Of a stretch of DNA of 64,000 bases, positions 1-64,000 are shown one piece after another. Positions within the stretch are counted from its first letter, which is position 1, and the number at the start of each line of letters is the position of its first letter. The stretch is from Pecten maximus (taxonomy: Eukaryota), in contig NC_047026.1 of assembly GCF_902652985.1 (NCBI RefSeq), positions 13,020,001-13,084,000 of the forward strand. Reading direction: 5' to 3'. The notes beneath the pieces are model-generated. The model was not told the DNA's origin and made no database searches. It saw only the letters and a list, made by a program, of their open reading frames with translations. The position numbers and the translations under genes are program-made.

Positions 1-218
1 ATTATAAGACACATGGTACAATTTTCCATGAAAGTATTTATAACACTTACTATCCTTGTATTATTTTTTTGATATAAATGCATATCAAAAATGGTGCATA
101 TTTTTACTCTCAATAAATATTATATATATGTACTTCTGTTCTTTGAACTCTTAAAATGGAAGTTTTGGCTGATATGGCACATCAAAAGAGAAATTGTTGG
201 ATAAAACAGGAGGAAATC

Positions 219-580
219 TAAACATAAACATAAAGCTTTAATTAATACAACTGTTTCAAGTTTTTTTTATTCATCATCAAATATTAAACAAATTTACTCA
301 AAAGTTGTTATAATTTTTTCATTAAATTAGTTCTATAAGCTTATAATCACTTGGGTGTCTATATAATATTGTTTCATAACCTAACTCTGAACTCTGAATG
401 AGCTGGACGTAATAGTATAAAGTGCATCTCATCTTCTACATTATTTTTTTACAGACTGTGTACAGTACAAATTCTTTCAAATCTCGTAATGTCATTATAG
501 CACCGAGACTCAATGTAAAGAGAACATGCCTGTATATGAAATTTACTTAATATTTGTTTGGTATTGGATTTAAGAGACCA
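219..580 (-). mobile_element. Decayed 3' end of a LINE (CR1/L2-group-like)
   Basis: Minus-strand translation with a stop gives ISKFHIQACSLYIESRCY..ERICTV..NVEDEMHFIL, resembling the C-terminal C..C..E..HF motif of LINE ORF2. It ends in a short (TTTATG)n tail near 219-240. Confidence 0.6.
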
Positions 581-1328
581 TAATAAATCATTATAACTGC
601 AGTGATATTTGACCTATTGAACTTGTGCTTGCATTTCTCATGGCTGGATCAGGTGAGCTCACCTCAAAATTTCCATAATCAATCATTATAACAGTGATAT
701 TTGACCTATTGAACTTGTACTTGCATTTCTCATAGCTGGATCAGGTGAGCTCACCTCAAAATTTCCATAATCAATCATTATAACAGTGATATTTGACCTA
801 TTGAACTTGTGCTTGCATTTCTCATGGCTGGATCAGGTGAGCTCACCTTAAAATGACCGTAATAAATCATTATAACAGTGATATTTGACCTATTGAACTT
901 GTGCTTGCATTTCTCATGGCTGGATCAGGTAAGCTCACCTCAAAGTGACCATAATAAATCATTTTAACAGTGACATTTGACCTATTGAACTTGTGCTTGC
1001 ATTTCTCATGGCTGGATCAGGTGAGCTCACCTCAAAATGACCATAATAAATCATTATGACAGTGATATTTGACCTATTGAACTTGTACTTGCATTTCTCA
1101 TGGCTGGATCAGGTCAGCTCACCTCAAAATTACCATAATCAATCATTATAACAGTGATATTTGACCTATTGAACTTGTACTTGCATTTCTCATGGCTGGA
1201 TCAGGTAAGCTCACCTCAAAATGACCATAATAAATCATTATAACAGTGATATTTGACCCATTGAACTTGTGCTTGCATTTCTCATGGCTGGATCAGGTGA
1301 GCTCACCTCAAAATGACCACAATAAACC
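577..1328. repeat. 92-bp tandem repeat, about 8 copies
   Basis: The unit CAGTGATATTTGACCTATTGAACTTGT..GGATCAGGTGAGCTCACCTCAAAA..CATTATAA recurs at 600, 692, 784, 876 and onward, with few substitutions. Confidence 0.97.
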
Positions 1329-1765
1329 AGTTCAAGTTATATTTGAAAAGCATTTAAAGATAAAAGTGTTAGCTTTTGAAAAAATATTTTGGTCTAATCT
1401 GATCTTAAAAGATCTAGTTCACTGATACTACATAATTGATACATATAATCTTGTACATGTAAATAATTTGTTTCTAGGAATCAAATCAAGTTCTCTTGTG
1501 CTGATGAAGTTGGTTTAAATGAAATCTAAAATGAAATAACCCAAATTAATATTAATTGGAAAGTTTGTGTGCTGTTTATAAACTAGTCTTCCAGGTAAGA
1601 TAATTGGAAAGTATATGAACTTACAGAGAGTAACTGACAATTTATAATTCATTTCAAGAATGTTCAACAATTTTACAACTTTTCATAAAGGTTTGATATA
1701 CATATACACTGCCCATAATAAAATGGGTTGTTAAAGGTACACGATATATATATATATATATATAT

Positions 1766-1980
1766 AATATACGACTTCCACAATGATCATGTCAGGGTAT
1801 CAGGCCGACCATCACTGTACCATTGAAACGTTCTTTTTTAAGAACGCCGATGTGGCGCAGCGGTATAGGCTGCGGATATTTCTGCCTAGGCGATTGGGTG
1901 CCTAGATCGTGAGTTCGAGGCCCGGTCAGGGCACGAGTCAAAAAGTTGTCTAGCTTCCTTCGTCATTTGTGTTTCTAAGC
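1766..1980 (+). mobile_element. Element with a tRNA-derived head (SINE-like), lying between (TA)n tracts
   Basis: Pol III A-box-like TGGCGCAGCGG (~1853) and B-box-like GTTCGAGGCC (~1912). Flanked by (TA)n at ~1744-1765 and 1981-1998. Confidence 0.55.
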
Positions 1981-1999
1981 TATATATATATATATATAA

Positions 2000-2355
2000 G
2001 GGTCAAAGAAGTAATATGAACAGTATAATCCAGATAACACTCTTTGAACTCTTTGATATACTTTCATGTGCGGGGGAATTCAAAATATCTCTGCCGTTGG
2101 TCGCATAGCGTTCTAGTGTTGAACATGATGCAGTCACGCTAGTATCCGCCTTCGGCCCACGTTTGCCGAAGGGTTCATTGTGGTTTCTCCAGTTACTAAA
2201 ACATTATTCTTATTGTATTTTATTGTATTTCCAGTACTTCTTATATAGATTATGTGATTGTATTTGTAATTTTTTGTGTTTTGATAAAGGGGCGGATTGC
2301 CTCGAAAATTTAACAAGCCTTATTGTTTACACTGTTTGAATTACTTCTTTGCCCC
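2000..2355. mobile_element. MITE with ~29-bp imperfect TIRs inserted in a (TA)n microsatellite
   Basis: Left end GGGTCAAAGAAGTAATATGAACAGTATAA versus reverse complement of right end GGGGCAAAGAAGTAATTCAAACAGTGTAA. (TA)n on both sides. Confidence 0.75.
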
Positions 2356-5300
2356 ATATATATATATATATGATGTAACTTTAGGAATGATTTCATTGAT
2401 TTTGAACACAGAAGATTTTTTTCATTTTTGAAGATTTTTCAACAGCACATATACATTTACAATTTAATTTTATTCATACATCATGCATACATTCCTTCCA
2501 TTCTTCATAAATTCAACACATAACATAGAAGTTGGCCCTTTCAGTTTCTGCAGATCAACAAGTTTATAAGTCTGGATTGAAGAAAGTACAAAACTTTATT
2601 GTAAATAACTGGCTGATGATACTCAATCGTATAAAATAGTAAAAGTAGTATTGTATATATATGCTAAAGGAAATGACCATATCTATCTTGCAAAATGCCC
2701 ATGCCCAATAATAATCCCAGCCACGTCAATTGTAGTTTAATGAAAATGCTTACAAATACAAATACATGTACCTTAAGATTGCCCTGTCATAAACTTACTG
2801 TGGCTATACTTTATGTTAATGTTTTTTATTGGTCAGCAAGGCTTATTACAAGATAATATTTTTACATGGTATAAAATTACCATAATCAGAAAAGTATATA
2901 TAATATTGGGTCAATTGGTTTAATTTGAGTCAACGATAACTATATATAGTAAGCCAGAGGTCCTGTGTTTGATCCCTAGCTCTCAGTTATGGTGCTGCAA
3001 GTATGGACTCGTGAATAATGAATTGCATTACATTTAAAAACATCTCTATAACTTATGGAAAATCAAGGAAACATTTTAACTTGAGAAGGAGTATATAATG
3101 AGCATGCATACAGTGTTTTTCCTGTCTGTATAACTGTGTGCGCAAAAGACTCCATTCCCCATCTGTTTTAGCCTTATTTTCCCCAAAAAGGCATTATAAA
3201 TACCCAGTTGTGTCCATTGATTAAAACTTCCAAAAAACACAAAAAAAATAAAATGGCAATTTACAGAAAACTACTGATCAGAGAAGAGGACAGTTAATGG
3301 TAAAAATTGGTGTGTGTGCCATGATATATACATCTAGAATTTAAACTGCATTATAAAACTTGTAAGCATGATATACCAGGGACGTATAATAAGATGTCCC
3401 TGGATATACTAATGAAAGAAGGCCATGTTTTTTAACATAATTTGGTCAATTGAAATTTTCCAAAAACACTGTCACAAAACTTGTTAGTCATGCAGAGGTC
3501 CCTATCGTTTGCTACATGTACCTTAATTGTAAAAGCATTGAAATAATTATACATGTAATTTATCATGGGAATATTATCTGCAGCATGGCCGTATATTTAC
3601 CTGGTAACATATTTAAGATATAACTTATAAAATACACAAACTATATAATTTCAGATGGACGGTTGCTCATTGAATAGTATGTTTTAGGTTAGCTTCTTGT
3701 TGTTTCTATCTTTAAATTGCCTATGTCAATAATGTTGGGAAATGATCTTTTACTTGTACACGTGCTAAGCACCTATGCTCATCCAAGGAATAAGGAAATA
3801 ATAAAATAAAGCAGTAAATTCCACAGTACATTTCTGCTATACTTACCTTTAATTTTGGTACACCTGCTTTCCCAACCGTTATATTTTTTTCTGCGTTGAA
3901 TCTTTGTTTACATCTTGTATGCAAACGAGGTGTAACATACGCCGCTCACAGACAACGTTTTACAGATGCTAGCGTAGTATTCGCGGGTTTCCCGACACAC
4001 TTAATATAATTATGTGATTCCAAGATCTTCACTGTGGTGTTTTCGAATGTTGACACATTTGATTATCATCATTAACAGTGAAATACTTGTATTATGATCT
4101 GAAAACTTGTAACTCTCACGGCGGAAATGACAATTTTCATTGCACATGCGCGCTTGCAATTCTCACGGTACTTGCAAAGTACACGCTACATGGGGCACTC
4201 GCTACAATGTCCGAGTTTTGAATAGTTTAGTATAAGTGGGCCGTTGAGAACATCACAAAACAACACCGTCTCCCGGTTTCAGACTCTTGTATTCAGTATC
4301 AGCAACGTGTACAACAGTTACACAGATTGAGGTAAATCCCTCTCAAACAGATCCAGCACAATCCGACATAGCAACACCTAGGCACCTCGAATTCTAAACA
4401 TACACGTAAACATTTAGATGGTAATTAAGGATGAGTATATGATGACCATAGGTAATATAGACAGAGGACCTATAAAGAACCCCCAGAGTGATCTCCCGAA
4501 ACCATGGGCCAATAAATCCCAAACAGTGTTAAACGTAGACCAGTAGCCAAGGATCAAGGTAATTAAACGTTATCAGTGAATGACCGGTGCATTACGATGC
4601 CTAAAATCTCACGGTCATCATGTACATAATTAAGTCGGGCAATGTAGGGCAAATAGGGCACCCCATCTAATTACTCATGGTCAACATAAACCTGAACTAC
4701 TAAAACTACTAACACTAACATTTCTAACTAAATACAATAGAATAACGAAATATACTACAATTGATTAATTAAATGAAGTATCGCCAACCAAATACGTCAT
4801 TATATAAGATATCTTACTTAGATATAGAATATATTTTATATCATATAAGATATCTTATACTGTAGATCTATCTGCAGTACTGCGATATAGATATTTTGCA
4901 TATCAATGAGTTTTCTTGATAAGATATCTTAATTTTATAAGAGATGTCTTATGTAATATGCAAGACATCTTATATTCTTTTACACATACAACCAGAGACA
5001 TATATGTCTCTGATACAGCTTATGGATATCTTTCTGTCCGGATCAGAAAATTGAATTGGGTCTGGTGCCGAGATACAAGCTTTCACCGCCATCTGCAATT
5101 TCTAAAGCGTCTGCTGCACCTAGGATTGAATGTGACCGCAAGGAGGAAACAGCACGCCACCGGGGACGATACGCTAAAAACTGGACACGTTTGCGAAGGA
5201 CTCGACTCCATATTTACACAGTAAGATAATTTATTTCAATTTCGGACAAGATGTATTTATTGTCCGAGTCACATCGGAAATAGTCCGAATTCAAAACACT

Positions 5301-6111
5301 GCTGACAGGACACGAGACAAACGTCATGAAGTTGCAAAGCTTAGAAACCGTTACAAAAAATAATGACAATTAAATTGATTACGTTATGTAACTTTTAGTT
5401 TCTTTTTATTGATGCATATATCGCGGAAACATAACTACAGAATTTCATTGGTTGGTGTATTACTTCATAAAACATAAATGTCGTTAATCTTACAGAATTA
5501 TCTCCCTTTATTATTTTAGGTCTCCCACAACTAATTATTTCACTAATGTTATATCTTATTACCAATTATGGCATTATACCACAATTAATCTACCATAGAA
5601 AAATCAAAATTAAAATATTTCAAAATTTTACAAAAAATCTGGTTTTCATATATCACATTGTAGAACTATTCAAGCTGAACCTACAGTTAACTAGGAAGTG
5701 CCTTATTTATGACCAGCATTTAAGAAAGATCCAATACAATGTTGTAATTGGAAGGTAAAGCTCCTGCCAATGCTCGCGTTCGAACTAGTGACCCCGAGAT
5801 CGCTAAGCAGACATCGTACAACTAGATAAAAAGAGTTCTGGCACTCCAGAACTTACTGCTTTATCCACTGTTACAATATTAGTCAAATGAATGAATTGTT
5901 ATTTTTTCATTTCACTATGATTTATAAGATTCAGAACAAACCCTTACATGTTTTTTTCATCTTTTATTTTTCTAGCAACGCTCTGTAACTTCATAGCATG
6001 GCACATCTGTTAAATTATCCTTGTGAAAAGATTAATCTTGAAGGATGAGAATTCAAATTTAAAAAAGAATTATGTTTTTACAGGTAATATAGAACCCTTC
6101 CAGATGCAGCT

Positions 6112-9100
6112 ATGAAGTACTACACAGGAAGCTATTTATTTCCTTTTCAATGGGACCAAGTTGCTACTGCATACTGGCAGAAATATTCCTTACACAAAAG
6201 GTATATTACACAAATCACATTTTTTTAATATGTATAATTTTCACTTTTTATATGGTGTCCTTGTTGTGTAATTGTGAATTTTTTCTATCCTGATAATGTA
6301 TTCACATGACGGGTCTTTTTATTAGTCTAGTAAATATTTCAGCATATTTCTCTATTTATTAAAAAAAATCATCAGTTCATAAAAGAAGATATAATGAAAA
6401 AATGACTGGGGATGCAACTACATGTATTACCCTTGGACATTGATCCAAAGTGGTGTCAGGGTGTGTATTTGGTGTATTCAGTAGTATACTGGATATACAC
6501 CGGTGGATCGCGATCACTTTCACTACGATACCAATATCGATCCCAAGGCAATTTTACGATACCTATATTGATCCTGTGTCTTGCTCTTATTGTTTATTTG
6601 TTTAATACATAAATGCATAAATGCATTTTCTTCGGAAAGACTTGAATTCAAATTAAATGACAATTGTCGAAAACGAAAGTGTTATCGATTTCCGGGAAAC
6701 CGGAGCGCTACTCTGAAAGTGAAAGCAGTTAAATGATTGGTTGAGGCCAGCTGCAGTAGGCCAATCAGAAAGCGTTTGACAAATACTCGTTCACAACAAA
6801 CCAAACATCATGGCGAACAACTGGATAACTATGGTTTCTCTATGTATTGCGATATGTATCGGATCATAGCACTAGTATCATGATACGTATCTGATCGGGG
6901 CATCACTGTATTGTCCCAGCCCTACTAACCAGGCTATTGGTGATTTTTTTTTTTTGCCGTTTCTATAGGCTATGATAGGTGGGTCTGGGGAAAATGTCAG
7001 GTAGGATAGTAGCAATAATTTGCTGATAAGTTTTGATCTGTTTCGCAAGCCTGGGGGCACGGTGGTCAGTTGTGAGTACGAGTAGTAAGCCCTTGGTAGG
7101 TAGTCTAGGTTTAGGTCTTAGAAGGCCGAGGCTCTCTCTGACATGTGCTAGGTGGAAGGCCTGACTAAGTACCGTGGATGGGTATTCCTGATGGTGGTGA
7201 GCTTTGACAAGTGGGATCGAATGTCTGAGGAAATCTGATTCAAGTGTGCATAATCTGCGTAGCCTGAGAAATTGGCCACATGGTCCTGCTCGTTTGCAGT
7301 GGGATGGGTGATGGGAAGAGTAATGCAGGTAGTTGTGTTTATCAGTGGTGTTGAGGCCTTACTGAATGGAGTATTCCATTGTGAATTTAATGCTGTGATA
7401 GAATTCAAAGTTGTTGCAGTGATTGTAGAATGCTTCAAGTTGGGCGAGGGTTCCCGTCCAAATCATATATTGGTGTGGTGCTGTTTTCAGCATTTTATCA
7501 TATGTTCAAGATCACCCATAAAGATATTGGCAAATGAGAAGGCCACTTTGGTACCCATACTAGTTCCTCCTGTTTGTAAATTTTTTGTTGTTAAACTTAA
7601 AGTTGTTACAGTATAAGACGAGTTTTAGTAGTTCTAGTATGCTGATTAGAGAGGGTGTATATAGGTTTATGCATGGTGACATTGGTGAGCGCTTGTACTA
7701 CAGCTTGGAGACCTTCATGGTTAGGTATATTGGTGTACAATGATGTCACGTCATTGGTGACCATGATGAAGCCCCTAGGTTAGGGGTGAACTTTTTCAAT
7801 TTTCACACTTTCCTTACTCTCAGTCATTTTTCATAAAAGAAGATATCTTTTACATTTAAAGTTTTGATTGACATAAAAGATACCTCTATTTCTGCTAACA
7901 TGACCAGCCCTTATGTTTTCATACTCACCCAGAATTTTGTTTGCAAAAGATATTTTACTGTTAATAAGTCAACTATTCTTTCTATATGTCTATAACTGTA
8001 ATAGCGAAATCTTTAAAGCTAGTTTTATATGGTGTTTTTTTTTCTCTTGAGTTAGTTATTTTTGAAAAGTTACAAAAATTACAAGTTTGTGTGACCTGTT
8101 TCTACCACAATAGATGTTTTGAGAATGGATTGACCTGTATATCAAATGAGGTTTAAGGATATTGCCTAAAGTGAAATGCCGCTCATGAATATGCAAAAGT
8201 AACAATTCCGGAAATATGTGGGAATTTTACCATTTGTTGCAAATCAGAACAAACAATTTTTGCCAGAATATGAATTGTATAAATTATCGTTTCAGTAAAC
8301 ACATAATTTCGGAGGATGTGCTGTCCCGCCAGATTATTGAAGGGAAACTTTTCACAAAGAGACTGATCAATAAGTCAGTTAACTACGCAGAGAAGGTTGT
8401 GAACAGACTGACACGTAACAGAGACAAGAAGACATGGGTTATAGAGGAATCCATTGTGGACCCAGTAACGAAAACTATGATCACCTACACACGAAACATT
8501 GGTCACAGGGATTTAGCTGTAAGTATAGCACAGTACAGTCTACCCTCTTTATATCGCCACATTTCGTCCACGACAGTTATGGCGGTATAACGAGGGTGGC
8601 GATAGTATCGAATTATGGAAATTACAACCATGGAATGGATAAGGAGTTTTCATTTTCAACGTTAACCAGATAATCTCGCCGTAACAACATTAACACGATT
8701 TACAGTATACTGTACATGTACATAATGTAGATTCGTTAGTCAATTATTCTAAGTCACAAATTTCTGGAAATAGTCATTGATCTGCTTTTGCCGCATGCCA
8801 TCCTTTATTATCTGTCGAAATTTATGCGAAAGTATTCGGCAGTGGCTTTTCCACCTAGACTGATGAAGCCAAACGTTCATACCATACACTATAGGAAAAC
8901 AAAGTAAGTATAAATCAGCCATGCTATTATTCCAAACCAAACCATAAGTTTCGGTGGATGTGACATGATAAAAACAACATCCTAATATCGATCTACCTCA
9001 GCGATAGAAAATCGTAAAAGCGTAGAGCTGTGTCACTTGTACAATTTGCAAGTGAAAACAGGAAATGTCCTATGTCTATAAATAGAACACTAAAGAGTTC

Positions 9101-11377
9101 CTCGATCACCAAAAACAGAATAAAATTGCGATATCCTTGAGGGAAATATGTAGCAATTTGGGACGTTTGTATTGTAACAAACATGGCGTATGGTGGTATG
9201 CGAGGGTGGCGAACTTAAAAGGGAATTATATAGGGGAAATTCGTTCCAGAGCTTTAGGTAGAGGTATGCGAGGCTGTCGGTAGATTCGGGTGGCGACAGT
9301 TTGAGGGTAGACTGTAAGATATATTATACATAAAAGATTAGCTTCCAGGATTTAGTCTTGAGGTGAAAAACATTTCTAAAACGCTATTTCCATTTATGTA
9401 CATAGCTTTTCTGGTTCTCTCCTGTTACTGTACAATAAAACTTAAGTTATGCATTATTTTTAGCCCACCATCATCAGATGGTAGACTATTCAAATCGCCC
9501 TGTGTCCATGGTCTGTGTCCGTCAGTTGTCCATCATCCATCCGTAAACAAACCTTGCTATCACTGTTCGTGGAAGGTACTGGAGGAATATTCCTCAAAAT
9601 TCATGTGTAGGTTCCCGTTGGTCCCTTATTGTGTCATTTGAATTTAGATTTTTGATCAGAAAAACAAAATGGCTGACAGGCAGGCTTCTTTGATTTTGAC
9701 AATTGAAGTTTGTTATCGCTATTTCTTGAAAAGTACTGGAGGGATGTTCGTCAAACTTCATGTGTAGGTTCCCCTTGATCCCAAATCAATTCAGATTTTT
9801 GACCGGAAAAAGAAGATGGCCGTCAGATGCACGTGGCTGTCTTTAATTTTTACATTTGAAATTTGTTAAAGCTATCTCTTGAAAAGTATACTTTGTGGAT
9901 GTTTCTCAAAACTAAGGTTCCCCTTCGTCTGTAGTTGTGCCAAATCATCTTTAATTGACTGTTAAAAATTCTATGTTTTATTCTTGCGAAGTTTGTTTAT
10001 TACACCTCGAATGCAAGTTCAAATTATAAAAAAACGAGGGGGGGGAAAAGAACAAAAATTAGCCATATATATAAACAATACACATAATATTTATTTCTCT
10101 CGGTACAACTACGACAGGAAATTCAAATCTATATCTTCGGATCACCAAGACATAGTGTATATGATACATTGTGCTAATAAATAGATATATAACTTGGCAA
10201 CACAAATGACGAAGGAAGAAAACTTTTTGACCAATACACATAATATATATGTATATATATATAAAGGTGGGCACTAGAATCCCTCTGGGATCAGATCTCT
10301 TGTCAAAAAAGAAAATGATCTGGAAATTATATTATGTGTTTTTTAGACATTTTTGATAAATTTTCAGAAGAGATTAGCTTTCTTTAAAGAGATTTCATTT
10401 GGGTGATTTTTTTTTAAGCATTTTATTCCCAAAATGTACATGTAATCTGGAAGATTATCTCCCCTATTCCATACAGACTACATACACACTTTGAAATACC
10501 AAAATCTCAAAGTCTTAAAAATAAAGTGCATATATGTACACAAAGCTGTTCAGATTCAAGAATGTCAAATATCTGTTTATCTCGATTTTACTTTTCAATT
10601 CCAATTTAGTGATCTATTGTGTATAATAGCTGGTATATAATGTATTTCACAAATGTTTCATGTTATGCTAAATAAAATTGATTACTTTGTTCTCAGGCCA
10701 ATTTTTCTAAAAGAGATAAGGGAGGGAGTTAAGTGTATTATATCATTTTATTGGTGAATAAACACATGAGGGCATGTTTTTTTTACCCTACTTTTCAAAC
10801 CAGTCATTTTCAGAGACATGTACTTCAAAAAGATTCTCAGCCTTTCTCAGCCTTTCTCAGCCCAACAGATGAAGGTATAAATCAGAAGTACTGAACATGA
10901 GTGATGTTGCGCAAACAGTTTGCCCAAAACTTGAAACTTCATTCAAAATTTGTCAACAAAAATCTTTTAGGATGATATTGTGGTGTCGACAGCTCAGTCC
11001 ACTAAAATAACCAAGAATGTTTATACATCTTAACTGTTCAATGATGTTTTCTACATTTTCAGGTGGTTGAAGAAAAATGTGTTTACAAAGCGAACCCAGA
11101 GAAAATTGATGAAGTTGTACAGGATAAAAGTGCTTGGATATATTCAGATCAGCTCTTCTTTGGCAAAATCATACAAAATATAGTTTATCAAAACTTCAAA
11201 CGCCGCGCTGGAAAATCAAGTGGAGAACTTCATAGTGTCTTAACTAAACTGTTTAAAGTGGAACCGATGGACCCTACAAGTAATCCCGGTATCGTGCCAT
11301 TGCTGAAGGAACATGACATAAAGGGAAAGGCAATTCGTGCAACGAAAAGCGTCGCTCAAAAGACACCTAAACTTTAA
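6112..11377 (+). CDS. PRELID1: PRELI domain-containing protein 1-like (Ups1/PRELID1 mitochondrial lipid-transfer family), 208 aa
   Basis: Coding exons 6112-6200, 8296-8518 and 11063-11377 (627 nt, GT-AG, phases consistent). Protein MKYYTGSYLFPFQWDQVATAYWQKY..SKHIISEDVLSR..RLINK..WVIEESIVDPVTKTMITYTRNI..VVEEKCVY..AWI matches PRELID1 motifs (WDQV, HVLTED, EDSIVDP, VVEERCVY). A probable non-coding first exon ends at 5220 (GTAAG donor at 5221). Confidence 0.9.
6930..7790 (-). mobile_element. Penelope-like retroelement reverse transcriptase fragment (frameshifted), inside a PRELID1 intron
   Basis: Minus-strand peptides VTNDVTSLYTNIP, QTGGTSMGTKVAFSFANIFMG, SIKFTMEYS and TDKHNYLHYSSHHP are characteristic of Penelope-like RTs. 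Confidence 0.85.
8536..9314. mobile_element. Tc1/mariner (pogo/Tigger-type) MITE, 779 bp
   Basis: TIR CAGTCTACCCTC ... GAGGGTAGACTG, TA duplication at 8534-8535 and 9315-9316, subterminal GTGGCGA repeats, no transposase ORF. Confidence 0.85.
9457..9950 (+). mobile_element. Non-autonomous Helentron/HINE (pearl/DTC84-like) element, partial
   Basis: Starts TTTTAGCCCACC, then a (GTCC/CATC)n microsatellite-like tract, then about three ~156-bp core repeats containing GAAAAGTACTGGAGG..CATGTGTAGGTTCCC. Confidence 0.6.
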
Positions 11378-14300
11378 TACTGCTGTAAATTGATGTGTGG
11401 ATGATTTGGATAGATATGTTAATGGGACGTGGCTGGTGATGAATATTTGGAAGCTGAAATAGTTTTTAAACTTAAATCATTTTCATTGTTTTTATAAACT
11501 TGAGAGATTTATTTGTGTTATTAAAGCCAAAGAGCTAGGCCAAGCAGTGATATTTTCTAAACATGATTGCAGATGAAATTTGTTAAATTGAAGACAAATT
11601 ATTATCTGAAATTTATCCAAAAAAGATATTTCGGAAGAATTTTTTTTTCAAGAATATTAATTTTTATGATTTATACATCAGAGATCAGAAAAGCTCTGTT
11701 TACTTAAAATAAGTAAAATAGGCTGTCTTTCTTTTCTAGAAGACTTCAAAATAATCTGTTCTGTTTTGTTTTAATCTTGTGAAGAGTTTTTGTTTGACTT
11801 TTTTACCTAATCAACTTATATAGGGGTTACCTAACTAAATCTTTCAGTTACGATTTGATAGTGCTGTTAATGCTAATGCTAATTGTTGTCATTTTGTTTT
11901 TTTACATGAAAGCTGTTCGCTGGTTCAGTGCTAGGTTTGCTGAAAGGTCTTAGGAATAATCCATATTCCATGACCATGTCGTAACAGTGTATGCAACCAA
12001 TGTGCATGTATCTGATACTGTCCTGTATGGTTCTTGGGTTTGGACTAAATGCTAAGTCCTGTGAAACTTATATGAATATACATGTGTAACCTCATGAAAC
12101 ATTTATTAGATGGGAGTGACATTTTTGCTTATTTTTGAAATTCTTTGTGATGACGTGCATGTGTGAGAGAGAGTGATTTAATAAAAAAAAATGTTAAATC
12201 TGTATAGTTGTTAGGATGATTTCTTTAATAGTCTAGGGATTATACAGGAAATAATTTTCTGCATTGTTATATATATGTATTTATATGTCTACCTCACAAA
12301 AGGCATGGAACCTTGACAATAAATTCAGGACAATGCAAGTGAAGAAACATAGTTTTAAATGTAATTCATAGCTTTGAATGTAATTCACGTAAGTTTAACT
12401 TTCATTTTCCAGTAATGAAGCATTGTCAGTTCGTATGCTGGCTTCAGGGTGTAGATGTGCTACATGTACTCTCAATCTCTAAATGGAAGAGAGACTAAAT
12501 GTTACATTATGGTTGTTTTTTTGAGAGACCACTTCATATTATTGTCAGTTTGACCGAGGTTCTCATTCTACTGATATGCTTAGTTTGTCACAATGAATGA
12601 TAATACAGATAAAAAACTTCATTATATTTGAAAATCTTCCTTGTACATCATATACATGTATATCTAATTTCAGGTCTATTAAGTTTGGTTTGTCATATAA
12701 TGTTACACAACTTCAAAATTCAAGGGTTTGATAAGGTGCAGAGATCATAAGTAAACGCAACCCTGGGAATTTCAAAGATGTGTTCAACAGGGCTTTATTG
12801 AGCCAAAGTATATAATTTCATCCAAATAAAATCTTCTAATATATACATATGTACCTACCATATCAAACCTGATTTATGCTAATTTCCATTTATATGGCCA
12901 TCTGTTTTTTGGGTTTTTTTTTTTTTGCATTCCATATACATGTACATGTATTTATATTCTTTGCAAAAATGCCACCATTATTGCACATTAATGAGATTTT
13001 GTGAACAGTTTTGATTTCTGATTTCCCTCAAGTTGTTGACCACCTATGCTTGTTATGTTAAATCTGGTATTGTAGTTCTATATTATATAACTCATTAATG
13101 ATAGATAACTTATAAGTTTGTCACAAAATGTCATCTTCATTTGAAATGTATCCTTTAAGAGGTTGAGGGCCAACATTAGGACAATCCGGTAAGATTCTAA
13201 CCCAACATAATCGTTAAGTATCGCGATGCATGAACAGTGTATAGGGAACACATGGTTTTGATAGTGGCTACATTACACATAACAGCTGTCTTCAGCAGAT
13301 TTTTGGAAACTCAACAAGCCGAACCTGTACATTCCTACACTACTGAAAAATATAAAAGCAAATCTCCAGTTCTTGGGTTTCAGAGTAGTGAAATAGCACA
13401 CTGCCAATGAAGATTTTTTGTGTTCTATCAAAGGAAAAGAATAAGAATGTGTATATCCTCAGAACCAAAGCCCCTGTTTTAGTGTGAATCAGAGAGAGAT
13501 TGATTGTGATTGTTTTGATAACTGACCTTATTGTCACTATTAGATTAGTACATGTATGAGATTTGCCCCTAGGGATTGCTTTATGTTATTTGAGTTATGA
13601 GTTATGTTTTCTGTAAATAATCTTCAGAGAATTGTATGATTTGTATTAGATTATTACATGAACACTTAGGAATAACAAATTACAGAGGTCGACCCAGGAA
13701 TTTTCCAAGGATTCGACAACTGTAACTTTAGGATTTGTGGCATGTATTCAACATGTGTATAGTGTCAAAATACATATAAAGCAATGTTACTACTTTAAGT
13801 TAAGAAGGAAGATAGGGATGGGGAAACCTCTGCACGCTCCTCCTGGATTTTTCATTGAGCTTACTGCAGTAGGCACCACAGTATTTCTTGCTAGGTACCT
13901 GGTAGCCTTTTTTTCCATTTCATTAAGAATCTACGTAGATCATGAATTAGGATTTATCGACCGTTATTGCAGCTTCATTTCACATCCTATGGAAATAATG
14001 AACACTTGTTAATGTAAGAAAATTGCCAGGTAATCGACAATGAGAAGAAAACATTGATAGCATTTTACCTATTCAAGTTGTAAACATGTGAGTGTATGAT
14101 ATACTTTATATGTGTGAGAAGATGTTTTAGTGCTTGTAGTTGACTGATGTCATTGTCAAACTTGACTGTTATAAACATGGATTTATAAATAAAAAATATT
14201 TACAAAGAAACAATTGTGCAGTTTGTACTCATAAGTCCCCTACCTACACACAATGATAGAGGACCATGATATCTCCGACAAGTTACAGTTTCAGTGTTTT

Positions 14301-14460
14301 GGGGTGAAGTTCAAGGTCACTGTTACTATTTTTATCGTGGGGCTGGTAGAGGGCATGTATTGCTTTATCAATACTCTGTATGTTTGTTTTGACAGAAAGT
14401 ATGACATGGTTTCATACAGATATAAAAAATCCTTGCATTTCAACATTTTCATGAGAGAGT

Positions 14461-14897
14461 CTTAGAATGTCAATGTACATGTTCCAAGTAATGCCATGAA
14501 AATCTTAGGATTCAATGTACATGTACCCGGTAATGCCTTGAAAATCTTAGGATTCAATATACATGTTCAAGGTAACGCCTTGAAAATCTTAGGATTCAAT
14601 GTACATGTTCAAGGTAACGCCTTGAAAATCTTAGAATTCAATGTACATGTACCTGGTAATGCCTTGAAAATCTTAGAATTCAATGTACATATACCTGGTA
14701 ACGCCTTGAAAATCATAGAATTCAATGTACATGTACCCGGTAATGCCTTGAAAATCTTAGAATTCAGTGTACATGTTCCGGTAATGCCTTGAAAATCTTA
14801 GAATTCAATGTACATATACCAGGTAATGCCTTGAAAATCTTAGAATTCAATGTACATGTACCCGGTAATGCCTTGAAAATCTTAGGATTCAGTGTCA
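14461..14897. repeat. 42-bp tandem repeat, about 10 copies
   Basis: Unit AAAATCTTAG(A/G)ATTCAATGTACATGT..GGTAATGCCTTG. It creates the spurious 14-aa repeat ORF at 14496-14792. Confidence 0.95.
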
Positions 14898-15455
14898 TGC
14901 CGGGAAAGTCTCCAAATCAAGTGTCATTCTTTGAAAAGTCTAAAAAGTTGGCACAGAGGCTTTGAAACTTTCTTGAATTTCTGTCTTAGATTATCATGGT
15001 AAAATAAAACTCTTTGACTTTGAGATGCCATGGTAAATTACATTTCTCTACATTCTGCAAGATTTATCATTAAAAAAAAACTGTTGATGTGACTTGTGAT
15101 CAAGTTTCTAACATGATACAAAACAATCTCGCCTAAAGTCAATCACTCTTGCTGAAAAATCTTGGGAATTTGACAATTCCGTATAAAGTATGAACCCATA
15201 GGCTGCTATAAACTTTTTGATTGAATTGGAATATTGTAATGATATCGCTCGTTTGTTGGCTGAGCTGTATCATCATTACTGAACAATAACTAATATTAAG
15301 TTCAAACTCAAACTTGCTTGCTTGGACTTCCTTTCAGGGTCAAAAGGTTAAGGTCACTGTCATTGAATAGAAAATTAATTTCTGCATAACTCAAATTTAA
15401 TTGACCAATCAAGCTCAAATTTAACAAACTGCTTCCTTCTTGGGAGTGTTTGCTT

Positions 15456-15546
15456 CACAGGTACTTGTGGACATGATTATGGTGTTTTTAATTTAAATGT
15501 TACATTTAAATTAAAAACACCATAATCATGTCCACAAGTACCTGTG
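15456..15546. mobile_element. 91-bp perfect palindromic mini-transposon with an 8-bp TSD (P/hAT-type)
   Basis: 45-bp arms 15456-15500 and 15502-15546 are exact reverse complements. Direct repeat GTTTGCTT at 15448-15455 and 15547-15554. Termini CA...TG. Confidence 0.88.
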
Positions 15547-16766
15547 GTTTGCTTGGGATTTAGACTTTCTTCCCGAGCAGACTCCAGGCAATCTTCCATT
15601 TTCAATTCAAAATTTCTAAAATTAAACAAAATATTTCTTGCGTCATAATTCAATTATGTCTGCCTCCGGAGGAAGTTCAAATATAGAACGAATATTCATA
15701 CCCTGCCTACACTGCTCTGTCAGAAATTGTCCCAGTCGTGCAGAGCTACGTTATCGCAGCTAGTTCAAATACTGTAGTCACATTTGTTGATTTGTCAGTA
15801 CAAAGGTTAAACTTTTGAAGACAGAAATCCTGCGGCTACCATACGGCCTTTGAATTGATGCCACATGGTGAGCTATATAGGGCGGCCGTAAGGCAGTCGA
15901 AAGGAAACCGCAAGGCGTCCACAGGGAAGGGAGAGGCAAATATGGCGTCGGACCATGTGACCAGTCTGACTGGTATACACAACGTAACGCCACCGTAAGG
16001 TTACCGTGGAACCGCTCTTCGACTACGGTGTGCCAATTGCTACGACAACCGTAGAAATGATAACTCTATGTTGTAGTTCTATAGCGACCCTGTAGGGCAT
16101 GCAAAACCCCCGTAAGGTGACCCTGCGCCTGCCGCAAGTTTCTCTCGATTTTAGCTAGAGCTTCTGCCTCTGTATTCCAGCCGTAGAGCATGCTGGAAAA
16201 GTTTTGCCAATTTAAACAATATATAAACCGTACTCAACTAGGAGTCACTTGTCTTAAATAAAATTATGCCTGGTAAGACCACGGAATGATAAAAAAAATA
16301 CTGCATTTGTCTTTTTGTGTTTTATCTGGACTACAATTTCCTTTTCTTATAATACAAATGTACATTGTATTATACCATTACAGCTTGTTCAAGAATGATG
16401 CCACTTTCCTCAATTATATTGTAAACAAGTAATCTATATTTTTGATTATGTTTTTATCTGCTGCAGTGCCATAACGATGAATCAGTACAATCTCCTAGGC
16501 ACACAGTAGTATTTTGTTTTCCCAAGATTACATATGGATACATAAAAAAAAACAATTGTAACCTATAGTTAAGCTGATTAGTAGTATGTCTTGTTCCTCC
16601 TTATCAGGAATTCGTTATCGATTTCATTTGTCCAGAGTTTTACAATGTGGTGTTTGGAACCTTGTGATATGGTTTGTGGTGACCTTGCAGAGATAACACC
16701 AAGATCGACACGTGTTTCCAGTAGATCTGACATTCTAGATATCGGTCAACAAAAAACATACTAAAG

Positions 16767-18338
16767 ATGTTAAAGAAACCAGACATGGGACTGAAGAGGC
16801 AATTGTCACGTAGAGTCTCTGTTATTTCTGGGACCCGCCCTTTCCGGGTACTGGGACGATTTGCGGGCGTGGTCACAGTCGCGGCGATCGGATTTCTATG
16901 TGGTCATTTGATATATCACCTTTTCGTCACGCCCAATCACGTGGTTACAGATTCTGGTGAGTTTGTCAAACGAGGCTCCAGTAAACGCGGGTTTCATGAC
17001 GGAAGGCATGAAGACATATCATTTAAAGGTGTACCGGAAGCGGAAGTGACTTCCTCTACACAAAAGGTGCCACATGTAAAGACTAATGTCCACATGCCAC
17101 CTCGGGAGAGGGACGGGGTAGAAATAAAAAAGGACATGAGTGTTCAATTTCGTGACTATATTCCCAGAAAGGTGTTTGTGAATTGTGGAGGAACATTTCC
17201 TATGACTTTGGACTTATTCCTCAACACATATCCCGACGCCTACAAGTTCGACCTGTACACGTTTTTACCGGACGAGTCATATGCTCTCTTTTATCAGATA
17301 TACAAGAGACATACTCTATACACACCGACCATAGTCTCTACACAAAACTTGTCCATCGAATCTACCAACAATGGCTTTGCTAGCATGGTCGAGCAAAGGG
17401 ACACCATGGACACCGTAGATCTGCCCAGCTGGCTTCTTGCAAACCTTCACCAAGATGATTACGTCATACTCAAGCTAGACAGCAAATTCGAAAAGGACAT
17501 TGTGAAAAGTATTGGTTTAAAAAACGCCATTGAGTGGATTGACAAATTTTACACAACTTCAATTGATAACGCCACCATTGCCGTTTATCGCGATGAACTT
17601 GGAAAATTCAACAAAAATGTGTCGATTTGGGATAATGCAGCGCAGACCTATTCCGACTTTGATATCGTCAATTCGCCTGGTATTCCACAGGGTCTAGGCG
17701 CCGTGATGTCACAGTGTGTAGAACCTGCGGATTCCGAAAAGTTTGGATTGTTTCTTTTCTCAGAGTATTTCACAAAAACTGTCAATCAAACTCTTAACAT
17801 GTTGATCATGTACGCTGGTGAACGGAAGGTGGGCGTGTCCTTATTTCTACCACGTGATTTCTATCGCTCAATATCTAGTCGAACATTGCGAGAACTATCC
17901 GAGATTGTTACACTTGGACTGTTTATTGGCAACGAAAATCAGGCTCACACGGGAACAAACAGAAGTGAAGACATCTCTGAATTTAATAGATATAGAAATA
18001 TATATGCTGAAGCTGCTAGCCAAGTTCAACATCATACGGACTCTATTCTTCAACACGTCATGGTTTCAACGACGATAGACCCGGGTATTTGTCAAAAAAT
18101 TACCCAGTCTCGACACGTGACAGTTTTTAATGAAACCAAACATATTACTCACCATACACAAACTATCTTACATACTGGCATTCTAACGATGGATATGATT
18201 GGACGAAATCGTGGAGAAATCCTCGCCGTTGATTTGACGAGAGACAATACAGATATATTGACTCTCTACATGACTAAACGATTTGAACCATGGTTAATTC
18301 CAGCTTCTAAATGTCAGTCTTTGACTAATGCGAATTAA
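16767..18338 (+). CDS. Uncharacterised 523-aa type II membrane protein: degenerate FkbM-like methyltransferase domain plus degenerate CE4/NodB polysaccharide deacetylase-like domain
   Basis: Uninterrupted 1572-nt ORF. Basic N-terminal tail, one hydrophobic segment (aa ~32-54), a stem, then RKVFVNCGG, DLPSWLLANLHQDDYVILKLD, and GAVMSQC..FGLFL..VSLFL..GEILAVD..PASKC. Several N-x-S/T sequons. A probable 5'UTR intron at 16273-16607. The ORF is secure; the domain calls are from motif recall. Confidence 0.8.
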   Translation: MLKKPDMGLKRQLSRRVSVISGTRPFRVLGRFAGVVTVAAIGFLCGHLIYHLFVTPNHVVTDSGEFVKRGSSKRGFHDGRHEDISFKGVPEAEVTSSTQKVPHVKTNVHMPPRERDGVEIKKDMSVQFRDYIPRKVFVNCGGTFPMTLDLFLNTYPDAYKFDLYTFLPDESYALFYQIYKRHTLYTPTIVSTQNLSIESTNNGFASMVEQRDTMDTVDLPSWLLANLHQDDYVILKLDSKFEKDIVKSIGLKNAIEWIDKFYTTSIDNATIAVYRDELGKFNKNVSIWDNAAQTYSDFDIVNSPGIPQGLGAVMSQCVEPADSEKFGLFLFSEYFTKTVNQTLNMLIMYAGERKVGVSLFLPRDFYRSISSRTLRELSEIVTLGLFIGNENQAHTGTNRSEDISEFNRYRNIYAEAASQVQHHTDSILQHVMVSTTIDPGICQKITQSRHVTVFNETKHITHHTQTILHTGILTMDMIGRNRGEILAVDLTRDNTDILTLYMTKRFEPWLIPASKCQSLTNAN

Positions 18339-19391
18339 AGCTATAGCTGTAGTCTACACAGCGGTATTGTTGGGTACTTGAACCATTGTTGGCACCGTCT
18401 CCTAAATGTCAAAACTAAACATTTGTATGTAACTCGGACATTATTCGAGGCACGGAATAACAAGTCCATGAGTTTCCAGTCTGTTTGATGATGCTCGCCG
18501 TTAACTAACCAGTTGTTTTAGCGGAAAAGCATTTGACACTTTTTAATTTTAACCTGCATGCCAATTTGAATAGTTGTACTAGTTTAGAATATGTCTACTT
18601 TTTATATGCTTTTAATTTTCAATAATATAATAAGCGTGCATTGGTAATTGGAAAATCACTGTACATAAACACATCACGGTTAAAAAAAATAAAAGATTTT
18701 CTATTAATTTTACAGATGAATCACTGTACATAAAAATTATAATAAATGAAAAAAAATGTTCATTTTAAATAAGACATTAAATACAAATGTAAAGCATTTT
18801 CTTGTTAGTAATCATAAGTTTGCATATCAATTACAGTTAGTTAAAAAAATCCCTCTAATGACAACTTAACATATACTTATAATCACTTTACTTTAAAATA
18901 CACAAAAGAATATAGTTAACTATTTCATTGAACAGGCTTATGTCGGTATTGATGATCTCACACAATTGTACATAATAAAAATAATATTCAGTCATATGCT
19001 TACTGCTAACACTATATCATTAGTAGACTGGCCACCAGCCCTGAAGTTCCCTGCTAAGAATTACTCAGCTTAATTATAAAACTAGATTATCTCCCTCTAG
19101 TTTGAAACTAAGAATCAGACGCAGCTAGAGACAAAAATCATAAAGCTCAATCTTATTTATAGTTTTAATATTCTAGAGACAGGGGGCCAACCTACATTAG
19201 AGATACATCCCTACTAGCATGGCTCTTCATGTGTGATGTAGTTATATGCATATTACCTGTTTTAAAGTCACTAAGATCATGTAGTATGAATTGCTTGTTT
19301 TTACTATAGTTAATATCAAACATACTCATGAATATATTCACGTTTGCACCTCAAATAATTCCATTTGTTAACAGTTTGTTCCTAATCATTA

Positions 19392-21051
19392 CTTTAAACT
19401 TTAAACATATTTTATTGCCAAAATAGAGACAAAGGATTAGGCACAAGTTTTGTCAACTTATTGACGCCCTCTCCCATCACACAAATACATTACATGAACA
19501 AATTTAGATACTTAGCAGGCATAAACATATATAATATTTAACATAGACACAGGCTCGTAAGAATACACATTATTAAATGCTGGATTTGATGTAGTTTTGC
19601 ACATGTCGGAACACAAGAGAGTTTAGGTCTACAGAGAGATCTGAATTTCCAAACAGGAGAAGTTTTAAATCCAAAACCAAACATAAGGCATTTAAAGTTT
19701 GAAATATATATAATCTTTCCAATTCAAATTGCAATTTGCAGTCAAAGAAAAAGTGAAAGGCATTTTCGCAACGATGTCCACAGGTGCAAAACGGATCATT
19801 AATAAGATTTACTTGATACAGATTATATTTGAGAACACTATATTTGTGCCTCAATCTAGTATGTAAAATGTTTAACTTTCTTTCACCATAACTGTAGTAG
19901 GTAGGTGGTGATTGTTGTACATTTGAGATTATAGAGGTTTTGAACAAATTCAGGGAAGGCAACGATCATACAGATAGATCCTACAAGTTCCAGCTTCGAA
20001 TAGTGGAAGGTATAAACCAGAGATTTGTTAGAGAAAGCCCGAAAGGAGGAACTCGATAATCACTGTTATTTCTAAGAGCATATCGGTTATTTTCTGCAAA
20101 AGTAGGTGGAAGGAGATCAGTTAAATAGTCCGGAGATAGCTTATTATGCATTTTATATAAAAGTTGGAGGTTTTTACGTTTTCGACGATTTGAAAGAGTA
20201 TCTAAACCAGTTTCAAAAAGTAGATCCGTGCATACGAAGGAAGGCCTGTTATGATACGGGCAGTTTCTCTTGAGCTTTCTCTAACAATTCAGTTTCAATT
20301 TAGTACAACCATCCCATACTTCACACGCATATTCTAAAACTGGCAAAATAAATGATTTATATATTTTTAAAAGACTATTTCAATTTAGCAAAAAATTCAA
20401 TCTTCTTAGTACATTTATATTCTTCAAAACAGAACCGTATATGGCATTTATATGTAAATCAAAAACAAAAGTGGACCAAGAATGGAACCTTGAGGAACCC
20501 CTGCTAAATTCAAACCTAAATGTGAATAAGAATTGTTTAAAAATACTTTTTGGCGCCTGTCAATTAAATAGTTTTCTAGCCAGGTATACACTTCACCACA
20601 AATTCAAAAAGATTTTAGCTTTATCATTAAACCTTTATGTAACAAACGAACAAAGGCCTTTGAAATATGACAGAAAACCATACATATAATTATGTTTTCC
20701 AGGGAAATACAAATGTTGTGATAAATTTCTACCAGCTGATATACAGTGGAATGGGCATGCATAAAACCAAATTGGTATTTGTAAAGCAATAAGTTTTTGA
20801 CAAAATAATTACACAAATGTTTGTAAATACACGTTCAAAAACTTTGCCAACAGTAGATAAAATAGAAATCGGTCTATAATTTGAAGGCGAATGCATGACT
20901 TTAGCTACTTTCCGAGTGGTTGGGAAAATACCTGTTGCCAATGACATATCAAACATAATTTCAAGTGGAAAACAAAGAGTTTGTGATGTATTTCTTAACA
21001 TATGGTGACTGATTCCATCCTCACAGAGGCATTATCGAGCTTCAGTATCTG
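19392..21051 (-). mobile_element. 5'-truncated, internally deleted LINE (CR1/L2 group) with a 9-bp TSD
   Basis: RT motifs PSNYRPISILSTVGKVFER, QFGF..HSTVYQL and ISKAF. C-terminal CTCGHRCENAFHFFFDC. 3' tail AATAAAATATGTTTAAAGTTTAAAG. Direct repeat TAATCATTA at 19383-19391 and 21052-21060. Confidence 0.92.
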
Positions 21052-22454
21052 TAATCATTAAAAGAGGTTGTAGTTCTAGCCGCGTTCCAAACGGTGATTG
21101 CTAAACAATTACATTTCTTCTGCGTGGTGTCCTCAGCATATTGCCTATATCAGAACGTGTAAGCAGACTGTTGTAATAAAATCTTACGTTATTTTAATGT
21201 TTGAACGGAACACTGTATGGAATCATAATACATTCGACAGTCCTGTTGATAAATGTGACGCCAAATAGAAAATGCACTAAAGTAGTTTACTCAGTAATAC
21301 TATCACGGCCAAATGTAGGGCGTGTCAATTAATCTTGTGCGGTAACGAAGCGCCCGCGGATGGCTACCACTATACATATATATATTTCAAGCAGGTCAGC
21401 AATTTGTTATTGAATTATATCGTTTTCCAAATCCCATTAAGACTTAATGTCTTCATTTTCAATGCAGTTTTATGATTCAATTAACTTGAATGCCGATTCT
21501 TTTCGTGTTATAATATATGTAATATAAACGAATTAGAGTGTTATGAGAAAATTGCCTCTTAAGAGGTTTGAAAACTGTCCAATCGTTATTTGTGATATCG
21601 TTTTAAACCAAATAACTTTAATCAAGAGTATTAAATTATGTAATCTTAGTATTTTCTTTTATTAAAGAAATTATGGTAAGTGATCACATTCATCGGTTTC
21701 GGCGGATTGGAAAATATCAATTTTGTCATGATTTAACTGATCACAGTACAGTACTTTCTGAAATTATATAACGATATTTCAATTTTATAGATGCGTTATT
21801 TAATAAAAAAAAAAGTCATTATTTATTAATTGTATTAATCCTTAATATTAATTATATAATACATATTTCGTACACATAGTGTAACCTAGATATGAATTGT
21901 ATATTATTATCTATGTATGTACATTTTGTACATGATTATCTAAAGCCTTACTTCCTTACAAGACACCTACACGTTTCATAGGACAGTATATTAGGTAGTA
22001 ACGTTGAAAACACATGCAGAAAAATAGTTTGTCTCACCTGTTGACAGGTGAAAAGGTCATGTTGTCTATTAGACGTGTAGTAATTGATTAAACAAGTACG
22101 TGCATTGTTTTCTTGACATGACTTTTGGCAGACGTAGTGATGCGTACTTCTGGTAGCCCGGAGCTATTGGTAAAGACTAACTCAGTCCACGATATACAGT
22201 CTTTACAGTTAGACCACCATTTATCCAGAGCAGGTGTTTAAACTTTCAAAAACCACCTTCATCATCTTTTCTCCTTTTTCACTTTTTCAGACGTTTGAGA
22301 AATAACGACACATGTGATGCTACAACTTCTTCGTGTTTAATTGGAATTGATCACTTCTAGTTTTGCTGATTAACGATATTGTGTGGATTCTCTGGTTTCC
22401 TGGATATCATATGATAAATTACTGTGTAATATACTTGACTTATATAGAGTGACA

Positions 22455-23125
22455 TATTATGCTGAGGGAGATGTAAGAGAGAAATTAATCTTAACACTAC
22501 AGGTACGTCATAATTAACTTATTCGATATTTGATATTTGTGACACTACAAATGTATATGTTAATGAAAATGTAAGGACGACATATAGATTTTGACAGTGA
22601 CGTCTGAATTAACATAGTCGATATATGCTGATGAAGATGTCACGGAAGATATCTAGATTTTAACAATTACATCAGAATTAACGTAGCCGATATTTGATTT
22701 TTGTGATGTTACTGTATGTTGATGAAGATATTAGGAAGACATCTAGATTTTAACAGGTACGTATGAATTAACATGGCCGATATATGTTGATGCAGTTCTT
22801 TATGAAGACATCATCTAGATTTAAACAGTTTCTAGATTGATTAGAATAAGCAATGTCGATATTCAATTTTTGTGACACTATATGATGATGAAGATGTTAA
22901 GGAAGACAAAGATAGCTACATATTTTTTTTTTTCTGACACTATATGTTGATGAAGATATCAAGCGCATCTAGATTTAAACAGTTACGTCAGAATGAACAT
23001 AGTCAATATATGATTTTTGTGATATCATTATATGTTGATGAAGATGTTAGGAAGGCATCTAGATTTCAACAGGTACGTCAGAATAAGCTAAGTCGATATT
23101 TGTTTTTGTGATGTCACTATATGCT
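22455..23125. repeat. Diverged tandem repeat with ~68-95 bp units
   Basis: Recurrent GATGAAGAT..ATCTAGATTTTAACAG(G/T)TACGTCAGAATTAAC..GATAT, about 8 copies of varying length. Confidence 0.85.
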
Positions 23126-23288
23126 TTCAATTTGATCGGTTTGTCAAATCTGACGAAAGCTTTTACCTGAAAAATGATAGACAGTTCTTGCTCACATTTA
23201 TTTAAGACATTTTCTTCAGTTATCAACATGAACAAGTCTTCCTCGTGTTAATTATAAATTGATAATGCATTGTAACAATCATACAAGT

Positions 23289-23319
<31 letters not shown>

Positions 23320-24458
23320 GGGGGCTGTTATCCCATCTGATGATAAATTTTATTAATATATTGGTACCACTACACAATATATAAATACGTTTCACGTTTT
23401 TGAAAAAATGAACCAATATCCAAAACGTGTCATACTGCTTAGATTAAGTAGTAAGTGAACTTGTCTTTTATATCCCAACATTAGTTTAATATCACAAGGT
23501 GTCAAGAGTTGAAGGTCGATAAAGACCATGGGAAAGTTGTATGGTTGGCACTATGATCTCATTGGGGAATATTCTATTTCCTTGTCCGATATAAGTCAGG
23601 ACTTGTTTCATGTTTGGTTATATGCCTTGTGGTTACACTGCCATTGCCCTAGTTCTCATTTTGTTAATGTGACTTAACCCGGATTTGACCTAGATTTGCA
23701 TGACGTGTGTCGTCGAGGAACCAAAAGACACTTACGAAATACCTGGTCTTATTCTACATTGTACCTTTTCAGAAGTCTCCATGAAAATAGGTATTTTTTG
23801 TTCGTATTTTCACTCGTTTTATCTATTTTTAGTTAAGTTACTCTTAAGTTGCTTTTTTTTTTGCTTTTTTGTTTGTTTTTGATTTTTGTTTTGTTTTTTG
23901 TTTTAAATCTAAATCCACTTTCATCTTCCCAAGAGATTAATATTTTCTATACTATTCGCTCTTATCATCACTTTCAATTTCTAAAAACTAAAAGGCTGTA
24001 TGATACAGTTTTTACTCATTATTCAGTATATATACATGATATTATTATAATTGTTTTACACGTGTATTAGATGGGACGGCAATCATATGATGCCACTTAA
24101 ATAAAGAGTAAAACACACAAGCTTAACGACATCGAACACAATGAACACTCACAAGTGGACAGTTCAACGACATGTGCCAGAGTGTCTGTTTATGACCAAT
24201 ATCGTCTTTAAAAACTGTTGGTCACTTCCGAGTTGATACGATATATTTCTTCCGAGGAATGGTCGTTATGACAATAAATCTGTCTAAGACTAGATGGAAT
24301 ATGATCGTTATAAATGTATTAGGCGCGTCCTGTTTCCGGGAATGTTCATCACGGGAAATGGCAGACGCAGTTAGTAAATATTCCTAAAACAAACAATCAT
24401 CAATCATTGTTAAGAGAAATAATATTTTCATTTCAGATCTTACACTGCACTATATACA

Positions 24459-27400
24459 ATGGACGATTGTCTGTTGATTGTTTCCTCGATCCTACTGGTG
24501 GTCGGCGTTAATGCTCACTCGTTATTCATGCTCTCCAGTGACCCGGGACAAATACGTCAACAGGTCCGAACCATCTACCACACACACAAACAGGAAATGT
24601 CGAGACTTCCAGTACAGACTCAAGGTATATATCTGAGGTGTACCGAATGTCACAAAACGCCAAGGACATCATTAACACATATAGTTCAGCTGTTATTATG
24701 GTAATGATGTTGAAACATCTTCAGTATGTCAACTGCATCATTCATGCATGATAAACTATCCTTAGAAGTAAATCCATGTTTATATAATTCAACAAAAGAG
24801 AGAATATGTAAGGAAAATGATATCAATGTATAAAAAGAGGGCATAAAATACATTCATACCAGACATCTAGCAAAAGAGTTTCTCTAAGATTTTTTGTTTT
24901 TTGTTTATTTATTTTTTTGTTTTTTGTTTTTTTGTGTGTGTTTTTGTGTTTGAGTTTTGTTTGTTTGTTTGTTTTTTGTCATAATTCAACTCGTAAATGA
25001 AATACAAACTGTTATAGATGTTCGGCCGTCACACATCCGTCCAAATTTCCACGAGCAGTTCGTGTTACCAAGCCGAGAGAGGATGATCAGGAAACAGACC
25101 CGTCTAGCCGATCTGTCGCTTGGAGCCATCAAGCAGATCTGTACCAGGTACAATATGGAACAGATTATACTGAAATTTTCTGGAACAGACTATTTATGAA
25201 GCAGACGATATCTGTTGTTTAACGAATGAACGATTCTTAGTGTCGTCGGTTGATATTTGGGAGACATATCATTAAGTTTTTTTCCATTATAAGATAACGT
25301 TTATGCTTTTACTAAAATATGGTGATCTCATCTTACATAAGGATATTCTTAAATTTCGTAATATTCGTAAAAAACTTGAGTAATTCTAACTTTTATTAGA
25401 TTTCTACTTGAATTTATTCATGCGTGTGCGGAAAACTAAATACCATGTCCTGATTTTAGTTCTGGTTACAATGCACATATAGCCACCAGCATTGTCTTGC
25501 TCCTCACTCATACATCAGACATATTTCTCTGACGGCTATTCAATTGTATTCATTTTTTCACTAGTACTGGTAGCACAGTTTACGAGTTGCTGGAAAAACC
25601 GAGTTGGCAGGAAGCAATCAGAACTGAGTTTGGCCATGACTGTCAGGACCTATCGGCTAATCTCACCTGTAATCCACTAAGTCGGTTCCGCACTATAGAT
25701 GGCTCGTGTAACAATCCGTTTAACCCTACTTGGGGCATGGCGGCAACACAACAAAAACGCTACCTCCGGCCCGTGTACCATGATGGTAAGTGTGCTAATA
25801 CAAAAGAAAGCAGAAAATGCAAAAAGACATTTGGGAGCCCGTTTTTTTTTTTTTAAATGATATAGACTCCTTATTTGAACTATGTTTCATAATGTAGTCG
25901 TTATGTTTTGCATTGAAAACTAAGATTTCGGGAATGAAAATTCAGAACTCAATTTTGAGCAACCCCTTCCAAATAATATCCCCACAATTTGTCCTCTTTT
26001 GAAAAATAAGCTCAGCTTTTGAAGCCCATGGGATTAGATTGAATGGAAGTGGAGATTTTGATGTTTTTGAACTACATGACACGGCGGTCAGTTATACAGT
26101 ATAATTGACATTTGATACCTATTTGTTTTTGAAAGGTATAAACTCACCACGCCTTATGGGTAGGGATGGACTACCTCTCCCAAGTGCCCGCCTTGTCAGT
26201 AACGTTGTCCACAGTTCCGGAGGGTTCGTTCGTCAGGACTGTCATCTATCGGCTATGGTGATGCAATGGGGGCAATTTCTTGACCATGACCTCGTCGGTA
26301 CGCCTGTCCTCAAAAGTAAGTGTAAAAGCTGGAATAGATCTACATAAAGGAAGGTGGGATCACCAAGAGTTTCCATCTTATGTCGCTGTAGTTTTATTTG
26401 CTGATCTCGCTTATAGTCAATATATTTCACCACGTTTTCAATATTTTCATATAATTTCTTTTCGTTAACAGTTGTTAATTGGCCTTACTATTTTGTTTAC
26501 AGAAGATAATGGATCGTCCTACGAATGTTGCGGTGCTGATTCATCATTGTGAGTGTGTTTCCGTGTACTGATATTACAACATCGCCTTATATGATTACTG
26601 GGTAAATGAATTTTTGATAAAGAAAGTTGAATGTTAAGTTTTAAATATTTATTTTGCCAAATCAGGTACTTCGTCTGAATTTAGTATTATGAATATGATT
26701 AACGATCATTTACAGTGATGGCTGCTTCCCAGTAGATATTCCTCCCAACGACGACCATTTTGAAGGGACGTGTATGAACATGGTAAGGTCCGCACCAGCA
26801 GTTGGACCGGAATGCACTATAGGTAAGTATGGGGTGTCTAGGAACATGGTAACGATTTCGCCAGCAATTCTACATGTAATACAAATAAATTGCACAATAA
26901 GTCTTAAAGTAACATTGACACGACAGAACAATATGCATAATAACAATATGTATAATAACAATATGCATAAAGACGAAATATCTTCTTGTTTATCATCACA
27001 GGTGTACGAGAACAAATGAACAAAGTGACGTCATATATAGATGCTTCGGCAGTTTACGGCTCTTCTCGGGAGGAAGAGGACTTCCTGAGGATAAAGACAA
27101 GAGGTAATGGTACTATTGCAATAAAACAAAACCATTACAACATAGTCAGCTATTTTACGATGACTATGAGAGCTAGGGAAGCAGTTGAACTTCCGTATGC
27201 AGTTTTTGTTGATGTGAATTTATGTGTGAAGTTTTAAGGTTATAATATACGTAATCCACGCAACATGAACATCTAAGATTCAGTTAATTAAATTATATTA
27301 AAACCTTGGTAACAATGTCGTATACTTGGGAGAACAAAAACGAAATAACCTTGGAAATATAAACCGTCTTCACACTCTTTTCAAAGTAAATGTTAAATGA

Positions 27401-30400
27401 GATTCAATTGCATGGATTTACTATTTCTCTTTAGATTCAGTCGTTGATTACCAAGAAATGTTTCTCGATTTGACATGAGGAATTATTGGGTTACCATATA
27501 CAGTTTATGGTGATGTAGGAAACTCTTCCACTTTTGGAACATCTCTTGTCTCCCCTTTTTTGGCGTTCATTTCACATCTTTTTTCGGCATAGCCGTTTAA
27601 TTTTCTTTTGGCCCCGGATATGACGCGACAGGTGGCGTTACTGGTCAAGATGAAGTATGTGATTGGTCAATGTAGCGGTAACTGCAAAATGCAGATATCC
27701 AGTTAAAAACGAAACAAAGCTAAGATTGAATGTAAGCTGAATAAGTAGATTATCTTTTTAAATGACACATTAATAAAATCATATTCCTGATTCAAATGCA
27801 GCCTTGTTATTACCAAAAATGATTCAAACTGATAAGATACAATTTTGTTATTCGTGCTAAACCATCAGTTTTACAATATAACCACCAGCATTAAAACTAT
27901 GCCGTTCATCTTTTTTAAAGATATTTCTTGTTCTTGTTATATCTATTAATATTTCTATTGTTATCATTGTTATTGTTGTTTTTGTTTCTTTGTATTGCCT
28001 TTAAGATTCCATATGAATTGACAGTTTGATCGACGTCTTTAATCTTTTTCGACAATTATCCGTTTTTCTGTTTTATCAAGGTCTGTTAAAAGAGGGAGAA
28101 AATCGAATGCTGCCACCTAGCGGCAAAGACAACTGTATACAGAGGACTTCAGATGACGTGTGTATGACAGCAGGTAAACTGTCGACCATAAACGTGACGT
28201 ACAATGACGTGCACAGTATGCTACATATACTAAATCCCCCCCGTTTCGGGCCCCAACTTTCTGAAAATTCCTTCCAAATACTGTCGAGATATGCCGTTGA
28301 TGTAGCATGCAATGAAAAATCACTCATGGGGCCACGAAACATGTTCGTTTTAGACATGTTATACAGTATAGATAACTTGAGGGGATTGACAATACATCTA
28401 TTTATATATATATAAATTTTTACGAAAAGAGCAGAGTCCCGCGGGTTTCCGACTAAGACCAAAATTGTCACACTTTCAATGTCATATCAAACATTTTCTT
28501 CCAAATGTATAATTGATATTTCTACGGTTACACTTTGTTTTCTAATTTCTGCTGTAGCAATTTAGTAGTCTTTAAGCAGTTTTAAAAAGTATGATCGATT
28601 GAAACAAGAAGTCAAACTTCATAATTTACACTATTACCACTCTCTGAGATTTTTATCTTCAAAATTTGAAATTAGGTGTAATCCACCTCTCTATTTGGTA
28701 ACTTCCGGTCTTATAATAAATTATTTTAGGAAGCTGTTGTATTAAACATTTATCTGTGTTGATTAAATATTTTCTTTGCTGTCTTTACAGGTGATGACCG
28801 TCCTAATGTTGTACCTTCGTTAGGAGCCATACACACTTTATTCATGAGGGAACACAATAGGATAGCCGCCATGCTCGGCGTCCTGAATCGTTTCTGGGAC
28901 GACGAGAGGATTTACCAAGAAACACGCCGAATTATGTCTGCACTGATACAACATATCACATACTTCGAATACTTACCTTTAATTCTAGGTAAGCGGATTA
29001 TGGAGTACTATGACATTCTACCAAACATTGAATCCTTGGAGGCAAGCGTCTATAATACGTCAACCAATGCCGGAATAGCTAATGTCTTTGCCGTGGCAGC
29101 GTTTAGATTTGGTCATTCGCAGATTCCTTCTATTCAAACGTTTATTGGACCAAGAGAATCCTACCGGCGTGACTTTCGGATTGAGAGTACGTATCACAGA
29201 CCATACTTTGCACAATTCAATAACGGACAAGGTGCAGAGGATGTGTTGAGATGGCTAGTCAAAGACTCACAGCCGGAAACAAACAGGTACCTATTGTTTC
29301 TGAAAATGTCTTCGCACTAGATTCATTGTCTGAAAATTCCTAGTTTTGAAAAATACAATATTCATAATAGATTAACGTACGTGTATTCAATCCTATTATC
29401 TCGCTAACGTCCCCTTTGTTAAATTTCCTTAACGATATCACATTGACGTTTTATGTCATTTTTATGAATAAGTATATTTTTTAGTTTGGTTATATTTTCA
29501 TTACCCTAATCTCACTTTGAGAGCTCACATTGCGGTGTTTTCGAAGTGATGAGAGGAACTTTCGGAACACCTGTTCAAACAAGTGTTTAATTGTTAACTT
29601 TATCAATTTTTGAAGTTTTGTTCCTATATTTTGAATTGAAATAACGGTTTTTGTTTACATTTGCAGTCAGTAGTGAAATTATCCGTACTATCAATATTTT
29701 CATCATTTTACTTGAATGACGTTCATAGATTGTGCAAATCCGATAAACAATTACCTTTGTGACATCGACATCACACTTGAAGTTCAGCGCAATACATGGA
29801 TTGCTACCTCTATATGACTGGATAACAAACTTATTTTTCTCACAGAGTTTTTGTTCGAGGCGTACGGGATCAGTTATTCCTAAGGAACAACGTCAGCCTC
29901 GATCTGGCAGCTATCAATATTCAGAGGAGTCGTGACCATGGCGTGGCGCCATACAATTCGTGGCGAAAGTGGTGTGGCCTGGATAGCGTCCGGCATTTCG
30001 GGGTTGGACAGGATGGGCTGGTTCACCATGACCCAGATACAGCCAGACTACTTCAACGGGCTTACCGGTACATATCTACTACATACAGAAAGCATAATTG
30101 TTTCTCTGATGGCGGGTTGTTTGTTTGTTTGGTATATCACCCTGTGAACAGCAAGGGTCATTTTGAGGCTGGGTCTCCTTATAGTAGTTGGTGACTACCT
30201 CACTGAACAACATACGGGATGCCCATCGGGTACCAATCAAAGTAGTTAGGATTAAGTGTCTTGCCCAAGGACACAACCACGGCAGTACAGACTGGTCCGT
30301 TTCTCAGCTTCCCGAGAAAAACAAAAACCGACACAGGTAGTAAGCGTCGAACCACGTACCTCGGATCTTCACCTGAGGTTATGTGGCTGGTCCTCTAACC

Positions 30401-31760
30401 GACTGAGCTCTTTCTGCTTCTTCTCTGATGGATGTTTTGATAAACAACATTTTCCCGTATAAACGTATAAAACATGAACTATATAATTTGCGTTTCGTTG
30501 TATTTGTTGATGATTTCGAAATTTACAATAGGTGATATTTCTTCATACTTAATTTTTTCCAATGGTCCGGAACATACTCTTTTTTAGTGTTAGTTAGAAT
30601 GAGCTTTTTCAAAACAGTCCATATGTAGTCTGACACAGTTATATGGTGTCTTGTTGTTAAGGCTACATTCCACAATGTTTTTTCCGAGGTAGTTGGTATG
30701 TCTTTGGCTATACATCTCCTCACACAGCCTTCAGCACTCTATTGCATTCTTTTACAGTGATCCAGACGACATAGATGTCCTAACAGGGGCCATATCGGAA
30801 CGTCGCATCAAAGGGGCCAGTGTCGGCCCAACATTTGCCTGCATTATAGGATACCAATTCAAGGAGCTCAAGATGGGGGATAGGTTCTGGTATGAAAGGG
30901 CGCATCCCATCACAGGCTTTACAGATAGTAAGTCATATCCAGGACAGTCGATAAAATAGTGTACTACCAAAAAAACATCTTCGATCTTTCATATTTTGAC
31001 ACAGTCATATTTTAGCGCAAAAATTGAATAGATTAGCCATTTGATGGATAACCCCCCATTGTATAAACAATAGGGAAAATCATAATTTAGCCCAATGATT
31101 TAAGATAAAAAATAAGAAATAACTTACATTTGTGCACAAAAAACACTGTGTTCACATTATTTCGATTCAGCTGGCTTTTACATTGTCTTTTTTAATTTAT
31201 GTATATTTATATCTTGATCTAATGTATTTTATGAATGCTCCATTATCATCAAAGAGAAAACATATGAGCAAGTAGTTTGTCAGCACATGAAAGTTAAATT
31301 AACGGAAAATGGTGCCAAGTTATGACTTGTCATATGAAAACTACTTTAAATTGACATTGTTTTGTTTTCATTAACAGGACAATTGAGGTCGATTCGAAGA
31401 ATGCGATTATCAAAGATTCTTTGTGAAAATTTCAACATTACACCATTACAGAAAAATGTATTTCTTCTTCCGGATAGCAGGTAAGATGATGAATGTCGTT
31501 TACGATTAATTTCTGTCTGATTGAATACTATCTCAAGGTCGCATTTTGCTACTATAATCCTTAAGAAAAGACACAACCAGCGTATTGTAAACGCTGCAAC
31601 ATATACGGTGACAATAAAGTATGGTAGAAATGAGAATGACATATAATTATGGAATTATTTCAGGGGTAAATCCAAATCCACTCACCCAGTGCCTTGTCAC
31701 TCACTTCCGGATCTAGACATCCGCGCATGGCAGGACTACAGATACGGAGACTCAAAGTAG
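24459..31760 (+). CDS. Secreted animal haem peroxidase (peroxidase-cyclooxygenase superfamily; chorion peroxidase/peroxinectin-like), 710 aa
   Basis: Coding exons 24459-24624, 25018-25147, 25565-25785, 26136-26315, 26503-26548, 26716-26822, 27002-27103, 28081-28173, 28791-29286, 29846-30067, 30758-30927, 31378-31480 and 31664-31760 (2133 nt, all phases join). Signal peptide present. Motifs [25 protein letters not shown] (distal His), [12 protein letters not shown] (Ca site), GDDR (distal Arg), FMREHNR, FRFGHS (proximal His), [14 protein letters not shown] and GDRFWYE. Confidence 0.96.
30118..30415 (-). mobile_element. tRNA-derived SINE (CORE-like central domain) in a peroxidase intron
   Basis: Reverse complement reads GCTCAGTCGGTTAGAG (A box) ... 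GGTTCGACGC (B box) ... GTGTCCTTGGGCAAGACACTTAATCC, with a (CAAA)n tail. Homologous to 32974-33265 and 56530-56820. Confidence 0.8.
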
Positions 31761-32973
31761 ACAACTGCTTGTCAAATGTGTCGTCTGATTATGGATTTGA
31801 AGTTCCTATTCCGATGAAATCTTGGGCCAGTTGAGACGTGTGCTATATGAAAAATTGATTGGCATGTATCTGCCACGAGGAGGACAAGAGTTGGTTTAAA
31901 GTGTTTGGCAGTTGTGTAGACACATTTGGTAATTCTGTATACTGACTTCAGAATCAATACTTCTATATGTACCAACCGAAAGGTTTTTAATGCTTCATAT
32001 TGACTGATCGATGTAAATCCATAACAAATCTATCGAAATGTTATATTCGAGGAATACTTGACACCATCATTGTCCTTCGTGGCGCAAACTGTTTATTCCG
32101 GAACACAACAAGACAAACCTAATTTTCGGAACTAACAGAACATAACGACATGATGGTATTATCCGGAATTAAGGCATTTGGTGGTCAGATGAAAATATAT
32201 ATTTTACATAATATTATATGTAATAGAAATGCCAGCAACAAGGATAGGTAACAGTGATTTCGGCATTGCTGGTATTGGCATTGTCCAGCCTTCGATGTGC
32301 AAGGATGTAATTTCTGTTGAGATTGCCGTCGCGACATTGTACTGCAGGCAAAAAAGTTCATTAGCTGGATATAACTGTTAAAAGACATGTTCATAGCTGT
32401 GACAAGAACGTTTCTATTTGTGTTCGCCCGCAGCTAGTGACATTGTTTAGCAATGCCTCGTGTAGTGCCAACGCTTTTTAAGATCATTAATACAATAACT
32501 CCAGCTACTCAATATATTTTTGATACTAGAGGTGTATAAATTTGGAGCAATATAATCCAGGTTTTATAAATTTAATAATTCTTTCAGCAATGATTCACGT
32601 GTGTTTGTTGTCCGAATTATTCTGACTTTTTTTATCGGTATGGTGTAAAATTCCGGCCCTTTAAAACATGCGGAAATAAGTGACCCTTGCCTAGATATCT
32701 CTTCAAATGGTTATTGTAGATAAAAATCGTCATTTTCACACTCACGCCACACAGATCCAGGCGAGGGCCGTTCCTTTCCCACACGTTTTTGATTTCTTCG
32801 ACGACACACTGATATGAAAAATGTCGATAAAACGTCAGAATATTTCGAATTAGTTTGTTAGATATCGGCTCTCATAGTACGAAAATGAGAGAAGGCATGC
32901 TACATATTTCACTTACAATCATGTTACATAATGTAGGTTTTATATAACCACAGATTTGACCACTTAGAGCGCA

Positions 32974-33265
32974 GGAGCCGCGATAGTTTAGTCGGTTAGA
33001 GCGCCGGCTACGTAATCTTAGGTGAAGATCCAAGGTGTGCGATTTGATGATCCATGACCTTGTTGGTTTGTTTCTCGGGAAGCTAAACGGGCCGGTCTGT
33101 GTTGTCGTGGTTGTGCCCTTTGGTAAGACACTTTACCCTAATCGCTCTGGATGGCATGCGATAGGCCTGTCGTATGTTGTTCAGTATCACCAATTACTTC
33201 AAGGATAACCCTCCTCAAAATGATCCTGGCTGTTCATACGGCAATGAACCCAGAAAACAAACTTC
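32974..33265 (+). mobile_element. tRNA-derived SINE (CORE-like), same family as 30118-30415
   Basis: GGAGCCGCGATAGTTTAGTCGGTTAGAGCG head, GTGCCCTTTGGTAAGACACTTTACCC core, and 3' AAATGATCCTGGCTGTT..AAACAAAC. Confidence 0.8.
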
Positions 33266-35114
33266 TGTTTCTGTACACGTATAACGGTACTTCAGGAATC
33301 CCGTGCTGTAGTTGGTCGTTCAGCGAAAATCAACACTGCATAACAAACAAACACATCCATACGTTAAGAAAAGAAACATTCATAAGAGGATGGCGCAAAA
33401 GACACACAAGAATTTAGCACTTTTCAATAAAAGTTTAGAGAAAGATACAGTAAGCTAAAAATGCATAAGTCCTGCATCATACAGCTGTTTCGTCCTTCTC
33501 AGGCTCGTCAGTGATGCTAATTAGGGCCTAGGGCGGATATAACATCTGGATGGGTAGGGACAATAACCCCATAATTTAGTAAATTTCAGAGTTTCCTATA
33601 TTGAATTTCAAACGAACGTGAAGCACAGTTGTATATACTGTAAGCGTACTTTATTTGGTGTACTCAAATTTTAGCTCATTTCCTCATTAAAACAGATTAG
33701 CGTATTGATGAAACTGATATAGAAACAGTTTATAAAAAGTGCAATAAGCACATCTTGTGCAAAAAGCGCTTAAATAAGCTTGCCGCTGAAATATGTACGT
33801 TTGCAGTATCCTGATCCATGCCACTAATATGAATTAAATCGTGAAACGCGGGGTTTATCTCTGACATGTATTTGTCATTACATAATAGATATACATAATG
33901 TTCACTGATTAAATGTTTACACCGTTTATATTTCACATAGATATCTTGTATATTTCGCACTATGAACTTCACACGTAAGTTTTCTCTACAACAGTAATAA
34001 ACACACAATGGTCGCATGCATCTACATACGTTATCGGAAGTCGCGAAAAACGACGTCTCTATCCACTGAACATTGACCCGCCCAGACCTTATCTGAGTGG
34101 TATCGCCCTTGTTATAGATAGCGACAGCCATACAGTTAACCTGATCAGGTTACTGTCACCATGTTTATGGACGATTTATGTGCCAGCTTACGATAGGGCA
34201 ATATATTATACTACAAAATGTCTACCGTTTCCTATAAAGATGAAACATTGTATTTTGGTGTTTTTTCTAAAAACAATGTGTCATTATTGACATAATATTG
34301 AAAAACAACAAAAAAGAATCACCGGCTATAATGCGAATGGGGTCTCTTTGTATTCCAGTTTTTTCCTGAAGTAAGCAGCTTTTTTTGGCTACACTGTTTT
34401 CATTTCTAATTACAGAACTTTCGACAATAATCCGTGTTATTTTTGTACTTTTGATGGACATCACCGAACAAAGATTACAAATAAAGGAAGTGACGTATAC
34501 AGTACTCCTCGAGTGATGACCAGTTAGCCAATCGGAACACCTTTCTTGTTTCATAGAAAATGACAGGTAGCTTTGCTCGATTATGATACACCATGTACCA
34601 ATGTTGCACGCGCAACATACTTAAATTAAACAGCTTTATTATGCTTTTTCGGTAGCCACGTTTCTACTGAACATGGCTATTTCAAGTGTAATATATAACC
34701 ATAAAAAGCAGACACACCTTATTATAATGATCGATGACCTTTTGAAGCTTGTTTTATTAATGGAAATTCGATATATCAGAAACGTGTTAAAGATTCTGAT
34801 GACTTGACTTGGAAAGAAAATGTCACTTTGATGTAAATATATTGAATATTTGATTAATTTCACGAGACTAATATTTTGAGGTTATTCCAGTCGGAACTGG
34901 TTGACAGGTATCGAACTTTGCGCAATCCTGTCTTATAATACAGTAAACATTTATATACCTATACATTTAAGTCATAGATATTCGCTGAATATATCTATTT
35001 TCACGCTGTATTTAATGACGACGCGAACATAGCGAAATTAAATCACTCGCGAGTTATCAACTATACCTGAATTAGCTTTAAATGTTTAGCAGTAAACTTA
35101 TTCAGGGTAATGTA

Positions 35115-35312
35115 ATCAAGTTTAATGTTTACTAGTTAACAGAATATGGTTAAATGTTTACTGGTAGTTTAATGTTTACTAGTTAACAGAATCAGGTTTC
35201 ATGTTTACTAGTAGTTAAATGTTTACTAGTTGACAGAATCAGGTTTAAAGTTTGCTGGTAGTTTAATGTTTACTAGTTAACAGAATCAGGTTAAATATTT
35301 ACTAGTAGTTTC
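35115..35312. repeat. AT-rich compound tandem repeat (GTTTAATGTTTACTAGT subunits, ~46-bp period)
   Basis: Repeated GTTTAATGTTTACTAGTTAACAGAATCAG interleaved with shorter GTT..ATGTTTACT(G/A)GTA units. Confidence 0.8.
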
Positions 35313-35397
35313 GTGTAACCTCACGTTAGATTGTCTTGATAAATAATAAACATATCATGTTTGTACTGTTTGAATCACATGAAATCGGTTGCCCCCA

Positions 35398-35690
35398 TGT
35401 AATTCTGTCGGTGATAACGTATCTTAAATAGGAAATCACGTGATACAAAAACACGTCATACTGATATTACAATCAATCATCCAATATTCTCGGTCAATCT
35501 CTCCCAGAGTGCATTGCGACACACTATGATATTTGGTTTTTATGTAAATCTGTCGGTGATAACGTATCTTAAATCGGATTTCACGTGATAAAAAGACACG
35601 TCATACTGATATTAGAATCAAACATCAAATATTCTTTGTCAATCTCTCCCAGAGTGCATTGCGACACACTATGATATTTGTTTTTTTACG
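35398..35690. repeat. 145-bp tandem duplication (2 copies)
   Basis: TCTGTCGGTGATAACGTATCTTAAAT starts at 35404 and at 35549, and the downstream sequence is near-identical. Confidence 0.92.
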
Positions 35691-35736
35691 CTTGCCGATA
35701 TCAAACCAACATACTTGAATATACATTTGATACCTT

Positions 35737-35935
35737 GGTTTGGTTTATTTTGTTTACCGTCCTATTAACAGCCATGCAGGGTCTTTAAAAGGACGTGTCA
35801 GGTTTTGGAGGTGGGGGAATGCCAGGAGTACCCGGAGAAAAAATCCACCGGCCTACGGTCAGTACCAGGCAACTGCCCCTCGTGGGTTTCGAACTCGCGA
35901 CCCAGATGGTCTGTTAGTTATAATGTTAGGTTTTT
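35737..35935 (-). mobile_element. V-domain SINE, degraded copy
   Basis: Shares TTTATTTTGTTTA..CCTATTAACAGCCA and GGAGTACCCGGAGAAAAA with the copy at 37211-37483. Confidence 0.75.
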
Positions 35936-36267
35936 AGTGCATACCGGTTCTTTTTATTGATATATTAGGTTCAATTTTTTAACACTATCAAAACCGTACT
36001 TATGTTTAAGTCTATGTATTTCCAATGGACATGGAGCTCTGGCCAAATTTGCGACGGCCGATATGGCCCGGTTAAAACGTTTCATCACAAATACAAAAAT
36101 GCCAGGCATATTTTCAAATGTGTCTGGCAGAATTCACCAACTACTACTAGAAGACCCTGCCTCAAAATGTCTCTGGCAGTTCACGGGGTAATAAACCCAG
36201 CAAACAAACAATCACATTTCATGACGTCATGGCATTGTCACATATTATGACTACACTAGTGACATAT

Positions 36268-36898
36268 ATAGAGATTACACAACGAGTGGTTGTCGTATAT
36301 TGTATTACTATCACTCGAGTTAGGTATTTTCATAAGTTACAAAACACACGAGCTTTAGCGTTTTTAGTAAGTTTGGAAAAATAACTAACGGGAGTGACAG
36401 GGATACCATCTACAAGAACCACAAATTTGTTTGACTTGTTTCTACCACAATAGAAAAGCTATTCTGAGGATAATTTGACCTGATTTGTGTCAATGTGTAT
36501 TCTTTTCATATTATCAGTTGGTGTGTAAGAATATTACCTAAAGTGAAATGCCACTAATTAATATGCAAACTGACAATTTCAGAAATGTGTGGAAATATTA
36601 AAAGTTATTACAAATTATAACAAATAATAAGCATCTTTTTTTTTAATTTTCAAAGCAATAAATTGATAGAAATCTGTATATGTATTTTCAAAATGTGACA
36701 AAAAACAACTGCGACCTACTTCTTGAACCATTGAACCACGTGATTAGTAATAGTTCCGGTCAAAGGTCACAGTGTACACCAATCAAAACACATATCGAGT
36801 TTATTCCACGTGTAGTGTGAACTGAAAGTTATTCAACAGATTACTGATTATTTCATGCCTTGGTAGTTGAATAACATCCACCCATTGTGGTAGAAACA
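36268..36898. mobile_element. Non-autonomous repeat with an internal inverted repeat (possibly Crypton-like); related fragment at ~8095-8290
   Basis: TTTCTACCACAAT (~36439) pairs with ATTGTGGTAGAAA (~36884). The segment CCTAAAGTGAAATGCC..AATATGCAAA is shared with 8165-8198. Confidence 0.5.
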
Positions 36899-37210
36899 AA
36901 AATATTACATGCGAGTATTCACAGAATAACAGGACGATGGCATAATAAAACCCTTTCTACAATAATCGATCATGATATATTAAACAAACAAAAACATCGC
37001 ATTCGTCGATTATACCTCTAATATAACATGTAATGACATACGATGTGATAGTCATCCAAACAGTTCAAATGATATCGACTTAAAAGTGAAATTCATTCGA
37101 AATTGTTTAGTTTCATTCCATGATACACTCTGTATTTTTTTTCATTTCAAATGAGCTGTGCGCTCGATGAACTTATACTATTGCAAACGTGATCAAGTTA
37201 CAGAGAAGTT

Positions 37211-37483
37211 TGGTTTATTTTGTTTAACGTCCTATTAACAGCCAGGGTCATTTAAGGACGTGCCAGGTTTATTTTGTTTAACGCCCTATTAACAGCCAGG
37301 GTCATTTAAGGACGTGCCAGGTTTTGGAGGTGGAGGAAAGCCGGAGTACCCGGAGAAAAACCACCGGTCTACGGTCAGTACATGGCAACTGCCCCACGTA
37401 GGTGTCCAACTCGCAACCCAGAGGTGGAGGGCTGGTGATAAAGTGTCGGGACACCTTAACCACTCGGCCACCGCGGCCCCTTG
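37211..37483 (-). mobile_element. Full-length tRNA-derived V-domain SINE with a 10-bp TSD and duplicated 3' tail
   Basis: Reverse complement begins GGGGCCGCGGTGGCCGAGTGGTTAAGG and contains the V-SINE-type GGTTTTTCTCCGGGTACTCCGGCTTTCCTCC. CAGAGAAGTT is duplicated at 37201-37210 and 37484-37493. Confidence 0.88.
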
Positions 37484-38274
37484 CAGAGAAGTTAAGATAT
37501 GCTTTAACACAAACATGTAAAGGCGAATGACGAATCTGATTAGCACTTTAGCAGGAGATCGAAGTAAAGACGTCTGTTTAGCACTTTAGGAGGAGAAATA
37601 AACTCGAATCTGTTTAGTACTTTCGGAGGAGAAGTAGAGTTGAATTTGCTTCAACAGGCATATTATCGTACAATATCTTTTAATCTCGTTGCAGGACATG
37701 ATCAATGGGATATATATTGCCGACATGAATGTTTAAGAGTATATCATATTACAACTATATAGTTCAATACAAACTTAATTTCCCTTTGGAACAATGTCTA
37801 GGCAGACATTTCGCTTATCCTATCAGTTATACATGAATAAATACTCGTTTCTTGGACAACATTTACTCAGGAATCGTCTAATAGCATAGTATTCACAAAG
37901 CACAATTGGAAGTGGTTTGGCTTAGGAAGTGGCATATGACCGCCAGTTTTGAACAAAAGGTAGTTTACGTGTGGCACGAGACGTTATACCAACACAATAG
38001 CTGTTCCACAACTTTACGATACTCGCCATAAAGAAGAATTTCTAAGATATTTCCATGGTGTCTCTTATTTTTTCATGTAACTCCTGATATATAGACTACG
38101 ATTAAGATATCCATTTTGGACTCATTGTAACGTTTTTTTTAACCACAATTTTTAAGATAAATTTGAAAAATATATTTTGTTGTCATTGCCGTCGTTATTG
38201 TTATTGAGCACTGTCTGAACGACTCCCTAGCGGTAATTTGCTGTCCTTTAAAGTTTTATCTTTGAACCAATTGT

Positions 38275-39849
38275 CTAATCATGTCCAACGCTGTAGTACT
38301 GGAGACGTTTCACGACGTCACCAAACACCGCCCAAAGGACCAGGTTTTTGTCCAGGCAGATGGCCTGTGTACTCCGCTCGTCTGTAAATAAGGTCTTCAT
38401 GAACTCTCCGTTAGGGTTGATGAGAAGCACGCTGTGGTTGTTACAGTCGGCAATGAGAAGATTTCCAACACTGTCGAAGGTCACATCCCATGGGTCAAAT
38501 GCGGCGTTTACCGCCTGTTGAACTGCTTTCGTATCACTTTTGTATCTGAACATCTCTTCAAACTTTTTGTCCATGACAATAACTTGCTTTTTACTATTCT
38601 CGTCATAGCTCTGCCTTTCAACAACAGCCACGTTCTTTGTCAACCGACACTCTGTTATCTTCTGTGGTAAACGGACCAAGGCTTGTCCAGACGTCGGCGT
38701 TTTCGTGCTGAGGAGCACTTTCCCCTGTTCGGTGAATCTGGTCACTTTTTGTGACATTCCCACCAAGATTTCGTTCCCTGTAGTAACACACAGACAGATG
38801 GGTTTGTTTTTGCAGTGGAATCGCAGATTAGGAGTTCCTTGTATACATTCCATGACAGTGGAATCGGCGTCAGAGCACACCCAAACATTCTTTGTTATGG
38901 GTGATATGCTAATATCTGTTATTCTTACGTTGAACTGGATCTCCGTCCGTACCTTGCCTTTCTTGTTAAGGAGTTGTAGGATATCCGAGTATGAAATCCA
39001 AACTTCCTCGCTGCCAGTTGGACTTATCCTGTTGCCAATCCTTTCGGTATGGAATTTGCCCATGATGCTGGTTTGGGGTAGGAGGGTGAACTTCACGGGG
39101 AGTCTATTGGTTGGCATCGCTCCTGAGGTTGAACTCCCAGAAGCCGATTCCACCATCGGTGATGGAAGCTCCGTTGTAGATCTTGATTGGCTCTCCGACA
39201 GGTCATTAGTCGTCAACATCCCTAACGCTTGCTCTAGGTAACAACGGTATTGTGAAGGTGCTTCAAAGATGGCTGTATGTAGTCCAGGGGTGGCGGGTAA
39301 GTTCAAAGCTAGGCTACGGAATGCATGCCCGACGTCACAAAGCTCAATAACAGACGCCTCTTGAAGTCGTGTTTTGCATTCGTGTAGCTGTTTAGCGAGT
39401 CCTTCCTGGCTGTCTTTCAGACATTTTTTGTAGTCAGTAAGGCGCTGGACGTTTTCAGCTTTCATTTTTTGACACAATGAGGTCGATCTTTTTATCGATT
39501 CATCGATTTCGTTCTTTAATTTCACTCCTCGTTCTTGAACTGTTGTCTCCATTTTATCAAAGTAGTCTGAGGTTTCCGCGATTTCCTTGTCAATTGAGTC
39601 TTTGTTTTCATTTATATGTGGAAGCTTGATATTTTCAATTTCTTTTATGAATGTGATCATTTCTGATTTCTTTTGCTCAGCTATTTCACTCAATTCGGTC
39701 AACTCGTGTCCCCTGTGGCGGGAACCTACACATTTCTTACAGGCGAGTTCGTTGCATTTTTCACAAATGAATTCCACAGCTTTTCCAACATGGTGAATAC
39801 ACGTGCCCTGTCCCTTCTTACGAACAGCTGTCTGCACTGCGGCGGCCAT
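38275..39849 (-). CDS. RING-less TRIM-like protein (B-box, coiled coil, NHL-like beta-propeller), 524 aa
   Basis: Single coding exon. B-box CIHH..FICEKCNELACKKCVGSRHRGH, a heptad-rich coiled coil, an S/T linker, and NHL-type repeats such as FDPWDVTFDSVGNLLIADCNNHSVLLINPNG. Splice acceptor just upstream of the ATG (~39911) and a candidate non-coding exon-1 donor at ~45506. Confidence 0.92.
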   Translation of the reverse strand: MAAAVQTAVRKKGQGTCIHHVGKAVEFICEKCNELACKKCVGSRHRGHELTELSEIAEQKKSEMITFIKEIENIKLPHINENKDSIDKEIAETSDYFDKMETTVQERGVKLKNEIDESIKRSTSLCQKMKAENVQRLTDYKKCLKDSQEGLAKQLHECKTRLQEASVIELCDVGHAFRSLALNLPATPGLHTAIFEAPSQYRCYLEQALGMLTTNDLSESQSRSTTELPSPMVESASGSSTSGAMPTNRLPVKFTLLPQTSIMGKFHTERIGNRISPTGSEEVWISYSDILQLLNKKGKVRTEIQFNVRITDISISPITKNVWVCSDADSTVMECIQGTPNLRFHCKNKPICLCVTTGNEILVGMSQKVTRFTEQGKVLLSTKTPTSGQALVRLPQKITECRLTKNVAVVERQSYDENSKKQVIVMDKKFEEMFRYKSDTKAVQQAVNAAFDPWDVTFDSVGNLLIADCNNHSVLLINPNGEFMKTLFTDERSTQAICLDKNLVLWAVFGDVVKRLQYYSVGHD

Positions 39850-39993
39850 GGCTAACAGTCTGAATTTCCTTTGTTTTTTTTTCCAATTAATTCAGATCGT
39901 GTTTTGCATTCTGAAAAAAGAAAGAAAAATAGTTACAAATGTTAATGTATCACAACAAAGAGTCCAAGCAATGATTTTTTTTTTTTTTTGCAT

Positions 39994-42900
39994 TAGAAGT
40001 TGGTTAAAATCTTTCCTCAAAATAATCCAAGATGACCGCCATTACAGAAAAGCCAATATTCAAATGGACATATAAAGATATATAAGGGGACTAGAAATAC
40101 ATTCTAGGTGTCATTTCCAACTAGATTTGAGTTGGTTATTAGTTTCACTTCTGAAATGATTTAAGATCAAATTTTTTTTTCAGGATTAAGGTCAATGTGA
40201 AATTAGATCAAATTTTGACTCAAATTTTGGCGAAAATTGTGTTTATTGATTACGTAATATTGTTTGTTTCATTTTCAGGTGCTGATCATGATCCAGTCCT
40301 TATAATTCTATTAGGATAGGTTGAGTATATTGTAATGCATGGATAAATCTTATTCATCTGGAATTTTCTATTTTTGTTTCAGAAATAAAGGTGTCATGGC
40401 ATCATCAACCGGTAATCTGAAATTTTCATCAATTCTCTTCCGAGGAAACATAATTTTATGACAACTAAGGAATTTATAAAGTGATTTAAATATTGATAGA
40501 TTCCAAGATCACCTGGTTGATAACGCTTCTTGTGCGTGTGGTGCACCTAGAGAGGATACTGTGCATTTTTTATTTCAATGTCCCCTTTATGCCAACTTTA
40601 GACACCATATTACATCCATTTATAATTTATTAGGTTATGTAAATCTTCATTGTTTATTATACGGTATCCTCAATGCATTTGATCATGTTAACTTATATAT
40701 TAAATCTTCTAAACGTTTCTCTATGTAACATGATGTTGGTAGCAAACATACTATATATACAGATATACATGTATAATTATTTCTATCTCTAGCAAGTTTT
40801 GTTTTTGAATATTGTAACAACATTCTAATATGAATGTGTGAATGAATGTGCGAGTGAATCCTTATTGATTTTTTTTTATTACATTCAAGTAATCGTTTAT
40901 AGGCCTGCCAGAAAGATGCTGTGCTTTCACTTCACTAAAGATCAATGCTACTTTTATGAATCTTAGCAATGCCATTAGTCTACCTAATAAATTATACGTT
41001 ATATTTATGTATTGGAAGGACTATGTGGTTGCTTTCACCTTACTCTTGTACAAATACATTTAACTCTCATACTTTACTATTATATTTTAGGATCAAAAGA
41101 GGGAGCGTAACATCTTTCTGTCAGGTCTAACCTGAAGTTTTTTTCTGGAAGAAGACTTATATAGGCTTAGCCTGTTGTCTGATTCTTTTAACAATGCTGT
41201 ATTTGCATGCACAAATATTTGTATGTATTATATATTTATTGTTAATAAAATATTTTGAAATAAAATCAACCGGTAATGCTATTTGCTTACGATGTGGGGA
41301 GGAGACAGTATTGAATCAAAAAGGTTATCAGTGTGTTGGACGTAAAGGACTTAGACAATTAATGATTTCAGTCGTAAACTCAACGACCTAAATCCTGAGA
41401 ACATCATTCCTTGACGACAACAAAAAGAAATTTGTGCACAAGGAATGTCGTAAAATGCACACAAGTCACAGACGATATGAACAAATGTGCAAACGTAAAG
41501 ATGAATTTGAGTCTGTGTCAGTTAAGAAACTTCGATCTGAAGTCAAACAGTTTTCTTTCCGCACTGACTGTTATCTATGCGGAAAACTTTTTGACCAAGA
41601 CAAGGTCAAAAGATTTCCCAACAATATTGAATATGAATTTCGTCGTGTAATGGTACTTAACGGGAAAAGAATTATTATGGAAAGATGGACCGAACGACGT
41701 GCAAATCAAGTCGACAAGTGGGCTGATTCTGTGGCACATAGACTTGCATGCACTAATGATCTTCCAGCAGAAGAGGCAATTTATCATCGTCGATGCTTCC
41801 AATATTTCATGTCACCAAATAATCTCGAAGGACGTCCTTTGGAGGGAGCTCCACTCATTAAGAGCGGGCGATGGAGTGGGTCAGTTGATGCTGCAAAGAC
41901 AAGCTTTGTTGCTTTGGACAAGAAGCACGAAATCAAGAAATCCTCAAGTAGTGGCGAAGTATATTCCAAAAATCCCTTGAGCGTCAACTTTATGCTCACT
42001 ACGGGGGCAGAGTATCCATCACATCTTTGAAGCAGCAACTCTAGATGGTAAGAATGTTATACATATGATGGGCCAGATGGGTGCTATCCCACCTAGGGAA
42101 TAAGGAAATCCCAAGAGGTAATGTATCATTGGAAGACATTCAGAAAATAGGACAGCATAAAATTATATTCTAAAAGGATCCAAAAGCAGTTCTTGTGAAT
42201 AATAAGTACACCAATGTTTGTAAATTCACTACAGATATTCATAACAGCAAGCTTGATATCATGTTGCAAATTTCGATGCACTTGTCTCGGCCTCGACCTT
42301 TATTATCTGGGTATATACAATCACTACATGTAGACAAGATTCTTAAGTGAATACTCTAGCCTCAGTTGTCAATTTAAAAGCAGCGTCCGGTGAGAGAATT
42401 GAAAAGGATCAACGACATTCCACTTTCTGAACTCTTCAAATATGAGTTCTTTTCATACCGTCCATCACTCTTTGATGACCATTTGTGTATGCGAACAGGG
42501 AACAAAGCTGAAATCATACACCATCTCCTGAAGCTTGCTCCTTTAAGCATCACCCGAGACGTGATTGACATGCGATTGCCGTTTGTTATTGATGGGGGGA
42601 GATTGCTCCACAAGTTTCCGTGGCCTAAACATGCCAACTTCGCCGATATATGTGAAATGTATACCCGCCATGTCCATGAAAGATTCGGCCACGCATCGGT
42701 GGTATTTGACGGGTACCATCACTCCAGCACCAAGGATGAAGCCCATCGGCGTCGGGAAAAGACACGATATGGCTGCTTTAGTGTCAGTGTCTTCGAGAAT
42801 GCGTTTAACAATGACCAAAAAAGCTTTCCTTGTTAATGCATCAAATAAGCAGAGCTTCATATACCTCGCTTGCAGAATACCTGGTCAAAGTCAGCATCAG

Positions 42901-44289
42901 TGTTTAACATGCAGAAGGCGACGCTGACAACAAAATAAGCAAAATTGCATGTCTTAGTGCGGCTACACCTGTACATGGTGACATCAAGGCAGACGGTTTC
43001 CATCACTACCTTGAAGAAGACTCTTGATCCTTGATTTGCTGAAGCTTTACTTTTCCTGCACGCATTTAGTGGATGCGATACCACGTCAGGGCCTAATGGA
43101 ATCGGAAAAGTAATCATCCTAACCAAGTACAGAGCACTACATCGGTCTTCATCCGCTTTCATGTCTCCATCTTCATCAAAAGATGACATCAAAAGAGCAG
43201 GAGAAGACGCCATGTTGGAAATATAAGGGACCACAGCAACACCAAACCTTAACGCGGCACGAGTGACAAAGTTTTAGCTAAAAGTGGCAACTTCTCCAGG
43301 ATTCCTGTATACTGGGAAACTGCCTCCTACCAGCAATGCAACCGCTTATCACAGCCATCGGACATATCATCAGGTACGAGCTTGGCGCGGTAATAGCATC
43401 CCTCCTGGGGACTGGGGATGGCAAAAGTCCCCTACGGCTGGTCTTGTACCATTCCGGATGACCAAGCCAGCTGCACCAGAAAGACTAATTTCAATCATAA
43501 GGTGTAGCTGCAGTGGGAAATGTAACAAGAAAACATGCACTTGCTGTAAAAATGCATTGTTATGTACACAAGCGTGTGGTCAGTGCCGAGGCATCACATG
43601 TTTAAATAGATCACCCTCAGACAGCCAAGACGATGAAGGCGTGGAGGTAGACGGTGATATCACGGGATGTTAGTCAGGATGGGTGCTCGACTCATAAAGA
43701 ACGCCGATGTTCAAATAGACGTTAATAATATGTATGCTATATCATTTTAATTATAAATAGATACAAGTAAGACAGTTGAAACAGTTTGCAATGACATCAC
43801 ATGTGTTGGTTTCTTTTTCATATCCATTTGATAAAATCTCTGTGATTGCATTTTACGTTATAAAGCATGGATTAAACAAAACTTCCTCTTACATTAATGA
43901 TATTTAACAGTTAGATATCAAATGAATGGCTGTGAATGACAGTTAATGGCAAATAGTCTTTTCTGGAGACGACAAAGTGTTACAATACTTGAATTTTGAC
44001 TTATTTCAAAAACTTGCAACTTCCATTACAATTATTTTCTTGACCTCTGATGACTTTGAAAGTATCACCAAACAATTTGTTACCCTATAATTAGCTGGAA
44101 ATGACACCTTAAATGTATTTCTAAGTCACTTAGTTCCAATACTACGACCGTTTGAAAATTGAACCTTCTGTAATGGTGGCCATCTTGGATTTTGGACGAA
44201 AACGAGTGGATTATTTTCTGTGTTCTATTGTACAATCACTTAGCCCATTTCAGTTGAGAAACCTTTGTTAGAAATTTTGTCCAACCTTA
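39994..44289 (+). mobile_element. Decayed AcademX-like DNA transposon (XPG/PIN nuclease plus Cys-rich zinc finger), long TIRs
   Basis: Inverted repeats 40024-40123 and 44092-44191; outer ends TAGAAGTTGG / CCAACCTTA (exact termini uncertain). Broken ORF with DLPAEEAIYHRRC, VIDGGRLLH, VVFDGY..STKDEAH.RR, HAEGDAD, LHAFSGCDTTS..GIGK, LPPT..AYHSHRTYHQV..W and CSCSGKC..CTCCK..CTQACGQC. Confidence 0.8.
40417..41264 (+). mobile_element. 5'-truncated LINE (CR1/L2 group) nested in the Academ-like element, 13-bp TSD
   Basis: Encodes SDLNIDRFQDHLVDNASCACGAPREDTVHFLFQCPLY (ORF2 C-terminus), then a 3'UTR with an AATAAA tail. ATCAACCGGTAAT is duplicated at 40404-40416 and 41265-41277. Confidence 0.9.
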
Positions 44290-45005
44290 GTCATTCATTG
44301 CCTGGAATATTATAGAGATATATTCTTCAAATATACTTTATCATTGCACGAAGCTTATACCTTCAGCGTATAGAATATCGACTAAGCGAAACAGACATAG
44401 CCATCTATAAAGTATTTATAACTCGGGATCAGTAGAGCAAATTAATAGCCATCATATTGCCTGGGCGCTTTCCTTTATCCATTCGGACCGATTTAACCAG
44501 GCTTGCCCACTTTACATCAAACCGGTTCTTTTGACAACTGTTACTATTAAAGCTTGTCATAGATTTTATGAAATCATTAAAACATTGGGATATCCACGAA
44601 GCTCCAAATCTTCACTTGAAAAGTTGCTAAATCAGTCTGTTCACATAAAAGAGAGCGCGCTGGTTTACAGGAACATTTAGTCAGTGTTCCCTGATTACGC
44701 CGTGTAAGTTTTATGTACACAAATAGTTTCAAGTGGGATGTAATAATATGATATATAATCCGGACCACTTTTATGTAAATCAAACATTAGATAAGTTAAC
44801 AGATATACATTAATCTATGTGATGAAAATAGTCAGATTTTTTTTTTTTTTTTTTTTGTGACAGTGAAAACGAAAGTACGACATTTAACATTATGGCGCTT
44901 TGTCAAAACTCTAAATTTTATATTATCTACTTTCATTATGACAAGTATAATACGCATTACCTATACCGATACATTTGTCCGGAATAACCCCTAGGTCCAT
45001 AATAA

Positions 45006-45096
45006 GGCCCATAATATAAGACTTCGAAGGTTCGTATCGTGATTTGAACGTTTAATTTATCGAACCTCGAACCTTCAAAGTCTTATATCATAGGAC
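45006..45096. repeat. Short imperfect inverted repeat (possible mini-MITE)
   Basis: GGCCCATAATATAAGACTTCGAAGGTTCG pairs with CGAACCTTCAAAGTCTTATATCATAGGAC. No clear TSD. Confidence 0.6.
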
Positions 45097-46989
45097 AGAA
45101 AATCCCCAGACGGTCGATCTCGTCCCAACACAGGAATGATAAGACATCGATAGATTAGGCTTGAATTCGAGCATAAATATTCATGTTATAATATATTATG
45201 TGTAAATATTCTAGAAAATATTTCATAAAGTGTCCTCTTCCATCTCAAGTCTCATTTACACTAAAACACGATGATTATTACACGCGTGTCATTATTTAGC
45301 ACAAGTACATGCCGTGTGTATTAATCGATTTCCTGTGCTGGGGGTAATATGGTTATACTGATGACAACTTATCAGGTCGACCACGCTGAATTTTTAATAG
45401 AAAACTGTCTGATGAAGAAAGAACAGATAGAATGTGGTCATATAAATGTAGTACTAACGTTTATCTTGTGGTCAAAATAGTAATCAAACTAATGAGTAAA
45501 ACTTACGTGTAGCATCCGGAGAAACAATATCATTGCACCACTTTCATTCAAAATGATGTCATTGATCTGTCTGGGAGATCGACAAGGTCCAATCGCCTTC
45601 TCCAATTAGACCAACAGCTGGAGGTGCGCTGGTGATCTGGTCTCTGCTACATTTGTACGTACGCTGTCGAAATGGATATGTTCCTTCTGTATTTAGATAT
45701 GACATCACGTGGGAAAAACCCGGTGGATCAATATATTGATTCCGTTTCCTGTACCTGGATAATTTCAGTTTAGTTAATTCGTGGCAAATGTTACATTATT
45801 AATTAATACTTGATTGATTAATCAGTAATCTTTTTTCATTTCCATGATTAAGTATACATTTTAATGCATTTTATTTTAGTTCCGTGTATTTTAGATGTTA
45901 ATGCAAGTAAAACAAGATGTAAATAAAAATCGATTCATTGTCGCTGAAACATATTCCACTAATAATTAACATATCATTACTAAGAGATGCCTACATTGCA
46001 TAATTAGAATAAATAGAATTCGATACAATTTATTCTTCCATTACAATGACAATACTAAAAATACAGTTGTAATTCTATCAAGTCAATAAGTATATAATTT
46101 ATTGATTAATCAACAGTACACATTTACATTAACGGTTATCTCTTGGATGTCCATTAATGCTTTGTCATGATTATATCATGACGTCACGGAATGTCATAAT
46201 GCCCGATACAAAAGTGAAACTACAGCGAGGCAGAAGATCCGTACACGGGCCGTCGTATACGATAATAATGTGTAGATTGTGAAATTCTACATTTAATATG
46301 AAGATGGAGTCATTTTGCTTCGGTATAGATTTATTTCGCTTTGGCATGGTTTCATCTTTTTGCTTCAGGAGATGTGTGTAAGAGGCGACTGATGTGGAAA
46401 TCCCATATGCTACACACAATGAATAATTTTGGCTTGATCTTTTCTCTCAACTTTCATACTTCCTACTTTTTTTATTCTCACTGTCGTATTGGTAAACCTT
46501 GTTTTTGGCATTAACCTCAGACCATCCGAACCCCCGTAACCGAAGCGAGGGAGCTTAATGTTTTGTAGCAATCTCTCAATTGAAACAAAGTCTTTAAAAA
46601 TGTGTTTAATGCTTAATCTGTGTGCCTATCTGTGTGTGTCTAATTATTTATTTATTTATTTATTTATTGTATTTCATTTCCTTTCATTTCATTTTATTCT
46701 ATTTTATTTTATTTATTGTGTTTGTGTGTAAAATCGAAACTTTCCCAGAGATCGTAGAAAATATGATATTCACTCATAAGTTTCATTATAATTTAAACAT
46801 AAGAGTCATGGCAGTATACCTCTAGGCTATATGTAACGTTACCGTGAACATTCAGCACACACAATTTCATTCGGTAAGGCATTCTAGTTATTGACAACTA
46901 CAATATGTTATTTACTATTTTGTTGTCATATTGATCTAAGAGCACCATAAATAATTTTGGATCAATCCTTTTGGCGTGTAAGGTGGAAA

Positions 46990-47115
46990 AATAAACAAAT
47001 AAATTGTCTGTTGCATTTTTGTTTGGAAAATATCCGGATTCCGGAAAAAGCACAGGTGCGACTTGGCTTGGCATTTAGTATTTCCTACGCGGCTGTAGCA
47101 ACGCAAAATGGCGGT
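46990..47115 (+). promoter_or_regulatory. HOATZ proximal promoter/5'UTR with candidate forkhead, RFX half-site and YY1 motifs
   Basis: TAAACAA at 46992-46998, GTAGCAAC at 47095-47102, and AAAATGGCGG overlapping the ATG. These are short motifs and only suggestive. Confidence 0.4.
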
Positions 47116-48900
47116 TGCGGTTGATCTGTCGAGGAACACCGACAGTGTCGAATTTTCCGGTTCTTCTTCTGAAGATATCAACTATGCCAAGACATTTTGG
47201 CAATCTGTACAGTTAGAGCCACCAGCAGAATCCCGTCTCGTATCCAGTGACATAAAGCAACGTCTCAAAGTAGCTCCATCTGGAACTCACGGTAAAATTT
47301 CAGTTTGAAAACTATTTTGGCTTCAATAGATACTGACAGTACAGTAGGCCCACTGTACTCTACCTAGTACTCACTACTGTACTGTGCAGGTAGCCGAGAT
47401 CTATCTTTCTCAAGATGTAATAATGGGTAAATTTATATAGTTGATTAATTAATTGAATACTGATATTTTCCTATATACAGTAGGCCTACTGTATCATATG
47501 AGTGTATGCCACGTGTAGATGAATTCAAGTCAAACAACTGTCAAATTAAATGCTATGCCTAATCACTGACAAGGCCTCATTTGTACTTACATAGTAGTAT
47601 ATATACTAATAAGATGCAGACCCCAAGTAATCTGGGAAATATATCTCTCTGTTATAGATTCTTTTTCTTATTACAGGTTTGTCGTATGCACACAATATAC
47701 CAGAAGAAAAACCAGGTATGGAAATGAGTTTCTAATTGTTAATTATATGCTAATAGTATGATACTGTAATTTAAGTTCCCAAGTATATGCATAGTGAAAT
47801 ATTTGAACTTTTAAGTGTACATGTTTACACAAATTTTCTTAGTAAAGTTTAAATACAGAATTATCAATCATTGTACATAATTGTATTTCAGAATTACACG
47901 ATTTCTTTGTGAGAGTGAGGACTCTTGAACAGTTGGAACACTTTTCGAGAGTCCAGAAATTTGCAGAGGCAAGAGAAGAAGATCGAACTATGATCGAGAA
48001 ACGCAGAGCAGAACGGATAAAGGTACAGTATCTACTGAATACACGGTCTCCCTTCATATTTCAAGATAACAATTTGAGTATGCCGATTGCTCAGAAGTGT
48101 TGACATCGGTATTAGTTGCTATATTACATTATGTATATAATAGAACGACTGACTGTAAATTTTTTATTATAATTAATTTGTGATGGTATACAGGAAAGAT
48201 TAATTAACACCAAGACAAAGATTCAAACCTGGAACCTTCAAATTTTCAGATTTGCATTTAACCACTACACACTGTTTTCTAGCCAGAGTTTTCTCTGGCC
48301 CTGTCACCATGTCTGGTGTAGGCCGAGTTTTCTCTGGCCCTGTCACCATGTCTGGTTCTCTGGCCCTGTCACCATGTCTGGTGTAGCCCGAGTTTTCTCT
48401 GGCCCTGTCACCATGTCTGGTGTAGCCCGAGTTTTCTCTTGCCCTGTCACCATGTCTGGTGTAGCCCGAGTTTTCTCTGGCCCTGTCACCATGTCTGGTG
48501 TAGCCCGAGTTTTCTCTGGCCCTGTCACCATGTCTGGTGTAGGCCAGACATGGTGACAGGGCCAGAGAAAACTCGGGCTAACTGTTTTCACGACAAAATT
48601 GATCAGTCTTTTACACATCCATCTTAATCCTATGTTCAATAAGTACAGAAGACCAAACAACACCCGTAGGTAGATCTTCAACAGGTTTAATTGTTAATCC
48701 TATTTTTGTTGTTTTATTTGCAGAGAGAAAGTATTTCACGAGATTTCATTGGCCGTAAACGAAGGGTACATGAGGCATATGATGGCAAGTCTGAGGAAGC
48801 AGACAGTGGTGTGATCGAGGAAGATCCTTCAGACGTGCTACAACAACTAGACACTTTTGAAAAGTCAAAGTTTGGGGAACAGGATCCTGATTCAGACTGA
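47108..48900 (+). CDS. HOATZ: Cilia- and flagella-associated protein HOATZ (C11orf88 family), 176 aa
   Basis: Exons 47108-47291, 47677-47715, 47892-48022 and 48724-48900 (531 nt, phases join). [41 protein letters not shown] matches recalled vertebrate HOATZ (FAGSSEQDANLAKQFW..YPPSESQLV..QRLPVA). AREE..RRAERIKRE follows in the expected position. Confidence 0.88.
48280..48580. mobile_element. Non-autonomous AcademH-like element with a tandemly amplified TIR, in HOATZ intron 3
   Basis: Termini TAG...CTA and a 9-bp direct repeat ACTGTTTTC at 48271-48279 and 48581-48589. Six full and one partial 39-bp direct units are followed by one inverted 37-bp copy. Confidence 0.82.
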
Positions 48901-51039
48901 TTTGTTTAATTTGTACAAAAACTCCATTAAAGATGTTTAAAGTTCATGATTCGATGAACATCACTTAAGTATGCAAGGATAGATGTGTGAAAAAGATGAG
49001 CGAGAAAGAAAAAGATGAAAAATAAAATGTAATATATTAAAATCATGAATCAAATTTAGTTTTTCTTATATTTATGAAGTTGAGTGTATGCATACATTGT
49101 ATAACCCACAACATACAGGAGATGTCAGGTTAGAAACTAAAACATGTTTCTCCTTATTAGCTTACCACTGATGAAACAAAGAGGGGTTAAAGCTTTCCTC
49201 TGTCCATCTTCTATGTACGTACCAACACCAAAGTTTGTCGGCACTAGTGGTTTCATTCCTCAAGGTATTGTGATCAACATTCACAATAATATAGGACCAT
49301 AATATCTTAATTACACAAGTCAAATGTTTCAGGATTGTTGGGTCAAGGTCACAGTTGTTATTTTTAGAAAATCGTTTGTCAGCGCTATGATGTCTTCATT
49401 CCTTGAGATATTTTGATCAACCTTTACACAATTATCAAGTTCAATCATATCTCCAACAAGTTCAGGGTTTTTGTGTACAGGTCACTGTTACTATTTTTAG
49501 AAGTTAGAGATTCATGTCATGGTCAAATCACACCAACTCAATAAATCATTACCGTGTAATAGCTAGCAAGGGCTGGTGGGGGACATGGATTGTTTTAGTG
49601 GTACTCAGTATATTTGTGATCCTGCGACTAATTTTATTACAAAATATTTTTCTTTTAAGAGATAAACCACATGTTATCTAAAACAGCGACCTTGACCTTT
49701 GATCATATTCTAACCAAATAGCCCATTCGTTTTGCAGGACTTTTTCTCACTGGTTTGGGATGGGGCCTTTTTGTCTCATTTTGGGAAGAAAATTGGTGAA
49801 TTGGGAAAGATTTTTCTGGAGTAAACTTCAGATTGTGGGAATTTGGCTTTAAAATGAAATAGTTTCAATTAGGAATGGGGCCAACTAATGGCCCCAAAAA
49901 GCCCGCAGAAAAGGTCGTTTTGATAAAGAAAATATTCAATATCCGAACTAACTTTGAATCCAGTGAGTAACAGGACATATTATCTGGCAATTTTTGAATT
50001 ATTGGATTCTGGTCAATTTTTGGTTTCGTGCTGCATATTTTCAAACCAGACCAAGTTATCATCAGGCAACATAATATTTGATTTGTGTCAACTTTCCTCC
50101 TTATATAAATCATTATCAATTCTTTCTAAACATTTCCTTCATGTTGGAAAGTATGGTTTATGTATTTCATTACACAACTAATTAATTTTGATAAACTTTC
50201 AATAACTTGTACAGTATGTACAGTCACCTTCATTAGACAATTGATCAGAACAGCATGTGTACACAAAGGTGTAAAACGTGTACAAGTTGTCTTTAAAACT
50301 CGTAAATCAATGTTGATTTTGACCATGCTGTTGTTACAATACTATGCTGTAGTATTGTAATTGGACTGAAATGACTTGATTCTGCTACTCTTTGCCTAAT
50401 TCCTGGTCAAGATTATTAGAAAAAGAACCTGCACTAGTACATTTACTATGTTGACCTTGGTTTTAAGGGAGGACATGAAAATAAGAGCTCCCTATGAAGG
50501 ATAACTTGTTGTATGCACTTCAGATACTGGTAACTATGTACTGATATGTTTTCTGAAGACAAAGTGGAAATTAAACAATTTAAAATTCATCTCCAATGTG
50601 CATAGTACTGTTCCTTAATGGTTTCCATTAGTAATATTTTCAGCGATTTGACGGTCAAATCAAAATCTGCATTTGAAAACACTTCATTATGATTCCTATA
50701 TAGCTAGGCCATATACAGTGGCCTTATAATTTTGAGAAAGTTCAAATTAAAATAAATGTCAAATGTGATGAAATAATTGGTAAATATCATTTGTATTAAT
50801 TTCTCTAATTCCAAAGTTCGGACAGTCAGAGAGAACACACACCAGTAGTCATTTGTCAGACTTGTATTTCTTCAACAACAAACCACAGAAAAACAATCTT
50901 ATCTTTTTTATTAAGTAACAATTTCTTACATTTATCCTTGCAGAAAAATGCATATATATATATAACAGACAATATCAGTTTTAATGACAAAGACATTATA
51001 TAAGAAATTTGCTGGTATCAAATAAATTTGCCTTAGTTT

Positions 51040-51215
51040 CAACTGTCTGATATTTAGTAACTGAGGAAGTCAATACTTGGGTAAACTAAAAAAAAAGAAA
51101 AGAAAAGATGATGTACAAGTTTTTCTACAACTGTCTGATATTTAGTAACTGAGGAAGTCAATACTTGGGTAAACTAAAAAAAAAGAAAAGAAAAGATGAT
51201 GTACAAGTTTTTCTA
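51040..51215. repeat. Identical 88-bp tandem duplication
   Basis: CAACTGTCTGATATTTAG...GTACAAGTTTTTCTA starts at 51040 and again at 51128, with no differences seen. Confidence 0.93.
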
Positions 51216-54096
51216 AAACATCATTTTCTAACAGAATTTGAAACATTTAAATAACAGGATTATGATAATGGATCTGTTGCAATGATGAACGACTTGCTGT
51301 AAAGAACTGGTTCAAAAAGGTGAATTATCTCGTTTTTTGTGTGTGTTCCAGCTGATATTTTTTATCTACCAGTTGTGAGCCACAAACAAATGGCACTTTA
51401 TTCCTTTTTATAGATATATTGTGACTTCAAAAAAATAACGTTAGTTTTTAGTTTTTGAAATACTCATATTAGTACAGCTATGATACAGCTATATTTTTAA
51501 CCCGATCAATGTGAGAACACATGTAATTATCAATAGGAAAGATTTGAAACTAAAAAGAATTGTTGCCATGCAGCTATCATTTGAAGCACTGTGTAATTCC
51601 CAATTCGAAATTGGCACAAGCACAATATGATGCAAACATATCTATACAACACTTTTCACGATGACTTAAAAGACAGACACAGAAAACAAATGGACTTAGC
51701 TGTCATCATTGGTATGCCTTGAAAAGTCATATACGGAATCAAATATCAGATAAATTTAAAGAAGTCTGAAGTATCACCAGCTAGAAACTTTTAGGTTTTG
51801 TTAAATTAAATTGTTTTCATTTTTTAAACACTTACAGATTCAAACTAACCCAAATCTATCGTGCATGTAACTCTTCATTCTTTTAAAAAATTTCAATCAT
51901 ATACTTCACAAATGCAATGTAGTTTGAAATATTAAAAAAAAAGAGTATATTTAAGAGACTTATATCTTGCTGGTAATGGATGTCTACATAACAATGCAAG
52001 ACATCCTAAATACTTTAATTAATACACAATGACCAAAGTGATCGCCATTACTGGTAACTCAATTTGAATGGATTTGAATTATTTTGTATTTGTAAAAGAG
52101 CATGTACATTGGACTGGAATTATCTTACGATGTGTAAAATGTATAAACATAAACTTGTACCGGGGCCAAACGTTGACCAACAGTATGACCTAAATACAAT
52201 TTAGGTACTATTTTACGTATCAAGTCTGAAGTTATACAAGAGGAAAATACTAGACTTCAGATCAATGTCACTGATTGTGTTATACAAAATATTAAGAAAT
52301 GTCTCAATGAAATATGGCTTAGTGGCCATTTGTACTGGTCCAAGAATTGTCTTGCACCATAACATCTATACACATTTATGCCTCATCCACACACACATGA
52401 TCATGATACGTGAAATGAGTAAAGTGATTATCTTGGGAAGTAATTATCTTCTTTGAAAAGTACCTTTTCAGACCAACTTATTTGTTTGTTTTTTGTTTTT
52501 GTTTTTGTGGATAAAAATACCTATGAAATTAATCTACCAACTGCATTGTTCTTTAATAAGCATATTTTATTGTTATTTACTGGTATTAAAATGATAATAA
52601 GGCAGTTGGACTCAGATTTCAAAATCCTATGCCAGAAATGATGAAGTCTTAGGAATCATCATCTAAAAAATTATTTAAAATACATGTATATATAATATAC
52701 CAGTTTGATTTTTAAAAAGCCCTATCATGGGGTAATTAATCTAATAAGAAAAGAAGCATCAGTCTTTAAACATTGAGAAAAACTCCCTCAAGACTCAATT
52801 TCTGAGATTCATTTTGGTGTTTGATTGTAGCAATTTGTAGGTCTACAGCATTCAGATAAAAAAGATTTTATTCCAGCAAGACATAAAATGATTTGTTAGA
52901 GAAAAGTTGTCTCCCTTCTTGCTTCATCATGCACACTCTCTTTCTTGAACAAACGACACACATCACACTATTCTCACTTCTAGATTTCAACCTAGATCAC
53001 GTATACTTACAAATACTGTAAATTAAATTATATTTCTAGTGATGAATCAAATGTGTACTGTATATATTCATTTTAAGAATCAAACGTGAATTCAAGTATA
53101 TGAAACAAATATATAAATGAATGATTCATCAAATTCAATGAAACAAACATTTTTTTAATATTATGTGAATCACTTAATTTTCATATCACTTTTCAAACCC
53201 CCTTATTACAAAGCTCTTAAAATGTGAATTTGTGAAAATGTGTAACTTTATAAAATGTTTTCATGCGGTGGTTGCAATTGATTACCACAAAAGCAGTCTG
53301 TTGACAAGTGTTACTCTATAAATAAGTCAAAGTTCTTAATAAAAAGGCAACTTTTAAGCTTTTATGGAAAACTAATTACATCCTTGTACTGTATTTCAAT
53401 TCACGACTGATTTTTAATAATTCATACACAAAGATTTATCTTCGGAAATCTAAATGATGTACAGTAGATGTATTTCATTTAAGTCCATTTAGAAATCACA
53501 TCAACACACCGGAGTTCCACCAGTCATTACAATAGCCACTGTGGTTATCTGAATGACTTCGGTAGAGACACACATCATTGTCCCTCCAAGCACTTGAAGC
53601 AGTTCGAGTTGCTTATCACAATCTAGAACCATCTTCCTTGATTCACCCTAAACACAGCCTGTCACTACCACTAAGTGCCATGTTAAGTAAGGCAAATTCT
53701 CACACATCAAATCTACCTGCTACCCTGAAGGTGATGTTAAACCGACTGGATGGAGTCGACATGTGTAGAAGACAAGTCTACAGGTAACATGCTTGTATGT
53801 CGGTTTTATTTGTACTTCTGCAATGTAACGGTCAGGAATCCATGTTGTTTACAGATGACACCGACATGTTTGCTTGTACAACTTGGCAGCATCACCACAC
53901 CTGGAATCTGTGGACCTGTGTGAGATAGGGCTGTATACATATTGGAGGTACACAGCTTCACACAAGTTCTCACTTCTCATCCTTTGGACTTGTAAACCTT
54001 TTCCGTCTCGCTGTCACAGATTTTCACAAATCATGGCAGACTGGCTTTTACTTGATTCTTATAAAAAGAGTTTCTTATAAAAACAATATTATGCGC

Positions 54097-55394
54097 TCAT
54101 CCCGAGAGATCATTTGCATTAAACATGTCTGGATCGTATTTCTCTGCTATTACTATTCTTCCACCAAAAAATCGTCCATTTAATGCTTGACACGCCTTTT
54201 CCACTTCTGAAATACAGAAACAGTAAATTCTTACTATAAGTAAAATTACAGATATAAACTAAGACATAATATTTTGTAATCACAACGCATTAGATCTATT
54301 TTGAGATGTCTATAAGAAATAGGGTAATCCCTTACTAACTGTAATAGTTGAATCTATATAATATCCATCACAAATCGCAACAGATATTTTTATTTGGATT
54401 TCCCGTCAATTACCACATGTACCAACATTTTACTGAAAATTATGGCAATTATGTCTATGATGAATGCCGTTATTCAACGCTACCTGTAATGTGTTATCCT
54501 AATGAACCAAAAAGATCATTGAACTGAAAGCTGAGTGTAAGAGAATTTTGTAAAGGCAGAAGCTCACATTCTGGGTATAAACAATATGAAAACTTTAAAC
54601 TTAAGTCAAAATACTGTTATTGTTATTTCTTGCATAGTTCGAAATTACTGCAACTGCAAAATATCTTTATGATACTCACCACTTTGATTTGAAAATTCCA
54701 CAAATATCTTAACAATTATTTCAGCATCCTCTGCTTCACTCTGTTTTTCTTGATAAATAATGACACGATTCACAACACCATATTTCCCACACTCGTCCGT
54801 AACTTCATTTTCCAGTTCGTCATCCAAATCTTCTGGTCCAACCATGTTGCGCAAAGCCATAACTCGATACTGTAAAAGAAATTCAAACTTGTTTATAGGT
54901 AGGACTAAAAATGAAACGTACGATATCACAAAAACACTGACACACTCTGCCTTATAAGTAAATGGGGGCAATTGAGAGTTATCCATGTTTGTTCTGGCTT
55001 TACATACACACGTTTTTTATTATTTAATTTGGCCTTGTTCACACACGCTATTGCTTATTTTGGCCTTACTTACAAACATTATTGCTTATTTTGGTCTTAA
55101 TTACAAACACACTACTGCTTATTTTGGCATAACTTACACACGCTATTGCTTATTTTGATCTTACTTAACACACTTTGCTTACTTTGGCCTTACTAACACG
55201 TTATTGCTTATTTTGGCCTTACACACACTATTGCTTATTTTTGCCTTACAAACACATTATTGCTTATTTTGACCTTACGAAAACATTTTATCGTTTATTT
55301 CGGCTTGTTCACACACATATTAGTGCTTATTTTGGCCTTACTAGCACATTTTATTGCTTGTCTTGGTCTTACTAACACATTATTGTTGGCCTTG

Positions 55395-55438
<44 letters not shown>

Positions 55439-58400
55439 CTTATTTTGGCCTTTCTAACACGCTATTGCTTGTTGTGGCCTTACTCACATCTGATTTCCGC
55501 ATCAGTTTCTGCATGACCATATGTCTGGCATTGCTGCCACTGATCTTCATGTTTTCCTGTTGGTCGAGAGTCTGAGCCACATCTTCCTCTGATGGCTTTT
55601 TCTTTTTCTCCTCCTCCTTGGCTGCCTGGGCAGGGAACTGACTGAGAGCTCCAGGAGGCAGTGGGATCTGTAATGGTGGGCCAGACATCTGTGGTATTTG
55701 GATATTACCACCTCCTGAAAAATCAATGGTCTCATTTCCATTACATATGTAATAAGTTGCTTGATGTGTTAACATAGAGACAAAAACTAAATTTTTTTGT
55801 CCAGAAAATTCAAATGAATAATAAATCATTATTTTAATGCAGAAATTCAAAATTTATCACGTATACCGGATAAATTATTGCAAATAACAACTTGGTAATG
55901 CATATGGATTTTTTTTAAAAATGACTACAGAAAAAGGTCATAAGACATTGTTATTTTACATGTATTGAGATGAAGAGTTGATTGACTTATTAATGTTATG
56001 ACTAGACCGTTCAGAGACATACCAGGTACTGGATTGACGATGCCAGGAGGTGGAATTGCAGGAGGAGCTACTCCCATTGGCAGTCCAGACCCGAGACTGC
56101 TTGGGTCAACAACACCAGGTTCTGGCACTACCCTCTCTGGTGTCTTTGTACCAAGGCCAGTTGGTGTTGCCACTCCAGGAGGTGCCTGTTAATGGTTTCA
56201 AAGTTAAATTAACAGTTGTATAGAGGATCTTGCATGAATATCTTTGTCGCATGGAGTTCAATAAATTCAATATGATGTAATCAAGAGTTTAAGATTCTGT
56301 TTATCACTTATCTCAAATTCATAGAATATCACTGCAACTCGTATTAATTTCTATAAAGGACAGGCAAATTTTGATGCATTTTCTGCACAGACATTGTGCG
56401 ACATCATATTTTAATTGTGTCATCAATTATGCAGAGTTATTTTACAGGTGTGTTTCAATATCTAATACATAGCTGTACTACAAAGTAGAACAGGCAAGTT
56501 ATGTTATATGGTTTTGGCATAGAACAGATTGTGTTTTGTCGAGTTTATCGCCCAATTAAGGGTCATTTTGAGGTGTGGTCTCCTTGTAGTAGTTGATGAC
56601 TACCTCACTGAAAAACAGAGAGGCCCATCACATGCCATCTATAGCAGTTAGGGTAAAGTGTCTTGCCTAAGGACACAACCACGACAACACAGATCAGCCT
56701 GTTTTTCAGCTTCCTGAGAAACACAAACCGACATGGATTGCGAGCATTGCACCACGCACCTCGTATCTTCACTTAGGATTACATGGCTGGCACTCAAACC
56801 AACTGAGCTATCGCAGCCCCTTACACTGTTAACAGACTTACAAAGCAAAGACTTTGCATCATTCATTCAATGTTATATCTCTTTGGTATCACAATATCTC
56901 CTGATGACTTTTGTAAATGCTATCTAACATCTGAATCAAAGAAGCAAGGCTATACTTACAAGAACTTGGCTAATTTGTTGTTGAGCATCCATAGCTGTAA
57001 TTTTGGCTGTCACAGCAGCAGCAGCCACAGCAGCGGCTGTAGGAAGACTGCCTGGTCCTGAGGCCGGCTGAAGGGCGTCCGGAGGGGTGATAGCCTACAA
57101 ATAAAACCAAAGCTTAAACTCAATTCTTGTAACAATACCAGGTGCCAAATCTTAAACAGGAGTTTTTGGTCAATGTTTTGATAGCTGTCATCCATTCAAG
57201 GGGGGAAATTGTTAGAAATATTCAATGAACTTGATTTCTAAAAAGAAAATATTCCAGCTTTACAACAAATTAATTGAAATTGGCTTTAAAAGCAGTGATG
57301 TCTTGAAATCTCACCTTCCCTACACGGAGATATTGACCTCCAAGGTCAAACAAGTTCATAGAGGTGACTCCATCCAAGGCTGCCTGAGATGTTTCATATT
57401 CTATAAATCCATAGCCCCTGAAACAGTCACATATTCAGATGTTTAATACAAATGTACAGAAAATGAATTGTTAATATACAAATCTCTATAATAACACTCA
57501 AGTCAGTCAAAGGTCCAATCTATACACATATTTGAAATTTACTTAGTTTTAGCTTTGCAAGTTCATTTCATGTATGTCATAACTCTTTACCCATTTTAGT
57601 GGTTCTCAATTTAAAATAACCTTCCTACAAATGCCTTGAAAGCAATACAAATTGAAAAAAAAAATTGTGGTCTATGATTTCAATGTCAAAATGTCAACTG
57701 TATAGTTTTGAAAGTCTTAATATGAATTTTGCTTCCCAACAGCTTTCATAGAAGTTCTGTTCTTAGTTTTATCTCTCAGGAATCATGTAAGTGAAGAACC
57801 AACACACGGATGGATGGACTGAAATGAGATATGCCATAAAAAGGCAGAAAGGAAAAAAATTATATAGTACATGTATAGCAGGGTTAAACGCTTCTCAAAT
57901 TTTGGTTGGCACTCCAAAGGACAAGTTTTTAAAACAGTTATTTGCTAGACCTATGTTTGTGTACTTGAATTCATAAAGTGAAACGCCCACTGCAGGAAAA
58001 CAGAAATACATGACACTACGGGACTCAGAAACCTCACATAACACTAGAAATATGGTGAGTACCAGGGAAGTCTGACAATTTACATAAAAAGTTCTGTATT
58101 TCTAGCCTTTTTTAGAAGAACTTGTAGTTGATTTTGTAATATATTGGTCAAATGACCTTGCGAAAACACAACAGACTGTATCTGTAGGTTCCTATGTAGC
58201 ACATGCTAGACGAAACACAACATATGTTAAGGTTTTAATGAATAAACAGGCTGACAGCATCAATGAGACTATGGTCACACTGACTGATCCAGTATTTTTA
58301 TTACAAATACCCTCACAAGTCCAGGCTCCATACTAGGTTGAACCGTAGCAAGTTAATAATTGGTCAGTGAAACAGCAATCTGAAAGTATTTCCTTGGAAA

Positions 58401-61400
58401 TATCTAATATGTTCAACAAGATCCATAGCATTTAAGACAATGATGTGTTTAATGTTTAAAAATAAGAATTTGTTCCCTTCGAGAGACATTCATTCAAACA
58501 ATAAGAAGCTACCATGAAAACTGGTGACTATTTTAAATATATTTGCTTTAAAATCATGTTTATATTGATTCCATTTACTATCTGAATTGCAATAAAGACA
58601 CAAAACATTCACAAACATAATGTTTGAATGTACAACCATATTTTTTTTAATTTTGGAAGCCCACCCTACTCTTTCTATACACACTAATCTATAGTCATTG
58701 GAAAACGTTAGACGTGTGTTTAGCCATGGATCCTAGCATAAATACTTTATCATATTGAAATGTGGCTGTTAATATACGTAATATTTATTTATATGTGTCA
58801 ATTCTTTCAGGGATTTCTCTTTCAACAAATCCCTCCCACCAATATGAAAAGCCCCTGTTCTGGTTAAATTTGCCTTTTTTTATTAACTGGACGGTCATTA
58901 TAATCAATACATATGTATGTAATTTACAGTGTTATTTGCAATGAAAAGTTGGAGACTTCAATTTCTCGGAAAGCCCTATTGCCATAAAGTTGACAACAAG
59001 CATTCCCAAAGAATGTCCTAAATCAAAAGCATAAGTATTTCCTACAAACCTACAAAGAAAAAAGAAAAGCATTAAGCAACATGTATGTATAAAATTCTCC
59101 ATAATAATGTACATGTGGGAAATACATTAATCGTAAACATATGTACAATCATTTTCCTATCTCACCAAGAATGTCATAAATGGTAACATAACAGTTTGGT
59201 CAGTTTCCCTCGACAATCAAACACTACAATAAATCTATCATAATACAACAACAACAAAGTCCTTTATCAAACCAAACTTACTTGTGTTTTCCTCCTTTAG
59301 GATTGTCTGAGATGATTTTACACGTCACAATTTTGCCAAACGCTTCAAACACACTGAAATCAAACCAAACAAATTTGTTTTATTAATGGCAGGTAAAAAT
59401 GTACAATCTTTTCTTGGTAACGTTTTAATGTGGAACAAATAGTCAGATATTGCATAAATTGATGGTAATATGGAATAAATAAGATCATAACCTACCTATT
59501 TAGTAAACATAAATAACTTGGCAGATATTTATTTAAGGCTAATAAATACATTTTGTTTCTTGTCAAAAAAATGACTGGTAGGCAAGACTTTTTGAATGAT
59601 GTATAAAAGCATGAATGCAGACCCGAGTCAGCCAGCCAAAACAAAATCTGTTATCTGAAGAAAAAAAAACCCAGGAAACAAGGAAGTAATGCACACAATT
59701 ATTTTCAGAATTTGATTTAATATCCTGTCCTGCAGTTTCTGGAATAATACCCACCTTTTGATATCAGTCTCTGTGAGGTCGGTATGGATGGATGCTATGT
59801 AAATACGGTTATAATTTTTCGCCTCCTCGGCCAGCTGCTCAATAATAGGTTGAGCTTGTGGCATATTACTGGGACGTCCAACCTGAAAAGAGATTTCATG
59901 TCAGGACCTTTTGTTTGCGAGATCACCCACTGAAGAAACAGGTCAAAGGAACTTTTATATTGACTTCACTTAGTGCTACATTTACATGTTAATATTCCAG
60001 GACAATAACAAACCATTGCTATCATTACTTATGTTAAATTTTCAAAAAAAAAAAAACAAAAAAAAATCATGTGAAAGGAAACCAGTTGAATTCCTGTAAT
60101 ATGGAAATTCTTTTAAAGTCAAACAGAAATTAAGTCCACGTTCCATATTAAATTATCCATTTACGTTCAATCTATTATTTAAAACTGAAATCAAGCCTAC
60201 AGTTGGACATTTAAGGTAATGTTCAGTAGTATTTAACCTCTTTAGACAAAGTCAACTTGAGTAACATCTAAATTAAACAGGGCACTGAAATTCTTCAGCC
60301 CACTTGCTGTACAATCCATCTTATGATTCTTTAAAGTCGATAATAATCAATTTATTGCTTTTATTATAATAACAGCTGAATAAGTTTATCATATTAAAAT
60401 ATCAAAGAATCCCATTGACCTGTTTCTTCTTTACATAAACACAAGTATCAACATATATTGTCATCATAACCAACTTGTCTTCTTCAACCTGGTTTTTAAA
60501 ACACAACATCCATTTCTTCTGTGGCAACTTTCCATAATAGTCCATTTCCACAGCAAGCGATACCTGTAGTATCCAGCACAAGCCTATATCGCTGCACCTG
60601 CTAATTATAGTATAAAAGAGAAATTGAATGCCATCACTATCCTAGAGGGTGATGGCCACACATTTCCAAACAGCAGGGAGGAGAACTGTAGAATTGAATG
60701 TTAACACAACCCTACAATCATATTCTTCTCAATACAATTGGAAAAAAAATGTCCATCATTATTGAGCAGGGGCTGTTGGGACTACAGACTTACCTCTTTC
60801 ACTCCCGGTTTGGACTTGTACAAATAAAACAGGTTTATTTGTGCACGTATTAATACATGTGTGTATTAAAGTAGGGGGAAATGATAAAATAATTCTTACT
60901 GTAATAAGAATAGAAATAAGCTGAACTTACTACCTTGATATTCCTCCCTCCTATCATGACCCCATTCATCTGTTCCAGTGCCAGCTGCGCTGCCTCTGGA
61001 ATCTCATACTCAATGAAGGCAAAGCCCTTGTGTTTGTTGGTGACCGGATCCCAGGAGAGGTTGACGCTCTTGATGGGGCCAAATGGGAGGAATGCCTGCT
61101 TTATGGTGTCCTCTTTGATCTCAAAGTTAATACTGCCAACATAGATTCTATCAAAAATGGAAGAATTAGAAAGTGGGTTTAATAAAAGGTATAAATACAA
61201 ATAACTAAGGTGATATTAGTATCAAACGTTTCATACAGGTAAATCTGAAAAGGAATGAACAAGTCTGAACCAGAGATTTCTGAAAGTAGATATTCTGGGC
61301 CTGGTCCTGTTCCAGATGGTATTCCATATTACGATGGAAATTGTTTTCAACAGCAGATCCGGTATCTAAACAAAAATCTCTGTCATATACTTGAAGGCAT

Positions 61401-62266
61401 TTTTTACAGAAATTATTGCTGATCAAACAATACACATATAATATGGCTTAAATTTATTACATTTACATACAATTTGTTTTATCTTGTCCGATAGTGGTTT
61501 TCAGCTCAAGATAATATAGTTAAAATGAAAGTTAGATAAATTTTCTTTAAAATGAAACAGAACCAAATTTAACATTCTCTATTCAGATTATTCTTTACAA
61601 TATTTTCATCAATAAAAGAATTGAAATATTTTTCTAAATTTTTTCGAATATAATTTCTGAAAAGATCATGAAAAAATAAGTCATCTCGTTGTTGGTTTCT
61701 TACCTGCACATCAACGCCAAGGCCTGCTGCCGCTGGACCGTGTTCTGGAAATTCTGCATTTGCTTTAAAATGATCAATGAAAATAATGTTATCAAAACTA
61801 TTCTTATAATAGTAATCTTATGGATTCATTGTGGAAATGCTATCTTTTATGATTGTATACAGTACTTTTAAGAGACTAATTTTCTGACATTTTGAATTCA
61901 TTCGAATTGAATTAAAGGTATCTGTTGAAAGGATAAATAGGGTTGTTGCTACAAGGATACAGCAATTTCAACAGTGGTTAACACTTAGTAGGACTTAAGA
62001 TAACCAGAATTTCTGTCAGAGTTATTATGTTATTAAAACAATATTTCAGTTAATATAGTTTACCTGCTGCTGATGGGCTATTGTCTGCTTCACCAGGACG
62101 CTTTTTATACTCTGTTCCATCGCATACTTCTTTGCTCGTTGTATCAGTTCATTCTGGGAGGATGATAGCTTGGGTAATGTGAATGGTTTCTGGTCCCTCT
62201 TTGCACCCGGCCCCTCCACGATGGGTCCGATCTGGTCTGCCTGGGGCAGCACATCCCCATAAGATT
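54097..62266 (-). CDS. PUF60: Poly(U)-binding splicing factor PUF60 / half pint (RRM1, RRM2, UHM); 5' exon(s) not located
   Basis: Exons (minus) 62266-62064, 61762-61704, 61147-60934, 59882-59755, 59353-59282, 57417-57315, 57094-56960, 56185-56023, 55714-55488, 54869-54680 and 54206-54097. Peptides [95 protein letters not shown] and [14 protein letters not shown]. Confidence 0.97.
55025..55487. repeat. ~29-31-bp minisatellite with an embedded (CA)n tract, in a PUF60 intron
   Basis: Repeated TATTGCTTATTTTGGCCTTACTAACAC variants; (CA)n at ~55397-55436. Confidence 0.9.
56530..56820 (-). mobile_element. tRNA-derived SINE (CORE-like) in a PUF60 intron
   Basis: Reverse complement begins GGGGCTGCGATAGCTCAGTTGG and contains GTGTCCTTAGGCAAGACACTTTACCC. 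Homologous to the copies at 30118 and 32974. Confidence 0.8.
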
Positions 62267-64000
62267 CTGAAATTGTCAATATAGTAAGTAAGCACCTGTG
62301 TATTAAAATGGTGTCATAGGAAAGCCTTGAATAAGCGACCAGGAAAGTATTTTACTAAAACTTCCGAAAATATGAGGACTTGTACATGTTGCATATTTAG
62401 AGTAACACTACATACATCTATTTCATTTTTATCTTTTTGGTATCAAAATAAAATGCTTTGAAGTAGTTTTCTATGAACAACCCTTGCTGTACGCATTAAA
62501 ATCAACCAAATTTATTTCATTATTACATTTTGGGTAGTGTGTTATATAAAAAAAAAAAGAAGAAAAATAGTCCATGTTGTGATATTTTCAACATACCAAA
62601 ACTCAATTTTCTAACAAGAACAATAACCAGTACAAAGCTTTGTGAATTTTTGAAAAACAATTACATAAAACATAGCATTTACTATTCCAACAACACCAGG
62701 AGATTAAAGGGACTTTAACACACATACTCTTTCTGCTGTAAACATTTTGTTTCTTCAAAAAGCATGGGAAATATTTTCTTTAAGAAACATTTGTCCTAAC
62801 ATGATTTTAAAACTCTACTGTTTTCAGCCAGTTTACTGTAGTGATTTACCATTTCTGATCCGCAAGCAATTACTGATCAAAATTTTTTGAGGATGCACTC
62901 AAACTATCGGCTACCTGAATAAAGTTATAAAGTTTATTGTGCACCACAGTATCCACCAAAACTACCTTTACATCCTTGAAATGAGAGAAAATATGAAGAA
63001 ATTTCAATTGCATATTGGATATATTTCATACACTTTGTCTTAAAATCCCTTTCAAGATCAACATGTCCTACTACCAAATAATGAAATATCAGTAATAAAA
63101 CCAGTATCCAGTTTATGGCGACACAAGAGGCATATCAACACAGATGTCATCTATGATAAACAGTTTTGTAACGATGTTTACCGCTAGCATCCCCATGTTT
63201 GACTGAGAGCAGGAGCTCATGGCCACAAGCCCTCGACTTATATCAGACATTCGGTCGGCGCATGTACATAAGCTAGGGTACCACAATTTTTGGCTTCATA
63301 CTTTTTACATGAAAAACACAGAAAGAAACAGAAAGAAAACCATGGATGAGTGACAAGACTGTAACATCATGAAACAGTTGTAATTAATTTGTTATTTTTG
63401 ACGACTGGATCGGGTTTCTTCTCAGCAAATGATTGTAAACTTACCAAAGCAAGGATACTTATTTTCTCACAGTACAAATTTACTCAAAATACTATAGCAT
63501 TTAATCATTTAGATCATAATGCACGGGCTAAGTGTCTGATTCTTGAAATACTTGACAGCTGGCTTTATCAATAATTAACTTACATAAGAGGAGGAAAATA
63601 TTTTCCAAAATAGTAAATTCAGTATTAAAACTAAAAATGTTCCACCCATGATGTACCTTGAGAAAACAAGACAATCAGCATTAGTAAGTTTACTAGGAAA
63701 ATAACCTGGAAAGTAAATGTTTAATTTAACATCATCTCTCACACCACATCCTATTCCTCCAACCATCTCTTCTACATGGTGCTTCAAGTTTATATCCAAG
63801 ACCAACTAACAGATTTTTCAAAATTCAAATCAATCAATGAAGAAAATTTACACAAATTTTGGTTTGTTTCTGACTATTTGAGATGTTTTGATTTTTAAAG
63901 ATTGTATTTCAGGAAGACCTTTTCAATACGTATCAATAGCTTTATAAGGAATGTGTTTGCTTTTCTTCTTTCACTGATTCATAAACATTTTTTTATCATA

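What the first reader, a model, noticed from the sequence alone, without database searches (positions are those of the whole stretch)
16767..18338. Type II membrane protein fusing an FkbM-like methyltransferase fold to a fungal-type CE4 (chitin deacetylase/NodB) fold
Seen: a 523-aa ORF with no coding introns and Golgi-enzyme topology (basic cytosolic tail, TM at aa ~32-54, polar stem to aa ~130, N-glycosylation sequons). Recalled family patterns: aa ~134-290 follow FkbM/Methyltransf_21 order (RKVFVNCGG for VFIDCGAN; DLYTFLPD for IYAFEPN; DLPSWLL..DDYVILKLD for DFSxWL..DYVILKMDIEG; WIDKFY for IDELF). Residues ~311-516 follow fungal CE4 chitin deacetylases (GAVMSQCVEP..FGLFL for GxxIxxCTxP..VALTFDD; QTLNML..VGVSLFL for LLDxL..KATFF; GEILAVD for GxIxLxHD; terminal PASKC for VTVxEC, so the N- and C-terminal Cys pair is kept). 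Inference: a lumenal two-domain glycan-modifying or glycan-recognising module. Molluscs make O-methylated glycans and chitinous matrices, and to my knowledge the glycan O-methyltransferases are poorly identified. I do not recognise this architecture as a described animal family.
Basis: partly seen in the sequence, partly recalled or inferred. Interest (0 to 1): 0.85.

Follow-up and report, generated by a model that had tools for sequence, protein, structure and literature searches.

The report
Scallop FkbM-like/CE4-like membrane pseudoenzyme
A real, expressed scallop gene encodes a membrane-anchored protein built from a methyltransferase-like fold and a chitin-deacetylase-like fold. It belongs to an undescribed animal family, and the mollusc branch has lost the catalytic signature residues of both folds, so it probably binds or regulates rather than catalyses.

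Summary
Window 16767-18338 (+) is an intronless 523-aa ORF, covered colinearly by RNA-library contigs. It has a basic N-terminal tail, one TM helix (aa ~32-54), a disordered stem and six lumenal sequons.

- aa 132-305 is homologous to FkbM/PF05050 proteins (hhalign 99.8%, E 3e-28).
- aa 309-520 models as a CE4/NodB barrel (VIA Z 15.2; Foldseek probability 1.0). An invariant Cys317/Cys516 pair sits where fungal chitin deacetylases have their N-to-C disulfide.

The architecture is not mollusc-only. Uncharacterised proteins of starfish, crinoids, acorn worm and amphioxus share both domains (hhalign 99.96%, E 3e-39).

Those deuterostome proteins keep the FkbM signatures. All 25 mollusc members have lost them, after a long stem branch. 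Neither branch has the CE4 Asp-His-His triad or the catalytic Asp and His.

The glycan O-methyltransferase idea is therefore weakened for this gene. The best reading is a conserved non-catalytic "double pseudoenzyme" that binds or regulates. Function remains inferred.

Another first-reader note on this same stretch (s1-802864) proposed the same reading. At least 17 canonical FkbM genes elsewhere in the genome are better methyltransferase candidates.

The parts
16727..16766 (+). Minimal 5' UTR. A possible splice acceptor (ttgcag) at about 16686-16691 is unresolved.
   Evidence: An RNA-library contig starts at 16727 (record 4). Sequence read.
16767..18338 (+). Complete intronless CDS, 523 aa plus stop.
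   Evidence: Orthologues at 75% (Mizuhopecten) and 70% (Argopecten cluster) identity.
16767..16859 (+). Cytosolic tail, aa 1-31, net charge +8. It carries a mollusc-conserved basic/Ser motif (R-Q-x-S ... R-R-x-S type).
   Evidence: composition, and N-termini of 25 members; alignment.
16860..16928 (+). Single transmembrane helix / signal anchor, aa 32-54.
   Evidence: Hydropathy maximum. AF2 helix 27-54.
16929..17102 (+). Disordered, poorly conserved stem, aa 55-112.
   Evidence: pLDDT below 50. Mean pairwise identity 0.15.
17103..17159 (+). Mollusc-specific conserved juxta-domain motif, aa 113-131 (consensus R.G.SIKKD.SIQFRDY).
   Evidence: This is the most conserved segment of the protein: mean pairwise identity 0.40, and 95% to Mizuhopecten. 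It is not conserved in the deuterostome family.
17160..17681 (+). FkbM-like class I Rossmann domain plus conserved linker (W288, T-Y-S-D-F at 294-298, N302), aa 132-305. The FkbM signature residues are replaced.
   Evidence: hhalign to PF05050-bearing proteins: 99.8%, E 3e-28. VIA Z 10.4 to Dnmt2 and 8.9 to FkbM 2py6. Viral FkbM models match at probability 1.0. Motif table.
17691..18326 (+). CE4/NodB-like barrel, aa 309-520, with the invariant Cys317/Cys516 pair and no CE4 catalytic residues.
   Evidence: Foldseek CE4 hits at probability 1.0. VIA Z 15.2 to 4m1b_B and 14.9 to 2y8u_B. Conservation.
18339..18720 (+). 3' UTR, with AATAAA at 18688-18693.
   Evidence: Contigs end at 18679-18720. Signal found.

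Best explanation
The gene encodes a single-pass type II membrane glycoprotein. Its lumenal or extracellular part is an FkbM-type Rossmann domain joined by a conserved linker to a CE4/NodB-type barrel, which is probably closed by a Cys317-Cys516 disulfide.

It is the mollusc representative, single copy in this scallop, of an undescribed bilaterian family. The other known members are in echinoderms, a hemichordate and amphioxus.

In the deuterostome branch the FkbM motifs are intact. The ancestor was therefore probably a secretory-pathway SAM-dependent methyltransferase that used an already non-hydrolytic CE4-like barrel as a substrate-holding (likely carbohydrate) module.

On the stem of the mollusc branch four things were replaced: the motif-I Asp, the motif-II Glu that binds the SAM ribose, the D-x-E-G-x-E signature and the E-x-H signature. 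The protein stayed under constraint and gained a conserved cytosolic Ser/Arg motif and a conserved stem motif.

The scallop protein therefore most likely no longer methylates or deacetylates. It probably acts as a non-catalytic binder, scaffold or regulator (a 'double pseudoenzyme') in the secretory pathway or at the cell surface.

Shown: the gene, RNA-library contigs over it, topology features, both folds, family relations and the residue losses. Inferred: loss of activity, carbohydrate ligand, localisation and ancestral function.
For: Gene and expression. Polymorphisms in the RNA contigs are 10 synonymous and 10 nonsynonymous, pN/pS about 0.29.

Folds: AF2 model pLDDT 80.7, both domains above 90. 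CE4 hits. FkbM homology. The Atlas nearest cluster is PF05050-bearing, and its structure neighbours include PF01522 and FkbM clusters.

Family: hhalign of mollusc against deuterostome alignments gives 99.96%, E 3e-39 over 354 columns spanning both domains. The starfish member also models as CE4, TM 0.79-0.81 normalised to the target. Taxa are named. The gene is single copy in its own genome.

Residue loss:
- motif-I D becomes N in 21/25 (D in 3, T in 1);
- the beta2-end E is never acidic, 25/25;
- the E-G of the D-x-E-G-x-E signature is deleted;
- E-x-H becomes T-T in most, and no member keeps E or H.
The glycine loop itself is degenerate in 7/25 members that otherwise stay conserved. The deuterostome and short FkbM families keep all of these.

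Role of motifs I and II in SAM binding: PMC1282579.

The mollusc clade has 99% support and a stem branch of 1.24, against 0.20 for the deuterostome clade.

CE4 domain: no column has His in more than 10/25 members, and there is no conserved D-D. The catalytic set required by CE4 is described in PMC8488497.

Precedent: the CE4 pseudoenzyme BA3943 is among the top structural hits.
Against: Loss of activity is inferred from sequence only. Pseudoenzymes can relocate catalytic residues.

The glycine-rich loop (N-C-G-G-T-x-P) is kept in 18/25 members.

The N-domain is the better conserved of the two (36% against 24% mean pairwise identity). It has invariant polar residues (D169, D259/K260, Y262, S296/D297) that could form a remodelled site.

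No residue-level structural superposition on CE4 or FkbM was available. CE4 motif slots were assigned from secondary-structure order and family conservation.

No ligand, localisation or tissue information was obtained.

The RNA runs are Logan contigs from two studies. One is metatranscriptomic and the other is only guessed to be RNA.
Confidence: 0.6

Rival explanations
1. It is an active secretory-pathway O-methyltransferase (for example of glycans) with a rewired SAM and acceptor site. The CE4-like barrel holds the carbohydrate acceptor.
For: The Rossmann fold is modelled with confidence. The glycine loop is kept in 18/25 members. The N-domain is the most constrained globular part, with invariant D169, D259/K260, Y262 and D297. 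Sister proteins in deuterostomes look catalytically intact. Type II topology and sequons fit a Golgi enzyme.
Against: All four FkbM signature positions are replaced in 25/25 mollusc members, including the ribose-binding acidic residue of motif II (PMC1282579). Seven members also lack the glycine loop yet remain conserved. There is no PF05050 hit even at E 10. The stem branch is long. The genome has at least 17 canonical FkbM matches that could do this job.
Confidence: 0.2
2. It is an active de-N- or de-O-acetylase that uses the CE4-like barrel, and the FkbM-like domain is an accessory.
For: CE4 fold with Z 15. D/N489 and D/E496 are conserved near the end of the last barrel strand. R410/N411 and Q/E429 are also conserved.
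Against: There is no conserved His anywhere in the domain (maximum 10/25 in any column). There is no D-D after strand 1 and no H-x-x-x-H after strand 3, in either the mollusc or the deuterostome family. PF01522 does not hit, and neither does profile-profile comparison with bona fide CE4 sequences. The catalytic set is described in PMC8488497.
Confidence: 0.04
3. It is a decaying or non-functional gene (for example a retrocopy) whose ORF and transcripts are incidental.
For: The CDS is intronless and catalytic motifs are lost.
Against: The full-length ORF is conserved in bivalves and gastropods. Identity to Mizuhopecten is 75% overall, 95% in the stem motif and 83% in the N-domain. pN/pS is about 0.29. 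Invariant Cys, Trp and Asp residues are kept. It is single copy.
Confidence: 0.02

Closest known systems
Uncharacterised deuterostome proteins: Patiria miniata LOC119745168 ('Methyltransferase FkbM domain-containing protein'), Ptychodera flava XP_070580598, Antedon, Anneissia and Branchiostoma proteins
   Same: Same architecture: N-terminal TM, FkbM-type domain, conserved W...Y-x-D-F linker, CE4-like barrel, and the Cys pair with a terminal Cys. Homologous over both domains. The starfish C-domain models as CE4.
   Different: They keep D-C-G-A-N, S-F-E, D-V-E-G-A-E-Y and G-E-Y-H, and they pass the PF05050 cut-off. They have short tails, no SIKKD...FRDY stem motif, and a Trp/Gly-rich insert (W-x-P ... 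W-G-G-G) between strands that molluscs lack. None is characterised.
FkbM family methyltransferases (Pfam PF05050; structure 2PY6; many phage and giant-virus members)
   Same: Class I Rossmann fold, same order of elements, and significant profile homology.
   Different: The scallop protein gets no PF05050 hit. All four signature motifs are replaced. It is membrane-anchored and fused to a CE4-like domain.
Fungal CE4 chitin deacetylases (A. nidulans 2Y8U, A. niger 7BLY, C. lindemuthianum 2IW0)
   Same: Compact NodB barrel: Z 14.9, 191 aligned residues. The N- and C-terminal Cys pair has similar spacing to the C36-C226 disulfide described for AngCDA and its relatives (PMC8488497).
   Different: About 10% identity and no detectable sequence homology. 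The Asp-His-His triad, catalytic Asp and catalytic His are not conserved.
BA3943 of Bacillus anthracis, a CE4-family pseudoenzyme (PDB 7BKF, 6HM9)
   Same: CE4 fold without a working catalytic set. It is a top structural match.
   Different: It is a bacterial protein with a different domain context and no FkbM domain. Its loss of residues is partial and has been reverted experimentally, according to the PDB titles.
Plant DUF7870 (PF25276) / FkbM proteins
   Same: Weak sub-threshold PF25276 match at aa 203-262 (E 4e-4). It is an FkbM-related domain in eukaryotic proteins of about 500 aa.
   Different: The plant proteins pair it with Methyltransf_11, not with a CE4-like barrel. The match is below the gathering score.

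Membership tests
FkbM / Methyltransf_21 (PF05050) | Class I Rossmann methyltransferase fold | tested here: met
   VIA Z 10.4 (Dnmt2) and 8.9 (FkbM 2py6) over aa 132-303. Viral FkbM models match at probability 1.0.
FkbM / Methyltransf_21 (PF05050) | Match to the Pfam model above the gathering score | tested here: not met
   No PF05050 hit at E up to 10; only PF25276 at 21 bits, below its 27-bit cut-off. Homology is shown only by profile-profile comparison with PF05050-bearing proteins (99.8%).
FkbM / Methyltransf_21 (PF05050) | Signature residues: motif-I D-x-G, beta2-end acidic residue, D-x-E-G-x-E, E-x-H | tested here: not met
   The query has N139, L167, a deleted E-G, and T-T. The signature residues are missing from all 25 mollusc members except the motif-I Asp, kept by 3. 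They are kept in 11 deuterostome and 16 short FkbM proteins, with single exceptions.
FkbM / Methyltransf_21 (PF05050) | SAM binding and methyl transfer | not testable with these tools
   Needs biochemistry.
CE4 / NodB polysaccharide deacetylases (PF01522) | Distorted (beta/alpha) NodB barrel | tested here: met
   Foldseek E 2.6e-6, probability 1.0. VIA Z 15.2, rmsd 3.5 over 188 residues.
CE4 / NodB polysaccharide deacetylases (PF01522) | Sequence or profile match to the family | tested here: not met
   No PF01522 hit. PDB profile search empty. hhalign against 21 bona fide CE4 proteins gives probability 0.1%; for the deuterostome family, 0.4%.
CE4 / NodB polysaccharide deacetylases (PF01522) | Asp-His-His metal triad, catalytic Asp (motif 1) and catalytic His (motif 5) | tested here: not met
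   No C-domain column has His in more than 10/25 members, and there is no conserved D-D. The motif slots hold other residues in both families. Slots were assigned from strand order, not from a residue-level superposition.
CE4 / NodB polysaccharide deacetylases (PF01522) | Fungal-type disulfide tethering the N- and C-termini | tested here: inconclusive
   C317 (24/25) and C516 (25/25) are conserved, also in deuterostomes, with spacing like C36-C226 of AngCDA.
Bilaterian TM-FkbM-CE4-like family (defined here) | Homology over both domains, plus signal anchor and terminal Cys | tested here: met
   hhalign 99.96%, E 3e-39 over 354 columns. Joint alignment. Tree.
Golgi type II glycan-modifying enzymes | Short cytosolic tail, signal anchor, stem, lumenal catalytic domain; Golgi residence | tested here: inconclusive
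   The topology features are present. The 31-aa tail is conserved, which is unusual for this class. Localisation is not testable here.

The most novel reading that the evidence does not exclude
This gene and its deuterostome relatives define an unrecognised bilaterian family of secretory-pathway FkbM-type proteins that carry a dead CE4 barrel as a carbohydrate-holding module. The motif-intact deuterostome members would be glycan O-methyltransferases, an activity known in invertebrates for which I know of no assigned enzyme. The mollusc members would have been converted into non-catalytic receptors or regulators: a lectin-like ectodomain coupled to a conserved cytosolic tail that could be phospho-regulated.
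Probability: 0.15. Interest if true: 0.75.

Novelty: new variant of a known kind. Interest (0 to 1): 0.5.

Why it matters
Two well-known microbial-type folds, FkbM methyltransferase and CE4 deacetylase, turn out to be fused in a conserved animal membrane protein family. None of its members found here has an informative name, and I found no paper on the fusion.

The family offers a natural enzyme/pseudoenzyme contrast. Deuterostome members keep the methyltransferase signatures, and mollusc members lost them once, early, and stayed conserved.

This makes several questions directly testable:
- Which animal proteins O-methylate glycans? Candidates are the intact deuterostome members and the many canonical scallop FkbM genes.
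- What can a dead CE4 barrel do?
- How does a lumenal enzyme become a binder or regulator?

For this particular gene the practical message is cautionary: it should not be annotated as a methyltransferase or as a chitin deacetylase.

Tried and rejected
Searches that gave nothing:
- Sequence-level detection of CE4 failed by Pfam at E up to 10, PDB phmmer and profile searches, and hhalign against a 21-sequence CE4 alignment built from the scallop's own chitin deacetylases and their relatives. The CE4 link rests on structure only.
- A PDB profile search with short FkbM proteins found nothing.
- NCBIfam gave nothing.
- The profile version of the search for homologous proteins added no new members.
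- Literature searches for DUF7870, FkbM with glycan/Golgi, FkbM with mollusc, FkbM structures, and FkbM with polysaccharide deacetylase found no description of this family or fusion. Two papers only mention FkbM-domain genes in passing.

Ideas rejected:
- The other long ORF in the window (38275-39849, minus strand) is not a paralogue. It is a B-box/NHL TRIM-like protein.
- No second two-domain paralogue exists in the genome. Only the window gene matches both parts of the deuterostome profile.

Not possible:
I therefore did no orthologue DNA retrieval, no dN/dS between species and no synteny analysis.
- Residue-level structural superposition was not available, because the fold tools return ranges only.
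Full report
OBSERVATION

Window 16767..18338 (+) is a 523-aa ATG-initiated ORF. It is one of only two ORFs longer than 200 aa in the 64 kb window. It lies in a local GC rise, 0.41 against about 0.33 in the flanks. The window contains no N runs.

The N-terminal 31 residues carry 9 K/R and 1 D/E. The strongest hydropathy windows start at aa 28-36. Six N-x-S/T sequons (N194, N268, N284, N340, N398, N455) all lie C-terminal of this segment.

An AlphaFold2 model built on 25 family sequences (mean pLDDT 80.7, pTM 0.72) shows four parts: a helix at 27-54, a disordered stretch at 55-124, and two compact domains at about 131-305 and 309-520 with pLDDT mostly above 90.

EXPRESSION AND GENE STRUCTURE

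Four RNA-Seq runs of one study hold about two thirds of the sampled words of the locus. Four runs of a second study, only guessed to be RNA, hold 0.20-0.42 of them.

Laid on window 14300-20200 (5901 letters, within the operators' limit), contigs of 1741 nt (16980-18720) and 1584 nt (17089-18679) are colinear with the genome and show no joints. Short contigs reach up to 16727. The flanks 15.9-16.66 kb and 18.83-19.0 kb carry nothing. An AATAAA at 18688 fits the contig ends.

The CDS is therefore intronless. RNA-library contigs cover the gene while its flanks are empty, which I read as expression. A 5' UTR intron (a possible acceptor near 16691) is not resolved.

Twenty differences in these contigs split into 10 synonymous and 10 nonsynonymous, giving pN/pS of about 0.29. 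The nonsynonymous ones fall at weakly conserved positions.

The gene is single copy in its 918-Mb genome. That genome is Pecten maximus, because a protein encoded at another of its loci is 100% identical to a P. maximus RefSeq entry.

N-DOMAIN

Pfam gives only a sub-threshold DUF7870 match (PF25276, E 4e-4, 21 bits against a 27-bit cut-off) and no PF05050 hit at E up to 10.

An exhaustive phmmer search of 1.84 billion representatives found 69 proteins. About 21 are full length. A tail of proteins matches only aa about 130-300. Those tail proteins carry PF05050 (Methyltransf_21/FkbM) above its cut-off.

A profile of the 25 full-length relatives (A1) aligns to a profile of 16 short PF05050 proteins (A2) with probability 99.8% and E 3e-28 over query aa 120-300.

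Structure agrees:
- VIA-align gives Z 10.4 to Dnmt2 and Z 8.9 to the FkbM structure 2py6 over aa 132-303.
- Several viral proteins annotated FkbM match at probability 1.0.

C-DOMAIN

No sequence method sees anything. This covers Pfam, the PDB and hhalign against a 21-sequence alignment of bona fide CE4 proteins seeded from the scallop's own chitin deacetylases.

The model, however, matches CE4 structures clearly:
- Foldseek puts CE4 esterases and deacetylases in all of ranks 1-17 at probability 1.0. They include the CE4 pseudoenzyme BA3943 and the A. nidulans and A. niger chitin deacetylases.
- An all-against-representatives VIA search gives Z 15.2 (4m1b_B, rmsd 3.5 over 188 residues) and Z 14.9 (2y8u_B, model 308-518 against chain 26-229). 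The top 20 rows are all polysaccharide deacetylases and esterases.
- The ESM Atlas structure neighbours also include PF01522 clusters.

C317 is conserved in 24/25 family members and C516 in 25/25. Fungal chitin deacetylases have a disulfide that tethers the N- and C-terminal ends (C36-C226 in AngCDA, likewise in 2IW0 and 2Y8U; PMC8488497). The spacing here, 199 residues, is similar. I could not inspect coordinates to confirm the bond.

THE FAMILY IS WIDER THAN MOLLUSCS

Every named full-length close relative is molluscan:
- bivalves: Mizuhopecten, Argopecten, Crassostrea, Potamilus and Mercenaria, plus the query species Pecten;
- gastropods: Haliotis, Gigantopelta, Batillaria.
All are labelled uncharacterised or hypothetical.

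Among the weaker hits are proteins of about 400-540 aa from Ptychodera flava, Patiria miniata, Antedon, Anneissia and three Branchiostoma species. Aligned together (A4) they show:
- an N-terminal hydrophobic anchor;
- a canonical FkbM domain;
- the same W...Y-x-D-F...P linker;
- a C-terminal domain that ends in a conserved Cys.

hhalign of A1 against A4 gives 99.96% and E 3e-39 over 354 columns, from the start of the FkbM domain to the terminal Cys.

A model of the starfish protein (pLDDT 81.3) matches CE4 structures even better than the scallop model: TM 0.79-0.81 normalised to the target, rmsd 3.0-3.6, 15-17% identity.

The TM-FkbM-CE4-like architecture is therefore a bilaterian family, not a mollusc invention. 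Searching the scallop genome with the deuterostome profile returns the window gene as the only two-part match.

CATALYTIC RESIDUES

In a joint alignment of the three groups:

| Signature | Short FkbM and deuterostome proteins | 25 mollusc proteins |
|---|---|---|
| Motif I | D-C-G-[AG] | N in 21, D in 3, T in 1 |
| End of strand 2 | S-F-E | L, I, V or Q; never acidic |
| After strand 4 | D-[IV]-E-G-x-E | E-G deleted; only the last E kept (22/25) |
| Last signature | E-x-H | T-T in most; none keeps E or H |

Seven mollusc members have also lost the glycine loop, yet remain otherwise conserved.

Motif I and the motif II acidic residue contact SAM in Rossmann methyltransferases; the latter binds the ribose hydroxyls (PMC1282579).

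D169, invariant in molluscs, is also conserved in deuterostomes. It is therefore ancestral and not a compensating change.

In a maximum-likelihood tree of the N-domain:
- the two-domain proteins form one clade (98% support);
- molluscs form one clade (99% support) on a stem of 1.24 changes per site, against 0.20 for the deuterostome clade.
This fits a single early loss followed by a new constraint.

In the C-domain no column has His in more than 10/25 mollusc members, and there is no conserved D-D. The slots where CE4 enzymes carry motif 1 (T-F-D-D), motif 2 (H-x-x-x-H) and motif 5 (L-x-H) hold other residues in both the mollusc and the deuterostome families. The motif roles are taken from PMC8488497. 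I assigned these slots from strand order and conservation, not from a residue-level superposition.

The conserved polar positions in the mollusc barrel are R410, N411, Q/E429, a D-rich column at 459 (H in scallops), T/S461, D/N489 and D/E496. These could line a binding groove.

WHAT MOLLUSCS GAINED

- The segment aa 113-131 (consensus R.G.SIKKD.SIQFRDY) is the best conserved part of the protein. Its mean pairwise identity is 0.40, against 0.36 for the N-domain and 0.24 for the C-domain, and it is 95% identical to Mizuhopecten. It has no counterpart in the deuterostome alignment.
- Many mollusc members share a basic, serine-rich cytosolic motif (R-Q-x-S-x-S, R-R-x-S) in a tail of about 30 residues. 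The deuterostome tails are short.

Both features suggest a new, non-enzymatic role. The tail could be a sorting or phosphorylation signal. That is my inference and is untested.

INTERPRETATION

Most likely (about 0.6), this is a conserved non-catalytic descendant of a secretory-pathway FkbM-type methyltransferase that carried an already dead CE4 barrel as a substrate-holding module. It would now work as a binder, scaffold or regulator.

Rivals:
- A rewired active methyltransferase (about 0.2). The glycine loop is kept in 18/25 members, and the N-domain is strongly constrained with invariant polar residues.
- An unconventional deacetylase (about 0.04).
- A dying gene (about 0.02), which the conservation contradicts.

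An independent first-reader note on the same stretch proposed a 'double pseudoenzyme' (s1-802864). My tests agree with it.

BEARING ON THE GLYCAN O-METHYLTRANSFERASE QUESTION

The scallop genome has at least 17 matches to PF05050 above its cut-off, eleven of them in open frames of 327-428 aa. The two I read are type II proteins with intact D-I-G-A-N, E-P, D-V-E-G-x-E and E-W-x-x-H motifs. These, and the intact deuterostome two-domain proteins, are better candidates than the window gene.

LIMITS

- The fold tools return no coordinates.
- The RNA evidence is from assembled contigs of coded runs, so tissue and expression level are unknown.
- Unnamed family members from transcriptome assemblies could include non-mollusc lophotrochozoans.

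Noticed in passing
L010:817-2097 (+), L012:1363-2442 (-), and loci L011, L013-L019 (own genome, contigs C8, C18, C11, C2, C1, C15, C4): At least 17 matches to canonical FkbM (PF05050) above its cut-off, eleven of them in uninterrupted open frames of 327-428 aa. The two I read are type II membrane proteins with all FkbM signature motifs intact. Two near-identical hits lie about 87 kb apart on C8. They are plausible candidates for mollusc glycan O-methyltransferases.
   Followed up: partly
window 38275-39849 (-): Intronless 524-aa ORF with a B-box zinc finger, a TRIM coiled-coil (weak) and an NHL repeat. It is a TRIM-NHL-like protein, unrelated to the finding.
   Followed up: partly
window 28844-29320 (+): ORF fragment matching animal haem peroxidase (PF03098, E 1.5e-38, profile positions 231-371). 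It is probably one exon of a peroxidase gene downstream of the finding.
   Followed up: no
window 8216-8590 (+): ORF fragment matching the PRELI-like family (PF04707, E 6e-15). It is probably an exon of the upstream neighbour gene.
   Followed up: no
window 15456-15718 and 19134-19189: Short stretches covered at high depth by many RNA-library contigs that run on into unrelated sequence (loose ends at 15684 and 19189). They look like pieces of dispersed repeats flanking the gene.
   Followed up: no
L004:1363-2475 (+) and L003:844-2061 (-) (own genome, C6): Canonical CE4 chitin-deacetylase genes in single ORFs with intact F-D-D and H-S-x-x-H motifs and a C-terminal TM. The protein search shows a large scallop expansion, with many Pecten maximus LOC entries on the same chromosome.
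   Followed up: partly
window 18377: A 7-nt deletion polymorphism in the 3' UTR in one RNA run (X1) but not in the others.
   Followed up: no
window 18141-18143 (codon 459): Scallops have His where 18 of 25 family members have Asp, in one of the few conserved polar columns of the CE4-like barrel.
   Followed up: no
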